From an uncultured Gammaproteobacteria bacterium (GTDB lineage Bacteria; Patescibacteriota; Patescibacteriia; UBA9934; GWF2-40-263), in the NCBI GenBank assembly GCA_964538435.1, contig CAZIDX010000003.1, positions 15,948-79,947 of the forward strand: a DNA stretch of 64,000 bases, written 5' to 3'. Below, in pieces: positions 1-64,000 of this stretch; the stretch's first letter is position 1; the number at the start of each line of letters is the position of its first letter. The notes beneath the pieces are model-generated. The model was not told the origin of the DNA, did not search any database, and saw only the letters and a program-made list of their open reading frames with translations. The position numbers and the translations under genes are program-made.

Positions 1-1020
1 CTTTGCCTCAGGACTTGATGCGATAAGCTCATCAATGACATCAGGAAGATCAGCCTCTTCAGCGCCTGCATGCATAAAATCCTGCTGAGAAAGAAGCGAC
101 CACACAATCTTTGCGTCCTCATCCACCTTTAATCGAGCAAGTGCCCTGCCCCAAAGACGAAGCGTCTGCACAGATCGTGTTCGATAAAGCTGCTCAACAA
201 TATGCTCTCGCTTTGCCCCTCGCGCAATAAGCTTACTCGCTGTTTGAAGCGTCTTTGGTGTTACATTATTTGTCCTAAAACTTTTTGTCTTTGCAATCAT
301 GCCTGTCAAAAACGCTGTAGCAACTTCTTCATCAATAAGCCCTGGCTCAATCGTCTCGATCAAATCATAACAAACCTCTCCACATGCAGATGCTGTAAAA
401 TCCACAACATTAATCTGTCCGTAATGTTCATTGTCAGGAGAGTGGTCGATATTAATGACAGGTGTGCGGAAAAAGAAATCTGGATTCTCGCTATATAAGT
501 GAGCACACGACTCATAGTCAGGCGAGCCAATACAAAAGATAAGATCAAACCGATATCCAGAAGCACTTGTGCGAACATCTTTCTGATCCCAGAACCCTTT
601 CTTAGGAGAGAGATACACAAAAAGACGATCTTCTTTTAACTCATAGGAAAGCTCGTCAACAGGTGTCTTGGTGGCATCAAGCTCAATCACAAACTGACGC
701 AAATTCTCAAGACTGGGTTGAATCTCACGATGCCCCTGCAAAAACTGAAGGTTCTTTGGCGCACCACCATCAGCCGCAACAACAACAGGTTTTTTCTCAA
801 GCTTGCGCAGAACCTTACTAAGTCCAATAGCCGCAGCATAAGCATCACTACCCCCACCTGATGGAACGCAAATAAGCGGACGATTGCTCCGCTTAATGGT
901 TTCGATCACTTGTTGTGACTCTTTCAATGCCATGTAGAAACCTTGTCGCTCACAAACACGGCCAGAGTCTTTAAATCCCCTCTCATGAAGCCATGCTATT
1001 TCGAGTTTGTTAATAACCAT
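1..1020 (-). CDS. DHH-family phosphoesterase (NrnA-like oligoribonuclease/pAp phosphatase). N-terminal part only: the gene runs off the window at position 1. Start at 1020, or 933 (MALKES...).
   Basis: Manual minus-strand translation gives MVINKLEIAWLHERGF...MALKESQQVIETIKRSNRPLICVPSGGGSDAYAAAIGL...INIDHSPDNEHYGQINVVDF (DHH-like DHS motif, GGGSDA motif I). The ORF track misses it because the stop codon lies outside the window. Track ORFs 202..498(+) and 360..620(-) are other frames of this gene. Confidence 0.55.
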   Translation of the reverse strand, partial: MVINKLEIAWLHERGFKDSGRVCERQGFYMALKESQQVIETIKRSNRPLICVPSGGGSDAYAAAIGLSKVLRKLEKKPVVVAADGGAPKNLQFLQGHREIQPSLENLRQFVIELDATKTPVDELSYELKEDRLFVYLSPKKGFWDQKDVRTSASGYRFDLIFCIGSPDYESCAHLYSENPDFFFRTPVINIDHSPDNEHYGQINVVDFTASACGEVCYDLIETIEPGLIDEEVATAFLTGMIAKTKSFRTNNVTPKTLQTASKLIARGAKREHIVEQLYRTRSVQTLRLWGRALARLKVDEDAKIVWSLLSQQDFMHAGAEEADLPDVIDELIASSPEAK

Positions 1021-1099
1021 CAACAAGCATGGGAAGAAAGTAATTTACCTCGAAAAAACCAGAGCGTCAAGGGTTTGTGTGGATGAAGACAGGCAAAGC

Positions 1100-1128
1100 A
1101 AAAACAGGGCAAAAAGCCCTGTTTTTTA
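1100..1128. terminator. Bidirectional intrinsic terminator (A-run, CAGGGC/GCCCTG hairpin, T-run)
   Basis: aaaaaCAGGGCaaaaaGCCCTGtttttt lies between convergent-transcript ends. The same AAAAACAGGGC...GCCCTGTTTT design recurs at 4266-4300, 24985-25010 and 27981-28010. Confidence 0.6.
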
Positions 1129-1130
1129 GT

Positions 1131-3671
1131 TTATTCTTGCACTGGAGTCTCTTCAGTTTCCGCCACAGGCTCTTCACCTGATTCCTCAAGCTCAGTATTT
1201 TCCCCTTCCTCTATTTCTCCATCCACCTCTTGAGCAGGCTCCTCAACGATCTCTCCGGTATCAATCTCTGTTGTAGCTCCTTGTCCTGACTGAATTGGCT
1301 CTGGAATCACTGTCGTCACCTCCCCAGCCTTCATACGCTCTAAACGATTCTGCGCGACCTCATTCCCTGGATTGTACTGAACCACCTGCTCAACAAGCCT
1401 TAGCGCTTCATATGTTTCTCCACTAATCTCATAGAGCGACGCTAGATACCAAAGCGCGTTCGAATAACTTGGATCAAGTTCCACGATCCGCTCTAGCTCG
1501 GTTGTGGCTGATTCATATTCCCCCAAACGAATGAGCATTTGTGAAAGCTGGAACGCAACACCAATATCAGCAAGGTTGTTATTTCTAAGTGCAGCCAACC
1601 GAACCGCAGCTTGTTCAAGCTGCCCCTGCCGTTCATATACTGCTGCTAAGTAGTAATGCGCTGGAAGATAATCAGATTTAAGCTCAACCGCTCCGGTAAA
1701 AGCTTCCTCAGCAACAAGTAGTAGTCCTGCCTCTTGCTCAGCAGCTGTTGTTGCAAGCTCAACATCTTCAGCATTTCGAAGCGCACGCGCCCGGTCTGCA
1801 ACCGTAAGATACACACGACCTAAGTTTGTTCTATGAGTTGGATTTGTTGGCTCAAGCTGAATAGCATTCATAAACATCTGCGCTGCCAAATCTTCTGCCC
1901 CCTGAGCAAAACTCATGAGATCTCGATAGATCGAACCAAGCATCACCCAGTTAGAAACATAGTTCGGCTCAATCCTTGTTGCAGCAGAGGCAGACCCAAT
2001 CGCTTTTGAAACAATATCTACCACCTCTTGTGTTTGCTCTGTTGTAAGCTCGGCTGTTGCACTCGAAACCACATTCTGTGCCTGCACAAGATAAGCAGAA
2101 GCAAGATTGCGTTGATAACTATCATTAAATCCATTCAAACTAACAGCCTCCTCAAGAGCAGAAACAACATAAGACACATCAGCTCCTCCCTGATCTAATT
2201 CAAGAGCTTTTGCAAACGTAACCTCAGCCGCATACCGCTGACCCGTTACAAACAATGAGCCAAGAAGAGCAATTGCAACCACCACAAACGCAAACGATGT
2301 TGCAAGCCCCAACTTTGGAGCTCGAGCAAAATCTGTTTTCCAAAACTTCACCATCACCTGAGAGGCTAAGAGGCCTGAAAAACCCCAAAGCATAAACTGC
2401 ATGGTGAAATTTGATGAATAAAGCAAATGCGAAATGAAAAGCACTGCCCACCCAGAGAACATCACATACGTCATCTTCCACTCTTCATGATCTCGCTCAA
2501 ACACAAGACGCCCAACAGCCTTCACCCCAATCCAAAACATGAGAACAAGCCACAGCACAGTCCCAACCACACCAAGTGTCGCAAACGTTGTCAGAGCAGC
2601 ACTTTTTGCGCGATCAAATCTGAGCATCCAAAGCTGAGAATTATTCACATCAGCTGGCTTGTATGCAAGATAATCATAAAGGAATGTTCCTGGCCCTGAC
2701 CCAAACAACAAGTTACTTGTTTCAGCCCCAACCGTTGTGGTTGCAATATCCCAACTTGTGCCAAAACTTGGCGAAACTACAATAGGAACACTGAGCTGAA
2801 ACGGAGTCGGTAAAAACAAAAGGACAACACTAACGAACAAAATAATCAAAGGAAGAGCAAACCTTTTAGGATTAGGGAACTCCTGGGACTGAATAAACAC
2901 GAATGTCCCCAAAAGAAGCACTCCAATAATATTAATTACCCAAAAGAGCCAAAAGTCTACAGAAACAAGCGTTACCAAATTAATAAGAGCCACTACAATA
3001 ATAAAGATGCGCATAGCAACCCCCAACCCTCCTTCTGGAATAACTCGATCTCTTCCTTTATTAGACACAAGCCACATTGCAAACCCCACAAACATAACAG
3101 CTGTCATGAACGTGATGAATCCATTAATCGTCCCAATCGTGTTAAACCCTATAGCCTGCGCAAAATCAAACGGTAAATAAAAAAGCCCAAGCATGCTCGA
3201 CAATGTGATGAGTCCTGTAATCGCAGAAGAAAGAAGCAGAGCAAACAAAATATTGCGCTGAACAAGCGTGTCATACGCGATATTCATGAGCATATAAAAC
3301 AAAAACACAAACATGGCCAAAGAAAGGAAGCTTGTATACTCCTGCGAAGCATCCCCCACCCATGTTCGGTATCCTGATACAGACAAGATCGAAGAAACAA
3401 GCACAGCGACAAAAAACAATGCTGGCACAAGATTAAGCCACCCCGATCTAAAAACAAGTTTCTTTGAAATCACCATTTGTCCAAACCACGCTGCAAGACC
3501 AACAACAGCTAGCACGACAAACAACATCTGCTTGTTCTGCTCCAGTACATTCGTTGTCCATGGAAGAAAAAAGATGGGGATGAGAAAGAACAAAAGGTAC
3601 ATTGCCCAAACGGCAGCCATTTGGAACACACCTGTGACCTCCTTTTTTCTCATTGCTGTAGTCGTTGGCAT
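1131..3671 (-). CDS. O-antigen ligase-like polytopic membrane protein with C-terminal TPR repeats and an acidic Glu-rich tail
   Basis: 846 aa. N-terminal about 450 aa with about 12 hydrophobic helices (Wzy_C-like architecture). C-terminal repeated TPR-like helical units (AxxYxxAxxxxP...). Tail EEPAQEVDGEIEEGENTELEESGEEPVAETEETPVQE. Confidence 0.6.
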   Translation of the reverse strand: MPTTTAMRKKEVTGVFQMAAVWAMYLLFFLIPIFFLPWTTNVLEQNKQMLFVVLAVVGLAAWFGQMVISKKLVFRSGWLNLVPALFFVAVLVSSILSVSGYRTWVGDASQEYTSFLSLAMFVFLFYMLMNIAYDTLVQRNILFALLLSSAITGLITLSSMLGLFYLPFDFAQAIGFNTIGTINGFITFMTAVMFVGFAMWLVSNKGRDRVIPEGGLGVAMRIFIIVVALINLVTLVSVDFWLFWVINIIGVLLLGTFVFIQSQEFPNPKRFALPLIILFVSVVLLFLPTPFQLSVPIVVSPSFGTSWDIATTTVGAETSNLLFGSGPGTFLYDYLAYKPADVNNSQLWMLRFDRAKSAALTTFATLGVVGTVLWLVLMFWIGVKAVGRLVFERDHEEWKMTYVMFSGWAVLFISHLLYSSNFTMQFMLWGFSGLLASQVMVKFWKTDFARAPKLGLATSFAFVVVAIALLGSLFVTGQRYAAEVTFAKALELDQGGADVSYVVSALEEAVSLNGFNDSYQRNLASAYLVQAQNVVSSATAELTTEQTQEVVDIVSKAIGSASAATRIEPNYVSNWVMLGSIYRDLMSFAQGAEDLAAQMFMNAIQLEPTNPTHRTNLGRVYLTVADRARALRNAEDVELATTAAEQEAGLLLVAEEAFTGAVELKSDYLPAHYYLAAVYERQGQLEQAAVRLAALRNNNLADIGVAFQLSQMLIRLGEYESATTELERIVELDPSYSNALWYLASLYEISGETYEALRLVEQVVQYNPGNEVAQNRLERMKAGEVTTVIPEPIQSGQGATTEIDTGEIVEEPAQEVDGEIEEGENTELEESGEEPVAETEETPVQE

Positions 3672-3703
3672 AAGACGAAAATGAAATTTTTGATAACCTG
3701 TTA

Positions 3704-4189
3704 TTAATTTGATCCTTTATACTGATAGATAGCCTGCATCACCTTTGAATCTGGCTTCATGTTCTCAAAAAAGAGAATGTGCTCTGGATTAAGTTGCATG
3801 ACATCCTCTGGTCCATGCGCTTCATTTCCAAGCTTGATAAGCGAGATGTTTGCTGCTGTGTCAACAGAAGTGCCTGACTGAAGATAATACACATCAGAAA
3901 GCGTATAAAACGGCTCAGTGGTAAGATCGAGCCTCCCAAAATACACCTGACCATTGTCCAAAAACACAGACTGATAAGCATCAGATGATGGAGTGATCTG
4001 AATCTCATCCCCATCTTCTGTGATAACCGTTGTCACCGGAAGTTCAGGTGCTGGCTTTAAAAACAACCACCATCCCGCAACAAGAACAATAGCGAGGATA
4101 ATGATCCCCCATATCCAACCGAAATTTCCTCCAGCCCCCTTCTTTGTGTGCCCAATTGGACCCTTGTTCATCTTTGATTCAATAGCCAT
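3704..4189 (-). CDS. Hypothetical membrane-anchored protein
   Basis: 161 aa with a single N-terminal TM helix (WIWGIIILAIVLVAGWWLFL). Same strand as, and tightly spaced with, the surface-protein cluster. Confidence 0.4.
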   Translation of the reverse strand: MAIESKMNKGPIGHTKKGAGGNFGWIWGIIILAIVLVAGWWLFLKPAPELPVTTVITEDGDEIQITPSSDAYQSVFLDNGQVYFGRLDLTTEPFYTLSDVYYLQSGTSVDTAANISLIKLGNEAHGPEDVMQLNPEHILFFENMKPDSKVMQAIYQYKGSN

Positions 4190-4265
4190 ATTGTTGAGGT
4201 AAATACGCTGATAATGTTACCTGAAGGCAGAGGTGCTGACAAGTTGACAACTCTCAATATATAAG

Positions 4266-4300
4266 CAAAAACAGGGCCTGTTTAGACCCTGTTTTGTTCT
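4266..4300. terminator. Intrinsic terminator downstream of the giant adhesin gene
   Basis: aaaaACAGGGcctgtttagaCCCTGTtttgttcttttt lies immediately after the stop of 4303..10887(-). Confidence 0.5.
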
Positions 4301-4302
4301 TT

Positions 4303-7300
4303 TTACTCTACGACAGGCTCCTCAACCACCGGCTCTTCCTCAACTGGCTCCTCAACAGGAACCTCCTCTTCAACCACCGGCTCTTCCTCAGCTGCAGGCT
4401 CTTCTACGACAGGCTCCTCAACCACCGGCTCTTCCTCAACTGGCTCCTCAGCAGGAACCTCCTCTTCAACCACCGGCTCTTCCTCAGCTGCAGGCTCTTC
4501 TTGAGCAGGAACCTCTGGCTCTGGAACTGGAGCTGGAGCAGGCGCTTCACTCACTGTTACCCCAATCGTTTCTGTTTCTCCATTTGAAATTGAGACAACT
4601 GGTTCAATTGCACCAATGGCAATCCAGTTAAGTTCAATATTGTCTGGAGTCGTGCTACCCGCACTGTGGTTAATTGTGAATCCAGTTGTTGACTCGTCAC
4701 TGATCCAAAGTCGACCAGGAACATGTTCTGCACTACGCACTGAGAATGTGACAATCGGAAGTGAGTCGTACTCATTCTCAAATGTTACACGCACTGAGTT
4801 ATCACCGGCATTGATCCTTGCTCGCCCAGCCATATCGCGTGATCCATAAAGGTGCTCAGCAACACTTACAGACCCAGCAAACACATGGTCGCCAACTTCT
4901 AGAGTCTCATCAGCCATAGCAACAGCATCACTGCTTCCACCCTGCAAGCTTGTTGCTGGCTCATACCAACCAGTGCTCACAAACACACGAATGGTTCCGT
5001 CACCCGCACCATCAAAGCTCTCCATGGCCGTACCAATCGTCCAACCTTCTGCAACAGCCTTTGCACCGTACCCAGCCACACTTGAAAGGCCAACCCGATC
5101 TCCCACAGCAATAGCGCCATTCTCTCCATTCACCTTTACAGGCACACGACCAGCAAGCGCCACTGGCATAACAAGCTCTCCAGGGAACTCATTACCAATC
5201 ACTTCAGCTGGATCAGTTGAGACAATACCAATCGCTTTTGTCCCAGCTCCTGAAACAGCTTTTTCAACCCTTGCATACTCATCAGTAAGAGACACAACAT
5301 CTCCCATTGCCACACCAGACGACACCTTATAATACTCAGCATAGTCAGCTCCGATTCCACCTTGGAACCACATTTCCACCCAATCCGTTCCATCATACAT
5401 AAGACCCAGAGTATCTCCATTTCCAAGCTCTCGGGTTGCAGCCCCAAGCTGAACCCCGCTCACAACTGAATCATGGTCGTTCAATGTAACCTTGTTTGTA
5501 GCGTGTGCCCCACGAAGGATCAAGGTCTGACCCTCAACACCATCACTGATTGATGGATTCGAAGTGAGAGTAACAGCACCGCTTCCTGTTACAGACACAT
5601 GAGCAGCAATTGGATTGATTGCACTACCAGTTAAAAGCCCTGTTTGTGCATTCGCCTCAAGAATCGCCTTACCCTTTGTAGTTGTATCTCCATCAGAATC
5701 TACTTTAAATACAACATTTGTTCCTGTGCTATCAACAATCCTAAACTCGCTCGAACCAGCAGCTTCTCCAAGTTGAGTAATCACATGACTTCCACTGTTT
5801 GAACTCTGCAAAACAAGATTTCCAGCTGTATTGTTGATCACCAAACTTCCAGTACCATTCACAATTCGAGAAAGTGAACCCGTATGATCGATAACCAGAT
5901 CAGAACCAGCACCAACATTAATCGCATCGTTATCTCCGACATTAATCGAACCAGTCACGGTAAGGTGGCCCTCATTCGTTCCTTCAGCCAATCTCATAAG
6001 TTGATTAGGTGTTCCTCCAGTATCCTCCTCAACCCAATCAATCAATGAACCCCCAGTATCTGTGATTGTGATCATGGCTGTATCATCTTCAAAATAGAGG
6101 TTTGTGTCCCACCCTGATCCAATCGCAAGTCCTGCCTCCAAAACAGATGTACTTGCAGAAGGGTTTGCTAAGTTGTTAATCGCAATTCCAGAATAGTAGT
6201 TATTCAGACCAGTCCATGTTGATCCGTTATTGTTCGCATTCACCGCAATCATGGTTTGCCTGTCAGTTCCATTTCCACCACCAGCACCTAATGTGTAGCT
6301 CATACCTGAATCGATCGTGTCAGTATTTGGTGTGTAGGTGTAGGAAAGACTGTTGCCAGCAGAACCAGTAATCGCGGTTAACACATCAAGTGTTAATGAA
6401 TCAGAGATCGCTGTGAAATCAAGCGTATCAGCAAGCAAATCTGCATTCTCCACATTTGTGAGTGTGTTTCCTGCTCCGTTCGCATCAAAAGCAGCTCCAG
6501 TAATAGCACCTGAGGTGCTGATATCCCAATCAGATGAATTGATCGCCACAGTTCCGCCACCCCCTCCAATCGTTACAGTACCTGTTGAAGTTCCTGTGTT
6601 GATCTGCGTATTGAAACCTGCATCATGGTTTAAGCTCACCAAACCACCAGCAATTCCAGCTCCAGCCTGTCCTGTGATCGTTCCTCCTGCTGTGATTGCA
6701 GTTACATCAGTAATGTTTCCAGATGCATCAACATCAAAGTCACCACCAGCAAACGAAATCGATCCATCAGAACCAGTAACACTCCAATTCGTTCCTCCAA
6801 GATCATTCGCTCCAGCAGCAAGCGCAGCACCGATCGCAGCCGCACTCACATCAATCGCTGTTGTAATCCCTCCGCCACCAGTTGAGGTCATGAGAACACC
6901 TCTTGTTATGGCTAAATCTGCATCTGCATTATCAATAACAATTGCACTATCAAAACCATTGATATTTGCACTGTCAAGCTGGGAAATAGATAGTCCATTT
7001 GCCACTCCGGCAGTAGTTGAAGGTGTACCGTTAATCTGAGCGGCATTCACTGACCCAGCAAGGTCGCTCGCAATCAGAACGTTCTCTGTTCCTGCAAGAG
7101 TAAAGTTCACATCACTCGAGAATGTGCTAACACCGCTGTCATTAATACGGAACACATCAGCACCTGCATCTCTAACAAGAAAATCTCCTGTTCCGTTTGC
7201 GTCAAAAATGAATGCACTCGCACCCAAATTGAACGTTGTCGAAGCATCAAGTGTAATATTGTCCCCAAGATGATCAAAAGACAAAGAATCATCCAGCACT

Positions 7301-10300
7301 TCATTTGCACCAACAGAATCCATTGGAAGCACAACCTCACTGTCACCCGACCCATCAGTCAAGAACGAAATCGCTGTCACTCCAGTTGTACCAACATTGA
7401 TTGAGGTTGCATTGCTTGTTCCAAGATTGAGCGCACCAGCACCAATGGTATCAAGACCTTGACCACCAGGGAGACTCAAGCTTCCAGCAGCAGTCAAAAG
7501 AACGTTTTGAGCAACCATGGAGATATTCTCCCCACTGTCCAATCCGTTCACACCAGCAATCAAGTTAAGAGCGGTTGTATCTCCTGACGTCACATTCAAA
7601 GCTGTTGTGCTGGTCAAATCTCCTCCACCAACATTTACATCACCAAGAACCTCAACATCTCCATCTTCATCAACAGCAAACAGTTCCACCCAGTTTCCAC
7701 TAGATGGTGTTGAGGCTCCCCTACCGATTTCAAACACTTGCTGGTTTGCAGCCATTCCTAAGTTTGTTGAATCTGCTCCATACACAAACATGGCCCGTCC
7801 AATGTTCGCTGACACGGTTCCAGCTGTTACGTTTGAGAGAAGCAAATCTGTTGCGTTATATCTTGTCAGGTAGTCAGAATCTGTTCCAAAAATGAGCGGA
7901 ATACCATCGTTAAGCTGAATGTTTCCAGATCCAAGCACGATTCCATTATCCCACCCTGTTCCAATATTAAGTGCTGTCTCAGTAATTCCTGCCTGCGCAG
8001 AACTCAAATTCCCAGCATTAAATCCATACAGAACGTCCGTGTCATTCGTTGCTGCGCTTGTTAGTGCAAGCTCAATTGCTGCAACACTGTTGTCGGTGTT
8101 GTCATCTCCAAGCGTGAAGTGGATATCAATCGCGTTATTTGCTCCTGGAGTACCACCATCAATATCGATAGTCTCTGTTAGATCAATGTCAATTCCTGCC
8201 GCATCAACAAGCATCTCACCAGCATCTGACTCAAGCCAAACCGTGGCGTTATTGCTTCCAACCTGGATAGTTCGTGCCCCGTCTGTTCCAATATTAATAC
8301 CCTGAGAAACATTATCATCTCCAATTCCAATTGTGCCAGCAGATGAATTAATCGAAAGCTTATCTACAGAATCGAGCTCTAGCGAATCTCCGGATGTAAG
8401 TAGAAGATCCCCTTCATTTCCAACTGTTCTAATCGTAAAGTCATCAACATCATCCGCAGCATTTGTAAGCTCAATCACGAGTGTCTGCGCGTTTGTTCCA
8501 TCATGCGCAGCAACGGAAATGTTATTTCCAAGAGCTGTATCACTCACAGTTGTCGCAACATCCAAACTAAAGATCCCGCCGTCTGCAATATCGATCGTTG
8601 TACTTCCAGTTGAATCAAGATCAATGGTTCCAGCAGAACTTCCTACCAAATTTCCACTCGTGGCTGTTGCGAGCGTCAGATTTCCACTCGTGGCTGTTAC
8701 ATTCGATGCTCCTGTTCCATCAATAGAGAATGTACTAGACGCAAGCATGTCATACGTTCCTGTAACATCGACATCTAAATTGGCGCCAGCGTTAATATCA
8801 ACAAGTCCAGCTGAGGTAACATCCGCCTCGGCCGCCGATGAAAGAAGGAGGTTTCCAGAAGTTGCAGTGGAAAGCGTCAAATCCCCGCTCGTTGCAGTCA
8901 CATTAGAAGTTCCTACACCATCAATACTGAACACTCCTGTTGACTGCATGTCATACAATCCAACCACATCAATATCCAAATTCGCTCCCGCGCTCATGTA
9001 TGTCATGTCAGCACTCATGAGATTCAAATCTCCAGATGTTGTCGTGCGAAGTGTAAGATTCCCGCTTGTGGCAGTAACATTTGAAGCTCCCACACCATCA
9101 ATACTAAAAATTCCTGTAGTATCAAGCGTAAATGTTCCACTATCAACATCAATTGCTGCGCCGGTGTTCACAACATCAATATCATTTGTTCCGTCACCTG
9201 TAAGATCTAGGTCTCCTCCATCAGAAGCAATAGCCACACCAGCACCTCCCATAGTCAAAGTCGCATCCGAGTCAATCGTTGCTGCACCAGTCGCATCTAC
9301 TCCATAAGTTGTTCCTGTTGTGATCGTAGCTGAAGTTGTTGTATCAAGTGTGTACGTTCCAGTGACATCCACATCCATGTTTGCTGCTCCGTTGATATCG
9401 AGAAGCCCTGCAGCTGTGATGTCTACCTCACCAGAAGTTGTTGTTGTAATTGTTAGGTCTGCACCAGCAACCGTGAAGTTTGAATTTGCTGCTGCGTCAA
9501 GTGAAATCGCTCCTGTTGAATCAACAAGTACACCGCCTGTACCTGCGTTCAAATCAAGAGTTGAGCTCGAAGTATTGTTTCCGATCGTAACGGATTTTGT
9601 TCCAGAACTGTTGTTTGCAAGATTGATGGAATCATTTCCTGTTCCAGTCGCCAGGTTAAGCGTGACTGCAACATCGTTATCCGCAATATTGATTGACTTG
9701 CTATCAGTTGAAGTTCGAAGGTAGATCTCACTCTGTGAGCTGGTCAAGTAAATATCTCCTGTGGAACCAGCTGCTGTAAGCGCGATATCACCATCTGATG
9801 TATCCATATTAATAGGTGAACCAGACCCAGATACGTCAATATCAACACCATGAGATGATGCTGATCCAACCAGGTTGATATCAAGTGTTCGCGCATCAAT
9901 CGTAACTGCACCACTCTCGTTCACACCAGACTCATACGCATCCAAATAAATTCCTGACCCACTTGTAGTGTCTGCATCAAGCATGACTGCATCACTCGCG
10001 GCCTCATCACCCTTTACAATCACTGACCCTGTATCTGCCAAAAGCGTAAGATCACCAGCCGTTGTCGTGAAGTTTGATGCCACATCAGACGAAAGCGAAA
10101 TCGCTCCGGTTCCAGTTGATGTGATTGCCTGCCCATCACTTAGCGTGAGCCAAGCAACCCCAGCATCTTGGAAGATCACATCACCTGTTCCCTGAGTATC
10201 AAAGATAAGATCTGGATTGTTTGTGGCAGAAAGCTCAAACTCAAACCCACCCGTCTGACCCTGCGCAGCGTCTACAGTAATTTTTGATGCTGTTGCACCA

Positions 10301-10887
10301 AAACTGTTATACGCCCCATCAAGGTTAAGCGAAGCTGAAGTTGCAAGCGCATCCCAAGAAGATCCGTTGTATACGCGGAATTCGTTTGCTGTAGCGTTGT
10401 AGTACATTCGCCCTTCAAACGCATTTGATGGATCGCTTGTGTTTGTCTGTACTGCTTGTGAAAAGACTGAGTAAGGAGTCTTAAGCACCTGAATTCGACC
10501 AACCGTGTCATAGGACCCGGCTGCATCGGCTTTTACTCGCACTTCCAAATACAAATCATCTACAAAGTCTCCGATATCTGTTCCAAGCGGAACAGCAAGC
10601 GAAAAAAAGCCGTTATCAACACTGATGTCATCAACGTCGATATCAGCTGCTGCAAGACCAGAGCCTCCAGAAGCAGCACTGTAGAAGTTAAATTGGAAAT
10701 CGTAGGTACCATCGGTAACTACATCTCCGGATGTGTCTTTAAGTCGTCCTTGATATCCAATACTTCCTGGATAACCGTAGGACTGTGCAGATGCCGTAGA
10801 AGGCATGGCGAGCAGGGCCATGGTAAGGGTGCTAAACACCATGGAAACCCCCACTAACGTGTGCACGAATATTTTGGCGGTTCGCAT
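4303..10887 (-). CDS. Giant secreted repeat protein (2194 aa) with signal peptide, Thr/Gly/Ser/Asp-rich beta-strand-like repeats and a C-terminal acidic (PVEEE)n tail. Putative surface adhesin or sheath protein.
   Basis: N-terminal signal peptide MRTAKIFVHTLVGVSMVFSTLTMALLAMPSTASA. Internal about 45-aa repeats (e.g. GVFSIDGVGASNVTATSGNLTL.TTTSGNL). C-terminal EPVVEEEVPAEEPVEEEPVVEEPVVEEPAAEE repeats. All plus-strand ORFs inside it (6353..7039, 8333..9307 and others) are low-complexity antisense shadows. Confidence 0.7.
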   Translation of the reverse strand: MRTAKIFVHTLVGVSMVFSTLTMALLAMPSTASAQSYGYPGSIGYQGRLKDTSGDVVTDGTYDFQFNFYSAASGGSGLAAADIDVDDISVDNGFFSLAVPLGTDIGDFVDDLYLEVRVKADAAGSYDTVGRIQVLKTPYSVFSQAVQTNTSDPSNAFEGRMYYNATANEFRVYNGSSWDALATSASLNLDGAYNSFGATASKITVDAAQGQTGGFEFELSATNNPDLIFDTQGTGDVIFQDAGVAWLTLSDGQAITSTGTGAISLSSDVASNFTTTAGDLTLLADTGSVIVKGDEAASDAVMLDADTTSGSGIYLDAYESGVNESGAVTIDARTLDINLVGSASSHGVDIDVSGSGSPINMDTSDGDIALTAAGSTGDIYLTSSQSEIYLRTSTDSKSINIADNDVAVTLNLATGTGNDSINLANNSSGTKSVTIGNNTSSSTLDLNAGTGGVLVDSTGAISLDAAANSNFTVAGADLTITTTTSGEVDITAAGLLDINGAANMDVDVTGTYTLDTTTSATITTGTTYGVDATGAATIDSDATLTMGGAGVAIASDGGDLDLTGDGTNDIDVVNTGAAIDVDSGTFTLDTTGIFSIDGVGASNVTATSGNLTLRTTTSGDLNLMSADMTYMSAGANLDIDVVGLYDMQSTGVFSIDGVGTSNVTATSGDLTLSTATSGNLLLSSAAEADVTSAGLVDINAGANLDVDVTGTYDMLASSTFSIDGTGASNVTATSGNLTLATATSGNLVGSSAGTIDLDSTGSTTIDIADGGIFSLDVATTVSDTALGNNISVAAHDGTNAQTLVIELTNAADDVDDFTIRTVGNEGDLLLTSGDSLELDSVDKLSINSSAGTIGIGDDNVSQGINIGTDGARTIQVGSNNATVWLESDAGEMLVDAAGIDIDLTETIDIDGGTPGANNAIDIHFTLGDDNTDNSVAAIELALTSAATNDTDVLYGFNAGNLSSAQAGITETALNIGTGWDNGIVLGSGNIQLNDGIPLIFGTDSDYLTRYNATDLLLSNVTAGTVSANIGRAMFVYGADSTNLGMAANQQVFEIGRGASTPSSGNWVELFAVDEDGDVEVLGDVNVGGGDLTSTTALNVTSGDTTALNLIAGVNGLDSGENISMVAQNVLLTAAGSLSLPGGQGLDTIGAGALNLGTSNATSINVGTTGVTAISFLTDGSGDSEVVLPMDSVGANEVLDDSLSFDHLGDNITLDASTTFNLGASAFIFDANGTGDFLVRDAGADVFRINDSGVSTFSSDVNFTLAGTENVLIASDLAGSVNAAQINGTPSTTAGVANGLSISQLDSANINGFDSAIVIDNADADLAITRGVLMTSTGGGGITTAIDVSAAAIGAALAAGANDLGGTNWSVTGSDGSISFAGGDFDVDASGNITDVTAITAGGTITGQAGAGIAGGLVSLNHDAGFNTQINTGTSTGTVTIGGGGGTVAINSSDWDISTSGAITGAAFDANGAGNTLTNVENADLLADTLDFTAISDSLTLDVLTAITGSAGNSLSYTYTPNTDTIDSGMSYTLGAGGGNGTDRQTMIAVNANNNGSTWTGLNNYYSGIAINNLANPSASTSVLEAGLAIGSGWDTNLYFEDDTAMITITDTGGSLIDWVEEDTGGTPNQLMRLAEGTNEGHLTVTGSINVGDNDAINVGAGSDLVIDHTGSLSRIVNGTGSLVINNTAGNLVLQSSNSGSHVITQLGEAAGSSEFRIVDSTGTNVVFKVDSDGDTTTKGKAILEANAQTGLLTGSAINPIAAHVSVTGSGAVTLTSNPSISDGVEGQTLILRGAHATNKVTLNDHDSVVSGVQLGAATRELGNGDTLGLMYDGTDWVEMWFQGGIGADYAEYYKVSSGVAMGDVVSLTDEYARVEKAVSGAGTKAIGIVSTDPAEVIGNEFPGELVMPVALAGRVPVKVNGENGAIAVGDRVGLSSVAGYGAKAVAEGWTIGTAMESFDGAGDGTIRVFVSTGWYEPATSLQGGSSDAVAMADETLEVGDHVFAGSVSVAEHLYGSRDMAGRARINAGDNSVRVTFENEYDSLPIVTFSVRSAEHVPGRLWISDESTTGFTINHSAGSTTPDNIELNWIAIGAIEPVVSISNGETETIGVTVSEAPAPAPVPEPEVPAQEEPAAEEEPVVEEEVPAEEPVEEEPVVEEPVVEEPAAEEEPVVEEEVPVEEPVEEEPVVEEPVVE
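4306..4515. repeat. Tandem direct repeat, 2 x about 105 bp, inside the 3' end of the giant gene (encodes the acidic PVEEE tail)
   Basis: ctacgacaggctcctcaaccaccggctcttcctcaactggctcctcaacaggaacctcctcttcaaccaccggctcttcctcagctgcaggctctt repeated with one substitution. Confidence 0.8.
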
Positions 10888-10922
10888 ACGTTAGGTTTTA
10901 ACCTGTTGTTATTGGGTGCAAA

Positions 10923-12149
10923 TTATTGTTTGCGTTTTTTTGTTAAAAGAATGAATGTCATCAGGACAAGGACAAGAGCAGCAATCCCACTTGCTACCAT
11001 TCCCCACGACCATGAATCGTCATTATTGTCATCATCGATTCCCATTGCAGATGTAAGAACATCTGATTCTGCAGTAGGTTCATACCCCTCAGGGCGATCT
11101 AGATCTGTTCCCTCTGGATACACGCGCACAGACACAGCCTCATATGCACTATTCCCTGCTCGATCAAGCGCTGCCACACGAAACTGATATGTACCAGCCT
11201 CCAAATCCTCAATCTCAAGCGGGCTAGTCTGCACCTGGAAGTCGCTCTCATTAATCGCGATCTGATACTGAGCAACGCCGGACGTCTCATCAGTTGTGGC
11301 AAATGTGAGCCACACAGACTCACCCTCTACAACCTGCCCCTGCTCAGCTGTAAGCTCAATTGGATTTGGTGGAGTTGTATCAACAAGAACGGTTCGTGAT
11401 GCAATCTCTGTTTCTTCCTCTCCAGAAACCCCCTTCACACGAAAGTGGTAGATCCCATCTTCAAGCTCCTGCCAGCTCGCACTGAGCTCTTCCCCCTCTA
11501 GCTTCATATCAAGCTCTGTATCAGCAGCTGCCCCGAGCCCGTACCAATATTCATCAACCTCCACTTCAGGCTCTGTCCAAGTGATCTCAGAAGTATTTAC
11601 CGAATACCACTGAGCAGCATTTGGATGCGTACTGCTCTCAACAACAAGCCCAACCTCTTCCTCAGATACCCCCTCAACAAGCACCTCGGAGGTACCAAGC
11701 AATCCTGTATTTATCTTCTCTTCTCCATTTGCAATCGCACGCGAATCACCTGAAATGCTCAGCGTCGCCTCACCTTCAGTCAATGCAAGAAACGTTATCG
11801 TCACAAGCGCTGATTCTTCCACAACTGGACCACGAAGCGTGAAGCCGCCCCATGAAACCTTTCCATTCACATTATCGCGATAATTTCCGGGTGCGGATCG
11901 CTCAAATGCTCCTGTAAGCTGCGCACTACTTGCGCTCAAAACAGTTGGATCATAGGTCACAACAGCTCGAGCTGTATCAAGCTCCTCACCATTTGGATTG
12001 ATCATGACAACCACATCGAACATGGCACCTTGCTCAACCTCAATAGTCTGAGAATCAAAACTCATTGTGGCGTTTCCTACTGCCCCAACCCACATTGGGA
12101 GAGCAAGAAATGCGCTTGCAATAATCAGTAAGGTAAGAAAATTTCTCAT
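10923..12149 (-). CDS. Cell-surface protein with N-terminal cohesin-like domain, FN3-like middle region, acidic linker and C-terminal TM anchor
   Basis: Signal peptide MRNFLTLLIIASAFLALPMWVGA. Cohesin-like hallmarks: VVTYDPTVLSA (compare cohesin VxYDPxVLE), TITFLALTEGEATL. C-terminal hydrophobic anchor MVASGIAALVLVLMTFILL + KKRKQ. Confidence 0.55.
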   Translation of the reverse strand: MRNFLTLLIIASAFLALPMWVGAVGNATMSFDSQTIEVEQGAMFDVVVMINPNGEELDTARAVVTYDPTVLSASSAQLTGAFERSAPGNYRDNVNGKVSWGGFTLRGPVVEESALVTITFLALTEGEATLSISGDSRAIANGEEKINTGLLGTSEVLVEGVSEEEVGLVVESSTHPNAAQWYSVNTSEITWTEPEVEVDEYWYGLGAAADTELDMKLEGEELSASWQELEDGIYHFRVKGVSGEEETEIASRTVLVDTTPPNPIELTAEQGQVVEGESVWLTFATTDETSGVAQYQIAINESDFQVQTSPLEIEDLEAGTYQFRVAALDRAGNSAYEAVSVRVYPEGTDLDRPEGYEPTAESDVLTSAMGIDDDNNDDSWSWGMVASGIAALVLVLMTFILLTKKRKQ

Positions 12150-12180
12150 ACATCTATATCCCCCTAATCAGTCATTATCG

Positions 12181-13029
12181 TTAAACACGAACACCCCATC
12201 GAGCAACCATCATTGAAAAATCATAGTCGTCAACGGCTTCATCTTCATTAAAATCCCCCTCGCGCGAATCATCTCCCCAAAATCCAATAAGCAAACTGAG
12301 GTCATAGTCATTCACAACATCATCCCCATTCACATCACCTACAAGCCGTCTATAAATCTCGTAATCAATTTCATCAATGCTGTTTTGCCCATCAAACGCC
12401 TCAATCGTGAACGTGTTCAAACCATAAGAAAGTGCAACTTCTGCCTGCCAATCTTCTCCGTCATACTCCCCATCAACATCTTCACCATTAATTTCAAGCC
12501 CATCAACACCATCCTCTGCTTCACCAAAAAGCAAAATAGATGATCCAAATGTAAACTCCATCTCTTCCAAACTTCCATCTACTGCAAGATCTCCAGAGGT
12601 TGCAGGTGATGCAGCTCCACCTCCACCACCTCCACCGGGTGCTGGTGGTGAGCCAGACGAGCAACTGCTAGTATCAAACGACGCGCAATCAGAAGCACAC
12701 GCTAACGTTCCAGAATCAAATCCCTGAGTTACACATGTTTGGCTATTCAAATTATTTCCGTCACACGTCTCAAGCGGATCACGAAAACCATCACCGCAGT
12801 AATAGGCAAACGAGGAACCTGACTCAACTTCATACGAAGTTCCTGTCACGCTCCCAACAAGCGGCTCAACAGCACCATCAACCTGATAGGAAGTCCCTGT
12901 CAAAGTGTCATGGCTAGAAAAAACGTTTGCATCTGGATTGAGCTGATAGGTTGTCCCTGTAATCGCCCCCACGCTCATTGGCATAGCTACGATCAAGGTT
13001 GCAATCGTCAATGTGATAATGGATTTCAT
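12181..13029 (-). CDS. Secreted protein with a Myxococcus-type Cys-rich repeat (CGDG...ExCDDGN), Gly-rich linker and C-terminal type-I dockerin-like duplicated Ca-binding segment
   Basis: Signal peptide. YYCGDGFRDPLETCDGNNLNSQTC...ACASDCASFDTSSC. PPAPGGGGGGGAASPA linker. C-terminus GDVNGDDVVNDYDLSLLIGFWG ... GDFNEDEAVDDYDFSMMVARWG (two dockerin-like repeats, DxNxDxxxNxxD + helix). Confidence 0.55.
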   Translation of the reverse strand: MKSIITLTIATLIVAMPMSVGAITGTTYQLNPDANVFSSHDTLTGTSYQVDGAVEPLVGSVTGTSYEVESGSSFAYYCGDGFRDPLETCDGNNLNSQTCVTQGFDSGTLACASDCASFDTSSCSSGSPPAPGGGGGGGAASPATSGDLAVDGSLEEMEFTFGSSILLFGEAEDGVDGLEINGEDVDGEYDGEDWQAEVALSYGLNTFTIEAFDGQNSIDEIDYEIYRRLVGDVNGDDVVNDYDLSLLIGFWGDDSREGDFNEDEAVDDYDFSMMVARWGVRV

Positions 13030-13052
13030 AATCTTTTTTTGAATCTCGTGGG

Positions 13053-14132
13053 TTATCCCTCCAACAAACCTTCCCCATTAGGGTTGTAGCCATTCTCTAC
13101 CTCTGATCCGTCATCATAACCATCACCATCTGTGTCTGCATTTTCAGGATCAGTCCCCCATGTATTTGTTTCATCATGATCGCTCAAACCATCACCATCT
13201 GTATCAATGTCCGCATCTACTTCAGCTTCGGTCTCAGTCGTAGTTTCTGTCACATCCTCAGTTTCAGCCTCGTCATAGGTGAGCAAATCTGTGTAAGCGA
13301 TAGTGTGAAGCACATTCCACTCCATGTCCGTTGAAGGCATGGTTGCGTACTTCTGCCCAAAAAGCTCAAGCGCATCCTCTTCTGCTTGAACATCGCGAGG
13401 GTCTCCCTGACACCCGCCGTAGGCAATGCAGTGAAGAGCCTGCCAATCGTTCCCATTTGATGGCATGCGCGCATAAAACGCGCCAAAGTAAACAAGAGCT
13501 TGTGCCTCAAGCTCTGCATCTGTATTCTCACCAAGGCCATGCTCAGTGTCAGTTGTGTCTGTATCAGTGTCATCTGTGTCACCTGTCACATCAAAGTCAG
13601 CATCCCCATCAGAAAAATAATCCAGTCCAATTGTTGCAACCTCACCACCAGAAACAGTAATGGTCGATTGTCCCAAACTGGAAGTATCTAGCTTTTCCTC
13701 ACCATCATTGATGAGCATTGAGTCATCATCAACATTTATCTCCACGGTCCCAGAACGGAAGGCGTGAAAATTGAGCGTGAAAAGCGTTCCTGAATAATCA
13801 ATTTGATCTCCGAATTTATATGCACCAACACTAAGCTCTCCGCTTGTGTTGTCTCCCCAATTCGAAGGGAGTGCATAAGGGAATAAATCACCCCTCTCAT
13901 ACGAAATAATCTCCATCACACTTGCATCAAAGCTCAGATTAAGTCGCGCAGTATCAATCGATTCACCGTTTGGGGTGAAAAGGACATCTACAGAAAAACT
14001 GTCTCCAGTTTCAACAGAAGTGCTGTGAGGAGACAGCCAAAGAGTGGACGAGCCGCTTGCGTGAACAGGTTGCAAACCAAAACTCGATACGAAAATAAGA
14101 AGTCCCAAAAAGAGGACGGCGAACTTCTTCAT
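13053..14132 (-). CDS. Secreted protein with N-terminal cohesin-like domain, an internal about 45-aa duplicated segment and C-terminal thrombospondin-type-3-like Ca-binding repeats
   Basis: Signal peptide MKKFAVLFLGLLIFVSSFGLQPVHA. LNLSFDASVMEII / TLFTLNFHAFRSGTVEI cohesin-like signature. Duplicated YFGAFYARMPSNGNDWQALHCIAY / LFGQKYATMPSTDMEWNVLHTIAY. C-terminal DTDGDGLSDHDETNTWGTDPENADTDGDGYDDGSEV. Confidence 0.5.
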   Translation of the reverse strand: MKKFAVLFLGLLIFVSSFGLQPVHASGSSTLWLSPHSTSVETGDSFSVDVLFTPNGESIDTARLNLSFDASVMEIISYERGDLFPYALPSNWGDNTSGELSVGAYKFGDQIDYSGTLFTLNFHAFRSGTVEINVDDDSMLINDGEEKLDTSSLGQSTITVSGGEVATIGLDYFSDGDADFDVTGDTDDTDTDTTDTEHGLGENTDAELEAQALVYFGAFYARMPSNGNDWQALHCIAYGGCQGDPRDVQAEEDALELFGQKYATMPSTDMEWNVLHTIAYTDLLTYDEAETEDVTETTTETEAEVDADIDTDGDGLSDHDETNTWGTDPENADTDGDGYDDGSEVENGYNPNGEGLLEG

Positions 14133-14406
14133 AAGAAAAAATTACGGCGGATTAGTCGGGACTATTTTGGAGAGCCCCTTGGGAGCAGTAACCGACAACG
14201 ACCCTCTTCAACAACTGCCAAGCAACTGGGATTGCTGGCGCTGCCTGAAGAAGGTTGTGGGTGCGTCGAAACTTATTCAAAGTATAGCAAAAAAATGAGT
14301 GTTTTTCGATGCAAACTGTGTATAAATCAAGTGATATTTTTGGTTAAAAAACTGTGCAAAAAGCAAAAACAGATACCATACAAAAAACCTGATATAATAA
14401 CCGCGT

Positions 14407-15759
14407 ATGAGCAAGGAGGAACGCATAAGCAAACACATCAAGCAAGAGCCTGGCCTTGCATTCATCCCCGATTTTCTTGAGAGCTTCCCGAAAGCGGAGC
14501 TTTTTCTTGTTGGAGGAGCTGTTCGCGATGCCATTGTTGGACGAAAAATGAAAGAACTAGACTTTGACTTTGTTGTGCGAGGTGTAGAAGCACAAACGCT
14601 TCATGACTGGTTTAAAACCAAAGGGCACATCGACTTAGTTGGGAGAGATTTTGGAGTATTCAAGTTCATGCCAGAAGGCTTCAGTACAGACAACCTGCAA
14701 TTCATCGATATTGCTCTCCCTCGCACCGAAGCTGCGCGCCCTGACAACGTTGGTGGCTACAAAGAATTCGACATCCAGTCTGACCCCAACCTCTCGATCG
14801 AAGATGATCTTTCGCGGCGCGACTTCACAATCAATGCGCTGGCATTTAATGTGCGGACAAGTGAACTCGTTGACCCATTCAATGGTCAACTCGATATTGA
14901 AAAGCGTCTCATTCGAACAGTCGGAAATCCACACGAACGCTTCTCAGAAGACATGTCTCGCATCCTACGCGCCATGCGCTTTGCAACAGAGCTCCGTTTT
15001 GAAATAGAAGCAGAAACACTTTCTTCTGTTAGACAACTCGCTGAGCGCGTAAACAATGAACGAGAAAAAAACAACAATCTCGAATACATCATCCCAAGAG
15101 AAACCCTCGGATCAGAACTTGGAAAAGCCTTCGAACGCAACCCAAGTGGAGCTGTTGATTGGATGATGAAAACAAAGCTCATGCACGCACTTTTCCCCAA
15201 AATTCAACAAATTATTGACGTTGATTCAACCTATATTTTACCAATGCACCAGCTCAAAGAAGGTTGTCTCATGATCACAATGACCCTTCTGCTGCGTGCT
15301 ATCGAACCTGAGAAAATAGAATCTACACTGGTACGTGTTGGCATGAACACTCTCCCACGCGACTCCTCACGCAGGCTCGATATTCACATGGTGCACTGGA
15401 TTATCACGCGACTGCACCCACCAATCACTCCAGAAGACGTCGCTCAAATGCCTGCAGCTGAATTTGAAAAATACTTTTTCAACAACAACGGAAGGCACAT
15501 GCTAAAAATCCTCAACTTCCTCGGCCACGCTGAAGTTGGAGTAGCAGCACGCGACCGCAAGCGCTCCATTGAAGCCAGATGGCTCATTGAACCTGGTGAA
15601 ACAATACCTCCCCTACTCTCAGGAGACGATGTTCTCAAAGCAGGTATTGAACAAGGACCAAAGGTGAGAAAAATCCTGGAAGACTGCCGCAGTCGACAAC
15701 TCGACGGCGAGCTGATGACAAGAGAGGCAGCAAAAACCTGGCTAAAAACCCGCACATAA
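14407..15759 (+). CDS. cca: CCA-adding enzyme / tRNA nucleotidyltransferase (poly(A) polymerase head-domain family)
   Basis: N-terminal FLVGGAVRDAIVGR...DFDFVV and RRDFTINALAF motifs typical of the class-II nucleotidyltransferase head domain. Sits immediately upstream of a tRNA locus. Confidence 0.7.
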   Translation: MSKEERISKHIKQEPGLAFIPDFLESFPKAELFLVGGAVRDAIVGRKMKELDFDFVVRGVEAQTLHDWFKTKGHIDLVGRDFGVFKFMPEGFSTDNLQFIDIALPRTEAARPDNVGGYKEFDIQSDPNLSIEDDLSRRDFTINALAFNVRTSELVDPFNGQLDIEKRLIRTVGNPHERFSEDMSRILRAMRFATELRFEIEAETLSSVRQLAERVNNEREKNNNLEYIIPRETLGSELGKAFERNPSGAVDWMMKTKLMHALFPKIQQIIDVDSTYILPMHQLKEGCLMITMTLLLRAIEPEKIESTLVRVGMNTLPRDSSRRLDIHMVHWIITRLHPPITPEDVAQMPAAEFEKYFFNNNGRHMLKILNFLGHAEVGVAARDRKRSIEARWLIEPGETIPPLLSGDDVLKAGIEQGPKVRKILEDCRSRQLDGELMTREAAKTWLKTRT

Positions 15760-15790
15760 CAAAAACTCCCGAATCACTTCGGGAGTTTTT

Positions 15791-15863
15791 GGTAGGTCCG
15801 AGGGGATTTGAACCTCTGACCTCCACAATGTCAATGTAGCACCCTAACCAATCTCGACGCCCT
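15791..15863 (-). pseudogene. Degenerate tRNA-like sequence (tRNA-Val-like 3' half with intact T-arm and CCA, but no pairing acceptor 5' strand or D-stem)
   Basis: Minus-strand reading ...CTACATTGACATTGTGGAGGTCAGAGGTTCAAATCCCCTCGGACCTACCA. Shares the 20-nt anticodon-arm/variable segment ACATTGACATTGTGGAGGTC with tRNA-Val(GAC) 215 bp away. The 5' portion GGGCGTCGAGATTGGTTAGGGTGC cannot pair with CGGACCT. Confidence 0.35.
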
Positions 15864-16077
15864 GACCAACAACGTCAGGGGTCGGGACCCCGACACCAAA
15901 GGTTGAATGAGTATGGCCAGATTGATGCTGCTCAAGCCTGCGGGATAAATCACTTGTGCTACCTATGTAAAAACGCCCACTATTCTCTTCTTGTAAAAAA
16001 TATATCCATGCCATACATGCACATAATAACAAAAGTGCAGAACAAGAAAATACACCAATATAAACTGGTGTATTTTC

Positions 16078-16154
16078 TGGTGCGCGTATCTGGATTTGAA
16101 CCAGAGACCTCCACAATGTCAATGTGGCACTCTAACCAACTGAGCTATACGCGC
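16078..16154 (-). tRNA. tRNA-Val (anticodon GAC), CCA encoded
   Basis: Minus strand GCGCGTATAGCTCAGTTGGTTAGAGTGCCACATTGACATTGTGGAGGTCTCTGGTTCAAATCCAGATACGCGCACCA. Acceptor GCGCGTA/TACGCGC, anticodon loop TTGACAT, T-loop TTCAAAT. Confidence 0.8.
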
Positions 16155-16211
16155 ATATTCATTTATCGAACAAAAGTATAAGCCACCTCTTACATCACGT
16201 CAATCCTTGCC

Positions 16212-16664
16212 CTAAAAAAACTGACTCCCTCCTCCAACCTGCTTGTCTTGCTCCCTTGCCTCTTCTTCCTCTTCATCATGCAGCACAAGCCACGGCTTTG
16301 TATGCGACTTTGAAAGTGCCATGATTATGAACCCACCAAGCGCAAGCACGGCAGCACCCAGCATAAACGCACCAAACACCCCAGCGAACCCGCACGCAAA
16401 AACCGATGTAACCACCTCTGCTCTTGTTGTAGCTTCAACAAGACATGAATCAACAGCTTCTTGCGAGTAAGACAAACCTAGAACAGAAGCTGCAACTCCA
16501 CACACAAATGCCAAAATACTAAACAAACAACTAAACCGAACCTTTTTTATACGCCCAAGCCGCAAAATTGCAATCACAGCAAAAAACACTCCTCCCAAAA
16601 CCCAATACACCAAAAACCAAAGGATTGCTAAAAAGGCTGAAAATGAGGTAAAAGATATGTCCAT
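16212..16664 (-). CDS. Hypothetical polytopic membrane protein with acidic C-terminus
   Basis: 150 aa with 4 hydrophobic helices and a C-terminal EEEEEAREQDK tail. No recognisable domain. Confidence 0.4.
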   Translation of the reverse strand: MDISFTSFSAFLAILWFLVYWVLGGVFFAVIAILRLGRIKKVRFSCLFSILAFVCGVAASVLGLSYSQEAVDSCLVEATTRAEVVTSVFACGFAGVFGAFMLGAAVLALGGFIIMALSKSHTKPWLVLHDEEEEEAREQDKQVGGGSQFF

Positions 16665-16759
16665 ACAGGTATGAAGGGATTATATCAGCCCCACCTTACC
16701 CCGTCACTGAGAGATTGACTAATAAGGGTGATATACTATAGTAAGCAACCACAAGATAC

Positions 16760-16835
16760 GGGCCTGTAGCTCAGTGGTTAGAGCGCGAAGCTTATACCTT
16801 CGTGGTCGATGGTTCAAATCCATCCAGGCCCACCA
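16760..16835 (+). tRNA. tRNA-Ile with anticodon UAU (unmodified-type AUA decoder), CCA encoded
   Basis: GGGCCTGTAGCTCAGTGGTTAGAGCGCGAAGCTTATACCTTCGTGGTCGATGGTTCAAATCCATCCAGGCCCACCA. Acceptor GGGCCTG/CAGGCCC. Anticodon stem CGAAG/CTTCG with loop CTTATAC, giving anticodon TAT. Confidence 0.75.
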
Positions 16836-16844
16836 AACAAACAT

Positions 16845-17015
16845 ATGCCTTTTATCCTGTTAGGAATTGCCTTGCTCATCACCAGCATCCTGCTGCTGCG
16901 CTGGGCAATCAAAAGCCAAGACAAAGAATTGATCGTTGGATTCAACGCTCTTCTTGTCGCAGCTGTCATCATGATCGTCTTTTTCGGCATCTTCTATAAT
17001 GTGCTCGTACCATAA
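16845..17015 (+). CDS. Possible small (56 aa) two-helix membrane protein. Start taken at MPFILLG, downstream of the tRNA.
   Basis: Track ORF 16809..17015 begins inside tRNA-Ile. The internal ATG at 16845 gives MPFILLGIALLITSILLLRWAIKSQDKELIVGFNALLVAAVIMIVFFGIFYNVLVP. Ends 6 bp before rluD. Confidence 0.3.
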   Translation: MPFILLGIALLITSILLLRWAIKSQDKELIVGFNALLVAAVIMIVFFGIFYNVLVP

Positions 17016-17021
17016 TCTTCT

Positions 17022-17939
17022 ATGCCTGAAATAATTGTCCCAGAAGCTGCCAATGACTTGCGCATTGATACATATCTTGCCACAGAGCTTGAGCTCTCGC
17101 GCTCGCAAATTCAAAAACTTATCAAAGCAGGAGAAATAACGTTGTCTGATTCGTCTGTTCGCCCCAACGCAAAAGTCGAATCCGGAGACGTGATTTTTTA
17201 TCCAGAAACAGAAGTTCCTACAACAACAAAAACTGGACCCGCCCCCATTCTTGATGTTCTCTACGAAGACGATAATGTCATGGTAATCAACAAACCAGCA
17301 GGTCTTATCGTTCACCAAGCTGCACCCACAGACCAAGACCCAAATGTCGTAGATGCCCTACTTGAACTTCACCCAGAGATCGCAGAAGTGGGAGACGATC
17401 CCACCAGACCAGGAATCGTTCATCGCCTAGACAAAGATGTTTCAGGAGTCATGGTGGTTGCAAAAACTCAAGAAGCTTTTGAAGATCTAAAAGATCAATT
17501 TCAAGAACGCTCAATCGAAAAAGAATACATCGCCCTTGTCTACGGATCACTTCCAAAAGATTTCGACACAATAAAAACAAACATATCTCGCTCAAGATCA
17601 CGCGGACGCATGGTTTCAAGACCAATGTCACAGGACGGAAAGGAATCAATCACTGAATACTCCGTCATCGAGCGCCTCCCAACTACCACACATGTACGCG
17701 TGCGCATCCACACCGGACGAACCCATCAAATCCGCGTGCACTTCCACGCACTCGGTTACCCCCTCGTCGGCGACAAGCTCTACAAATTGAAAAAGATGAA
17801 ATTCCGCACACTCGAGCTTGACCGCATCTTCCTCCACGCCCGTCGACTCGGCTTCAACCTTCTTGATGGAACAAGAAAAATCATCGAAGTCGATCTTCCA
17901 CCAGAACTCCACAATCTTCTAAGACAACTCAAGTCCTAA
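17022..17939 (+). CDS. rluD: RluA-family 23S rRNA pseudouridine synthase (RluD-like) with N-terminal S4 domain
   Basis: S4-like N-terminus (RIDTYLATELELSRSQIQKLIKAGEITL). Catalytic HRLDKDVSGVMVVAKT motif. Confidence 0.8.
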   Translation: MPEIIVPEAANDLRIDTYLATELELSRSQIQKLIKAGEITLSDSSVRPNAKVESGDVIFYPETEVPTTTKTGPAPILDVLYEDDNVMVINKPAGLIVHQAAPTDQDPNVVDALLELHPEIAEVGDDPTRPGIVHRLDKDVSGVMVVAKTQEAFEDLKDQFQERSIEKEYIALVYGSLPKDFDTIKTNISRSRSRGRMVSRPMSQDGKESITEYSVIERLPTTTHVRVRIHTGRTHQIRVHFHALGYPLVGDKLYKLKKMKFRTLELDRIFLHARRLGFNLLDGTRKIIEVDLPPELHNLLRQLKS

Positions 17940-17941
17940 GT

Positions 17942-18487
17942 ATGATCATCACACTCACTGGCCTTCCTGGAGCCGGCAAATCAACCATCGCAACCTTGCT
18001 CTCAGAGCAACTCAACATGCCTTGGTACTCCATTGGTGACCTGAGAGGCAAAATGGCAGAAGAACGAGGTATGACCATAGACCAACTCAATGCACTCGGA
18101 GAACACGACGCCTCAACCGACAACAGCGTTGATGAGTACCAAACCAAACTTGGTCAAACTGAGGACAACTTTATTGTGGATGGGCGCCTCTCATGGCACT
18201 TCATTCCAAGCTCATTCAAAATCTTCCTTGACGTCGATGAAGACCATGCTGCTGAGCGTATTTTTCACGCCTCAAAAGAAGGCCTAAGACCCGATGAAGA
18301 CCCGTACGAAACCCCAGAAGACGTACGCAAAACAATTGAAGCGCGCCTGGCATCAGACCAGAAGAGATACCACAAGTACTACAACATCAACTACCTAGAT
18401 CGAGACAATTACGACCTCATAATCGACACAAGCACCAAAACCCCCGAAGAAATCGTAAAAATCATCAAAGAAGCCATAAGCCGTTGA
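17942..18487 (+). CDS. cmk: Cytidylate kinase, archaeal/family-2 type (P-loop (d)CMP kinase)
   Basis: MIITLTGLPGAGKSTIATLLSEQL P-loop. Overall similarity to short family-2 CMP kinases. Start 3 bp after the rluD stop. Confidence 0.6.
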   Translation: MIITLTGLPGAGKSTIATLLSEQLNMPWYSIGDLRGKMAEERGMTIDQLNALGEHDASTDNSVDEYQTKLGQTEDNFIVDGRLSWHFIPSSFKIFLDVDEDHAAERIFHASKEGLRPDEDPYETPEDVRKTIEARLASDQKRYHKYYNINYLDRDNYDLIIDTSTKTPEEIVKIIKEAISR

Positions 18488-18590
18488 CAAAAACGGCTTT
18501 TTTGTTTATGATTGCGCCACATTAAGCACTTATCTAAGAACACTGATTGCCCGCTGTGGTGATGTGGTCCGCTAGGAAGTGACATAAGAA

Positions 18591-19145
18591 ATGACTATGT
18601 CAGACGAAAACACAAAGGCTCCTGAGGAGCAAAAGGAAGAAAAGGCTCCTGAGATCACTCAAGAAGAGCCAACCACAACCGAGGAGACTCCGGTTGAAGA
18701 AGCAAAGGAAGCTCCTGCCGAAGAAACTCCTGAAGAGGAAACCAAGAGCGAGCCAGAGAACCCTGGTCACGCCTACAAAGCAAAGCTTGTAGACTTCGAT
18801 GATCTTAAAACCGGACAAACTGTCCGTGTCCACGAGCTCATCAAAGACATCTCCTCAAAGGGAGAAGAGCGAGAGCGCATCCAGGTATTTGAAGGAATGA
18901 TCCTTGCATTCGGTGGTAAAGGCATTACACGAACCATCACTGTGCGAAAGGTCAACAAAGGATTCGGTGTAGAAAAAATTTACCCGATCAACTCACCTGT
19001 TGTTGCAAAAATCGAACTCGTAAAGAGCGCAAGGGTGCGACAAGCAAAGCTTGGATACCTCAAAAACCTCAAGAAACGATTTAAACGAAAGCTCAAGGAA
19101 ACCCACACAGAACTCGGAAAACAATCAAAGAAAAAGAAGCGGTAA
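18591..19145 (+). CDS. rplS: 50S ribosomal protein L19 with about 70-aa acidic N-terminal extension
   Basis: Core GQTVRVHELIKDISSKGEERERIQVFEGMILAFGGKGITRTITVRKVNKGFGVEKIYPINSPVVAKIELVKSARVRQAKLGYLKNLK matches the L19 family. Preceded by a Glu/Pro/Thr-rich extension (MTMSDENTKAPEEQKEEKAPEITQEEPTTTEETPVEEAKEAPAEETPEEE). Confidence 0.8.
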   Translation: MTMSDENTKAPEEQKEEKAPEITQEEPTTTEETPVEEAKEAPAEETPEEETKSEPENPGHAYKAKLVDFDDLKTGQTVRVHELIKDISSKGEERERIQVFEGMILAFGGKGITRTITVRKVNKGFGVEKIYPINSPVVAKIELVKSARVRQAKLGYLKNLKKRFKRKLKETHTELGKQSKKKKR

Positions 19146-19208
19146 TCTATCAAAAAACACAACCCAAACAGGTTGTGTTTTGTATTAGAAAAGCCTAACC
19201 CCGAAAGA

Positions 19209-20516
19209 TTAGGCAGCGACCTTGAGCTCCCTGATGATGAGCTGCTCACGGTCAGGACCCACACCGATCATGGTGACAGGCACCCCTGTCATCTGTTCGA
19301 TTGTGCGGATGTAGAACTGAGCGTTCTGCGGGAGATCACCGAACGTGCGGCACCCCGTGATGTCCTCCTCCCAACCAGGAAGCTCCTGGTAGAGCGGCTC
19401 GCACGATTCCATCAGCTCGGTCGTGAGCGTGGCGTGATCACCAACCCTATCCATGTGGGCAAACCGCTGAAGATCCGAGCCAGCCATCTTGTAGCCCACG
19501 CAAACCTTCAGAGCCCCCAGGCCCGAGAGCACATCCAGCTTGGTGATGCACAACTCGCGAACCCCGCCCACACGCACACTGTAACGCAGCGCGAACAGAT
19601 CGAGCCACCCACAGTCACGCGGACGTCCTGTGGTCGAGCCGTACTCGTGACCACGATCACGCAGCTCCTGACCCACCTCATCGTCGAGCTTGGTCGGGAA
19701 CGGACCCGCACCCACTCGCGTAAGGTACGCCTTGGCCACAGCGATCACACGATCGAACTCGTAGACCCCCATGGACTGGGAAATACCACCCAGGGTCGTG
19801 GACGAAGACGTGCAGAACGGATTGGTTCCGTTCATCAAGTCGAGCAGGACACCTTGCGCACCCTCGAACAGAACATCCTTCCCCTCAGCCATGGAGCGCT
19901 GGAGGATCTCGCGTGTGTCCCCACGATGCATGTAGAGCACCTTGGCCCGCTTCATCACCCACGCCACCGTCTCATCGAGCGTCATGGGCACGATCTCAGA
20001 CCCGTCGAACTCCTTACACCGCGAGTTGTAGTACTCACCATGCTCGAGTGCGCGACGAATCGCAGCCTCGCTCTTGAGATCACGGATCTTCAGACCACGA
20101 CGCGCAACCATGTCCTCGTAGCACGGACCGATCCCACGATGAGTGGTCCCGATCTTATCCTTGCCCAACCGAGACTCACGCAGCTGGTCGATCTGCTTGT
20201 GAAGCGGAAGCACAACAGGGGCATTGAAATCGAGCACGACCTGAGCACCACGCTCAGTCGCAAGCACGAGTTCTTCGTAGACCACCTCCATGTCATGCGC
20301 CACGCCCGGCCCGGTCAGATTGAGAACACCCTTGCGGATGATCCCAGACGGAAGCACATGCAGAACGAACTTCGTATTGCCGACCCAGATGGTGTGGCCA
20401 GCATTGGCTCCACCATAGAATCGCACCACGATCTTGACGGCTCGAGCAAGCAGGTCAACGACCTTTCCCTTGCCCTCATCGCCCCATTGACCACCGAGCA
20501 CCACGTCACGAGACAC
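19209..20516 (-). CDS. purA: Adenylosuccinate synthetase. GC-rich codon usage unlike flanking genes.
   Basis: N-terminal GGQWGDEGKGKVVDLLA P-loop signature and GANAGHTI. Full length 435 aa. Plus-strand ORF 19173..20534 is its antisense shadow. Confidence 0.85.
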   Translation of the reverse strand: MSRDVVLGGQWGDEGKGKVVDLLARAVKIVVRFYGGANAGHTIWVGNTKFVLHVLPSGIIRKGVLNLTGPGVAHDMEVVYEELVLATERGAQVVLDFNAPVVLPLHKQIDQLRESRLGKDKIGTTHRGIGPCYEDMVARRGLKIRDLKSEAAIRRALEHGEYYNSRCKEFDGSEIVPMTLDETVAWVMKRAKVLYMHRGDTREILQRSMAEGKDVLFEGAQGVLLDLMNGTNPFCTSSSTTLGGISQSMGVYEFDRVIAVAKAYLTRVGAGPFPTKLDDEVGQELRDRGHEYGSTTGRPRDCGWLDLFALRYSVRVGGVRELCITKLDVLSGLGALKVCVGYKMAGSDLQRFAHMDRVGDHATLTTELMESCEPLYQELPGWEEDITGCRTFGDLPQNAQFYIRTIEQMTGVPVTMIGVGPDREQLIIRELKVAA

Positions 20517-20677
20517 AGATCACCTCCTTGGTGAAAGCTCCTTTCAGAAGAAGAGCCACGAAGACCTTACCAACCCTCTATTTTTTAAGCAAGATTAAAG
20601 GTCTAGATCTAAAAAACACCACATGTTATACTTAACCCACGAAAACTGCACCCATTTATTTCGGCCGTTTTCAAAGA

Positions 20678-20715
20678 AAAGCACGACTCTCGTGGGGATT
20701 GTCGTGCTTTTTGCT
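20678..20715. terminator. Bidirectional intrinsic terminator
   Basis: gaaaAGCACGACtctcgtggggattGTCGTGCTttttgc lies between 20796..21143(-) and purA. Confidence 0.5.
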
Positions 20716-20795
20716 TTACCAAAGTCAAACTTCCAAAGTTCAACGTTCAAAGCTAGGCTTCGACAAAAAGAAATACCCCGCCCTTGCGGACGAGG

Positions 20796-21143
20796 CTAGC
20801 CTCCGAGCTGAGGCGGAAATACATGCTCGAAGTGTGGTCGGTACCGATAGTCTCGAATGACCGTCGGTTCTTTGTTGTTGGGACCCCAGAACAGAACCCT
20901 GTGCCACAAAGGTCGCGGCTGCGAGAGTCTCTGCCAGTAGGTCCATGCCACCTGGTTGCTCAACAGCATCGAGCCGCCGTGAAAGAACGCGTTCGCATCC
21001 GATCCTGTGAGCAGGTCGTACGCCCACTCATGATCCTGTGCGTACACACGCACCTGATGATCGATCACACGAGGCACCACGAACAGCAGTGTGAGCAAAC
21101 AGATGACAACACACCAGTCACCCACATTTCTCAGATATCTCAT
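20796..21143 (-). CDS. Hypothetical small membrane-anchored protein (GC-rich class)
   Basis: 115 aa with an N-terminal TM (WCVVICLLTLLFVV) and GC3-rich codons. Confidence 0.35.
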   Translation of the reverse strand: MRYLRNVGDWCVVICLLTLLFVVPRVIDHQVRVYAQDHEWAYDLLTGSDANAFFHGGSMLLSNQVAWTYWQRLSQPRPLWHRVLFWGPNNKEPTVIRDYRYRPHFEHVFPPQLGG

Positions 21144-21157
21144 CTCACTCCTCCGGA

Positions 21158-21538
21158 TTACCGCAATCCGTAGCGGGTCGAGAATGGCGCGTCACTCGAC
21201 TCCGTACTCGGACACTCCTCTTGCACCACGCACTCGCAAGTGCATACCTCCTTCTCACGGAAGTAGACAAAGTAACCCGTGGTGGTTCCTTGACTGTCAG
21301 TGTTGTCGCTCGATATCGAAACGAGCTCAAGCTCGGAACGCTCTCGAAGAAACATCGAAAGCTTGTTCCCAAACGTGCTCTCGTCGCAGTTGAAGTAGTA
21401 GAGCCCATTGCCGTAATCGACAATGCCGCTGTCCGTACTGACCATAGCCAGATTGCTCGGATCACCAGCATCGTCACCCGGCGGGCACCCCACCAGAACA
21501 AATCCCAGCAGAACCACCAACATGATCACACGTCGCAT
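21158..21538 (-). CDS. Hypothetical lipoprotein (GC-rich class)
   Basis: Start taken at MRRVIMLVVLLGFVLVGC (lipobox LVGC). TTGACA-type promoter (GGTTGACAAATAGGG, minus sense) at 21597-21606. Confidence 0.4.
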   Translation of the reverse strand: MRRVIMLVVLLGFVLVGCPPGDDAGDPSNLAMVSTDSGIVDYGNGLYYFNCDESTFGNKLSMFLRERSELELVSISSDNTDSQGTTTGYFVYFREKEVCTCECVVQEECPSTESSDAPFSTRYGLR

Positions 21539-21659
21539 GATCCCTCCTCTCTCTCGCATAAAACACGAGATCCGACTGTAGCTCAATCCCCCCTATTTGT
21601 CAACCACAAAACCACGCCCGAAGACGTAGTTTTGTGTGCTGTTTCTATCAGCTAATCTT

Positions 21660-23381
21660 TTAGATAGTCTTTACATCCTCACCAGATTCCACATGACTTC
21701 CTGATCCATAAGACCAAAGAGTTGTGGCATTCACCTCAACAATCCCGATGTTCCAGTCATCTCCGAAGATCTCACCGGCAGCAGTCTCAGAGGTAATCCA
21801 ATGAAGTTTGTAATCAGATCCTACTACGTATACACGCGGTGAGGTCGCAGCCTTCACACGTGTTCCAGGAGCGAACTTGAGGTCACCCTCAAATTCGTAA
21901 ACACTGAAGTATGCATCAATTGTTGCATCGCTTACTTCATTCATCTGGTCCCATGAACTAAACCATGAGAAGTAGACATTCTCGTCAGGAACAAGCCACA
22001 TTTGGCTGCCACTAACAAGATATACGTCTGCAGATGAAGCTGATGTATACGCCTCAACATCAGCGCGCTCAAGGTCAAGAAGAGGAAGGAAAGTTACCTG
22101 ATAGGTAGCTCCGTCATCTCCAACCCAGTAGGCATGATCAATATCGCTAAGGTAGACTGGCTCATCACCAAACCCAACGTTCATAAGAAACTTTGTTGTC
22201 TGGTTCTCATACCAAATGTCTCCATTAGCATCGATTCCAACAAGGATATCCTCGTTTGAATCGGTAACATGATAGGTTCGGGTTTCCCACTCACCAGTTG
22301 CAAATGTGTAAGAAACATACTCACCCGCATCATTCTGGAAGTAGATCGCATCACTCTCAAGGGTAAAACTACCGTAAAGAGCAACACCGAACTTTGACAC
22401 ACCTGAAAGATCACGAACATAAAGCCCGTTCTCATCATCGATGTATGCCATGTAATCTCCAATCGTCTGCACAGCCTCATCAGCTGAATCTGCAAACCAT
22501 GAAAGATATGCGCCACCAGCCTCTACAGGAACCTCGTCAACTGACGGGTTATAACTGAAGAGCTGGTAGTTCTGGAAGTAGTACACTACGCCATCAGACG
22601 TAAAGTGTGCACCAAGAATCTCGCCTGGCTCCTCAGTCCAAGTCTCAGGAATCGCTTCCATCTGACGTGCGGTCTGATCAATAAGCCAGAGCTGCTCAAA
22701 GCCTCCAGAGAACTGGAACTTCACAAGAGCGAGTCCGTCTTGAACGTCCTCAATCTCCTGCCAAGGAGCAGTGAGAGTGTAAGTGAAGTCGTCGCGCTCA
22801 TATCCGGTTTCAAGATCGAAAACAGAAAGCTGAGCCTCAACCTCACCTGTTCCATCCTCTGCTACGAGGACAGATGTATAAATCCGATCACCATCTGTAG
22901 CAAAGGTCATGAAAGAAAGATCAGAGTCATTTCGATCAATCACCATAAGCTCGCCAAGCGAACCTGTAGCTGGATCAAACTCATAGATCGTTCCCCAATC
23001 AACATTGTCTTCAGTTGGAACACGGAAGATGAATCGGTCATCCTGAGCAGTGTGCCAGAAGTCCGATGTGATAGTGTCACTAACACCCTCCACTGTGAGC
23101 TCCTGCCCATCAGAGAGAATGGTGACATCAACCAAGTTGCAGTTACCCTCGTCCTCACAAGCATCTGAAATCTCCGTCACAAACGTTACGTCTGCAAACT
23201 GATAAATCCCATCAGCATTGTCGAGCTCGAGGCGCTGAACCTGGTAAAAATCGTAATCCCAAGCAGCTTCAGCCATGGTGTTTGACCATTCCCCAGAATC
23301 TGCAAACGCAGAAGGAAGAAACGGACTCACCAAGACTGCAACTGCGATTGCAATCACGAGAGGTTTCTTAAGTGTTGTCAT
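21660..23381 (-). CDS. Hypothetical secreted protein (573 aa, acidic, beta-rich)
   Basis: Signal peptide MTTLKKPLVIAIAVAVLVSPFLPSAFA. Promoter TTGACAAAATGACC (minus sense) at about 23453. Confidence 0.5.
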   Translation of the reverse strand: MTTLKKPLVIAIAVAVLVSPFLPSAFADSGEWSNTMAEAAWDYDFYQVQRLELDNADGIYQFADVTFVTEISDACEDEGNCNLVDVTILSDGQELTVEGVSDTITSDFWHTAQDDRFIFRVPTEDNVDWGTIYEFDPATGSLGELMVIDRNDSDLSFMTFATDGDRIYTSVLVAEDGTGEVEAQLSVFDLETGYERDDFTYTLTAPWQEIEDVQDGLALVKFQFSGGFEQLWLIDQTARQMEAIPETWTEEPGEILGAHFTSDGVVYYFQNYQLFSYNPSVDEVPVEAGGAYLSWFADSADEAVQTIGDYMAYIDDENGLYVRDLSGVSKFGVALYGSFTLESDAIYFQNDAGEYVSYTFATGEWETRTYHVTDSNEDILVGIDANGDIWYENQTTKFLMNVGFGDEPVYLSDIDHAYWVGDDGATYQVTFLPLLDLERADVEAYTSASSADVYLVSGSQMWLVPDENVYFSWFSSWDQMNEVSDATIDAYFSVYEFEGDLKFAPGTRVKAATSPRVYVVGSDYKLHWITSETAAGEIFGDDWNIGIVEVNATTLWSYGSGSHVESGEDVKTI

Positions 23382-23489
23382 AGCTTTTTTGGCTGAAACG
23401 CCTTACTTTTTTACGCTAAACTAACGGCAAATATTAGCATAAATTGGTCATTTTGTCAAGCAGACATAAGACTTTTTGCACTAAAATTA

Positions 23490-23865
23490 GCACAAAACGA
23501 AGACCCCCGCCGCAAGGCTAAGGGGTCCGTATCGTTGGCTTACAAGCCTATTACTTGATTCCCATTGGGTCGTTCTGTGTGGTTGGGTTCCTGATGAATC
23601 AGGCCTTAAGGCACGCCCGTTAGGACTGTTTTGGCTTGTTTTGTTCCGGAAAAACCTCCGGTTGGGGCTGTGCCGCCAGTAGCGACACGAGATCGGGCAG
23701 TGGCTCACTAATGGAAGAGCCGAATCGTCACTTGCACCTCCATGCCATCATTGGCGGGGCGACGAGAGGGAGAGAGATCGGGTTGACGGGCATCAGAGCC
23801 CTACACGCCTACCCTGGACGCCAATGGCTCGCAGCCGGGCGCTTCTGCAGGACAGGAGAAGTAGT
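23490..23865 (-). ncRNA. Candidate structured ncRNA of unknown family (GC-rich, ORF-poor, promoter + terminator)
   Basis: About 570-bp gene-free interval at about 58% GC. Minus-sense promoter GGTTGACAAAAGTGTCATTTTGTGCTAGACT at 23866-23895. Minus-sense terminator GACCCCttagccttgcggcGGGGGTCttcgttttgt at about 23490-23530. No match to RNase P, tmRNA or SRP conserved motifs found by eye. Confidence 0.3.
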
Positions 23866-23954
23866 CTAGCACAAAATGACACTTTTGTCAACCATGCCAG
23901 ACAGTAATCGAAAAGCCGCCAGCATCGTTGCTAGCGGCCGTATGGGACTTGGGT

Positions 23955-24425
23955 TCAGGTACCAGAGAACCTTCTTGTGGTCTCCACCCTGAACACATCG
24001 ACCCCCTTCAAGGTCTCACACACACTCCCCACAAACTCCCTGTCGCGCTGCGGGAGGCTTTGCACCCCCTGAGACCTCTTGACGATCTCTTCGAGGAAGA
24101 ACGAGGTGTTTCGCTGGTGGACATACATCGACTCAGCAGAGATCCTGATGATCCTGCTTTTGAATTCACCCAGCACCTCATCGAGCTCGAGGAGGGTTTC
24201 TTCCAGAAGCTGCAGGGTCTGAAGACCATCATCTCGGTTCGAATCCAGAACCTTGGTCCAGGACCAAAGCACATCAGAACTCGATCCCCGACAAAGCTCC
24301 AGTCCAACAGTCCGCTCAGGATCAGATCCAACTCGCTCGATCCTCAAGGTCCAGTTACCTTTTGGATCTGGATCACCACCCGCCTGCCTCAGTACCTGTA
24401 GGTTATCCTTGAGTGAACTCATCTT
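23955..24425 (-). CDS. Hypothetical protein (GC-rich class). Start taken at MSSLKDNL.
   Basis: Long ORF 23955..24533. The first 36 codons look like read-through. ATG at 24425 gives a 156-aa acidic protein. Confidence 0.35.
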   Translation of the reverse strand, partial: KMSSLKDNLQVLRQAGGDPDPKGNWTLRIERVGSDPERTVGLELCRGSSSDVLWSWTKVLDSNRDDGLQTLQLLEETLLELDEVLGEFKSRIIRISAESMYVHQRNTSFFLEEIVKRSQGVQSLPQRDREFVGSVCETLKGVDVFRVETTRRFSGT

Positions 24426-24546
24426 CTCGTCCTTCCTGCGCCATCTCTGCAGCGCGTGTCGAGAATCGAACCTAACACAAACACACCACCATGTCAATAG
24501 CAACAAACAAAAAAACGCGCACAGTGCACGCACGTTTTCTTATCGA

Positions 24547-24960
24547 TTATTTCTGCTCAAGCCATTCTCTTGCATCTGGTACCGAGTCAAAAATCTTCAT
24601 CACCCCTTTTCTCCCAACAAGATGCGCAATAAAATTCCCAAGAGCCTTAAGTGCAACACTCCCTCCAGCTACGGCAATATGCCCAAGCCTATCATCCTTA
24701 CACATTTCAATGTACTTATCTCTTGCCGCATGAGCCGTGAACGTCACATTGTCCAAGCGCACAATATCGAAAAGCAAATTCATTTGCTCAAGCTCAGACT
24801 CATCAAGAATCTCTTTCACTGCATCATGCACATACCCAGCAAGCCACTCCTGCTGTTCACTATTCCCATCTTTTAAAAACTCAACAATAATCAAATCGTT
24901 TTCACGATTGATAGAAATGATTTCTTTTAACTCTTCCTGTGTAGGCTCTGTCATACACAA
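24547..24960 (-). CDS. STAS-domain protein (anti-sigma-factor-antagonist-like fold), putative
   Basis: 137 aa. Pattern ...IIVEFLKDG...LDNVTFTAHAA...IAVAGGSVALKALG.. resembles STAS/SpoIIAA-like domains. Weak call. Confidence 0.4.
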   Translation of the reverse strand: MCMTEPTQEELKEIISINRENDLIIVEFLKDGNSEQQEWLAGYVHDAVKEILDESELEQMNLLFDIVRLDNVTFTAHAARDKYIEMCKDDRLGHIAVAGGSVALKALGNFIAHLVGRKGVMKIFDSVPDAREWLEQK

Positions 24961-24984
24961 ACCATTCTACACCAACCCGAAATC

Positions 24985-25010
24985 AAAAAACAGGCCATGC
25001 GACCTGTTTA
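24985..25010. terminator. Intrinsic terminator after uvrA
   Basis: aaaaaaCAGGccatgcgaCCTGtttacttc. Confidence 0.45.
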
Positions 25011-25067
25011 CTTCATACCAAAACGAGGTGAGCGAGAACCTGCTTGTGCCAGACGGTCGAGCGACCC

Positions 25068-27899
25068 CTACTTCAGCACATCTTTCAAATACCCTCCCGT
25101 AATACTCTCCTTTGCCTTCACAATCTCCTTTGGAGTCCCTTCTGCAACAACGATTCCACCCTTCATTCCACCTTCAGGCCCCATATCAATCACCCAATCA
25201 GCTCCCTTAATCACATCCAAATTGTGCTCAATGATCACAACCGTATTTCCCTTGTCTGCCAAAAGATGCAGTACACCAAGAAGTCGCTTAATGTCATCAA
25301 AGTGCAGTCCTGTTGTTGGCTCGTCCAAGATGTAAAGCGTGCGACCTGTTGCGCGACGAGAAAGCTCAGTTGCAAGCTTCACGCGCTGAGCCTCACCACC
25401 TGAAAGCGTGGTTGCTGGCTGTCCAAGCTTGATGTAGCCAAGACCAACTTCGTGAAGCACATTAAGCTTTTCAAAAATCGCTGACTGATCCGCAAAGAAG
25501 CGCCGTGCTTCCTCAACCGTCATAGCCAAGATGTCAGCAATGTTCTTTTGCTTGTAATGGATCTCAAGCGCCTCTGCGTTATAGCGCGTTCCACGACACT
25601 CAGGACATTCAACGTAAACGTCAGGCAAGAACTGCATCTCAATTCGTCGCATTCCTTCTCCACTACACGCCTCACAACGTCCGCCGCCTTTCACGTTAAA
25701 ACTAAACTTCCCTGCATCAAACTTCCGCATCTTTGCCTCAGGCACCTCTGTAAACAAATCTCGAATCGCCGTAAACACTCCTGTGTACGTTGCTGGATTC
25801 GATCGTGGCGTGCGCCCAATCGGAGACTGATCCACAGCAACCACCTTATCAATATTCTCAACCCCCTTAATAGCCTTGTGCTCACCAGGATAGGTCTTTG
25901 CGCGATAGAACTTCTTTGAAAGCGCCTTCCCCAAAATATCAAGGATGAGCGTAGACTTCCCAGAACCAGACACACCTGTCACGCACACAAGCTTTCCAAG
26001 AGGAATATCAACATCAATGTTGCGCAAGTTAAAAGCATTTGCACCCTCAACGGTAATCTTCTTTCCACTTCCCTTTCGATATTTCTTTGGAAGCGGGATA
26101 CTCTTTTTTCCAGTCATGTACTGACCAGTGAGCGAGTCTTTGTTGTTTTTAATCTCATCAGTCGTTCCTTCTGCAACCACCTGCCCACCATACTCTCCTG
26201 CTCCAGGGCCGATATCAAACACATAATCAGCAGCCTGAATCATTGCCTCATCATGCTCCACAACAATCACAGAGTTTCCAAACTCCTTAAGCTTCTGAAT
26301 CGTCTCAATAAGCCGATCATTGTCTCGCGGGTGAAGCCCAATCGACGGCTCATCCAAAATATAAATCACCCCAGAAAGTTGAGACCCAAGCTGTGTTGCA
26401 AGTCGCACACGCTGAGACTCACCACCTGAAAGCGTCATTGCACTTCGATCAAGCGTGAGGTACCCAAGTCCAACCTGTGTGAGCTGCTTAATACGCGCGC
26501 GCACTTCCTTTGAAACACGATCAACCACAAGCTGCTCATCATCCGTCAGCTTCACCTCTTCAGTTCCAAGCGTTGCAAAAAGCTCTCCAACATCCTCAAC
26601 CGGCATATTCACAACATCAGCAATCGACTTGTCATGAATGGTAATAGCAAGCACTTCTGGTTTAAGACGATGCCCTTTACAGGCAGGACAAGTCATGCGA
26701 CGCATAAAGCCCTCAAGCTCACTGCGCACATACTCACTATCTGTCTCACGGTACTTCTGCTCAAGCTGAGCCAAAATACCAGGAAATGTCTCGGTCTTTC
26801 CGTTTAGCGTATATTCCTCATCCCCTGTTCCGTAAAGCACGATATCAAGCTTTGCCTTTGCAACTTTATCAATCGACTTATTCATTGGCACACGATGCTT
26901 CTTTCCAACAAGCTCCAACATTCGCTGATAACTCGTTTGATTTCCCGCAATGCGCGTCCACGGACGAATAGCTCCTTCTGCAAACGTAAGCCTCTTGTTT
27001 GGAATAACAAGATCTGGTTCAAGCACAAGCTTCTCTCCAAGCCCCATACATTCGGTGCAAGCACCAAACGGTGAGTTGAAAGAAAACAAACGTGGCTCTG
27101 GTTTTGGGAGATTCAGGTTGCATGCTCCGCACATGAAACTCTGCGAAAGTGTAAACTCATCTCCATTTTCATCATTCACAACCGTAACAAACCCATTCCC
27201 GTAATCAAGCGCCTTCTTCACCTGCTGCGTTACCTGCTCTGTTGAATGCTCCACACCTCCAGCGAGTTCAAAAATAAGCACATCAACATCATGAGGCTTC
27301 TTCTTGTCTCGACGAATATTCATCCCCTCTTCTGTATCAGTGACCAAACCGTCAAAACGAATGCGAGTGAACCCAGCATTAAGCGCAGCCTTAAGCACAT
27401 GCTTATGCTCACCCTTTTGCTGATGCACCATTGGAGCAAAAAGCTGAATCGCATCCTCTCCAAGCTGCGCCTCAACCTTCTCTACAATACTTGCAATCGT
27501 CTGCTCACGAACAACCTGACCACAGCCAGGACAATGAGGACGACCAGCGCGCGCAAAAAGCACACGCAGAAAATCATAAATCTCCGTCACGGTACCCACA
27601 GTAGAACGAGGGTTGTGTGACGAAGATTTTTGGTCAATAGCAATCGTTGGTGAGAGCCCAAGGATCTCATCAACATCTGGTTTATCTTGTAGCTCTAAAA
27701 ATTGTCGAGCATAACTCGAAAGCGACTCCATGTAGCGTCGCTGCCCCTCAGCAAACACTGTGTCAAAAGCAATGGATGACTTTCCTGATCCTGATAGTCC
27801 AGTAACTACGACAAGCTTGTTCTTTGGAATATCAACGTCGATATTTTTCAAGTTGTGCACGCGGGCACCTCGAACCGAAATGAAATCTGATGATGACAT
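25068..27899 (-). CDS. uvrA: Excinuclease ABC subunit A
   Basis: 943 aa. N-terminus [56 protein letters not shown]. Two ABC ATPase modules and zinc-finger Cys clusters. Confidence 0.9.
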
Positions 27900-27980
27900 A
27901 AGAAAAAAGGCTGAAGAACAAATGCGCTCCCGAGCCTATCATGTTTTCTTCTTATCGTCAACGATTGGATCTACCCAATA

Positions 27981-28010
27981 CAAAAACAGGGCTCTTCGAC
28001 CCTGTTATTT
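27981..28010. terminator. Intrinsic terminator after the Cys-rich protein gene
   Basis: caaaaACAGGGctcttcgaCCCTGTtattt. Confidence 0.5.
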
Positions 28011-29627
28011 AACCTTTACTCCATACCTATCTAAATAATCACTAGTTCCTCCATTAGCTTTTGAGCCAGAATTCACACAGTCATACTTTAATGAAAAATC
28101 TCCAAGACCAGCCACTAAAAACGCCCCTGCCTCAACAGCAACACAACTTTCCTCAGGCGGATGCGCATTACAAGGATCATCTTCACACAACGTCTTCAAA
28201 TCCATTTCTGTAGGAAATATTGAAGGCTCCAGATCGTCCATTTTAAATGACTTGTACCCCGTTGTTACCTCTACGGAATCATAGTCTCTACACGATCTCA
28301 CATTTGGACAATCAAGTTTGTACTCCGCACAAACACCATCAATGACAGCCTCTGCTGTTTCAGCAGCAATTTTCGCCCCCTCGGCTGCAGCAAGAAATGG
28401 CCCTGCAACAGGAACAAGTCCCCATCCATACATCTTGAACGCATCAGTCCAACCAACAATCGCTTTTGGATTTTGTGTTTTAAAACACTCATTACGTTGA
28501 TCAAGAACCTGATGTCCTCCAAATGATCTCTGGGTGTCTGCAAGAGAAAAAGAGTCACACACGGACGAAGAGGCTTTTATAGGAGTGTCTTGCCCCGCAA
28601 TAATATCCGTACATCTTGCGCACTGCGCATCAGCACCAGAACCCACACACCGATAAACATCATCTCCCTTTTTCTGACAATAATCATAGGTACACGTCGA
28701 TCCCTCAATCATGTCATTTCCTTCCCAATCTTTATCTACCTTAGCAACAGACCCACACTCCTTTCCGTTTGAATGCTCAGAAAGTATATAAGGCTTCCCA
28801 CCCTGTGGCGGAGGTGAATTCGAGTTAAAAGGTGAAATGAGTGGTGCACCATAATACGTATGATAAACCGTGCTTCCCCACTCTCCAGTCAAATACCCAC
28901 AACTGCTTGTTGGATCCACAAGCTGAACCTGTCGAATCATCGGGAACTTTGGCACTGTTAAATTAAGCAGATTCGGATTAACGGTATGCAAAATGAGCCA
29001 AGTGCTAAAAAGAAGCACAAGTCCTACTACTGCATTTTTGATTCGCTTTTTCGCATTTGCTGTATCACCATGCCCAGCCGCAACCGCATACTGCAAACCA
29101 CCAATCATGATAAACACAATCGCAATAAACCCAGCTATCCCAACAAGCCAAGTATATGCAGTATTTATGTACTCTCCATAATCGTTTGTTGAAGTCAAGT
29201 TCCCCACCTGGACCTGAAGAGTTGTTTTCTCACCCGCAGTCGCTGGATAACAATAGTACCAACCAGGCAGACATTCGGGTGGTTGAAACTTTGTATCAAG
29301 CTCTCCCCCCTGCCCCTCACAACTGCCATCCTTTCCATCTTTCCCTGGAGCAAAACAAAGTGGATTCATTGATGGAAGCTGAGTAGTGTCAAACGCACAA
29401 ACATTCACCGTAGAATCAGCAGCACGGCAAAGATCATAACAGTCAGAGCTGACAACTTTCGTTTTAGCATCAGGGTATTGCGTTGCCCCCTGCCCCTCAA
29501 CAGAGCAATAACAATCACATGTCCGCTCCTCCGCACTCACAACCTGGGCAAAAGAAAAAAACACCAGCGCTGTCACAAACAACACTGCTGCAATTTTGAA
29601 AACGTTTATTGTGCGCGTGTTCATCAT
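28005..29627 (-). CDS. Secreted/membrane Cys-rich protein (540 aa) with signal peptide and a central pair of TM helices
   Basis: Signal peptide [32 protein letters not shown]. More than 30 Cys including CDCYCS and CxxC spacings. Central [28 protein letters not shown]...[18 protein letters not shown] two-helix hairpin. 4-bp overlap with the upstream DsbA-like gene. Confidence 0.5.
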
Positions 29628-30361
29628 AGCTCTTCCTGAGCCGCCAGAGCTTGTGCCATAAGATCAAGCACCTCTGCTGGAATCGCTCCTGGAATGCGGT
29701 TGCCGTTAATAAAGAAGGTTGGTGTTCCGCGCACACCAGCTTCTGTTCCAGCTTCAAAATCCTCCATCACCTCGTTTTCCATTTCACCGGACTCAAGACA
29801 GGACCTGAACTTAACAATATCAATATTGAGCTGCTCAGCCAGCAAGTAAAGCTCTTCCTCATCTAAGTCGCTTTGGTTCTGATAAAGCTTGTCATGATAC
29901 TCCCAAAACTTTCCCTGCGCATGCGCACACTCCCCTGCCTGAGCAGCAAGAAGGGCGATTGGGTGCAGCTCAAGAATTGGAAAATCGCGATACACGTAAT
30001 ACACATCGTCTGGATATGTCGCTGCTAGTTCACGCAGTGTTGTGCTTGTCTCCTTTGAGTATGGACACCCAAAATCTGCAAACTCCACAATCGTCATTGG
30101 CGCCCCAAGCTTTCCAAGCGAAGGGTCATCTGCTGAAACCACATCAATCTCACCTTCAGGAAGCGAATTACTTGTCAGTGATGCGTTTGTTGAAAACGCA
30201 CCAACGGATTGCAAATCCAAATCATCTGTTTTCCCTGTCTTGATAGCGTCCACATAAAAGAGCACACGAAAAACAAAAAGGCCTGCCACCACAAGCATGA
30301 CAATAGTTACGATCGTTGCGAGCCAATTACGATCTTTGTGAATCTGCGCGTCAGTTTTCAT
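29624..30361 (-). CDS. DsbA-family thioredoxin-fold oxidoreductase with N-terminal membrane anchor (CPYS active-site variant)
   Basis: TM anchor LATIVTIVMLVVAGLFVF. Thioredoxin-like FADFGCPYSKE motif. DsbA-like length, with a second Cys pair FRSC. Confidence 0.55.
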   Translation of the reverse strand: MKTDAQIHKDRNWLATIVTIVMLVVAGLFVFRVLFYVDAIKTGKTDDLDLQSVGAFSTNASLTSNSLPEGEIDVVSADDPSLGKLGAPMTIVEFADFGCPYSKETSTTLRELAATYPDDVYYVYRDFPILELHPIALLAAQAGECAHAQGKFWEYHDKLYQNQSDLDEEELYLLAEQLNIDIVKFRSCLESGEMENEVMEDFEAGTEAGVRGTPTFFINGNRIPGAIPAEVLDLMAQALAAQEEL

Positions 30362-30592
30362 AATTCGTCCTCAATGTATAAAAAGTATATCATAGGGAGA
30401 GGTAATCAAACACGTTTATGGACACAGATCATGCACAGCAAAAAGAAGAAGCGCGATCAAAACGCCGCAGCAAGAAAAAGAACCCAAAAATGGCCATGCA
30501 TGGCAAAGGCATGAAACGCTTTGCTTCTAAAGGAAAGAAGACCTCCTAACCATTGACGTTTCTCGCTAAAAATGATACCCTCCGGACGTTAT

Positions 30593-30814
30593 ATGAACAT
30601 CGAACTTATCCTCAATATCGCCCAAATGATCCTTGCTGTACTACTTGTAGTATCAATTATGCTGCAATCACAGGGGGCAGGACTGGGCGCAGCCTTTGGT
30701 GGAGGTGGAAACACCTTTCGAACCAAACGCGGAGCTGAGAAAAAAATCTTCCAGCTCACAATTGTCTTTTCAATTCTTTTCTTTGGCATTGCTCTTGCGA
30801 ATGTCCTCATCTAG
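30593..30814 (+). CDS. secG: Preprotein translocase subunit SecG
   Basis: MNIELILNIAQMILAVLLVVSIMLQSQGAGLGAAFGGGGNTFRTKRGAEKKIFQLTIVFSILFFGIALANVLI, with the typical SecG two-helix + Gly-rich loop. Promoter-like TTGACG-N17-TGATACC sits upstream. Confidence 0.7.
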   Translation: MNIELILNIAQMILAVLLVVSIMLQSQGAGLGAAFGGGGNTFRTKRGAEKKIFQLTIVFSILFFGIALANVLI

Positions 30815-30820
30815 CACTCT

Positions 30821-32785
30821 GTGCCTGACATACGCACGTTTTTAAAATCGCTAAAGAAGAAACCGGTCAACAAGACAAAAGACCTGACCATGCGCCAGGT
30901 CCTTTCCGTCTCAAACAACCGGTTGTTTCCGTCGCTTCGACAATGGAAACAGCTTCCAAAAATCCTCACATCAAAAGAACGGTTCACTCTTAAGGGTGCA
31001 ACCCTGCTGATCCTTCTCTCTCTGATCTCAATGATCGGAGTATTTGCTCTTGAGCACCGAGTAGAAATTCCAGCTGTTGGAGGTGAATACACAGAAGGTC
31101 TCATTGGAGAACCGCAATTTATCAATCCGCTTTACGCATCAGCCAACAATGCTGACGAAGACCTCACAAAACTTGTATTCTCTGGCCTGCTCAAGTGGGA
31201 TGCAGAAAATGGTTTTGTAACAGATCTAGCATCGTCTTACACAACCAACGAGGACGGAACAATCTACACACTCAACATTCGAGACAACGCCCGATTCCAT
31301 GACGGCGAAGAAGTTCGAGCTCGGGACGTGCTTTTCACAATCAACGCCATACAAAACCCATCGTACCGATCCCCACTTGCAGCACAATTTGATGGTGTAT
31401 CAGTTGTCCAAGAAGATGATAAAACCATCTCCTTTATCTTGGACGAACCCTTCACACCATTTGAGCAGTATCTAACCGTGGGAATCATGCCAGCAAGCCA
31501 TTGGGCTGAAATCCTGCCTCAGAGCGTGCCACTCGCAGCACTGAACCTACAACCAATTGGATCAGGTCCTTACAAATTCAAAGAATTTTCAAAAGACAAA
31601 AACGGGAGCATTCACTCCTACACACTCGAGCGCAACTCAGACTACTATGCAGGCGCACCACTCCTTGAAACACTGAACTTTAAATTCTATTCAGACGCAC
31701 TGTCTGGGACGCAAGCACTCGAGGACAAACATGTTGAAGGCGTGAGCCTGGTTGACTACTCGCAAATTGAAAGCGTGCGCGAAAATAAAAATGTCCAGCT
31801 CATCCAGCCGCTCATGCCGCGTCTGGTCACGCTATATTTCAATGAACAAACAAATCTCATTCTCACAGACATCATTGTCCGAAGAGCAATCACACAAGGA
31901 ATTGACACCCAAACACTTAAGACCACGCTCTTTGGTGAAAATGGCGTTGTCGCAAGCGGACCGCTTGTTACCGGAATGATTGGATTCACCCAACGAGAAT
32001 CCCTATTCAACCAGAGTGCGGCAAACATGGCGCTGGATGAATCAGGCTACGATAAGCAATCCTACGGTGAAGCACGTCTTGTGAAAGCAGATCTTGCAGA
32101 CGAAATCCGCAAGCTCCAAGGTGAAGAAGAGACTGAGACAGCAGAAGAAGCAGAGGAAGAGGAAACGGATAACACAAACGCAGACGAAGAAACAATCGAT
32201 GAGGAAACCTCAGCTGATGAAGAGACGGTGGAAACCACCGAAGAAACACCAGCCCCTCAGGCAACAAATGACCCAACCCTTTCTTTTACACTCACAACCA
32301 CAGCAAGCGCAGAACTTGAAGCTGCAGCTAAGCTTATCAAAACTGACCTGGCAGAAATCGGCATAGAGATCGAAATCCTAACCGTCCCAGCAGAACTCTT
32401 CTACACAGAAGTTATTGAACCAAGAAACTTCGAGATCCTTCTCACTCCTGTCATGCTTGGAGCTGACTCAGATGTGTACTCATACTGGCACTCTTCCCAA
32501 ATTGACACCGGACTCAATCTTGCTGGATACGAAAACGAAGACGTGGACACGCTGCTTGATGAAGCTCGCACTGAAACCGACAAAGACGTCCGTGCAGAAA
32601 AGTATGCACAGTTCCAAGAACTTGTTACAGCAGACATGCCTGCCGTATTCCTCTATCAATCCCCATACAGCTACGCTGCTGCAGAGAAAATCAAAAACGT
32701 TGTAATCAACACCATCATCAACCCCGCAGATCGATTCAGAGCAATCAACATGTGGTACAGTAAAACAAAGAAGGGGCTCAAGTAA
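30821..32785 (+). CDS. ABC transporter substrate-binding protein, family 5 (OppA/DppA-like), with an acidic low-complexity insertion
   Basis: N-terminal TM/signal. GGEYTEGLIGEPQFINPLYASANNADEDLTKLVFSGLLKWD matches the family-5 solute-binding-protein N-lobe. Insert EEETETAEEAEEEETDNTNADEETIDEETSADEETVETTEETPAP. Confidence 0.65.
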   Translation: MPDIRTFLKSLKKKPVNKTKDLTMRQVLSVSNNRLFPSLRQWKQLPKILTSKERFTLKGATLLILLSLISMIGVFALEHRVEIPAVGGEYTEGLIGEPQFINPLYASANNADEDLTKLVFSGLLKWDAENGFVTDLASSYTTNEDGTIYTLNIRDNARFHDGEEVRARDVLFTINAIQNPSYRSPLAAQFDGVSVVQEDDKTISFILDEPFTPFEQYLTVGIMPASHWAEILPQSVPLAALNLQPIGSGPYKFKEFSKDKNGSIHSYTLERNSDYYAGAPLLETLNFKFYSDALSGTQALEDKHVEGVSLVDYSQIESVRENKNVQLIQPLMPRLVTLYFNEQTNLILTDIIVRRAITQGIDTQTLKTTLFGENGVVASGPLVTGMIGFTQRESLFNQSAANMALDESGYDKQSYGEARLVKADLADEIRKLQGEEETETAEEAEEEETDNTNADEETIDEETSADEETVETTEETPAPQATNDPTLSFTLTTTASAELEAAAKLIKTDLAEIGIEIEILTVPAELFYTEVIEPRNFEILLTPVMLGADSDVYSYWHSSQIDTGLNLAGYENEDVDTLLDEARTETDKDVRAEKYAQFQELVTADMPAVFLYQSPYSYAAAEKIKNVVINTIINPADRFRAINMWYSKTKKGLK

Positions 32786-32922
32786 CATGATTTTTTCCGT
32801 CCCGCTAAACCTTAGCGGGGTCAAAAAGATCACGTCGAGAGAGAAGAGAGTAACGCACATTCACAACTGAAGACATAACCCAAAACTTATCAAACCCGAT
32901 GTAAATCGGGGTATTCAAATTT

Positions 32923-34755
32923 ATGGTTACAAAAAAACCCACACGACGCAAAGCGTCTGGCGGGTCTGGGAAAAAGCCAAGCAAGGCAAAAAAACAAACG
33001 TCCAAATACAAAGGACGCGTTTTTCGTGCAAAAAAGAAACCTTCAAAAGGTAAAAAGGCTGTCCAGACTCGAACAAAGACGATTCGCGCACCAGGAGGAG
33101 AAAAACTCCGTATTATTATGCTTGGAGGATGCGAAGAAGTTGGTCGAAACTGCACGCTACTTGAATACAAAAACGACATCATCTTCATCGACATGGGACT
33201 CGAGTTCCCAGAAGAAAGCATGCCAGGAGTGGACTACATCATTCCAAACATGAAGTACCTCAAGGGAAAGGAAAAGAACATTCGAGGAGTTGTCATCACT
33301 CACGGTCACTACGACCACATCGGTGCCATCCCTCACACCATTCCAGAAATCGGCAACCCGCCGGTCTACACCCTCCCTCTCACAGCAGCGATCGTAAAAC
33401 GTCGCCAAGAGGACTTCCACACCAAAAAGCTCGACATCAAAGTCACACAACTCAATGATGTCCTAAAGCTCGGTGCCTTCACGGTTTCGTTCTTCCACCT
33501 CAACCACAACATCCCTGACTCTGTTGGAACAGTTGTTGAGACACCTGTTGGAACCATCATTCACACAGGTGACTGGAAGTTCGACTTCCACCCTGCTGGA
33601 GAAGAGCACCCAGACTTCCAACGCATGGCAGAACTCGGGAAAAAAGGCGTCCTTGCACTTATGGGAGACTCAACAAACTCCAATAAGGAAGGACACCAAA
33701 TCTCTGAAAAAGTCATTGCAGAGGAAATTACAGGCATCATCGACAATGCTGAAGGTCGCGTCATCATCGGAACATTCGCTTCCCTGATCGCACGCGTGAA
33801 ACAAATCATTGAAATCTCAGAATCACTTGGAAAGAAAGTAGCAATCGACGGCTACTCCATGCGCACCAACGTAGAGATCGCAAAAGAAATTGGCTTTATC
33901 AAATGCAACAAGTCCACCTTGATCAAGCCAGAGCAAATGGATAGCTACGACGATAAAAAAGTTGTCCTCATCTGCACCGGAGCACAAGGTGAAGCACGAG
34001 CCGCACTCAACCGCATTGCAAACGGCGAACACAAAAGCGTTTCCATCCGACCGACTGACACCGTGATCTTTTCTTCATCAGTCATCCCAGGAAACGAAGC
34101 CGCTGTGCAACGCCTCATGGACACCGTGTACCGCAAGCGAGCAAAAGTCATCCACTACCAAGTCATGGACGTTCATGCTGGAGGACATGCAAAGAAAGAA
34201 GACATCAAGCTCATGCTTGCGCTTATCAAACCAAAGTACTACATCCCAATCGAAGGAAACCACTTCCTGCTCCGCGAAAACGCAGGCGTGGCTTACTCAA
34301 TGGGATGGGATGAAGACCATGTGTTCATTCCAGACAACGGACAGGTGATGGAGTTCTGGAAAGGTGGTGCACGCAAGACACAAGAAAAAGTACCAACTGA
34401 TTACGTCTTCGTAGACGGACTCGGTGTAGGAGACGTCTCTCAAGTCGTGCTCCGCGACCGAAAACTCTTGGCTGAAGAAGGAATGGTTGTCGTGATCGTT
34501 CAAGTTGAAAAGAGAACCGGTAAGCTCATCGGAAGCCCAGATATCATCTCTCGAGGATTCATCTACATGAAGGAGCACCAAGAGCTCATCAAGCAGACCC
34601 GAGACCGCGTAAAGAAACTCGTGGTCGACAAGGATCCAAAATCTGCCGCAGACACAAAATACATCCGCGACCAGATCCGAGACAAAATTGGAACGTTCCT
34701 CTTCAAAAAGACCGAACGCCGCCCAATGGTCCTTCCAGTGATCATCGAGGTATAA
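32923..34755 (+). CDS. rnj: Ribonuclease J (metallo-beta-lactamase/beta-CASP) with Lys-rich N-terminal extension
   Basis: HGHYDHIG motif and beta-CASP region. Overall RNase J architecture, 610 aa. N-terminal KKPTRRKASGGSGKKPSKAKKQTSKYKGR basic tail. Confidence 0.85.
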   Translation: MVTKKPTRRKASGGSGKKPSKAKKQTSKYKGRVFRAKKKPSKGKKAVQTRTKTIRAPGGEKLRIIMLGGCEEVGRNCTLLEYKNDIIFIDMGLEFPEESMPGVDYIIPNMKYLKGKEKNIRGVVITHGHYDHIGAIPHTIPEIGNPPVYTLPLTAAIVKRRQEDFHTKKLDIKVTQLNDVLKLGAFTVSFFHLNHNIPDSVGTVVETPVGTIIHTGDWKFDFHPAGEEHPDFQRMAELGKKGVLALMGDSTNSNKEGHQISEKVIAEEITGIIDNAEGRVIIGTFASLIARVKQIIEISESLGKKVAIDGYSMRTNVEIAKEIGFIKCNKSTLIKPEQMDSYDDKKVVLICTGAQGEARAALNRIANGEHKSVSIRPTDTVIFSSSVIPGNEAAVQRLMDTVYRKRAKVIHYQVMDVHAGGHAKKEDIKLMLALIKPKYYIPIEGNHFLLRENAGVAYSMGWDEDHVFIPDNGQVMEFWKGGARKTQEKVPTDYVFVDGLGVGDVSQVVLRDRKLLAEEGMVVVIVQVEKRTGKLIGSPDIISRGFIYMKEHQELIKQTRDRVKKLVVDKDPKSAADTKYIRDQIRDKIGTFLFKKTERRPMVLPVIIEV

Positions 34756-34857
34756 ACATGTGAATTCACTTCGTACCTACGAAATAAATTCACCAAAACA
34801 TACAAAAACACCCCATTTCCCGGGGTGTTTTTGTATTATACACCCCCACCCCACCCT

Positions 34858-34971
34858 GTCATCCTGGAGGAGTCTTTGTTGACTGAAGGATCCCACACAA
34901 AGCAAGAAATTCTGCAATGAGCAGCTTCAAGCTGTTTCCTGGAGGGGATCCTTCGCTTCGCTCAGGATGAC
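34858..34971. repeat. Nested inverted repeat / structured intergenic element between rnj and trpS
   Basis: Outer arms GTCATCCTG / CAGGATGAC, inner arms TGAAGGATCC / GGATCCTTCG. No T-box consensus present. Confidence 0.4.
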
Positions 34972-35030
34972 AATTTTTGTGAGGGTTGTGTTTTTGCCAC
35001 TTTCCCCCACTTTCTTTATACTACCCCCAT

Positions 35031-36014
35031 ATGCAACGAGTACTCACAGCCCTGCAACCATCGGGCGTTCTCCATATTGGAAACTATTTTGGCGCTATTG
35101 AGCCAATGGTATCGCTTCAGGACACAAGCGAGAACTTTTTGTTTGCCGTGGACTACCACGCAATCACGGTCCCACAAGACCCAGAAGAGCTTCGCAAAAA
35201 CCTCCTGTTCGCCACAGCAACCTACCTAGCCGCTGGCATTGACCCAGAAAAGACCGTGCTCTTCCAGCAATCACTGGTCCCACAGCACACCGAGCTTGGC
35301 TGGGTGCTCAACTGCCTCACGTACATGGGCGAACTTGAGCGCATGACACAGTTCAAAGACAAAGCGCGCGGCAAAGGCGAATCTGTCTCTGTTGGACTCT
35401 TTGATTACCCTGTGCTCATGGCAGCCGACATCCTTCTCTACGACACAGAAGTTGTCCCAGTTGGACACGATCAAAAGCAGCACCTTGAGCTCGCACGAGA
35501 CCTAGCACAGCGCTTTAACAAACGCTTCGGAGAGACATTTGTTGTACCAAAACCAGAGATCCGAAAAACAGGCGCGCGCATCATGGCGCTCGACAACCCA
35601 GACAACAAAATGTCCAAGTCAGCTGAGAGCGCAAAGAGCTACATCTCTCTGATGGATGACGAAGCAACTGTGCTCAAGAAGATTAAGTCCGCTGTCACTG
35701 ACTCAGAAGGCACAATCAAATTCAATCCCGAGCGTCTCGGAGTCGCAAATCTCATGAGCATCTACTCCCTTGTCACAGACAAGACGCTCGAAGAGATCGA
35801 GACCATGTACGAAGGTAAAGGCTACGGCGACTTCAAAACAGACCTGGCAGCTAACATCACTGCATACCTGACCCCGCTCCAAGAAAAAGTAAACGCACTC
35901 ATGGCTGAACCTGAAAAACTCACAACCATTCTCGAGCAAGGCGCAGCAAAAGCCTGCGAGCTTGCAGAAGCAAAAATGAAAGATGTGAGAAAGAAAATCG
36001 GAGTTGCTCTTTAG
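35031..36014 (+). CDS. trpS: Tryptophanyl-tRNA synthetase
   Basis: Start MQRVLTALQPSGVLHIGNYFGAI (HIGH-type motif). KMSKS present (NKMSKSAES). 327 aa. Confidence 0.85.
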   Translation: MQRVLTALQPSGVLHIGNYFGAIEPMVSLQDTSENFLFAVDYHAITVPQDPEELRKNLLFATATYLAAGIDPEKTVLFQQSLVPQHTELGWVLNCLTYMGELERMTQFKDKARGKGESVSVGLFDYPVLMAADILLYDTEVVPVGHDQKQHLELARDLAQRFNKRFGETFVVPKPEIRKTGARIMALDNPDNKMSKSAESAKSYISLMDDEATVLKKIKSAVTDSEGTIKFNPERLGVANLMSIYSLVTDKTLEEIETMYEGKGYGDFKTDLAANITAYLTPLQEKVNALMAEPEKLTTILEQGAAKACELAEAKMKDVRKKIGVAL

Positions 36015-36150
36015 TCAAAAAGACCAAAAACCCGCCAGAAGGTGGGTTTTTAGGTTGACAAAAGTGCCAAAACGTGCTATGGTAGTTAACCAAAACTGAA
36101 CAACCCTGAAACGAACAACTCTCTGCACAACATGCAGATGAAAGGACGCT

Positions 36151-36498
36151 GTGAGAACTCTCAAAGCCCTCGGAATCGGATCCTTCATCCTGATGATCGC
36201 CGCCATCTTCGTCATGGTCGCTGGCCAGCGGTACGGCATGTACCGCGTCGGTGCCTCGAGCCTGATCGACAACCCCCACCACCTCCAGACCACGGGAGGC
36301 TGGTACTCGATCTCCGGTGACAGCCCCCGCGTCACCAAGGTGCTCGGCTGCTACTACGTCAGCACCATCGACACCCGCCCTCACTCCCGCAACAGCCGCC
36401 GCGCCTGGGAGGCCCGAGGCTGGATGATCGACGACGACCTCAAGGTCATCCTCGACAACCAGATCGCGGAGCAGAAGATGGCCGACAACAACCCCTAG
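36151..36498 (+). CDS. Hypothetical small membrane or secreted protein (GC-rich class, about 62% GC)
   Basis: 115 aa with an N-terminal hydrophobic segment ALGIGSFILMIAAIFVMVAG and strongly GC3-biased codons. Confidence 0.4.
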   Translation: MRTLKALGIGSFILMIAAIFVMVAGQRYGMYRVGASSLIDNPHHLQTTGGWYSISGDSPRVTKVLGCYYVSTIDTRPHSRNSRRAWEARGWMIDDDLKVILDNQIAEQKMADNNP

Positions 36499-36658
36499 CC
36501 CCCAACGGACCCCGTCCGCGAACGAGCCCTGCTGCTCGCGCGGCGGGGTTATTTCGTTTAGCAACCCCCATGGAGATGGCGACCTGAAGGCCTCGACGGC
36601 CTGACAGGTCGCAGCCCCCACCACCCCTCCCAAAGGCCCAGGACGTCAAACGGCCGTT

Positions 36659-36748
36659 CGAGGTATTGTGAGAAAAATCACGAGGTGGTGGTCGTCTATC
36701 CTGCGAGACGGCCCGGCTCCGCCTCGTTATTTTTCTCACAATACCTCG
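36659..36748 (+). repeat. Hairpin-embedded conserved-core element, copy 1
   Basis: Core GAGGTGGTGGTCGTCTATCCTGCGAGACGGCCCGGCTCCGCC (36682-36723) flanked by 24-bp perfect inverted repeat cgaggtattgtgagaaaaatcac / tcgttatttttctcacaatacctcg. Confidence 0.8.
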
Positions 36749-36894
36749 TGGCCGCCCCAAGCCCCCGCAGAAAGATCCGAGCGAAAACGCAACCAGACAA
36801 AGGCGAAGGAATGACGAAAGAAGGAAGGAAAGAAAAAAGGAAGGCAAAAAGAATTAGAAAAGCACCACGCCTGTGCGCAGTGCCCCGTATCCCT

Positions 36895-39060
36895 TTACCG
36901 GGAGAAAACGAGTTTGAACTCGAAGTGTTCGTTTGTCGCGTCCTCAACGCATGCCTGCTGAATCATCAGGAAGCTTTCCTCCAGATCAGTCTGCCCAACA
37001 TGCCTAACAGCTCGCTGATAAGCCTGGTTGCAGGCATCGACGTCCACCCTCCGGATCGTATCCACCTTGACCGTGACGTCCTTCGTGGACCAAACCTCCT
37101 CAGGCGCAACTGGAGCCATGTTGAAGCTCCCAAGGTACCCATTCGTGCGACCGCAACTCTCGTCCGCGCACATCTGAAAACCGATCGCTGTCTGCTTGGG
37201 ATCATCCTCAACGAGCTCGATGGAAGGAGCACCCGCAGGCGATCCTGTCAGGCGATAGTCAGCAATGTGACCGTTGCTCACGATCCCATCTATGGGACGA
37301 CCCGTCCAGACGAACACACCAGGACGAGGAACATCGTTGATGATCAGTGCCGCGCGAACCGGAGAGCGGCGCTCATCCAGCTGGAGCAATGCTCGCAGTG
37401 TAACCTCTTGATCATGCCTGTTGACGGTCTTGTACTTGATCAGAAGCTCATCGCCCGCGAGTGTGATCCGCTCGTAGTCACTCAACTCGAGCACAACAAC
37501 CTCTTCCCGCGCGCTCTTGAGCGTAATTCGACCAGTTTCCCAGTCGATCTTGGCTATACTCGCCTCGTGATCATACGCCCAGGTGTCCACGCGCCTGTCA
37601 AAGATGTCGCTGGTGTAAACCTGATAGGTCACACCGCGAAACCCCTCATGCTCGACATCTTCGACCGCAGCCAAGTCATCCTTGGCATCGATCTTACCAT
37701 CGCAGTCGTTGTCCACGCCATCGACCCACTCCGGAGCCTGAGGATGCACAAAGGGGTTGTGATCATCGCAGTCACCATCAGCCCTACGAGCCCCGTCCTT
37801 GTCCAGGTCCTGATAGAGTGTGCCCTCATCCACGATTCCGTCGCAGTCGTTGTCGATTTCGTCGCCTCGGACTCCGCCTTCGGTGCTCACTCCCTCGCGC
37901 GCACCAGGATGGACGTGATCGTTTGTGTCGTCACAGTCGCCAGGAAGGAGGTCAGGTGTCCGGCACTTCTCTTCGTGCTCGCAGTAGCCGTCACCATCGT
38001 CGTCAGTTTCGACTCCGTTGTTGTCTGCAATCCCATCGCAGTCGTTATCCACGGTGAGGCGTTTGAAGAAATGAGCATTTTCGAAGGCAGTGATGAATTC
38101 TGACAGCGTAACATCCCCGACGGTGTAGTCGATGCCTTTTTCGATTTCAACTCGTATGACAACCACGTCTTCCTTGATACTCTCGGATTCGCACACTCCT
38201 TCTTCGTTGCAGAAGATGGGGTGGTGAATCTCGTTTGCACCCGGGTGCACGAACTTGTCTTCGTCATTGCAGTCGCCAGGCTTTGCATCTTCGTCCGTGC
38301 ACCGGTCCACAGCTGCGCAGTATCCATCGCCGTCGTTGTCGTGATGGATGGTGCCTTCGTCCGTGTATCGGTCACAGTCATTGTTGATGCCGTCGCCGTG
38401 CATGCCGTCCTTGTAGACCTCGCCTTCGGGCGCGTCAGGGTAGATGCCAGGGTTGGTGTCATCGCAATCGCCAGGCTTGATCTTCTCGCTCGAGCATCGA
38501 CGTTCGCAGTAGCCATCGCCATCATCATCAGACCGCTCTGTGTCTTCGTCGACTTTGCCATCGCAGTCGTTGTCGACACCAATTCCCATGTCCTTGTAAT
38601 CACGACGGAAGACCTCAGGAGCACCTGGGTAGACGTCCTTGTCCTCGTCATTGCAGTCGTTGGGCTCGGCATCATCGCGACACTGGACTTCGTACTCACA
38701 AAAGCCGTCACCGTCGTTGTCCACGTCGATGGCGCCTTCGTCAGTCACTCCGTCGCAGTCGTTGTCGACACCATCACCAAAGAATGGCGTGTGCTCGGTG
38801 GGTTCCTCGAGGGCGTTGGGGTGAACGAACTTGTCTTCGTCGTTGCAATCCCCGATCTTGAGATCCTCAGACTCACACGACTCCTCGTGTGAGCAGAACC
38901 CATCGCCGTCGCGGTCTACCTTGAGCAGAGCGATTTCTTCTGCGCTGCGGTCGTTGTCGACTCCTTTGGGGAAAAAAGTGCTTACAACCAATGCAAGCAG
39001 AGCACCGACCCCAATGATCGCAGCAATTCTGATTAGCCATTCTTGTGCAGATGGACTCAT
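36895..39060 (-). CDS. Secreted/membrane-anchored protein with many MopE-like putative metal-binding repeats (CxDxDxxVxPGAxExCDGxDNDCDG) and a C-terminal globular domain
   Basis: N-terminal anchor WLIRIAAIIGVGALLALVVSTFF. Ten or more repeats such as CNDEDKFVHPNALE...GVDNDCDGVTDEG and CDDTNPGIYPDAPEG...GINNDCDRYTDEG. GC-rich codons. Confidence 0.55.
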   Translation of the reverse strand: MSPSAQEWLIRIAAIIGVGALLALVVSTFFPKGVDNDRSAEEIALLKVDRDGDGFCSHEESCESEDLKIGDCNDEDKFVHPNALEEPTEHTPFFGDGVDNDCDGVTDEGAIDVDNDGDGFCEYEVQCRDDAEPNDCNDEDKDVYPGAPEVFRRDYKDMGIGVDNDCDGKVDEDTERSDDDGDGYCERRCSSEKIKPGDCDDTNPGIYPDAPEGEVYKDGMHGDGINNDCDRYTDEGTIHHDNDGDGYCAAVDRCTDEDAKPGDCNDEDKFVHPGANEIHHPIFCNEEGVCESESIKEDVVVIRVEIEKGIDYTVGDVTLSEFITAFENAHFFKRLTVDNDCDGIADNNGVETDDDGDGYCEHEEKCRTPDLLPGDCDDTNDHVHPGAREGVSTEGGVRGDEIDNDCDGIVDEGTLYQDLDKDGARRADGDCDDHNPFVHPQAPEWVDGVDNDCDGKIDAKDDLAAVEDVEHEGFRGVTYQVYTSDIFDRRVDTWAYDHEASIAKIDWETGRITLKSAREEVVVLELSDYERITLAGDELLIKYKTVNRHDQEVTLRALLQLDERRSPVRAALIINDVPRPGVFVWTGRPIDGIVSNGHIADYRLTGSPAGAPSIELVEDDPKQTAIGFQMCADESCGRTNGYLGSFNMAPVAPEEVWSTKDVTVKVDTIRRVDVDACNQAYQRAVRHVGQTDLEESFLMIQQACVEDATNEHFEFKLVFSR

Positions 39061-39164
39061 GTGAAAGAGCTCCTTGCTTTGGAGTTGAAGATTCGCAAGA
39101 CAAACGACTTTGTCACAAAATCCCCATTATGTCAATAGAAAACAAAGCTGTGACAACACCCTTC

Positions 39165-39272
39165 AACCAAACAAGAGCGAAGCTATGGTGCGATAAAGAA
39201 TTTTCGAGGTGGTGGTCATCTAGACAGCGCGATGGCCCGGCTCCGCCGAGAAAACTCTTTATTGCACCATGG
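39165..39272 (+). repeat. Hairpin-embedded conserved-core element, copy 2 (with 5' AAGAGCGAAGCT module)
   Basis: Core GAGGTGGTGGTCATCTAGACAGCGCGATGGCCCGGCTCCGCC (39206-39247). Flanks ctatggtgcgataaagaattttc / gagaaaactctttattgcaccatgg. Confidence 0.8.
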
Positions 39273-39301
39273 CGAGCGTATTAGAAAACACCCGCAGTTG
39301 C

Positions 39302-40981
39302 CTACGAGTGCTCGTTATCCTCCGAAGAAGCTCGCTCGAGCTCGGTCTTGTTCCATTCGGCCCGAGCTACCCAGACCCGACATTCCCACATGCGTTCGCA
39401 TTGGTTCAGTCGATGAAAGATGTTCTCAATGTCCACTGGCCCCTTCCCAGGAACCTTGACATCGATCATGTCGAGTTCGCATGAGATTCCCATCTCTGCC
39501 ATGGCACGCTCGAGCTCGACCTTGCGAACCCCCATCGCGATCATGCGTGCGGAAAGTTCCTCACACATGGCATCGAGCTCCTTGATCTTGTCCTGAGCCT
39601 GATCGAAGTAACGCTTAGCCATGAAGAACCAGTCACGCGCCTTTTCAGCTCGCTGCTTGGCCTCAAAATACCACAGCTGCTCATTCTGACGCTCCCCCTC
39701 ACGAAGAAGCTGCCGCGCGCGAGCGTAGAACTGCATTCCCAGTTCATGAAGCTGCCGCAGCTTTTGGTTAGCATGCCGCTTCTCTGCAGCATCCACGCAC
39801 CTCCGAGCAGCCACTGTGGCATCGAGAAGGACTGCGTACGCAGCACTTGCCTCCCGAAGCTTGTCAGCAGCATCTTGCTTGGCAGTCTCGAGCCCCTTGA
39901 CCTGCTTCCCAAGCCGCTCCACCAGAACCCGCAGATCCTGACAAGCCACCAAGACCTCAGGAAAAAGTGAAGCGCGCCCACCGATCATGTCGAGAACCTT
40001 GTCAGCCGCAGCCACAGCACGCTCCTGGGTCACACGTGGATCATGCATTGGATCCATCTTGATTCCCGCAGGAACTTCGATCGTGTCGTAGATCACATCT
40101 TCTTCTACGAGCTCTGCTGCGTGCAGAAGCTCGTCATAGCGCTCATTGTCGAGTCGCTCCACCTCAACGAGCTCTTCGAGTCGCTTCTCGAGCGCGATCG
40201 GATCCGTCGTGCGCAGCTCATCGAGCTCACGCCAAAACCGATCCTCGTTGGCATCCACACGCAGGAGCGGATGCGAGAACCACCTCAGTGAAATCCTCTT
40301 GCTCTGCGCATTATTGAACATCTCCATGGCCCACTGCCGTGAGTAGAGCTCGCGCACTGGTGTCTCAACCACACGAACAAGCTCTTGCACCCTCTTCCAC
40401 CGAGGACGCGCAAGGTTAAGCGCGTGCGAACTGCCAGAAACGAAAGTCTTTGGCCACACCGCAACACGAAATTCTTCCTTACTCATCAAAAGCTTCTTTG
40501 AACCAAGATGCTCGGTACCGAACACGAACTCCTCGTCCATCTTCCGAAAGGCACGCTGAAGCGAGCCTGGCTTCCACCATCGTGCTTGCTCTGCCAGGCC
40601 GCGACAATGCATGTGCAGCATCCGCATGCCTGCATTCGTGACAAGAACCCGATCGAGCACCTGAGCAGCCTGACGATATACCTCGCTGGTCTCCTTGCCT
40701 AGATCCGCAAGCAAATCTACACCTGCGCGTTCAGAGAACTCAGCCCTGTACACACTCGAAGCAAAGCGAACTTCGCTCTCACGCTTTTTCAGAAGACTCT
40801 CGAACTCTTGCTTGAGCTCAGAGAACCACTTGCGTCGCATGGAGATCAGCAATGCGCCAACCACTGCGAGCACAGAACCGATCATCATTGCAGCAACCCA
40901 GATCGCATCGATCTCGCCCGGATTGGTTGTTTGCGCCGCAGCAGGCGCGATTGCCATCATGGCAAGGATAAAGCTCGTCAT
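39302..40981 (-). CDS. Hypothetical membrane-anchored coiled-coil protein (559 aa)
   Basis: Signal/TM at the N-terminus (AIWVAAMMIGSVLAVVGALLISM), then long predicted alpha-helical coiled-coil region rich in E/R/L/A. EzrA-like architecture but no sequence-level assignment. Confidence 0.45.
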   Translation of the reverse strand: MTSFILAMMAIAPAAAQTTNPGEIDAIWVAAMMIGSVLAVVGALLISMRRKWFSELKQEFESLLKKRESEVRFASSVYRAEFSERAGVDLLADLGKETSEVYRQAAQVLDRVLVTNAGMRMLHMHCRGLAEQARWWKPGSLQRAFRKMDEEFVFGTEHLGSKKLLMSKEEFRVAVWPKTFVSGSSHALNLARPRWKRVQELVRVVETPVRELYSRQWAMEMFNNAQSKRISLRWFSHPLLRVDANEDRFWRELDELRTTDPIALEKRLEELVEVERLDNERYDELLHAAELVEEDVIYDTIEVPAGIKMDPMHDPRVTQERAVAAADKVLDMIGGRASLFPEVLVACQDLRVLVERLGKQVKGLETAKQDAADKLREASAAYAVLLDATVAARRCVDAAEKRHANQKLRQLHELGMQFYARARQLLREGERQNEQLWYFEAKQRAEKARDWFFMAKRYFDQAQDKIKELDAMCEELSARMIAMGVRKVELERAMAEMGISCELDMIDVKVPGKGPVDIENIFHRLNQCERMWECRVWVARAEWNKTELERASSEDNEHS

Positions 40982-41094
40982 GGCTTTCTCACTCGGTTGA
41001 AGAGAACATTTCCTTGAGCACCAAAGTACTCCGGACCAAAAACTTAGCGTTTTAAGCCCTTTTTGTCAATTGAAAAGACGCCCTCGAAAGGACG

Positions 41095-42285
41095 TCAGTA
41101 GCGCCAGGAAGACCGACGCTTGGGCTCGTGGTTGTGCTGGTTCATCACGATCCAGACCGACAGGATCAGGCACCCAAGAGCACTGAGTGCATACGTTAGA
41201 ATGGTGACCCACAGAGGCGGCGAGACCTTCACAAGCGAGAAATCCTCGAACTCCTTACGCTCCCAGTCCTGCTCAACCTGCGAGATCATGTAGTCGACGT
41301 GACGAACCAACTCCAGGCGACCGTACTCATGTGCGTCATCCTCGATATTCCTCTTGAGATCCTCACGCTCGGTCCAGGAAACCACCCGAGACCAAGTCAC
41401 GTTCCCCTGCGAATCGACCCCGATCAGAGAGATGAGTTCGTTCTTGTTCCCACCGCTCAGATACTGCTCTTGCCAGTACCCAGCCTCCTCTGGCTGATTC
41501 CGAAACACCATCACGAACATCCGAACCTGGTGCTTGCGCCCAAGCTTGGCATTCGCCTCACTGAGCTTGAACTCAGCCATGTCCGCATCTGAGCCACTGA
41601 CTCCAAGCACTGACCTCTGCTTGTAGTTCTCGAGAATGGGCGGATAGTCGTAGAGACTGTACCGAGCCTTGACCTCGTCTGTGACCTCTTCCCACTTGAT
41701 CAGATCGTTCTTGCCTTGCACACGATTCTCGTACGCATGCTTGGTGGTGACCGGGACGAATGTCTCGGGATTCTTGTCCCACTGCACATAGTACCGATCA
41801 CCGTCGATCGTATGGAAGTCACGATCCAAATCGATGAACATGGGCTCCCCCCAGAGCTTCACCAACTCATCGAACTGCGCCTTGCTGATCGTGGTCTCGA
41901 TGCCATTGGAATCCGTGACAACCGAATGGACGGGGATATGCTTCACGTCGTACGGATGCTCATCGCCGATGTATTGCTGCGTTGTGCAGCTGTACGTTGA
42001 CCCATCCGCGTTGGTGCATGTCGACGCAACTGTGATGTACTCGGGGTGTTGGCACGGAACACGCTTGTTCCAGGCCTGGTTGTGGGCGCCAGAGACACCC
42101 CAACCGCCCCAGAACTCCCAATCCTGCACACTGACACGCTCAGACGTAAACTTGCCCAGCAGAATGATCGCGAGCACCGGAATGAACGGAAGCAAATACT
42201 CCCAGAACACGGTCCGACGCTGGTACTTGAGATACAGAATGAACGCGCAGGCGATCGGAACCGCAAGAGCTCCCCAAATCTCCAT
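41095..42285 (-). CDS. Hypothetical membrane protein (two N-terminal TM helices, large extracytoplasmic domain, C-terminal TM)
   Basis: 396 aa. Promoter TCTTGACAAAATGAG (minus sense) at about 42351-42360. Confidence 0.45.
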   Translation of the reverse strand: MEIWGALAVPIACAFILYLKYQRRTVFWEYLLPFIPVLAIILLGKFTSERVSVQDWEFWGGWGVSGAHNQAWNKRVPCQHPEYITVASTCTNADGSTYSCTTQQYIGDEHPYDVKHIPVHSVVTDSNGIETTISKAQFDELVKLWGEPMFIDLDRDFHTIDGDRYYVQWDKNPETFVPVTTKHAYENRVQGKNDLIKWEEVTDEVKARYSLYDYPPILENYKQRSVLGVSGSDADMAEFKLSEANAKLGRKHQVRMFVMVFRNQPEEAGYWQEQYLSGGNKNELISLIGVDSQGNVTWSRVVSWTEREDLKRNIEDDAHEYGRLELVRHVDYMISQVEQDWERKEFEDFSLVKVSPPLWVTILTYALSALGCLILSVWIVMNQHNHEPKRRSSWRY

Positions 42286-42371
42286 GATTTCCTCCGGTTT
42301 GCTTTGCTCTCAGTAAAAAAGCCAAGAACAAAACCTATCAGCAGTTACTCATTTTGTCAAGATTTCCAACC

Positions 42372-42402
42372 AAAAAAACCTCACAATGTGAGATTTTTTT
42401 GG
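42372..42402. terminator. Bidirectional intrinsic terminator at the rnpB 3' end
   Basis: aaaaaaaCCTCACAatgTGAGAttttttt. Confidence 0.6.
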
Positions 42403-42822
42403 TGTCCCAGGAAATGTCTGTAAGCCGAATTTTGTCTGCCTGCACCGACTAGTGCAGGGAGATGGCAATCTATCTAGGCCCCCTATTGCTAAAGGGCTCG
42501 AGCGAGCTACCAAATTTGCTCTTACACCAGAGAGGGTTTACCACGCACCCATGTCACCACGGGGCGAAACACGTAGCCAAACCTGACCTCGTGTTACTTT
42601 TCACCTTTCATCCCACCGAAGTGGAATTAGTATAGTCTCTGTGGCACTTTCCCTAGGCTTTGATGCGGCTGGGAAGCGGAATTCCAACCCCTCAACGCGC
42701 ACCTTATACCTGGTCACCGTTAGTGACTCCCCTTTTCGCCCCGCTTTGCAGAGGGACGGGTGTTCGGACTTTCCTCGAACTCCACAAGGGAGCTCGTAGC
42801 CATCCAACATTCCTGAGACGCC
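42400..42822 (-). ncRNA. rnpB: RNase P RNA (bacterial type)
   Basis: Minus strand contains CR-I GAGGAAAGTCCGAAC (RC of 42762-42776) and CR-IV-like ACAAAATTCGGCTTACAG (RC of 42421-42438). P4 pairing AGUCCGAA/UUCGGCUU shows GG->AA compensated by CC->UU relative to E. coli. P1 GTCTCAGGAATG/CATTTCCTGGGAC at the ends. TTGACA-N17-TAAGCT promoter at 42823-42858. Terminator at the 3' end. Confidence 0.7.
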
Positions 42823-42858
42823 AAAAGCTTAACAGAAAAAACCCACTTTGTCAATCCC
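42823..42858 (-). promoter_or_regulatory. Promoter of rnpB (-35 TTGACA, -10 TAAGCT)
   Basis: Minus sense ATTGACAAAGTGGGTTTTTTCTGTTAAGCTTTTGGCGTCTCAGG. Confidence 0.5.
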
Positions 42859-42903
42859 CACACCTCGCCGTCTCCCCTATTTCTCTGCTACAATACGATT
42901 ACT

Positions 42904-44316
42904 ATGAAACGATCAGAACTTGCATTCACACTTGGCCTCGTGCCAATGGATCTCCTTGCGCTTTTTGCGGCTGCAACAGCGGCATTCTACGCACGTTTTC
43001 ACCCAATATTTACCGAGATTCGTCCAATCATCTTTGACCTACGTATCGAAGGATACCTCAAAGTTGTCGTGCCCATGGTGATCCTGTTTATCATTGTGTT
43101 TGCACTCTCAGGCCTCTACACCACACAACGCAAAGCTATTGCAAAAGAACTCACACGAGTTGCTCTTGCCTGCTCTGCTTCCATGGCAATGGTATTTGCT
43201 GTCTCATTCTTCTCGCTTATTCTCTTTGAATCTCGATTCATTGCCTTGGCTGCCTGGGCATTCTCAATCATCTTTGTCTGCATCACCCGCCTCGTTGTGC
43301 GAGGTCTCCAGCGATCTCTGCTCAAGCTCGGAGTTGGTGTACGTCGCGTGGTCATCATCGGAGAAACACCAACAGCAGAAGCGTTAGTAGAAGAATTCAG
43401 AAACAAAAAACGTCTCGGTTTCCATGTTGTCACCCAATTCAAAACATTCAATAAAACCGTTGCGCAGCGTCTCACAAAAATGAAACGCGAAGACAAAGTC
43501 GATGAAATCCTTCTTGCTGACCCAGAACTCCCACGTAAAAAAACCATGGAGATCATCGCTTTCTCAGACACGGTACATCTAAACTTCCGTTTCAGCGCAG
43601 ACCTTTTCACAGCAGCAGTGGGCAGATCCATCATTCACACCTATGCAGGTGTCCCTGTGATCGAGGTGCAAAAAACCCCACTCGATGGCTGGGGAGCAAT
43701 CTACAAACGACTCTTTGATATTTTCGGTAGCCTCTTCCTGATCCTTATCACCTCACCGATCATGATCGCAACCGCAGTCGCAATCAAACTCGACTCAAAG
43801 GGACCAATCTTTTTCTCAAAACTCGACAACGGATCAAAAGCCGTGCGCGTAGGCCAAGGCGGACGCCTGTTTCACTACTTCAAGTTCAGGTCAATGCATC
43901 CCGGCACACACCAGCAGCGCTACAAAAAGCTTGCAAAGCAAGACGCTCGAAAAGGCACACCTCTTGTAAAAATCAAAAACGACCCACGCGTCACCGCTGT
44001 TGGAGGCTTTATCCGTATATTCTCCATTGACGAACTCCCAGAATTCTTCCTAGTCCTTATCGGAAAAATGTCACTTGTAGGTCCACGCCCCCACCTCCCA
44101 GAAGAAGTCCGCAAGTACAAAGACGAACACCGCAAAGTCCTCACCATAAAACCTGGTATCACAGGCATGGCACAAATCTCAGGACGAGCAGACCTAGACT
44201 TCGACGATGAAGTAAAACTCGACGTCTACTACATAGAACACTGGTCCCCCTGGCTAGACCTCTACATCCTACTCAAGACCCCCCTAGTAGTCCTCTTCCG
44301 AAAAGGAGCATACTAA
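42904..44316 (+). CDS. Polyprenyl-phosphate sugar phosphotransferase (bacterial sugar transferase family, WbaP/WcaJ-like). Initiating enzyme of polysaccharide synthesis.
   Basis: Four or five N-terminal TM helices. C-terminal KRLFDIFGSLFLILITSPIMIATAVAIKLDSKGPIFF...FYKFRSM...DELPEF...GKMSLVGPRP conserved motifs. Confidence 0.8.
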   Translation: MKRSELAFTLGLVPMDLLALFAAATAAFYARFHPIFTEIRPIIFDLRIEGYLKVVVPMVILFIIVFALSGLYTTQRKAIAKELTRVALACSASMAMVFAVSFFSLILFESRFIALAAWAFSIIFVCITRLVVRGLQRSLLKLGVGVRRVVIIGETPTAEALVEEFRNKKRLGFHVVTQFKTFNKTVAQRLTKMKREDKVDEILLADPELPRKKTMEIIAFSDTVHLNFRFSADLFTAAVGRSIIHTYAGVPVIEVQKTPLDGWGAIYKRLFDIFGSLFLILITSPIMIATAVAIKLDSKGPIFFSKLDNGSKAVRVGQGGRLFHYFKFRSMHPGTHQQRYKKLAKQDARKGTPLVKIKNDPRVTAVGGFIRIFSIDELPEFFLVLIGKMSLVGPRPHLPEEVRKYKDEHRKVLTIKPGITGMAQISGRADLDFDDEVKLDVYYIEHWSPWLDLYILLKTPLVVLFRKGAY

Positions 44317-44354
44317 AAAAGAAAAAATCGGCCACAGCCGATTTTTGATTTGCC

Positions 44355-44665
44355 CCCCTTCACACAAACAAGAGCGCAGCTGTGGTGTAAATAATTGACA
44401 CAAGGTGGTGGTGCCCCCTGCGATATCGGGCGCCCGGCTCCGCCCGCAGTTGCCCCTACCCCAACCAAGAGCGAAGCTGTGATGCTGAAATAAGTTTCTG
44501 AGGTGGTGGTCGTCTATACTGTGAGACGGCCCGGCTCCGCCCGCAAAAGCACCTTCACACAAACAAGAGCGCAGCTGTGGTGTAAATAATTGACACAAGG
44601 TGGTGGTGCCCCCTGCGATATCGGGCGCCCGGCTCCGCCTTGTGTCAATTATTTACACCACAGCA
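44355..44665 (+). repeat. Cluster of three hairpin-embedded core elements (copies 3-5). Copies 3 and 5 are an about 80-bp direct duplication. Only copy 5 keeps both IR arms.
   Basis: Cores at 44402-44444 (AAGGTGGTGGTGCCCCCTGCGATATCGGGCGCCCGGCTCCGCC), 44500-44541 (GAGGTGGTGGTCGTCTATACTGTGAGACGGCCCGGCTCCGCC) and 44598-44639. Copy-5 flanks gtggtgtaaataattgacacaa / ttgtgtcaattatttacaccac. Confidence 0.8.
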
Positions 44666-44673
44666 AGCGACAT

Positions 44674-44702
44674 TGACAAAACCCCATTTTTTGCCTATTA
44701 TT
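44674..44702 (+). promoter_or_regulatory. Sigma70-like promoter for the glycosyltransferase operon (TTGACA-N17-TATTAT)
   Basis: cattgacaaaaccccattttttgcctattatttc. Confidence 0.5.
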
Positions 44703-44730
44703 TCAAACCTTGTTAGGATTCTCATACAGT

Positions 44731-45825
44731 ATGAAACTAGCGCTTGTACACGACTATTTAATGCAAGACGGAGGTGCAGAAAAGGTGTTGGACGTATTCC
44801 AAGGACTATGGCCAGCAGCCCCAACCTACACCCTGTTTTTTGATCCAAAAAAAGTCCCAACCTTTGCCGGTCGGGATATTCGCACATCATTTTTACAACG
44901 CATCCCCTTTGCCATGCGCAAGTACCAGTGGCTCCTCACACTCATGCCACTTGCAACAGAACGCATGGATGTCATTCCTTACGATGTTGTCCTGTCTTCA
45001 ACCAGCGCATTTGCAAAAGGCATTATCACAAACGAGAACGCAATACACATCTGTTACTGTCACACCCCTACCCGCTACCTGTGGTCTGACACACATAGCT
45101 ACGTTGAGGAACTTCGCGTACCACGCCTTGTCAAAGCCATTCTCCCGCCAGTCCTTTCTCGACTGCGTATGTGGGACAAGCACGCCGCAGACCGCGTAGA
45201 TCTTTTCATTGCAAACTCACAGACCGTAAAAAACCGAATCAAAAAATACTACAGGCGCAACGCAACAGTCATCCACCCCCCCGTCGACACACACAGATTC
45301 TCAATCTCAAACAAACCAAAAGAATACTTCCTCACAGGAGGTCGTCTCGTCGCCTACAAACGCTATGACATGGTTGTGGAGGCCGCAAACAGAACAGGTA
45401 TCCCCCTCAAGATCTTTGGATCAGGACCGATCGAAAAAGACTTGCGAAAAATGGCAAAGTCGAACGTAGAATTTCTCGGTCGCGTAAGTGACAAAGAGCA
45501 AGCCAAACTCTACGCAAACGCAAAAGCCTTTATTCACCCTCAAGAAGAAGACTTTGGAATCACACCCGTTGAATCCATGGCAGCAGGCCGCCCGGTTATT
45601 GCCTACCGAAAAGGCGGCGCAACAGAGACTGTTCAAGAAGGACTCTCGGGTCAATTCATTGACGAACAATCCTGGGAAGAACTTGCAGATCACATGATTC
45701 GATTCGACGAAAAAGATTACTTCCCGCCCGCCATCAAAAACTACGCAGAAAAATTCTCTCGCAAACGCTTCGAGCAAGAAATGCGAGACTTTGTCTCAAA
45801 ACACTTCACAAACCACCGAGAGTAA
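44731..45825 (+). CDS. Glycosyltransferase family 4
   Basis: MKLALVHDYLMQDGGAEKVL N-terminus. C-terminal GT4 E-x7-E-type motif region (FIHPQEEDFGITPVESMAAGRPVIA). Confidence 0.75.
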   Translation: MKLALVHDYLMQDGGAEKVLDVFQGLWPAAPTYTLFFDPKKVPTFAGRDIRTSFLQRIPFAMRKYQWLLTLMPLATERMDVIPYDVVLSSTSAFAKGIITNENAIHICYCHTPTRYLWSDTHSYVEELRVPRLVKAILPPVLSRLRMWDKHAADRVDLFIANSQTVKNRIKKYYRRNATVIHPPVDTHRFSISNKPKEYFLTGGRLVAYKRYDMVVEAANRTGIPLKIFGSGPIEKDLRKMAKSNVEFLGRVSDKEQAKLYANAKAFIHPQEEDFGITPVESMAAGRPVIAYRKGGATETVQEGLSGQFIDEQSWEELADHMIRFDEKDYFPPAIKNYAEKFSRKRFEQEMRDFVSKHFTNHRE

Positions 45826-45919
45826 TCTGTTTATGTGAATACTTTGTGAGGTGGTGGTGCCCCCTGCGATATTGGGCGCCCGGCTCCGACGAATATAGTA
45901 TTTACATAAACAGATTACG
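45822..45919 (+). repeat. Hairpin-embedded conserved-core element, copy 6. Left arm overlaps the GT4 stop codon.
   Basis: Core GAGGTGGTGGTGCCCCCTGCGATATTGGGCGCCCGGCTCCGAC (45848-45890). Flanks gtaatctgtttatgtgaatactttgtg / cgaatatagtatttacataaacagattac. Confidence 0.8.
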
Positions 45920-45928
45920 ATCAATCCT

Positions 45929-47080
45929 ATGCGCATCCTGGTCGACATCAGACATTTAGCACATCCAAATCCTTCGGGCGTGGGAGAATACACCATCGAA
46001 CTTCTCCGCGCTCTTTTTCAGTTGGACACAAAAAACCACTACACCCTCTTTTCAACCGGTCGAAAAAAACCAGATCTCAACAAGCTTTTCCCAAACAAGA
46101 CAGATCGCGTTGAACACAAACATGTTTCAATCCCAAACAAACTTCTCAATGCCCGCATGTCTTCCTTGGGTCACCCAACCATCAACTGGTTAATAAAACA
46201 GGAAATTGACCTAATTTTCCTTCCAAATCTAAACATCGCTCCACTTCCACAAGGCATCCCTGTAGTCATGACAGCACATGACCTATCCTGGAAAATCTTC
46301 CCGGAATTTTTTTCAACAAAGATGCAAGCCTGGCACAAGGCAGCAAAACCAAAAGAGCTTTTCAGACGCGTCGACCATTTTTGTGTCCCATCAACTTGCA
46401 CCAAGCAAGACCTTAATCGACTCTTTAACATCGATCCCGACAGTATTCACGTAATCCCACACGGCGTACACCCACGCTACAACTCAGGTATGCAAGCCCG
46501 GGACCACGGCGTACGCTCTCGCTACAAACTCCCAAAACACTTTGCACTCTTTCTTGGAACACTCGAGCCACGCAAAAACATCGTCGCTCTCATCGAGGGA
46601 GTAAAAGAATATCGTGAAATGACCGGCGATGATCTACATCTTGTTCTTGCAGGAAAATGGGGATGGCGCTCACGAACTATCAAGAAACGTCTTTACAAAC
46701 GCGATGTAAAATCATGGGTGCATCTCGTTGGCTATGTAGAAAAAGAAAATCTTCCTGCCCTGATCAGATCTGCGCAGGTGCTTACCTGGCCATCCATATA
46801 CGAAGGGTTTGGGCTCCCAGTCCTGGAAGCTATGGCTTGCAAAACACCCGTGATCACAACAAACACATCCTCTCTTCCAGAACTTACAAAGGGAGCAGCT
46901 ATTCACATTGACCCTTACAACTCAACAGATATTGCCTGCGCGCTAAAAGGCCTCCTTGGCTCAACCTCGCTCTCAAACAAACTTTCAGAGCAAGGAGAAA
47001 AAGTTGCTCAAACCTACACATGGGAGCAATCAGCACTGCAGACACTCCGCGTTTTTGAAGAGGCAAAAGAAAAACGCTAA
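45929..47080 (+). CDS. Glycosyltransferase (GT1/GT4-like)
   Basis: 383 aa. C-terminal GWPSIYEGFGLPVLEAMACKTPVITT GT-B motif. Confidence 0.7.
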   Translation: MRILVDIRHLAHPNPSGVGEYTIELLRALFQLDTKNHYTLFSTGRKKPDLNKLFPNKTDRVEHKHVSIPNKLLNARMSSLGHPTINWLIKQEIDLIFLPNLNIAPLPQGIPVVMTAHDLSWKIFPEFFSTKMQAWHKAAKPKELFRRVDHFCVPSTCTKQDLNRLFNIDPDSIHVIPHGVHPRYNSGMQARDHGVRSRYKLPKHFALFLGTLEPRKNIVALIEGVKEYREMTGDDLHLVLAGKWGWRSRTIKKRLYKRDVKSWVHLVGYVEKENLPALIRSAQVLTWPSIYEGFGLPVLEAMACKTPVITTNTSSLPELTKGAAIHIDPYNSTDIACALKGLLGSTSLSNKLSEQGEKVAQTYTWEQSALQTLRVFEEAKEKR

Positions 47081-47192
47081 AAATAAAGACTTTTTTTGTG
47101 GATATCCTGGGGACCGAACCAGGATTTTTTGCTATAATTGCAGTAGAAAATCATTGTCAGACAATTGGGGTCATTGGCAATGAAACCTGAGT

Positions 47193-48332
47193 ATGAAGAT
47201 TGGCATCGATTCAAGGATGTACGGTCCAACAGTGGGGGGTGGCGGTCTTGGAAGATACGTCGAGCAGCTTGTGGGAAAGCTACACACACTCGATTCCAAG
47301 AACCGCTATGTTTTGTTTCTCAAAGAAGAAAACTTTGCCGCCCCTCCAAGTGACATTGACAAAGTCTTGGCTGATATTCACTGGTACGGCCTAGCCGAGC
47401 AGCTCAAGCTCCCAAAAATCATTGACGCTCAAAACCTAGACCTTGTTCACTTCCCCCATTGGAATGTCCCCATTGGCATCAAGACTCCATTTGTCGTAAC
47501 CATCCACGACTTAATTCTTCTTGAGCAACCACAATCCGCAAGGATCACAACACGGCACCCACTCATTTACAAAACAAAGTATCAATTGTTCAAGCGCGTA
47601 CTAAAACACGCGCTCACCGCATCAGAAAAAATCATTGCCGTCTCCAACTACACAAAACGATCGATTCAAGCATTCTTTCCAGAAATCCCATCTAGCAAAA
47701 TACAGGTTGTCTACGAAGGAATGACCGACCTAAGACCCGATCACTTCACATCAGAAAGCAACCGCTCAGAGCATCTCAAGCACATTCCTCCGCATGAACG
47801 CTACTTCCTCTACGTTGGAAATGCATACCCGCACAAAAATCTAGAATCGCTCCTACATGCATTCTCCTTCTTTCACAAACTTCACCCAGACATCCATCTC
47901 GTGCTTGCAGGCCGCTCTGATGTTTTCTACCAAAAACTTAAAAAAGAGCTGCAAGAAATCGATATTCCAGAATCCGTGGTCACATTCGTCATGAACCCAA
48001 GCGACCACGAACTCGCCCTGCTCTACCAGCACGCAACCGTTTACTTGTTCCCATCAAAATGCGAAGGATTTGGACTGCCACCACTTGAAGCCATGAGTTT
48101 TGGTGTGCCTGTCCTAGCCTCAAACACAAGCTGCCTCCCAGAAATCCTCGGACAAGCAGCGCTCTACTTCTCCCCTGACGACATCGAAGAGATGGTATGC
48201 GTCATGGAAAAAGTCATCAGCGACGACATGCTCCTGGATGAAATGTCTCGTCGTGGAAAAACACAAATCAAACAATATTCTTGGACCCAGATGGCCAAGG
48301 AAATCCAATCGATCTACGAATCCTGTGCCTAA
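47193..48332 (+). CDS. Glycosyltransferase family 4
   Basis: 379 aa. FPSKCEGFGLPPLEAMSFGVPVLAS motif. Confidence 0.7.
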   Translation: MKIGIDSRMYGPTVGGGGLGRYVEQLVGKLHTLDSKNRYVLFLKEENFAAPPSDIDKVLADIHWYGLAEQLKLPKIIDAQNLDLVHFPHWNVPIGIKTPFVVTIHDLILLEQPQSARITTRHPLIYKTKYQLFKRVLKHALTASEKIIAVSNYTKRSIQAFFPEIPSSKIQVVYEGMTDLRPDHFTSESNRSEHLKHIPPHERYFLYVGNAYPHKNLESLLHAFSFFHKLHPDIHLVLAGRSDVFYQKLKKELQEIDIPESVVTFVMNPSDHELALLYQHATVYLFPSKCEGFGLPPLEAMSFGVPVLASNTSCLPEILGQAALYFSPDDIEEMVCVMEKVISDDMLLDEMSRRGKTQIKQYSWTQMAKEIQSIYESCA

Positions 48333-51099
48333 GAAAAAAGCACAAACAAAAAAGAAAACTACGCGTCGCAAAAAACCTGCGATCATTCCTTCAATTACTT
48401 CGCAAACTCAGGGGTCTCAGCTCAAACGAGCTCTTTCGCGCCACAAAACACGCAAAGTAAAAACAGACCTGTTTGATCACGCCCTTCCTGTAAGCGCTCA
48501 ATTCACAGGCGTGATGAATGCACATCACCTGCACGCACAACCAGACATCCAGCACGCCAGCGAGCATGCCTTGTCTCCGTTTGTGCTCTCTCTTAAACCC
48601 CACCACTTCATTGCCCCAACCAAACTTCTTGAAGAAGAATGGACATCTTATCGCGTAAATCTCCTCCACGGGCATGTTGGATCTCCTGCTCAAGCTGAAA
48701 CCTATTCCCCAACACCATTTTCACAAACTGACCCCCTCTCAGACCTCGCTCTCTCACCAGAAGAAATGCGAGATCAACTCACTCAAGAACTTGTCCGAGA
48801 AAACGGGTGGACACGCCTTTCACTTCCAATCCAGAAAGCACGCCCTCTCAAACAAACAGCAACTCTTGCAACATCCACATTCTTCCTTCCAGAAGACTCC
48901 AAACATTTTGAAACATTCTCTTCAGAAAACTTTGTTCCTTCTCAAATTCCAGAAGACATTTTTGCTTACTTTGACCTACCAGAAGAAGAGGAAGCTCTGC
49001 CTGAATCAGAAGTAATAACGCTCGACACACTCGAACATGAACTACTCGAATTCGATGATGAAGACTACTTGGATGAAACCCCTGGAAAACGTTTTGTCAT
49101 AAACTGGAAAGCTCTCCTTATCCTTCCAGGTGGATGGCAACGAACCCTGGTGAGCTTTGTGCTTCTTTCTTTTGCTATTGTTCTCCCCTTGCATGCCATG
49201 AATGTTGTTCAAGAACTCCGCGAAACAAAAACAGAGCTCGAAGTCACCGGACAAGCTGCTGTTTCCCTACTCTCAAGTGGAGCAGATGCGGCTCTTGATA
49301 GAAACACAGCCGTAGCCGCAGCATCGTTCAGTAAAGCCGGAGCAGAATTTGATTCAGCCTCACAAACCATCAATGACCTTGGGATCGGCGCAGCAACAAT
49401 CCTCTCCGCGCTCCCTGTCGCAGGTGATGACTTTCGCACAGGAAAAGCCCTCATCACAGCCGGAGAAGAACTTGCGATTGCAGGTCAGCGTATTGCAGAA
49501 GGAATGCAAGCAGCAGAAAACGAACTTGACCCAACCCCAACATCCAGGTTGGCAATCCTAAACATTTACCTTGAATCAGCGCTCCCTCACCTGATGACCG
49601 CAAAGGAAGCTGTAGAAAAAATCGATGGAGCCATTCTCCCAACAGCGTACCAGGAGACCTTTGACACGCTCCAAACACAACTTCCAAACCTCATCACATC
49701 TGTTGAAGATTTTCTTTCTTTCTATGAAGTCATCAACATTGTACTCGGAGGTGACGGCGTCATGCGTTATCTGCTTATTTTCCAAAACAACACTGAGATC
49801 CGACCAACAGGAGGCTTTATCGGAAGCTTTGCTGAGCTGAAAATCAGAAATGGTGAAATTGAAGAAATGACCGTGCCTGGCGGCGGATCATACGACCTAC
49901 AAGGATCAATGCGCACAACATTTGCAGCCCCAGAGCCGCTTCAAATCCTCAAATCAAAATGGGAGTTCCAAGACGGAAACTGGTTCCCTGACTTCCCAAC
50001 ATCCGCTCGCCAGCTCCTTCAGTTCTACGAAAACGCCGGAGGCCCAACAGTCGACGGAGTCATTGCTGTAAACGCAACCTATGTCGCAGAACTGATCGGA
50101 CTTCTGGGATCCATTCAAATGCCAGAATACAACCGCATTATTGACGAAGAAAATTTCATCTTCGAAGCGCAACGCATTGTAGAGATTGAATACGACAAAG
50201 AAGAAAACAAACCAAAAGCCTTTATCGGCGACCTGGCTCCCCTGCTCCTAGAAAAGGCTCTTGAAAAAACTTCAGAAGATTTTCTAGATGTGCTCTCCTT
50301 TGCCGAGCAAGGCATGCTTGGAAAAGATGTGCAGCTCTATTTCAATAACGACGAGATCCAACGAAAAGTCCTAGAACGAGGCTGGGGTGGTTCTGTTATT
50401 CAAACAGACGGAGACTATCTCATGGTGGTTGATACCAATCTTGGAGGAGGAAAAACCGATGGTGTCATCGAGGAAGACGTGAACCTTGATGTAACAATTG
50501 CTAATGACGGTTCTATTACAAACACTGTCACCATCACACGCACACACCATGGAATCCAAGGACTGCTCTTCACAGGTGTAAACAACGTAGATTACTTGCG
50601 TATCTATGTCCCTAAGGGGAGCGAGCTTCTTGAAGCCAACGGCTTCACTGTGCCAGATGAGACACTGTTTGACCGACCAGAAGAAGGTTGGACCATAGAC
50701 GATGACTTGATCTACGCCGCACTCTCCCAAGAGACAGACCCAGCCACCGGAACAAAAATCACACAAGAACATGGGAAGACCGTGTTTGGAAACTGGGTGC
50801 AAACAAAACCAGGCTCAAGCTCAACCATCACATTCACATACAAGCTTCCATTCACACTAAGCATGCTAAGCAGTGAGCCAACACTCATAGACAAAATCCA
50901 AGATCTCGTTGGCATCCCAGAAACAGACCAGTACTCACTGACCGTGCAAAAACAATCTGGAATCCTTGACCGAACAACAACAGTCAACTTTTCCGCACCT
51001 GATGCAATCAACCAAATCTGGACCTCTCACAAAGACGAAATCACATTTACAAACGCAACCGACGGTTTCTTTGCAACACTCTTTGAAGAGCAGCCGTAA
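48323..51099 (+). CDS. DUF4012-like membrane protein associated with polysaccharide loci. Start taken at the GTG overlapping the upstream stop; alternatively ATG at 48514.
   Basis: Basic N-terminus, single TM (WQRTLVSFVLLSFAIVLPL). C-terminal region GGFIGSFAELKIRNGEIEEMTVPGGGSYDLQG...WFPDFPTSARQ resembles DUF4012 proteins. The track ORF starts at 48238, inside the preceding gene. Confidence 0.5.
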
Positions 51100-51102
51100 T
51101 GT

Positions 51103-52944
51103 ATGAATAAAAAAACAACATCAAAAAAACGGAGGAACAAGCGTGAGATCAAAAAAGAACTTAGGTCCATCTACGTTGGCGCTGATGGAAAAATGCCAGA
51201 CCTAAGCACCCTCACGCGAGATACTTCAGGATTGACTCGAACACTTCTTAAAGTCGTTGTTTTTTTGTTTGCCATCTCAGCGCTCGCCTGGGCAGGATTC
51301 TTTTTATTCACAAACGGATTATTCCAAGACAACGAATCTCTCACCCTCACGATTGACGGTCCTCAAACAGCTGTATCTGGAGAAGAAGTAAGCTACACCA
51401 TCCGCTACGAAAACACAGGCAATGTCCCAGTCGCAGCCCTAAGCGCAAAGCTCAACTTCCCATCCACCTTCCACATCTACTCAACTATCCCAGAAACAAC
51501 ATCTGGCGAAGACGAGTGGACAATTGGATCCGTCACACCTGGTTCAGACGGAGCAATCACAGTAAACGGCGTCTTCCTCTCAGAAGTTCCAAGCTCCCAG
51601 CGCATTCAAGCACTGTTCAACTACAAACCAGCAAACTTTTCATCTGAATTTCAAGACCTGGTATCACAAAAAGTCGACATTGATGACTCAGTGGTTGCCC
51701 TGTCACTCTCTGGCCCAGAAAAAGCGTTGGCTGGAGACGAGGCAGAGTACATTATTAATTTGCAAAACATGAGCACTGACCCGGTTTACAACCTGCGCGT
51801 CACACCTGCTCTACCAATTGATTTTTCACTCACCACAACAGATCCAGAAATCCTAGAAGGAGAATCCTACTGGACAGTAGACGTTCTTGAACCAGGCGAA
51901 CTCAAAGCGCTCAACATGAACGGCACCTACACCTCCACAGCATCTGGTGAGCAAACCGTTTCAGCATCCGTTGGCTTTGTTGATGAAAGTCTGGTACTCA
52001 CACAAAGCTCAGAGAATGTTCTCACAGACATCCTCGGCGGTAGTGTAGGTTTTAGCCTGATTGTAAACGGATCAGCCTCAGACCAAACCGCAGAGGTCGG
52101 ACAAATCCTCCGCCTCTCAATTGACTACGAAAACAACTCAGACCAAAGCATAAAAGACCTAAGCTTTGAACTTTCCATCACAGGTGACGGCGACCTCCCA
52201 ATCGACTGGGAGAACGCAAGCATGAGCGATGGTCTGCTCTCAGGCAGCACCCTCACTTACAACTCAACAACCCACGAAGAACTTGCAGAACTCGCACCAA
52301 CAGACGAAGGTGTCATCGATTTAAGTCTGCCAGTTTTTGACTCACTTACAGAAAACGCAACTGATTCATTCACCATCAATCTAAAAGCTGTACTCTCTGA
52401 AGTCGCAGGTATCTCAAGCGTTCGAGAGATTGATGTCACACCAATTGTCGTAAGTCTCAACTCAGACACAAGTGTTGGCGCACATGCCCGCTACTTCTCA
52501 ACCGGAGGAACCTCAATTGGAACAGGCCCTCTCCCCCCAGTCGTTGGAGAAACAACAAGCTTCCGTGTGTATTGGAACATCAACAATGCTCTGCACGCAC
52601 TCGACGATATCGAACTCATGACAACACTCCCACAAGATGTGACCTGGCTTGAAAATGCAGACAAAGACATCGGAGACATCACCTACGATGCAACAACAAG
52701 ACAGGTGACCTGGACCGTATCAAAACTTCCTACCGATGTTGAAAGTGCTGGAGCCTGGTATGAAATCGCCGTAAACCCTGCCGAGCACGATGTGGGAACA
52801 TTCATGAAGCTAACAAACACCACAAGCTTCACAGCAACAGACACAGTCACAAACACAGAACTCTCAGACACCCTCGACATCCTCACAACAGAGCTCTCTA
52901 ACGATGACTTCGCCGCCGGTCTAGGGGTCGTGATGGAGGAATGA
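51103..52944 (+). CDS. Membrane-anchored surface protein with repeated DUF11/CARDB-like beta-sandwich domains
   Basis: N-terminal TM (LKVVVFLFAISALAWAGFFLF). Repeats of the LTIDGPQTAVSGEEVSYTIRYENTGNVPV type. 613 aa. Confidence 0.5.
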   Translation: MNKKTTSKKRRNKREIKKELRSIYVGADGKMPDLSTLTRDTSGLTRTLLKVVVFLFAISALAWAGFFLFTNGLFQDNESLTLTIDGPQTAVSGEEVSYTIRYENTGNVPVAALSAKLNFPSTFHIYSTIPETTSGEDEWTIGSVTPGSDGAITVNGVFLSEVPSSQRIQALFNYKPANFSSEFQDLVSQKVDIDDSVVALSLSGPEKALAGDEAEYIINLQNMSTDPVYNLRVTPALPIDFSLTTTDPEILEGESYWTVDVLEPGELKALNMNGTYTSTASGEQTVSASVGFVDESLVLTQSSENVLTDILGGSVGFSLIVNGSASDQTAEVGQILRLSIDYENNSDQSIKDLSFELSITGDGDLPIDWENASMSDGLLSGSTLTYNSTTHEELAELAPTDEGVIDLSLPVFDSLTENATDSFTINLKAVLSEVAGISSVREIDVTPIVVSLNSDTSVGAHARYFSTGGTSIGTGPLPPVVGETTSFRVYWNINNALHALDDIELMTTLPQDVTWLENADKDIGDITYDATTRQVTWTVSKLPTDVESAGAWYEIAVNPAEHDVGTFMKLTNTTSFTATDTVTNTELSDTLDILTTELSNDDFAAGLGVVMEE

Positions 52945-52947
52945 TGT

Positions 52948-53796
52948 ATGAACGACTCAAAAATGGAACAATTTTACGAAGAGTTTGCAGAAGAACACAC
53001 AGACGAAGAACTTTATTGGAAAGAAAACCCTCAACCTGGAGGTTACCTCATGCCCCTTAGGGCAAAAACATTGTTAAAAAAAATCGAAGCCTCTATTCAG
53101 TCCCCTAATGACTCCATTGTTGATTTTGGATGTGGGGACGGTATCTTGTTAAAAAAAATCACAAAACCCTGCAAAAAGTTTGGTGTTGATATTTGTGACA
53201 CACATATCCAAAGAGCACAAAACAATATCCCAAATGGAACGTTCAAAAAAATCGCTCCTGAATCACAAACGCCGTTTAAAACAAACTTGTTTGATGTTAC
53301 AGTTTCATCAGAGGTGATCGAACATGTAAAAAATCCAAAACAATTTATTCAAGAACTTGTTCGAATCACGAAACCAGGAGGAACAATCATTGTCACAACC
53401 CCTTCAAAATTTGGCTTCCGTCCAGGCTCACTTACCTGGAAATGGAACATCATGGTGTGTGTTAATCGATTCTTTGACTGGGTTCCTTACAAACTTAAAA
53501 CACTGATTAAAGGAAAAAGTATTTCAGAAGGAGTAGCAAAGGAATTTACAAACCATCACCACCTGCACATTTTTAGCGCAAGAAACCTTCGTAACTTTTT
53601 TCCAAAAAAAACTGTGACAAAAAGCCAGCTTTCAACATGCGGACTATACCTACCACCAATGAAAATCTGGAGTAGGCTAACCTATCATATTCCTTTGATA
53701 AAGAAACTGTACACATTGATGGATATCATGATCGGAAAAATCCCCTTCCTCAAACAGATCAATTGCACTCTCATACTGGTAGTAAAGAAAAAATAG
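52948..53796 (+). CDS. Class I SAM-dependent methyltransferase. Low-GC gene.
   Basis: VDFGCGDGILLKKI (motif I) and IVTTP (motif post-II). About 35% GC, unlike its neighbours. Confidence 0.65.
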   Translation: MNDSKMEQFYEEFAEEHTDEELYWKENPQPGGYLMPLRAKTLLKKIEASIQSPNDSIVDFGCGDGILLKKITKPCKKFGVDICDTHIQRAQNNIPNGTFKKIAPESQTPFKTNLFDVTVSSEVIEHVKNPKQFIQELVRITKPGGTIIVTTPSKFGFRPGSLTWKWNIMVCVNRFFDWVPYKLKTLIKGKSISEGVAKEFTNHHHLHIFSARNLRNFFPKKTVTKSQLSTCGLYLPPMKIWSRLTYHIPLIKKLYTLMDIMIGKIPFLKQINCTLILVVKKK

Positions 53797-53801
53797 AAAC
53801 G

Positions 53802-53834
53802 AAAAAACCACTGATCAATATGATCGGTGGTTTT
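53802..53834. terminator. Bidirectional intrinsic terminator
   Basis: aaaaaaCCACTGATCAatatGATCGGTGGtttt. Confidence 0.6.
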
Positions 53835-54610
53835 AAAAAGCAAGAGTCCCCACCCGACCGAAGTCAGATGGGGACCGTTCTCGCAACCTGTCTCCTGCCC
53901 CTACATGACTTGCAGGGCTTCAGCCGGCGGCGATCACGTCGCACACATCGGCGGCCCGAGGTGGGGCCAGAAGTATCAGATGTTGAGGGATGGGGGCTCG
54001 TACTCTTGTCCCCCTCAAAACGCAGCTGATTTTGGGCGCGCTCAGCCGAGCGCACAGCGTTCGAAGAACCAACATGGCTTTGGCATCGGACCTCGCAGGC
54101 GTCGTTGGGGGAGCGGGGCGGAGGAAGGGCACGGTCACCTTCCCCTCACCCCTGGTTGGAGGGACAGTCCATTTCGCAGCGCAGCAGCGCTCCCGGCCTC
54201 CCATGATCACACACCAGGAAGAAGCAGAAGGCGGGCCAGCGCTGAAGAGCTCGGTCGGCGGCGAAGCGTAGCAGGCAGGCCAAGGTCGGCCTCCTCTCGC
54301 TCCGGCGCGGGGCACGGCAACCAGTCGGAATCCCTTTCGGGCCACAACAGTTGGCGTGAGTAGCACATGCAGCTCTCGCAGCCAGACGGCAACATCGCCG
54401 ACGGCCACGCTCAGCAGCCTGCATGCACCCAGATCTCGGCGCGGCTTAGGACTGTTTTGCTGGGTCTCCGTGACTCCCAGCTGACATGAACGCAAGGCAT
54501 CTCGACGGCGACCAGGGAGGCCGCATCAGCGCCGAACCATGCGTCTTGCACCCAACCGTGTGGCCCATGGCAATGCCAAAAGGCGAAGCAGAGGTTGACG
54601 AGCAAGGATG
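53835..54610 (-). ncRNA. Candidate large GC-rich noncoding transcript or structured RNA (about 780 nt, about 63% GC), unknown family
   Basis: No credible ORF: track ORFs here are Arg/Pro/Ala-rich GC artefacts on both strands. Minus-sense promoter GGGTTGACAAAAACAC at about 54641-54650. Terminator at 53802-53834. Shares the 14-mer TTAGGACTGTTTTG with the 23.5-kb candidate ncRNA. Confidence 0.25.
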
Positions 54611-54702
54611 CAAGGTATCACATTTGGGTGTTTTTGTCAACCCACTCACCTCAAAAACACCTATTTTCGACAAAAAAACGACATTTTACCAACCCTTACT
54701 GA

Positions 54703-54803
54703 GCGAAGCTGTGGTATTGCATGAGAATATGTGAGGTGGTGGTCGTCTATCCTTCGAGACGGCCCGGCTCCGCCGAACATATTCTCATGCAATACCATAG
54801 CGA
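54703..54803 (+). repeat. Hairpin-embedded conserved-core element, copy 7 (with 5' GAGCGAAGCT and 3' GCGAGCGTATTAGAAAA modules)
   Basis: Core GAGGTGGTGGTCGTCTATCCTTCGAGACGGCCCGGCTCCGCC (54733-54774). Flanks gctgtggtattgcatgagaatatgt / gaacatattctcatgcaataccatagc. Confidence 0.8.
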
Positions 54804-54846
54804 GCGTATTAGAAAATCCCGAACATCTGTTCGGGACTCGTACCTT

Positions 54847-55317
54847 CTAAGCGTTGATGTCTGTCTGCATCCGAGGCCGCTTGAGAAAACCCTTCAACCT
54901 CTCGAAACCCTCCTTGGTGCTCACAGCGATCTTGATCGCATCACCAGCCGGAGTCAGCTCATCGATCAGAACCTGCTCACCACCTGGCACCACGACCAGC
55001 AGCTTGGAGCTGTCGACACGCTCGAGCATGTCAGCGACCACACGGACCATCTGGGCATCCGTCACCAGCACCATGAGCACGTCAGCAACCCCCAGCGCCA
55101 GATCCGGCAGCAGCACCAGCTCATCCGGGATCACCGGGGTGATGACATGGTTGGGGGTCGTGAGTTCGAACCGCTTGGCCGACAGAACCACCTCGGCCTG
55201 CCACCCCTGACTCACGATCGCGAGAACATGACGCGCACCACACACATCGAGCATGTAGTGATCGGGATACTCGTTGCTGCAACCAGGGAAACCACAGCAC
55301 TGCATTCGCATCGACAT
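54847..55317 (-). CDS. Hypothetical protein (GC-rich class)
   Basis: 156 aa, no recognisable motif. Promoter GGTTGACAATTGAT (minus sense) at about 55371-55380. Confidence 0.4.
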   Translation of the reverse strand: MSMRMQCCGFPGCSNEYPDHYMLDVCGARHVLAIVSQGWQAEVVLSAKRFELTTPNHVITPVIPDELVLLPDLALGVADVLMVLVTDAQMVRVVADMLERVDSSKLLVVVPGGEQVLIDELTPAGDAIKIAVSTKEGFERLKGFLKRPRMQTDINA

Positions 55318-55412
55318 GAGAACCTCCTTTCTCGTCTCGTGAAGAAATACACCCTACCCAAAAAAGCATCAATTGTCAACCCAAACCAAAAACCACCGAA
55401 AGTCTCGATGGT

Positions 55413-56336
55413 TTAAACGGATCGCCTAACTTTTCTCGCCAGCTCATACAATCGATATCGAAGCGGCTTCAAAATCACATCAAATGTCCCCGCGCTCTCC
55501 ACATCCTCCCCACCAAACCCTCGCTTAAATCTACTTATTCCTTCCCAGGGATGATTCTCTGCGTTTGCTGGCGCAACCCCCCACCAATCGTACCACTGAA
55601 AACCTTTCTCCCTGGCGTCTTGTATAAGCCTCCAGTGCAACAGACTCGGAGCCATCAATTTTCGATATTCATGATCGCTTGCTCCATGTACATACGTACG
55701 CGTATCCCCAAAGTCATTCATAACCGTAGCAGCAACAGCCCTACCCTGAACAAACGCAGCTGCCAAAAACATCTTGCAGTCGCCATCTTTCAAAGAAGAC
55801 AACTGCTTCTCATAATACTTTTTCGAGTGAAGTTTAAACCCACCCCGAGCTCCAGTTTTCTCAAAAAGCCCCCACACATCATCAAGCTCAACCCCCTCAA
55901 TCCTAACCTCCACCTCCTTGCGCTCAGCAAGACGAATGTTATAACGCGTCTTATGATGCATTCCGGAAAGCAAATCTTCCTCACTCTTTGAAAGATCCAA
56001 AATACTTGTCACAGCTGGCTGAAGCTCAATGCTCTTCTTTGCCTCCACCTCAAGCTCTTCAGGCTCAATCCGAGCAAACATTGCCTCTCCACCAATCTCC
56101 CCCATCTTCCCAATCGGCCCTTTTGGTGCTGACCAATACTCACCAAACATCGGCACCTGCTTTCTAATCCAAAGCGTTTGCCCAATCACCTTACCCTCAT
56201 GTTCTACTCGCTGCCTCTCAATCTTCTCACCAAGAACCTTCTGGAACCCCCCCCACTCCCAAGATTGTAAAAACCGACCCGATCGCGGGCCGTTTTCCAA
56301 AACAAAACTATTCCAATCTTTTCTGTTCATAATCAT
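55413..56336 (-). CDS. FemAB-family peptidoglycan interpeptide-bridge aminoacyltransferase
   Basis: 307 aa. Pattern ...FLQSWEWGGFQKVLGEK... and GxxVAATV... typical of the FemX/FemAB fold. Overlaps the ruvA stop by 4 bp. Confidence 0.65.
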   Translation of the reverse strand: MIMNRKDWNSFVLENGPRSGRFLQSWEWGGFQKVLGEKIERQRVEHEGKVIGQTLWIRKQVPMFGEYWSAPKGPIGKMGEIGGEAMFARIEPEELEVEAKKSIELQPAVTSILDLSKSEEDLLSGMHHKTRYNIRLAERKEVEVRIEGVELDDVWGLFEKTGARGGFKLHSKKYYEKQLSSLKDGDCKMFLAAAFVQGRAVAATVMNDFGDTRTYVHGASDHEYRKLMAPSLLHWRLIQDAREKGFQWYDWWGVAPANAENHPWEGISRFKRGFGGEDVESAGTFDVILKPLRYRLYELARKVRRSV

Positions 56337-56878
56337 TTCACCATCCCCCTAAGAGCCGAGCGAATCCTTTCATCAGTAGTGTCTCCTTGAGCCGCAGCAA
56401 TCGCAGCCTCTGCATCCCGCTTTTTATACCCAAGCCCAACAAGTGCGTCAACAGCGTCTGTGTCAAACGACTCCACTGGTTCATCATCCGCAAGAACACC
56501 CTTTAGTTCCAAAACGATTTTCTGTGCTGTCTTCTTTCCAACCCCAGACACATTTGTAAGAGCACTAAGATCTCCTTTCATGATAGTTGACCGCACCTGA
56601 TCAACCGAATGCGAGAAAACAATCTTCTGTGCAATCTTTGGACCCACCCCTGAAATCGCAATAAGTTTCCAAAAAAGCTCAAGCTGATCAACACTTGAAA
56701 AACCAAACAGCTCGCGCTCATTATCACGAATCACCTCGTGCAGATACACTTCCACCTCACCCCGAAAATCATGAGTAGCGCTCTCAGGCAAAGAAACACG
56801 GTAGCCAATGCCTCCGTGCTTGATAATCAAATACCCATCTCCATGATAAAGAACCTCTCCCTGCAAATACGCCATCAT
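56333..56878 (-). CDS. ruvA: Holliday junction DNA helicase RuvA
   Basis: Start MMAYLQGEVLYHGDGYLIIKHGGIGYRV with RBS GGGGGAG. HhH motifs LISGVGPKIAQKI / NVSGVGKKTAQKIVLEL. The track ORF extends the N-terminus spuriously. Confidence 0.75.
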   Translation of the reverse strand: MMAYLQGEVLYHGDGYLIIKHGGIGYRVSLPESATHDFRGEVEVYLHEVIRDNERELFGFSSVDQLELFWKLIAISGVGPKIAQKIVFSHSVDQVRSTIMKGDLSALTNVSGVGKKTAQKIVLELKGVLADDEPVESFDTDAVDALVGLGYKKRDAEAAIAAAQGDTTDERIRSALRGMVK

Positions 56879-56879
56879 A

Positions 56880-58136
56880 CTACTCCCCCTGCTTAAATGT
56901 TTTCTTATAGTAAGCCAAGAACCTTCGCTCAATCTCCTGGTCAATTGTTTTCCCAAACTTTGGCATGTCCCCTTTGCCAATAATCCCCGAGTGAATACGC
57001 CGAAGCACTTTTCCAAACTCTGGCCCAGCCTCCATGCCAAGAAGGTCCATGAGCGCCACACCATCAAGCCCAACTGTTTTAAACACATTATTCCGTGCGC
57101 TCTTCTCTTTTTTCTCTCGATTCCGAATCTTCTCAGTCCGCATCATTGGTTCATACTGATGCTCGGACTCAAGCATGTTTACAATCGGCATAGCATCATG
57201 CCAGTACCCATGTACAGATAAAAGCTCTGATCCAAACACCGTATCAAGCAACATGCACCCCTGCATCAAATCAAGAAAATCATCACCATCCCATCCGCGC
57301 GCTCGCGCCAAGTGACGATAGCGTCGAATTCTCTCTGGCCGCACCTTAACAAAATCTTTTATAAACTCCATGTGATGCGTAATAAGATCTTCAAGTAAAT
57401 CTAAATCTCTAGCTGGCAAATCATGCGCCTGACAAAATCTCTCAAGCAATTGCTCAAACACAGGTGTATGAATCTGCCGAGCATGATGCGGATACTTCAC
57501 ATCAATCTCATACGTCATGTAAAAATCACGCTGAAGCTCGCGTGCGCCATGCCCAGGATGTTGCTCTTCAAAATCCCGATAAAGCTCTAAGTACCTCTCT
57601 CGAAGCTGTGCGCGATCCGCATGAGACTTATGCGCATACTGATTCTCCTCCATGTTAAATCCTTGCTCCTCACCCCGGGAATGCTCTCGCGACCTAAACC
57701 GAATCGTAGACCACTTTGCAATATCATGCACAAGTGTGAACACCTCATAAAGCGCGGCTTGTTCCTTAATTGTCTCTTCAAGCTCTTCAATCTCCCCCTC
57801 ATAGCCCTTGAGCCTACGGAACTCCTCAATATCAATAAGATGAACTTTCTCATCTACAATCGCATAAAGAGCCATGAGCATGCTGCGCAAATGATCGCGC
57901 ATAAAAGGACCTTCAGCATGATACCGAACATCCTGAGGAGTGCGCAGCGAATCCATAAAAAGCGGTTCAGATTGGCTCGCGCTATCAAGCATCTGCTCTG
58001 CACGCAAATACAAATCCTTATCAGCACGAATACGCTTCACCACTTGGTCAAGATACTCTGTTTCTTTTTTCTCGTGCGTTGATTCAAATCTCCACATATC
58101 ACCTTCTATTCTACGCCAAACCAAAAAGAGCTCCAA
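56880..58136 (-). CDS. HD-domain protein (putative metal-dependent phosphohydrolase), 418 aa
   Basis: H...HD signature (YHAEG...LVHDIAKW) and a second His-rich region. No finer assignment possible by eye. Confidence 0.45.
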   Translation of the reverse strand: MELFLVWRRIEGDMWRFESTHEKKETEYLDQVVKRIRADKDLYLRAEQMLDSASQSEPLFMDSLRTPQDVRYHAEGPFMRDHLRSMLMALYAIVDEKVHLIDIEEFRRLKGYEGEIEELEETIKEQAALYEVFTLVHDIAKWSTIRFRSREHSRGEEQGFNMEENQYAHKSHADRAQLRERYLELYRDFEEQHPGHGARELQRDFYMTYEIDVKYPHHARQIHTPVFEQLLERFCQAHDLPARDLDLLEDLITHHMEFIKDFVKVRPERIRRYRHLARARGWDGDDFLDLMQGCMLLDTVFGSELLSVHGYWHDAMPIVNMLESEHQYEPMMRTEKIRNREKKEKSARNNVFKTVGLDGVALMDLLGMEAGPEFGKVLRRIHSGIIGKGDMPKFGKTIDQEIERRFLAYYKKTFKQGE

Positions 58137-58146
58137 GTGAGCTCCC

Positions 58147-58731
58147 TTAAATGCCTAGGAATCGCCTCAATATCACATCCGCCTTATTTGCCACTCCTTT
58201 AAACTTCATGGACCCGTCAATAACCTCATGCGCATGCACCTGAAGCGGAACAACGATCTCCCGCTGCGCCGGAAGCGCAACACTTCTGTGATACTCAACA
58301 TCATAATCAGGCTGACGCAAAAGCCGCCTCTCAAGCGCAGTCTCTTCATCAACATCAAGCCACAGCCTAAGATCAAACATGTTGCGTATACGTTCATCAG
58401 AAAAAAGCTGCAACCCCTCCGCAAGAATCACAGGTGCTGGCGTGTAAAGCATCTCCCCTGTTGCTGCGCAAAGCCTGCGATTATAAATAGGAACAAAAAC
58501 CTCATTACCCTCACGAAGCTCTTTCAAAGCCTCAAGCACAGCATCCAGGTGTAAACTCTCAGGCAAATCCCAATGAGGTCGTCCATCCTCAAGCTTTGGG
58601 CAATCAACTGCATCCTTATAAAAATCATCTAACCTAAAACGCTTTACTCCTCCCTGCGCCTCCAAGTGATCTGCCAGCGTTGACTTCCCTGCCCCAGAAA
58701 GCCCAGCCAGTCCAATGAGAAAAGGTTTCAT
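58147..58731 (-). CDS. udk: Uridine kinase-family P-loop nucleoside kinase
   Basis: MKPFLIGLAGLSGAGKSTLADHL P-loop, followed by DDFYK. Matches the uridine/cytidine kinase family. Confidence 0.6.
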   Translation of the reverse strand: MKPFLIGLAGLSGAGKSTLADHLEAQGGVKRFRLDDFYKDAVDCPKLEDGRPHWDLPESLHLDAVLEALKELREGNEVFVPIYNRRLCAATGEMLYTPAPVILAEGLQLFSDERIRNMFDLRLWLDVDEETALERRLLRQPDYDVEYHRSVALPAQREIVVPLQVHAHEVIDGSMKFKGVANKADVILRRFLGI

Positions 58732-58797
58732 ATCGACCTCAGTGTAACGCGATTGATTCAGAGTTTCAAGAATAGAAAAACCGAGCAGATGCCCGGT

Positions 58798-59124
58798 CTA
58801 GTGTCGCTCAGCGAGAATGGCATAGGTGACTGCCATCTGCTCGCCTGGCACTGTCGAGTCCCGAAAGTACTCGACAAGTTCGTTGTCAGAGAGCATACGT
58901 TGCACATCACTGCGCATAAGCCCCCTACCGCGACCATGCACAAGCTTTACCACTCGCTCACCAGCCATGAACTGCTGGTCAACAAACTGCTCAGCCATTT
59001 TCACGCCGTCATGCGTGTCTACAGCTGCGTGCAGATCGCACTCAGGTGCGCCACCAAGCTCTGCAGCCATAAGCGCAACCTCGTACTCACGTGTGCGTTG
59101 TGAGAAGCTATCATGTCGACCCAT
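58798..59124 (-). CDS. Smr-domain protein
   Basis: CDLHAAVDTHDG...VVKLVHGRGRGLMRSDVQRML matches the Smr (MutS2 C-terminal-like) domain consensus LDLHG...IIHGKGTG.LR. Confidence 0.5.
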   Translation of the reverse strand: MGRHDSFSQRTREYEVALMAAELGGAPECDLHAAVDTHDGVKMAEQFVDQQFMAGERVVKLVHGRGRGLMRSDVQRMLSDNELVEYFRDSTVPGEQMAVTYAILAERH

Positions 59125-59364
59125 AGAAATGTGTTTACCCGCCCTTTCTGGGCGAGAGCCTGCAAGAGGCTTTTTCCAAGATCCCCACTGTCACACCAAG
59201 CGGCACAACAATGAAGAGCGGCGTGATCAGCAATGTAGCTCCCACCCCAACCTTCGCACAAGCACCAAGAGCCACCACCGCGCACCGCAGCACAGGGAAC
59301 CTACTCTTCTTCATCACTCACCTCCAAAAGAGTTAGTAAATTCCATCACTCCCCCACGCAAGCA

Positions 59365-59462
59365 ACAAATGAGATTTCTAGATTACGTAGCGAGGTGGTG
59401 GTCATCTATACGGCGAGATGGCCCGGCTCCGCCGAGCGAAGTAATCTATAAATCTCATTTGT
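59365..59462 (+). repeat. Hairpin-embedded conserved-core element, copy 8
   Basis: Core GAGGTGGTGGTCATCTATACGGCGAGATGGCCCGGCTCCGCC (59392-59433). 27-bp flanks acaaatgagatttctagattacgtagc / gagcgaagtaatctataaatctcatttgt. Confidence 0.8.
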
Positions 59463-59480
59463 TACGCAGCCACACCCTAC

Positions 59481-60449
59481 CTATTCATTATCATCTTCGT
59501 CAACAATTTCTCTCCCAATAATCTCCTCAACAACATCCTCAAGCGTCACAATCCCCACAAACTTCCCACTCTTTTCCGTCACATGCGCCATATGCGCCTT
59601 ATTCTTAATCATCATGTTCAAGAGCGTATCAAGCCTCCTTCGCCTTGATACATGAAACATACCAGCTGTGCGCATCACCTTCTCAACTGTGAACTTATCA
59701 TCTGGATCAACCCCAATAAGATCCTTTGCGTAAAGCGTTCCAACAATCATGTTTTTGCTACCAGAATAAACTGGAATGCGCGTATACCCACTCTCCTTTA
59801 TCAAAAGGAGCCCCTTCTTATCAAGAACGAGTGACTTTGATATCTGATGTACATATTTTCGTGGAGTCATCACATCCTCAACATGCTTTTCAGAATACGT
59901 AAGCGCACCAAGCAAAATCCTCTCCTCATCAGCATCAACCGAAGACCGCGGATCATCTTCATGCATCTTGATAATCTGCTGCAGCTCCCGCTTTGACCAC
60001 ACGGTTCGCATCTCCTCTCCAAGCACACGATCCAGTACCCATGCAATCGGTTTTGCAATCGGATACAAAATAATCATCACAAGCTCAACAATCCAAGCCG
60101 TGCGAGAACCAATCTCAAGCGCAAAGCGTGCACAGGTGGCCTGAGGAATAATCTCCCCAAAAATCACAATGAGTCCAGTTGCAACAACTCCAGCAACCAC
60201 ACCACTTGCAACACTTCCTAAAATAATAGAAACCGCTGCGTTCACCGCAACGTTTCCAAGCAAAAGTGAGACAAGCAGCAAGTTCCCGCGCCTGCGCACC
60301 CGAAATACCCGTTTTGCCTCTGCATCCCCAAGCTCAGCCTTACGCTCAAGCTCAGTTCTGTCCAAACTGTAAAGCCCGAGCGTGAGCCCTGAAAACAAGG
60401 CTGAAAACACGAGCAAAATGAGTAGCGATATCCAAGTCAGTGGATCCAT
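59481..60449 (-). CDS. CNNM/HlyC/CorC-family transporter (DUF21 membrane domain + CBS pair + CorC_HlyC C-terminal domain)
   Basis: MDPLTWISLLILLVFSALFSGLTLGLYSLDRTELERK N-terminus with 4 TM, then CBS-like segments and a C-terminal transporter-associated domain. Confidence 0.75.
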   Translation of the reverse strand: MDPLTWISLLILLVFSALFSGLTLGLYSLDRTELERKAELGDAEAKRVFRVRRRGNLLLVSLLLGNVAVNAAVSIILGSVASGVVAGVVATGLIVIFGEIIPQATCARFALEIGSRTAWIVELVMIILYPIAKPIAWVLDRVLGEEMRTVWSKRELQQIIKMHEDDPRSSVDADEERILLGALTYSEKHVEDVMTPRKYVHQISKSLVLDKKGLLLIKESGYTRIPVYSGSKNMIVGTLYAKDLIGVDPDDKFTVEKVMRTAGMFHVSRRRRLDTLLNMMIKNKAHMAHVTEKSGKFVGIVTLEDVVEEIIGREIVDEDDNE

Positions 60450-60455
60450 AAATGA

Positions 60456-61391
60456 TTACAATGTTTCTTTTTGATGAGACACCATTTTAATCGCATCCTT
60501 CACATCACGCAATGTGATCTTTTGCCCCTCAGGTTCATTTCGATGCCCCCAATTGCGATCAAGTCCAAATGTAAACCCACCAAATCTTTCAAACAAATGA
60601 AGTGCGTACGGTGATTCCTGGACATAAATAAGACCTCTCCCATGCTCAACAATAATCATCGGGGTCGGCTCACCAATCTCATCAAACATCATCCGAGAAA
60701 TACGAGGTCGAAGCTGCGCATCCGCACGCGTAGTCACAACCAAAAACTCTCTCCATGTCTGCCTCTGCTCCCAAGCTTTGCGAGCCTGTCGCTGTTTGCG
60801 CTCTTCTGTCTTCGGATTCTTGTGATGCGCAGTAAGCTCATCCATGTACGCAAGCACACGACCAATCTCCTCATGCGAATACCCAGCCTCCTGAAGCGCC
60901 CACAAATATCCTCGATCCTGAATCCCAATCCCACGAACCATCTTTGGATCAAAGCCCATCTTCTTAAGCTGAGCATCTGTAATCTCAAACATCTCCAAAA
61001 ACTGCTCAAGTGATGACAACAAAAGCTTCCCATCAGGACCATGAGCGCGGGCAAGGCCTGTGTAGTGATGATGATCAATAATCACAACATCCACACCAGA
61101 CGATCGAAGCTTCGTCTCTGACTCCACACCAGGCATCTCAACAATAATTGCCTTCGTGTATCCCCCATCAACCACTTGAGCAACATAATCATGCCCCTTA
61201 TCAAGCGACGCCCCATGAAGCTGATGCGACTCAATCACAGGCATGCCTATTTTCAAAGCAATCTGATGAATAAGCACTGCCTCAGCATCATTTGTGGGAA
61301 CAATAAGTACCGTTTTCGAATAATCCATAGTAGCTACAGTATAGCAAAACGCGGCGCCTTTCGTAGGACGCCGCGTCTCGTAGAGTCGCAA
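60456..61391 (-). CDS. Hypothetical protein with DHH-like His cluster (possible phosphoesterase)
   Basis: VVIIDHHHY motif. 311 aa. Weak assignment. Confidence 0.35.
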   Translation of the reverse strand: MRLYETRRPTKGAAFCYTVATMDYSKTVLIVPTNDAEAVLIHQIALKIGMPVIESHQLHGASLDKGHDYVAQVVDGGYTKAIIVEMPGVESETKLRSSGVDVVIIDHHHYTGLARAHGPDGKLLLSSLEQFLEMFEITDAQLKKMGFDPKMVRGIGIQDRGYLWALQEAGYSHEEIGRVLAYMDELTAHHKNPKTEERKQRQARKAWEQRQTWREFLVVTTRADAQLRPRISRMMFDEIGEPTPMIIVEHGRGLIYVQESPYALHLFERFGGFTFGLDRNWGHRNEPEGQKITLRDVKDAIKMVSHQKETL

Positions 61392-61409
61392 GGACTCAGG
61401 TTGAGTTGC

Positions 61410-62033
61410 TCAACCAAGAACAGCCGTGAACATGGCTGCATGTTGCCGATGCGTTTCCTTCATCACGACATCGAGCGTCTCCAAGCGCTTGAGCCCAAGG
61501 AGCCGACGAATGCCGTTGACGTAGTCAAGGCCACGGAACAAGAACTCATAGTGGAGCCAGAGGTCACCATCGAGCAAACCGCCGCCACCCATTCCACCAG
61601 ACACACCACCAACGACTTCCCAGCCATCGAGGCGCGTCTCCGGCACGAACGAACGTTCGTAAATGGTGGCCATACCAACACCGACGGGAAGACGCTTCAG
61701 CTCGGTCCTGCACATAGCAACGTACTGATCGACCTGCTCTGCAGTCATGCTGTAGATATCATCCGGCTCGCAAAAGCCAGGATCCTCAAAGATGGTCACG
61801 GAACACCCATCTTCAGGATGCTCACAGCAACCCCAGGCCACGCCATTGAGGTACCGCAGGAGCCGACGCATGCGCCGACGCGTGATCCACGCAGGGACCA
61901 TGTCGACCGGGATGGTCAAAAAGATCTGACCACCGTAGTCACCCTCGAAAACGTACCAACGACGATTCTCTGTCGGCTGCACATCGCTGTTCATCCGACA
62001 ATTGGTCCACTTGGGACCACGAAGCTTGCTCAT
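61410..62033 (-). CDS. Hypothetical protein (GC-rich class)
   Basis: 207 aa with GGMGGGG low-complexity. Promoter TTGTGACAGAGTC (minus sense) at about 62051-62060. Confidence 0.4.
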   Translation of the reverse strand: MSKLRGPKWTNCRMNSDVQPTENRRWYVFEGDYGGQIFLTIPVDMVPAWITRRRMRRLLRYLNGVAWGCCEHPEDGCSVTIFEDPGFCEPDDIYSMTAEQVDQYVAMCRTELKRLPVGVGMATIYERSFVPETRLDGWEVVGGVSGGMGGGGLLDGDLWLHYEFLFRGLDYVNGIRRLLGLKRLETLDVVMKETHRQHAAMFTAVLG

Positions 62034-62168
62034 GGACTCTCCCCTTGAGACTCTGTCACAAACAAATGCTTATGACATTCCCGAAAAGCACGATTTCTCC
62101 TGCTCTTTGGAAACGCGAGCTCTAGCATGAGCTCGCCGTTCCTCCTAGCGCCGCAGAGGGCGCCTGTA

Positions 62169-62708
62169 TCAGTCCTGCAGACCCTGAACGGCCGCAAGGA
62201 CTGGTTGGGAGATGTGATCGTAGTCACAAACCCTCTGCCGACCAGTCTCCACCGTGACCCTCAAGGTCAGGAAGAAGCCTGTGTCGCGACAGCTCCACCA
62301 GTCGTGACTGATGTTGAGCTCGAGCAGGCGACCGTCAGCCAGACGGAAGGACTCACCTTCTCCATCTCGCTTGTTGTACCAGTCGCCTTCCTGCATACCC
62401 ACGATCTCGTCCTGGTCCAGGAGTACCTGAGCCTCATCCGAGATGTTCACACGCACAGGAAGCACCTCTCCTGTCTCAGAGAGTGTGAGCGTCTGAACCC
62501 GAGTCTCCTCGATCTTCTTGACGATCCTCGTCTTCTGATCGACGGGCTTGCAGGAGCCATCGCACTCGCCTTCTGGGTAGGCACCGTAGCCCTGCGACTC
62601 ATCCCAATCATCGATGAGCTGGACCTTGAAATGCCTCGCCCCATCGCACACCATGTACGTATCCGTGCCGCAGCTAGAACGCTCGGCGTAGATTCTCGGC
62701 TGACTCAT
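62169..62708 (-). CDS. Hypothetical Cys-containing protein (GC-rich class). Start at MSQPRIY with strong RBS AGGAGGAATC.
   Basis: The track ORF extends to 62741. The ATG at 62708 has a canonical SD. Confidence 0.4.
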   Translation of the reverse strand: MSQPRIYAERSSCGTDTYMVCDGARHFKVQLIDDWDESQGYGAYPEGECDGSCKPVDQKTRIVKKIEETRVQTLTLSETGEVLPVRVNISDEAQVLLDQDEIVGMQEGDWYNKRDGEGESFRLADGRLLELNISHDWWSCRDTGFFLTLRVTVETGRQRVCDYDHISQPVLAAVQGLQD

Positions 62709-62865
62709 GATTCCTCCTGAAGTAAAACCCCAACCTGACACATGTCAGCTCGGGAGGAATGAATTCCCCTTCCTGAAAAATCGATCCCTCAATCTCTCAG
62801 GAAGAGTACCCCAGACTTAGATTGGATACCCCTCTGTCTGCCTCCGCAAGGGAGGGCTGGGGGTT

Positions 62866-63040
62866 ACGTAACGGGACTCGTCTCCACCCGCTTGATCACG
62901 ACGCCGCGGCGACGAATCAAGACCACCTTGTTCTGAGGCGGCTCGGGCTCGGGCTTCTTGCGAAGCTCGGCCGGGCTGGTGGTGAACCACGCGCGAGCGC
63001 GGCGGACGATACCAAAGGACTGGGTCAGTGCCTGCATATC
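62866..63040 (-). CDS. Small basic protein (57 aa), hypothetical
   Basis: Strong RBS GAGGAGGAGATATG. MQALTQSFGIVRRARAWFTTSPAELRKKPEPEPPQNKVVLIRRRGVVIKRVETSPVT. The track's 62817..63092 ORF is an overlapping alternative frame. Confidence 0.3.
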
Positions 63041-63100
63041 TCCTCCTCATGGATGCAGTTCTGTGTAAGCAGATCTCCAAATCGACTTGCACAGAATCAC

Positions 63101-63143
63101 ATCAACCTCTCAAAACCTCCCAGCACTGGCTTAGTTGAGGTGC
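63101..63143 (-). promoter_or_regulatory. Conserved palindromic operator-like motif, copy a (upstream of the 57-aa ORF)
   Basis: Plus strand ATCAACCTCTCAAAACCTCCCAGCACTGGCTTAGTTGAGGTGC. Half-sites CAACCTCTCAA / TTGAGGTG are inverted. Confidence 0.45.
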
Positions 63144-63178
63144 TAGACTGTTGCCAGACTAGCCGTCCCCCAGCTCTC

Positions 63179-63562
63179 CTAGTACCAATCGGAAACACAG
63201 CACCAACGACCCTCTTCAAACTCAACATAGTCTCCGTAGTACTCATCTCCTCCCCAAGCGTCCCAATCAGCGTCAGTTCGTGGAATTCCATCCCGCTCAA
63301 GTTCCTCGATCCACTTCATGACCTGCACCTTCGTTTCCTCAGGCAGCCAGTGAAGTTTCTCGTCTCCCTCGACATCAGGATGTGAAAACCAAATCCACGT
63401 CTTCTGATCTTCATCATTCGGCCCCACAGCCTTCCAACCACCTTCAAGTCGCATATTCAGAGCACGGACCACGTCCCAAGCATGTTCAAGACCGAGGCCC
63501 CATACATACTCCATACCCTTCTTGCAGAACATGTCGATGATACGAGCTTCGAAATCGTACAT
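63179..63562 (-). CDS. Hypothetical acidic Trp-rich protein (GC-rich class). Start at MYDFEARII with RBS AGGAGGAAACT.
   Basis: 127 aa. The track ORF extends to 63601. Confidence 0.4.
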   Translation of the reverse strand: MYDFEARIIDMFCKKGMEYVWGLGLEHAWDVVRALNMRLEGGWKAVGPNDEDQKTWIWFSHPDVEGDEKLHWLPEETKVQVMKWIEELERDGIPRTDADWDAWGGDEYYGDYVEFEEGRWCCVSDWY

Positions 63563-63619
63563 AGTTTCCTCCTGTTGTTTGAAACGAAATCTTTTCGACA
63601 AACTCAGGATTTCACTATG

Positions 63620-63663
63620 ACCAACCTCTCAAAGCTCCCCAGCATCAGCTCAGTTGAGGTGCC
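63620..63663 (-). promoter_or_regulatory. Conserved palindromic operator-like motif, copy b (upstream of 63179..63562)
   Basis: Plus strand ACCAACCTCTCAAAGCTCCCCAGCATCAGCTCAGTTGAGGTGC. Confidence 0.45.
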
Positions 63664-63921
63664 CGCCACACAAGGTGCAGCGAGCAGTCTTGCTCCGCGA
63701 GGAGCGAAGATTCGTACCCCAGAACTTGATCTAGCCGGCCATTGTGACCTCCATAAACCGGAAGGTCGCCTGCTCGATCTCTTCGACGGTGTACTCCCGC
63801 CGATCCGTCAGGCGCGGAAGACCGCCCACCTGAATGATCAGCAGATCGTCACCAATAGTCAGCACGTACGTTGAGGGTGCGGGACGAAGAAATCTTGAGA
63901 CATGTTCACCTTCTTCTTGAT

Positions 63922-63967
63922 GTTGACCTCTCAGAGCACCGGCGAATCCGGAACTCAATTGAGGTGC
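63922..63967 (-). promoter_or_regulatory. Conserved palindromic operator-like motif, copy c (at window edge)
   Basis: Plus strand GTTGACCTCTCAGAGCACCGGCGAATCCGGAACTCAATTGAGGTGC. The track ORF 63731..63970 starts (TTG) inside this motif and is doubtful. Confidence 0.4.
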
Positions 63968-64000
63968 CAAATATTGCTACTTGGCCGTGTCCCCACTGTC

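Follow-up and report, generated by a model that had tools for sequence, protein, structure and literature searches.

A narrowly distributed, GC-rich RNA gene with a candidate micro-ORF in a Candidatus Uhrbacteria-like bacterium

The DNA analysed here, referred to as the window, is a stretch of 64,000 nucleotides from contig CAZIDX010000003.1; DNA of the organism is present in the read set SRR8146443. Its FemAB-like gene shows 50–56% identity to genome bins of Candidatus Uhrbacteria (Patescibacteria), the closest found for proteins of the window. Uhrbacteria bins keep the gene order at the site, in which the FemAB-like gene and one for a DUF11/CLIPPER repeat protein converge on a variable gap, which measures from 242 nt to 6 kb and carries different cargo in different genomes. 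In the window the DUF11/CLIPPER gene (613 aa) lies at 51103–52944 and the cargo includes a methyltransferase gene (52948–53796, 37% GC), while in the genome labelled L001 it is an ORF of 1056 aa. Further along follow a GC-rich stretch, which is the subject of this report, a hairpin repeat (54700–54816) and, on the minus strand, an orphan gene for a protein of 156 aa (54847–55317).

The stretch from 53835 to about 54610 is the GC maximum of the whole window, with values of 0.63–0.66 over 53850–54600 compared with 0.42–0.50 for most of the window, in agreement with the figure of about 63% given in an earlier note on this DNA. Judged from its sequence, it is an RNA gene that is transcribed on its own and encodes no protein, in a Candidatus Uhrbacteria-like bacterium. 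None of its frames resembles a coding one: the longest ORF, 191 aa on the minus strand, shows a flat profile, with GC contents of 0.67, 0.62 and 0.65 at the three codon positions, whereas the second position lies at about 0.32–0.49 in every real gene of the window. The joined six-frame translation, with stops masked, had no match at E≤10 among approximately 5.8 billion proteins, in a search the word prefilter of which could miss very remote relatives, and the two longest ORFs had no match in Pfam. Comparison with the homolog described below (L082) revealed no coding substitution signature in any of the six frames: the synonymous fraction of differing codons was 0.09–0.16 throughout, compared with 0.48 and 0.66 in the true frames of two controls (the neighbouring 156-aa gene and FemAB, respectively), and the mean BLOSUM score of differing codons (−0.6 to +0.1) was that of the controls' off-frames. 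A frame of 94 codons starting at an AUG near 54199, in which the net indels are multiples of three, was also considered and rejected, as it has no Shine-Dalgarno (SD) sequence, no synonymous excess and a composition which is not protein-like. The flat codon-position profile, the empty six-frame search and the lack of a synonymous excess all uphold the earlier description of the stretch as non-coding.

The predicted transcription unit occupies positions 53835–54640 of the minus strand and comprises a promoter, a non-coding RNA body of about 770 nt (53836–54605), its own terminator hairpin and then a bidirectional hairpin. The body has a GC content of 63.5%, which is 16 points above that of the genome (approximately 47%). 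The promoter (TTGACAAAAACACCCAAATGTGATACCTT; 54640–54612, minus strand) matches TTGACA-N17-TAnnnT, with a −35 box TTGACA at 54640–54635, a 17-nt spacer ending in TGA and a −10 box TACCTT at 54617–54612, which is thus preceded by TG. A pattern scan for TTGACA-N15-19-TAnnnT located 12 sites in the window, where 2.5 were expected; one of the 12 immediately precedes the RNase P RNA gene, and we therefore regard the promoter as being of the organism's own type, known here to drive a stable RNA. By these features it is a strong promoter of the sigma-70 class, built like that of the RNase P RNA, and transcription is predicted to start at about 54605. L082 keeps the −35 box, the spacing and the A/T-rich stretch upstream (TTGACAAAAACGTCCAGATCTGTTATTTT). 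The minus-sense TTGACA promoter of the earlier note is in this way corroborated both by the host-type pattern and by conservation.

At the opposite end, a terminator scan located the RNA's own putative intrinsic terminator (53835–53876, minus strand), a 14-bp hairpin with a UUCG loop (53876–53845) directly followed by CTTGCTTTTT (CUUGCUUUUU in the feature 53835–53876). L082 keeps this hairpin, in which two pairs have changed in a compensatory manner (U-A to C-G and A-U to G-C). The earlier note had placed the terminator at 53802–53834; a hairpin is indeed present there and transcription is predicted to end before the convergent gene, but the better terminator just upstream had been overlooked. 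The 53802–53834 hairpin, read from the sequence as AAAAAACCACTGATCA-ATAT-GATCGGTGGTTTT, functions on both strands by its appearance, with A and T runs at its sides, and lies directly after the methyltransferase stop codon; its predicted role is to serve the convergent methyltransferase gene and to back up the RNA terminator. Equivalent arrangements of A-run, hairpin and T-run are found 3' of the RNA in L082, L002, L003 and L004. The unit possesses a putative promoter and a putative terminator of its own, both of which are kept in a relative, as in an independent RNA gene.

L082 is a metagenome contig (FLOH01000056.1) found when metagenomes were scanned with aligned sequences of the 613-aa protein; a scan that used the adjacent methyltransferase yielded no relative. 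The 613-aa proteins of the window and L082 are 90% identical, and the flanking genes are 79–84% identical in DNA, with four-fold degenerate sites 0.47–0.69 identical (mostly 0.50–0.55). The RNA region is homologous and at the same position (window 53828–54668 against L082 7886–8671, E 3e-72), the body itself corresponding to L082 7888–8609. Alignment with relatives, one of the checks proposed in the earlier note, thus yielded a homolog at the orthologous site in which six blocks, totalling 224 columns, are 0.81–0.89 identical, while the rest of the RNA alignment is 0.55 identical. Locally the identity rises to 96%, and one stretch of 48 nt has 46 identical positions. Taken together, the promoter, the terminator and approximately 220–350 nt of blocks are 81–96% identical compared with about 50–55% at neutral sites. 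The constrained portion amounts to about one third to one half of the 770 nt; the remainder drifts at the neutral rate and has indels, and the lengths of the RNA indels are not multiples of three. Since the blocks are conserved and no frame shows a synonymous excess, the stretch is under purifying selection, but not as a protein. In other loci the RNA core was not found by blastn, nhmmer or a covariance model (R1), leaving the window and L082 as its two occurrences. We conclude that this RNA gene is genuine, previously unclassified and narrowly distributed.

The methyltransferase gene and the hairpin repeat at 54700–54816 are absent from L082, and are therefore regarded as insertions in the lineage of the window. 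The hairpin repeat is an element separate from the RNA.

The earlier note had offered a decayed, horizontally acquired gene as an alternative, and more generally one may picture a pseudogene, or what is left of a mobile element, in an insertion hotspot, with flanks which resemble a promoter and a terminator by chance. Such decayed foreign DNA would agree with a GC content 16 points above that of the genome and with the variable junction, where the stretch adjoins the low-GC inserted methyltransferase gene and a copy of a repeat element. We nevertheless consider it highly improbable. There is no protein match at E≤10 in six frames, no periodicity and no synonymous excess, and conservation in the blocks, the promoter and the terminator clearly exceeds that of neutral sites. 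The window contains one copy of the RNA body, and L082 has it in the orthologous position, on which grounds a mobile element (MITE or IS remnant) was rejected as well; no DNA similar to the RNA was found by blastn in phage and plasmid collections, and the best-conserved 38-mer was absent from the viral contigs scanned. Raised GC content is, moreover, common to the analogous RNAs elsewhere which are described below.

For the secondary structure, RNAalifold applied to the window/L082 pair gave 162 pairs, of which 27 have changed on both sides. As RNAalifold pairs are compatible by construction, the result was calibrated against column-shuffled alignments, which keep the gap and conservation classes but not the dinucleotide content. 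In the sense orientation the consensus energy had a z value of −6.8 in a run of 80 shuffles and −9.0 in one of 40, and in the antisense orientation −4.7; four control alignments of coding regions, taken from the window and L082, gave +0.5 to −2.2. With two sequences only, the covariation basis is thin. Four hairpins, H13, H16 (54152–54115, minus strand), H21 and H28, the last of which is the terminator, were predicted independently from each sequence, and all five changed pairs in them are still paired. The whole-molecule minimum free energy structure of either sequence, on the other hand, was preserved in the other no better than in partner-slid controls.

Several predicted elements of the minus strand can be described individually. 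Hairpin H7 (54459–54481; block identity 0.81) has a GCUGGG/CCCAGC stem and a conserved GUCACGG loop, and within this well-aligned block it shows two compensatory changes between the window and L082 (U-A to C-G and G-C to A-U). A conserved AAACAGUCC segment lies 3' of it (54461–54435). In hairpin H13 (54258–54308; 20 pairs, blocks 0.83–0.85 identical) an SD-like AGAGGAGGCC pairs with GGCCUGCCU; 18 of the pairs are invariant, two have one-sided G-U/A-U changes and none is disrupted, although the loop differs in length between the genomes. The H14/H15 domain (54164–54244), which also contains the 3' strands of the predicted long-range helices H8 and H9, comprises a 61-nt block of 0.89 identity with pairs that are invariant or have one-sided compatible changes. 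H8 would join CAGUCC (54454–54449) with GGACUG (54170–54165); the long-range helices never vary between the two genomes and are therefore predictions only. Hairpin H21 (54036–54055), with the form GUGCGCUC-GGCU-GAGCGCGC, has eight invariant base pairs and lies within the best-conserved block (54075–54023, 53 nt, 0.89 identical). Helix H25 (53892–53973) pairs CUUCUG.CCCC (53973–53963) with GGGG.CAGGAG (53901–53892), and its ten invariant pairs close a variable insert, i.e. a diverged region bearing indels. The RNA has no repeats that we could find. Conserved folding is thus supported by these predictions locally and statistically, and to this extent the large structured RNA suggested by the earlier note stands; a single large ornate fold goes beyond what two sequences, constrained over only part of the length, can support.

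The RNA could not be assigned to a described family. Rfam 15, applied to the whole window at gathering score, recognized only RNase P and two tRNAs. A permissive scan of 53000–55800 at E≤10 added weak matches to miRNA-like hairpins only, all of them outside the RNA body, and neither the L082 homolog nor the analogous units had a relevant match. The Infernal/Rfam check recommended in the earlier note therefore did not place the RNA among the large-RNA models it had named (OLE, GOLLD, ROOL, group I and II introns), and HEARO, raiA, tmRNA, 6S, SRP and RNAIII likewise do not fit. The literature collection searched contained no paper on non-coding RNAs of Uhrbacteria.

The best-conserved part of the RNA overlaps a small ORF (54042–54094, minus strand), which is a candidate translated frame. 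It has an SD sequence GAGG at 54094–54091, an AUG at 54086, 14 codons (MPKPCWFFERCALG) and a UGA stop codon at 54044–54042, and the predicted formylated peptide would be fMet-PKPCWFFERCALG. L082 has GGAGG, a GUG at the aligned column and the peptide VPYHSWFFERCALG; in both genomes four bases separate the SD sequence from the start codon. The SD sequence, the position of the start, the length and the stop are all kept in L082. In the conserved part of the frame there is a single substitution, which is synonymous (GAA to GAG); the N-terminal codons differ, encoding KPC in the window and YHS in L082. In the modelled consensus fold the SD sequence pairs with the UUCUUC codons and the stop codon would be located inside the invariant H21. 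This conserved micro-ORF had also escaped the earlier note.

The same observations are open to a reading in which the RNA is a purely non-coding structured molecule, and this we regard as possible, if doubtful. The 14-codon frame would be incidental, the block would be kept by H19–H21, and the RNA would act through its fold, as a scaffold, with a protein partner or as a base-pairing regulator. The conserved C-terminal half of the frame falls on the invariant hairpin and on helix H6, and a conserved hairpin alone could explain its conservation. The differing N-terminal codons and the short SD sequence of the window, which is only GAGG, point in the same direction, and most of the conserved blocks are outside the micro-ORF. 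Against this, the SD sequence, the start at the same column (AUG or GUG) and the frame are kept amid diverged neighbouring sequence, and in the analogous RNAs elsewhere micro-ORFs are specific to the sense strand and 19-fold enriched.

The analogous units just referred to are located in the same gap in L002, L003, L004 (three in tandem), L087 and L129. They are gene-free, have GC contents 7–17 points above those of their own genomes and end in C-run/G-run terminator hairpins; TTGACA promoters start them wherever the 5' side is present, the L129 contig ending before any promoter. The complete layout, gene-free and GC-elevated, with a TTGACA promoter and a C-run/G-run hairpin, and convergent on the DUF11/CLIPPER gene, was observed in L082, L002, L003, L004 and L087, and is also that of the window. 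In the window the inserted methyltransferase gene lies between the RNA and the DUF11/CLIPPER gene. The window RNA showed no homology to the units of L002/L003, L004, L087 and L129 by blastn, nhmmer, MAFFT, shared k-mers or the core covariance model, and the units are mostly unalignable with one another too. An 80-nt repeat shared by L091, L090, L089 and L112 was examined as a further RNA of this kind and rejected; it corresponds to tRNA genes.

What the units have in common is micro-ORFs with strong SD sequences. Fourteen of these were found in 6.7 kb of sense strand (2.08 per kb) and none on the antisense strand; as the background density over 1.87 Mb of DNA is 0.108 per kb, the enrichment is 19-fold. 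The predicted peptides include MYPSGFI, VYTSGFV, MTHPSGFT, VSVLYTSGFV and MVAKFPSGFV, the last of these from L090, where a similar micro-ORF lies about 2 kb from the DUF11 gene, as well as VYPSHFG, MRRHPSHFG, MLPSHFL and VTYKYPSEFF. In a test which makes no use of the motif, 17 cross-genome pairs shared at least three of the last five residues, compared with 0.63±0.81 pairs (maximum 5 in 2000 draws) for random sets of background micro-ORFs. For serine, codons of both the AGY and the UCN family are used, an indication that selection acts on the peptide. The stop codon is UAG in 11 of the 14, in comparison with 25% of long genes. In the L002/L003 pair the place and length of the micro-ORF are kept, while the sequence of the peptide is not.

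These data suggest a new group of micro-ORF-bearing RNAs in Uhrbacteria, proposed here from sequence comparison. The typical frame of this group has a 6-mer SD sequence, 6–11 codons, the motif [YH][PT]S[GHEW]F-x and a UAG stop codon. The window frame falls outside this description, with GAGG, 14 codons, KPCWF instead of YPSxF and UGA, and L082 is intermediate, with GGAGGC and YHSWF. It is plausible that the window RNA is a diverged, deviant member of this GC-rich group, and we view the apparent link of its micro-ORF to the wider Uhrbacteria RNAs as the most interesting lead of the analysis.

The earlier note had also drawn attention to a 14-mer, of which the conserved AAACAGUCC 3' of H7 forms part and which the stretch shares with another candidate at 23.5 kb in the window. 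The sharing is real (two exact sites against 0.04 expected), but as a sign of homology it is weak. The best local alignment of the two candidates scored 29.5, no better than shuffles (25.5±3.3, maximum 37.5), and of the 14-mer L082 keeps only AAACAGTCC; it was accordingly rejected as a homology mark. The 23.5-kb candidate does share with the window RNA the promoter type, a terminator and an SD-led frame, in its case of seven codons ending in UAG.

The micro-ORFs also raise the prospect that the RNA serves mainly as mRNA for one or several tiny peptides, its long GC-rich flanks being stabilising or regulatory untranslated regions. That the micro-ORF is kept, and that peptides resemble each other across genomes with switching between serine codon families, is in its favour. 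Approximately 200 nt of blocks outside the micro-ORF are, however, as conserved as the micro-ORF block, the window peptide is without YPSxF, and the L002/L003 peptides are not conserved, so that we consider a role mainly as messenger quite unlikely.

The orphan 156-aa gene is adjacent to the RNA and co-oriented with it in both the window and L082. It is a real gene, as judged by its periodicity, SD sequence, separate promoter and synonymous fraction of 0.48 over differing codons, and its product is 67% identical in amino acids to the L082 homolog. No relative was found in the set of 5.8 billion proteins, and an exhaustive HMMER search returned just five distant relatives, on short contigs which have no room for the RNA; one of these has a nucleoside 2-deoxyribosyltransferase-like domain. 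PADLOC and PHROGs were empty for the protein, and a single-sequence AlphaFold model was unusable (pLDDT 36). Perhaps the RNA and this gene form a two-gene module, e.g. a defence or toxin-antitoxin-like pair in a variable hotspot. The shared arrangement in both genomes, the variability of the FemAB/DUF11-gene junction (242 nt to 6 kb, with differing cargo) and the domain of the distant relative are compatible with such a pair. We think it unlikely, since the RNA and the gene each have their own promoter and terminator, the defence and phage-protein searches gave nothing, and the RNA has neither repeats nor a reverse transcriptase. A third genome (JGI sample 3300072015; 613-aa protein 82% identical) bears on the same point: between its convergent genes an 858-nt gap, spanning 9062–9920 of a contig of 13,664 bp, has no called gene, and this gap by size alone would suit an RNA unit without the 156-aa gene, as far as gene calls can tell. 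A functional link between the RNA and the 156-aa gene is possible but unsupported.

On balance we lean somewhat towards the view that the RNA is a partly structured, dual-function molecule which engages ribosomes, and probably a diverged member of the micro-ORF group. Because the SD sequence and the start codon lie in a weak predicted hairpin and the stop codon inside the invariant 8-bp hairpin of one conserved block, a ribosome translating the micro-ORF would unfold or rearrange the conserved core. The outcome would be either a tiny peptide or an RNA whose conformation and activity are coupled to the traffic of ribosomes, i.e. an abundant RNA with a core that is remodelled by, or reports on, the ribosome at the micro-ORF. 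More tentatively, the units may represent an undescribed class of Uhrbacteria RNA: strongly transcribed, GC-rich and structured, 400–800 nt in length, with one to three micro-ORFs of 6–14 codons that have strong SD sequences, are of the YPSxF type and usually end in a UAG in or next to a hairpin, the window RNA being a diverged member. The output of such a class would be translation itself or a formylated heptapeptide, and might take the form of an RNA switch sensing ribosomes or release factors, or of a signalling peptide that an episymbiotic bacterium makes by direct translation.

The genomes of Patescibacteria (candidate phyla radiation) are small and have little DNA to spare, and bacterial non-coding RNAs of more than about 500 nt are rare. 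A conserved, strongly promoted RNA of 770 nt in a small genome implies a function worth its cost. In the wider group, heptapeptide micro-ORFs which are alike in peptide, not in nucleotide sequence, are hosted by RNAs that cannot be aligned; if the proposal is true, they would represent either a new coupling of RNA structure with translation or a mini-peptide of a new, directly translated type. The combination of YPSxF micro-ORFs and strong SD sequences also offers a concrete handle for finding such RNAs in metagenomes.

Among known systems, the CsrB/RsmZ sponges are likewise long non-coding RNAs with several SD-like GGA motifs. A Csr/Rsm sponge was rejected here: GGA is not enriched in the window RNA (12 against 12.4 expected; 8 against 10.6 in L082), and the four conserved copies are in predicted stems, not loops. 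Leader peptides and minigenes, such as the trpL/pheL-type leaders, the erm and cat leader peptides and the bar minigenes of phage lambda, resemble the window RNA in their SD-led frames of a few codons and in the overlap of the end of the frame with a hairpin, so that a ribosome would remodel the RNA. They differ in that the window RNA has no co-oriented gene downstream. In both the window and L082 what follows the terminators is the 3' end of a convergent gene, in the window behind two terminators, and a leader-peptide attenuator was rejected for this reason. The window micro-ORF furthermore lies about 500 nt into the RNA, and the related RNAs carry several frames each. OLE, GOLLD, ROOL, HEARO and raiA RNAs are similar in being unusually long and GC-rich relative to the genome, in having conserved blocks with variable joins and in having been found by intergenic GC content, whereas the window RNA matches none of them in Rfam at E≤10, is constrained over about a third to a half of its length and is known from two genomes only.

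Closest in outline are the dual-function RNAs, which include RNAIII of Staphylococcus aureus (514 nt, encoding delta-haemolysin), SgrS/SgrT and SR1/SR1P. The window RNA has no similarity to these in sequence or by covariance model, its host is an uncultured Patescibacterium, and its candidate frame is far shorter, with 14 codons (6–11 in the related units). Peptide coding by bacterial small RNAs is the subject of a survey (PMC5521070). With the dual-function RNAs the window RNA shares a putative promoter and intrinsic terminator of its own, a length of several hundred nucleotides with many predicted hairpins, and a short SD-led frame within a conserved RNA restricted to a narrow lineage.

The gap on which the genes for the FemAB-like and DUF11/CLIPPER proteins converge, and which in the window houses the GC-rich non-coding RNA gene, is a variable hotspot across the loci compared (L001-L013 and L082-L129). 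In two of these (L006 and L013) it is empty, measuring 242-381 nt, while in others it holds differing cargo of up to 6 kb. Among the latter we found a 1056 amino acid ORF with a gene for 624 amino acids (L001), fructose-bisphosphatase-like and lipoprotein genes (L002 and L003), and tRNA genes (L090 and L091).

Candidatus Uhrbacteria bin SI072_bin28 (L004) contains three non-coding units in tandem between nucleotides 10387 and 12010. Each begins with a near-identical promoter (GGGTTGACAAAACC.TCAAAATG.GGTAG) and possesses a separate terminator. Units B and C have a 3' domain in common (E 1e-16), for which the alignment-fold z was -8.7 in the sense and -5.4 in the antisense orientation. Micro-ORFs in these units encode MYPSGFI and MLLLWW. 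Strong-SD micro-ORFs of 7-10 codons are located in L003 (12968-13373), L087 (7963-8326), L129 (7276-7398), L090 (9825-9857) and L004 (11206-11229), and encode the motif [YFH][PT]S[GHE]F-x. There are at most three per RNA, they usually terminate at a UAG codon within or beside a hairpin, and the likeness among them is found at the peptide level and not at the nucleotide level.

A second non-coding candidate in the window, the 23.5-kb candidate, occupies a promoter-to-terminator unit on the minus strand (23486-23891), in which the promoter TTGACAAAAGTGTCATTTTGTGCTAGACT spans 23891-23863 and a hairpin lies around 23500-23530. The unit measures approximately 370 nt with a GC content of 57%, and contains GGAGGU followed by a seven-codon frame (VTIRLFH) ending in UAG. 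Rfam yielded no match for this candidate, and its fold z, from a single sequence, was just -0.8.

GC islands at the junction between the FemAB-like and DUF11/CLIPPER genes are not always RNA, since that of L005 (5594-6070, plus strand), at 70% GC in a genome of 41% GC, codes for a 158 amino acid protein. This protein has a hydrophobic segment at its N-terminal end, and the third codon position of its gene is strongly GC-skewed; the gene has the appearance of a recent acquisition of high GC content. In the window, at 36895-42285 and 19173-20534, lie several long genes of 56-59% GC. Their GC3 is 0.62-0.73 versus approximately 0.40-0.50 in the remainder, which may reflect codon bias from high expression or a foreign origin.

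Between the DUF11 gene and the window RNA is a gene (52948-53796, plus strand, 37% GC) for a class I SAM methyltransferase of 282 amino acids. It is missing from the corresponding site of L082, a related metagenome contig with a homolog of the window RNA, and is thus a recent insertion. Its weak PADLOC hit to mad2 (E 9e-10) is probably due only to the generic methyltransferase fold. An orphan gene of 60% GC for a 156 amino acid protein (54847-55317, minus strand) has a strong SD, a terminator and a TTGACA promoter of its own. The protein shares 67% identity with its counterpart in L082, a homolog encoded at 8766-9236 on the minus strand. Its five distant relatives have in common the N-terminal motif C-x-[FW]-P-x-C-x-N-[EQ]-[FY]-P-[DE]-H-Y-x3-C-G-[AE]-R-H, and one of them possesses a nucleoside 2-deoxyribosyltransferase-like Pfam domain.

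The window also contains a hairpin repeat in six copies, all on the plus strand (36682-36721, 39206-39245, 44500-44539, 45848-45888, 54700-54816 and 59392-59431), with an unchanged 40-nt core (GAGGTGGTGGTCGTCTAT..GCGAGACGGCCCGGCTCCG). The repeat was found neither at the orthologous L082 site nor in any of the 132 loci compared, Rfam returned only weak matches to miRNA-like hairpins, and a Logan contig from the same organism has its break point within it. Among the copies the inner hairpin covaries (GTCGTCT/AGACGGC versus GTCATCT/AGATGGC), and the outer arms differ from copy to copy yet are self-complementary. The repeat is either a MITE/REP-like element or a small structured RNA family.
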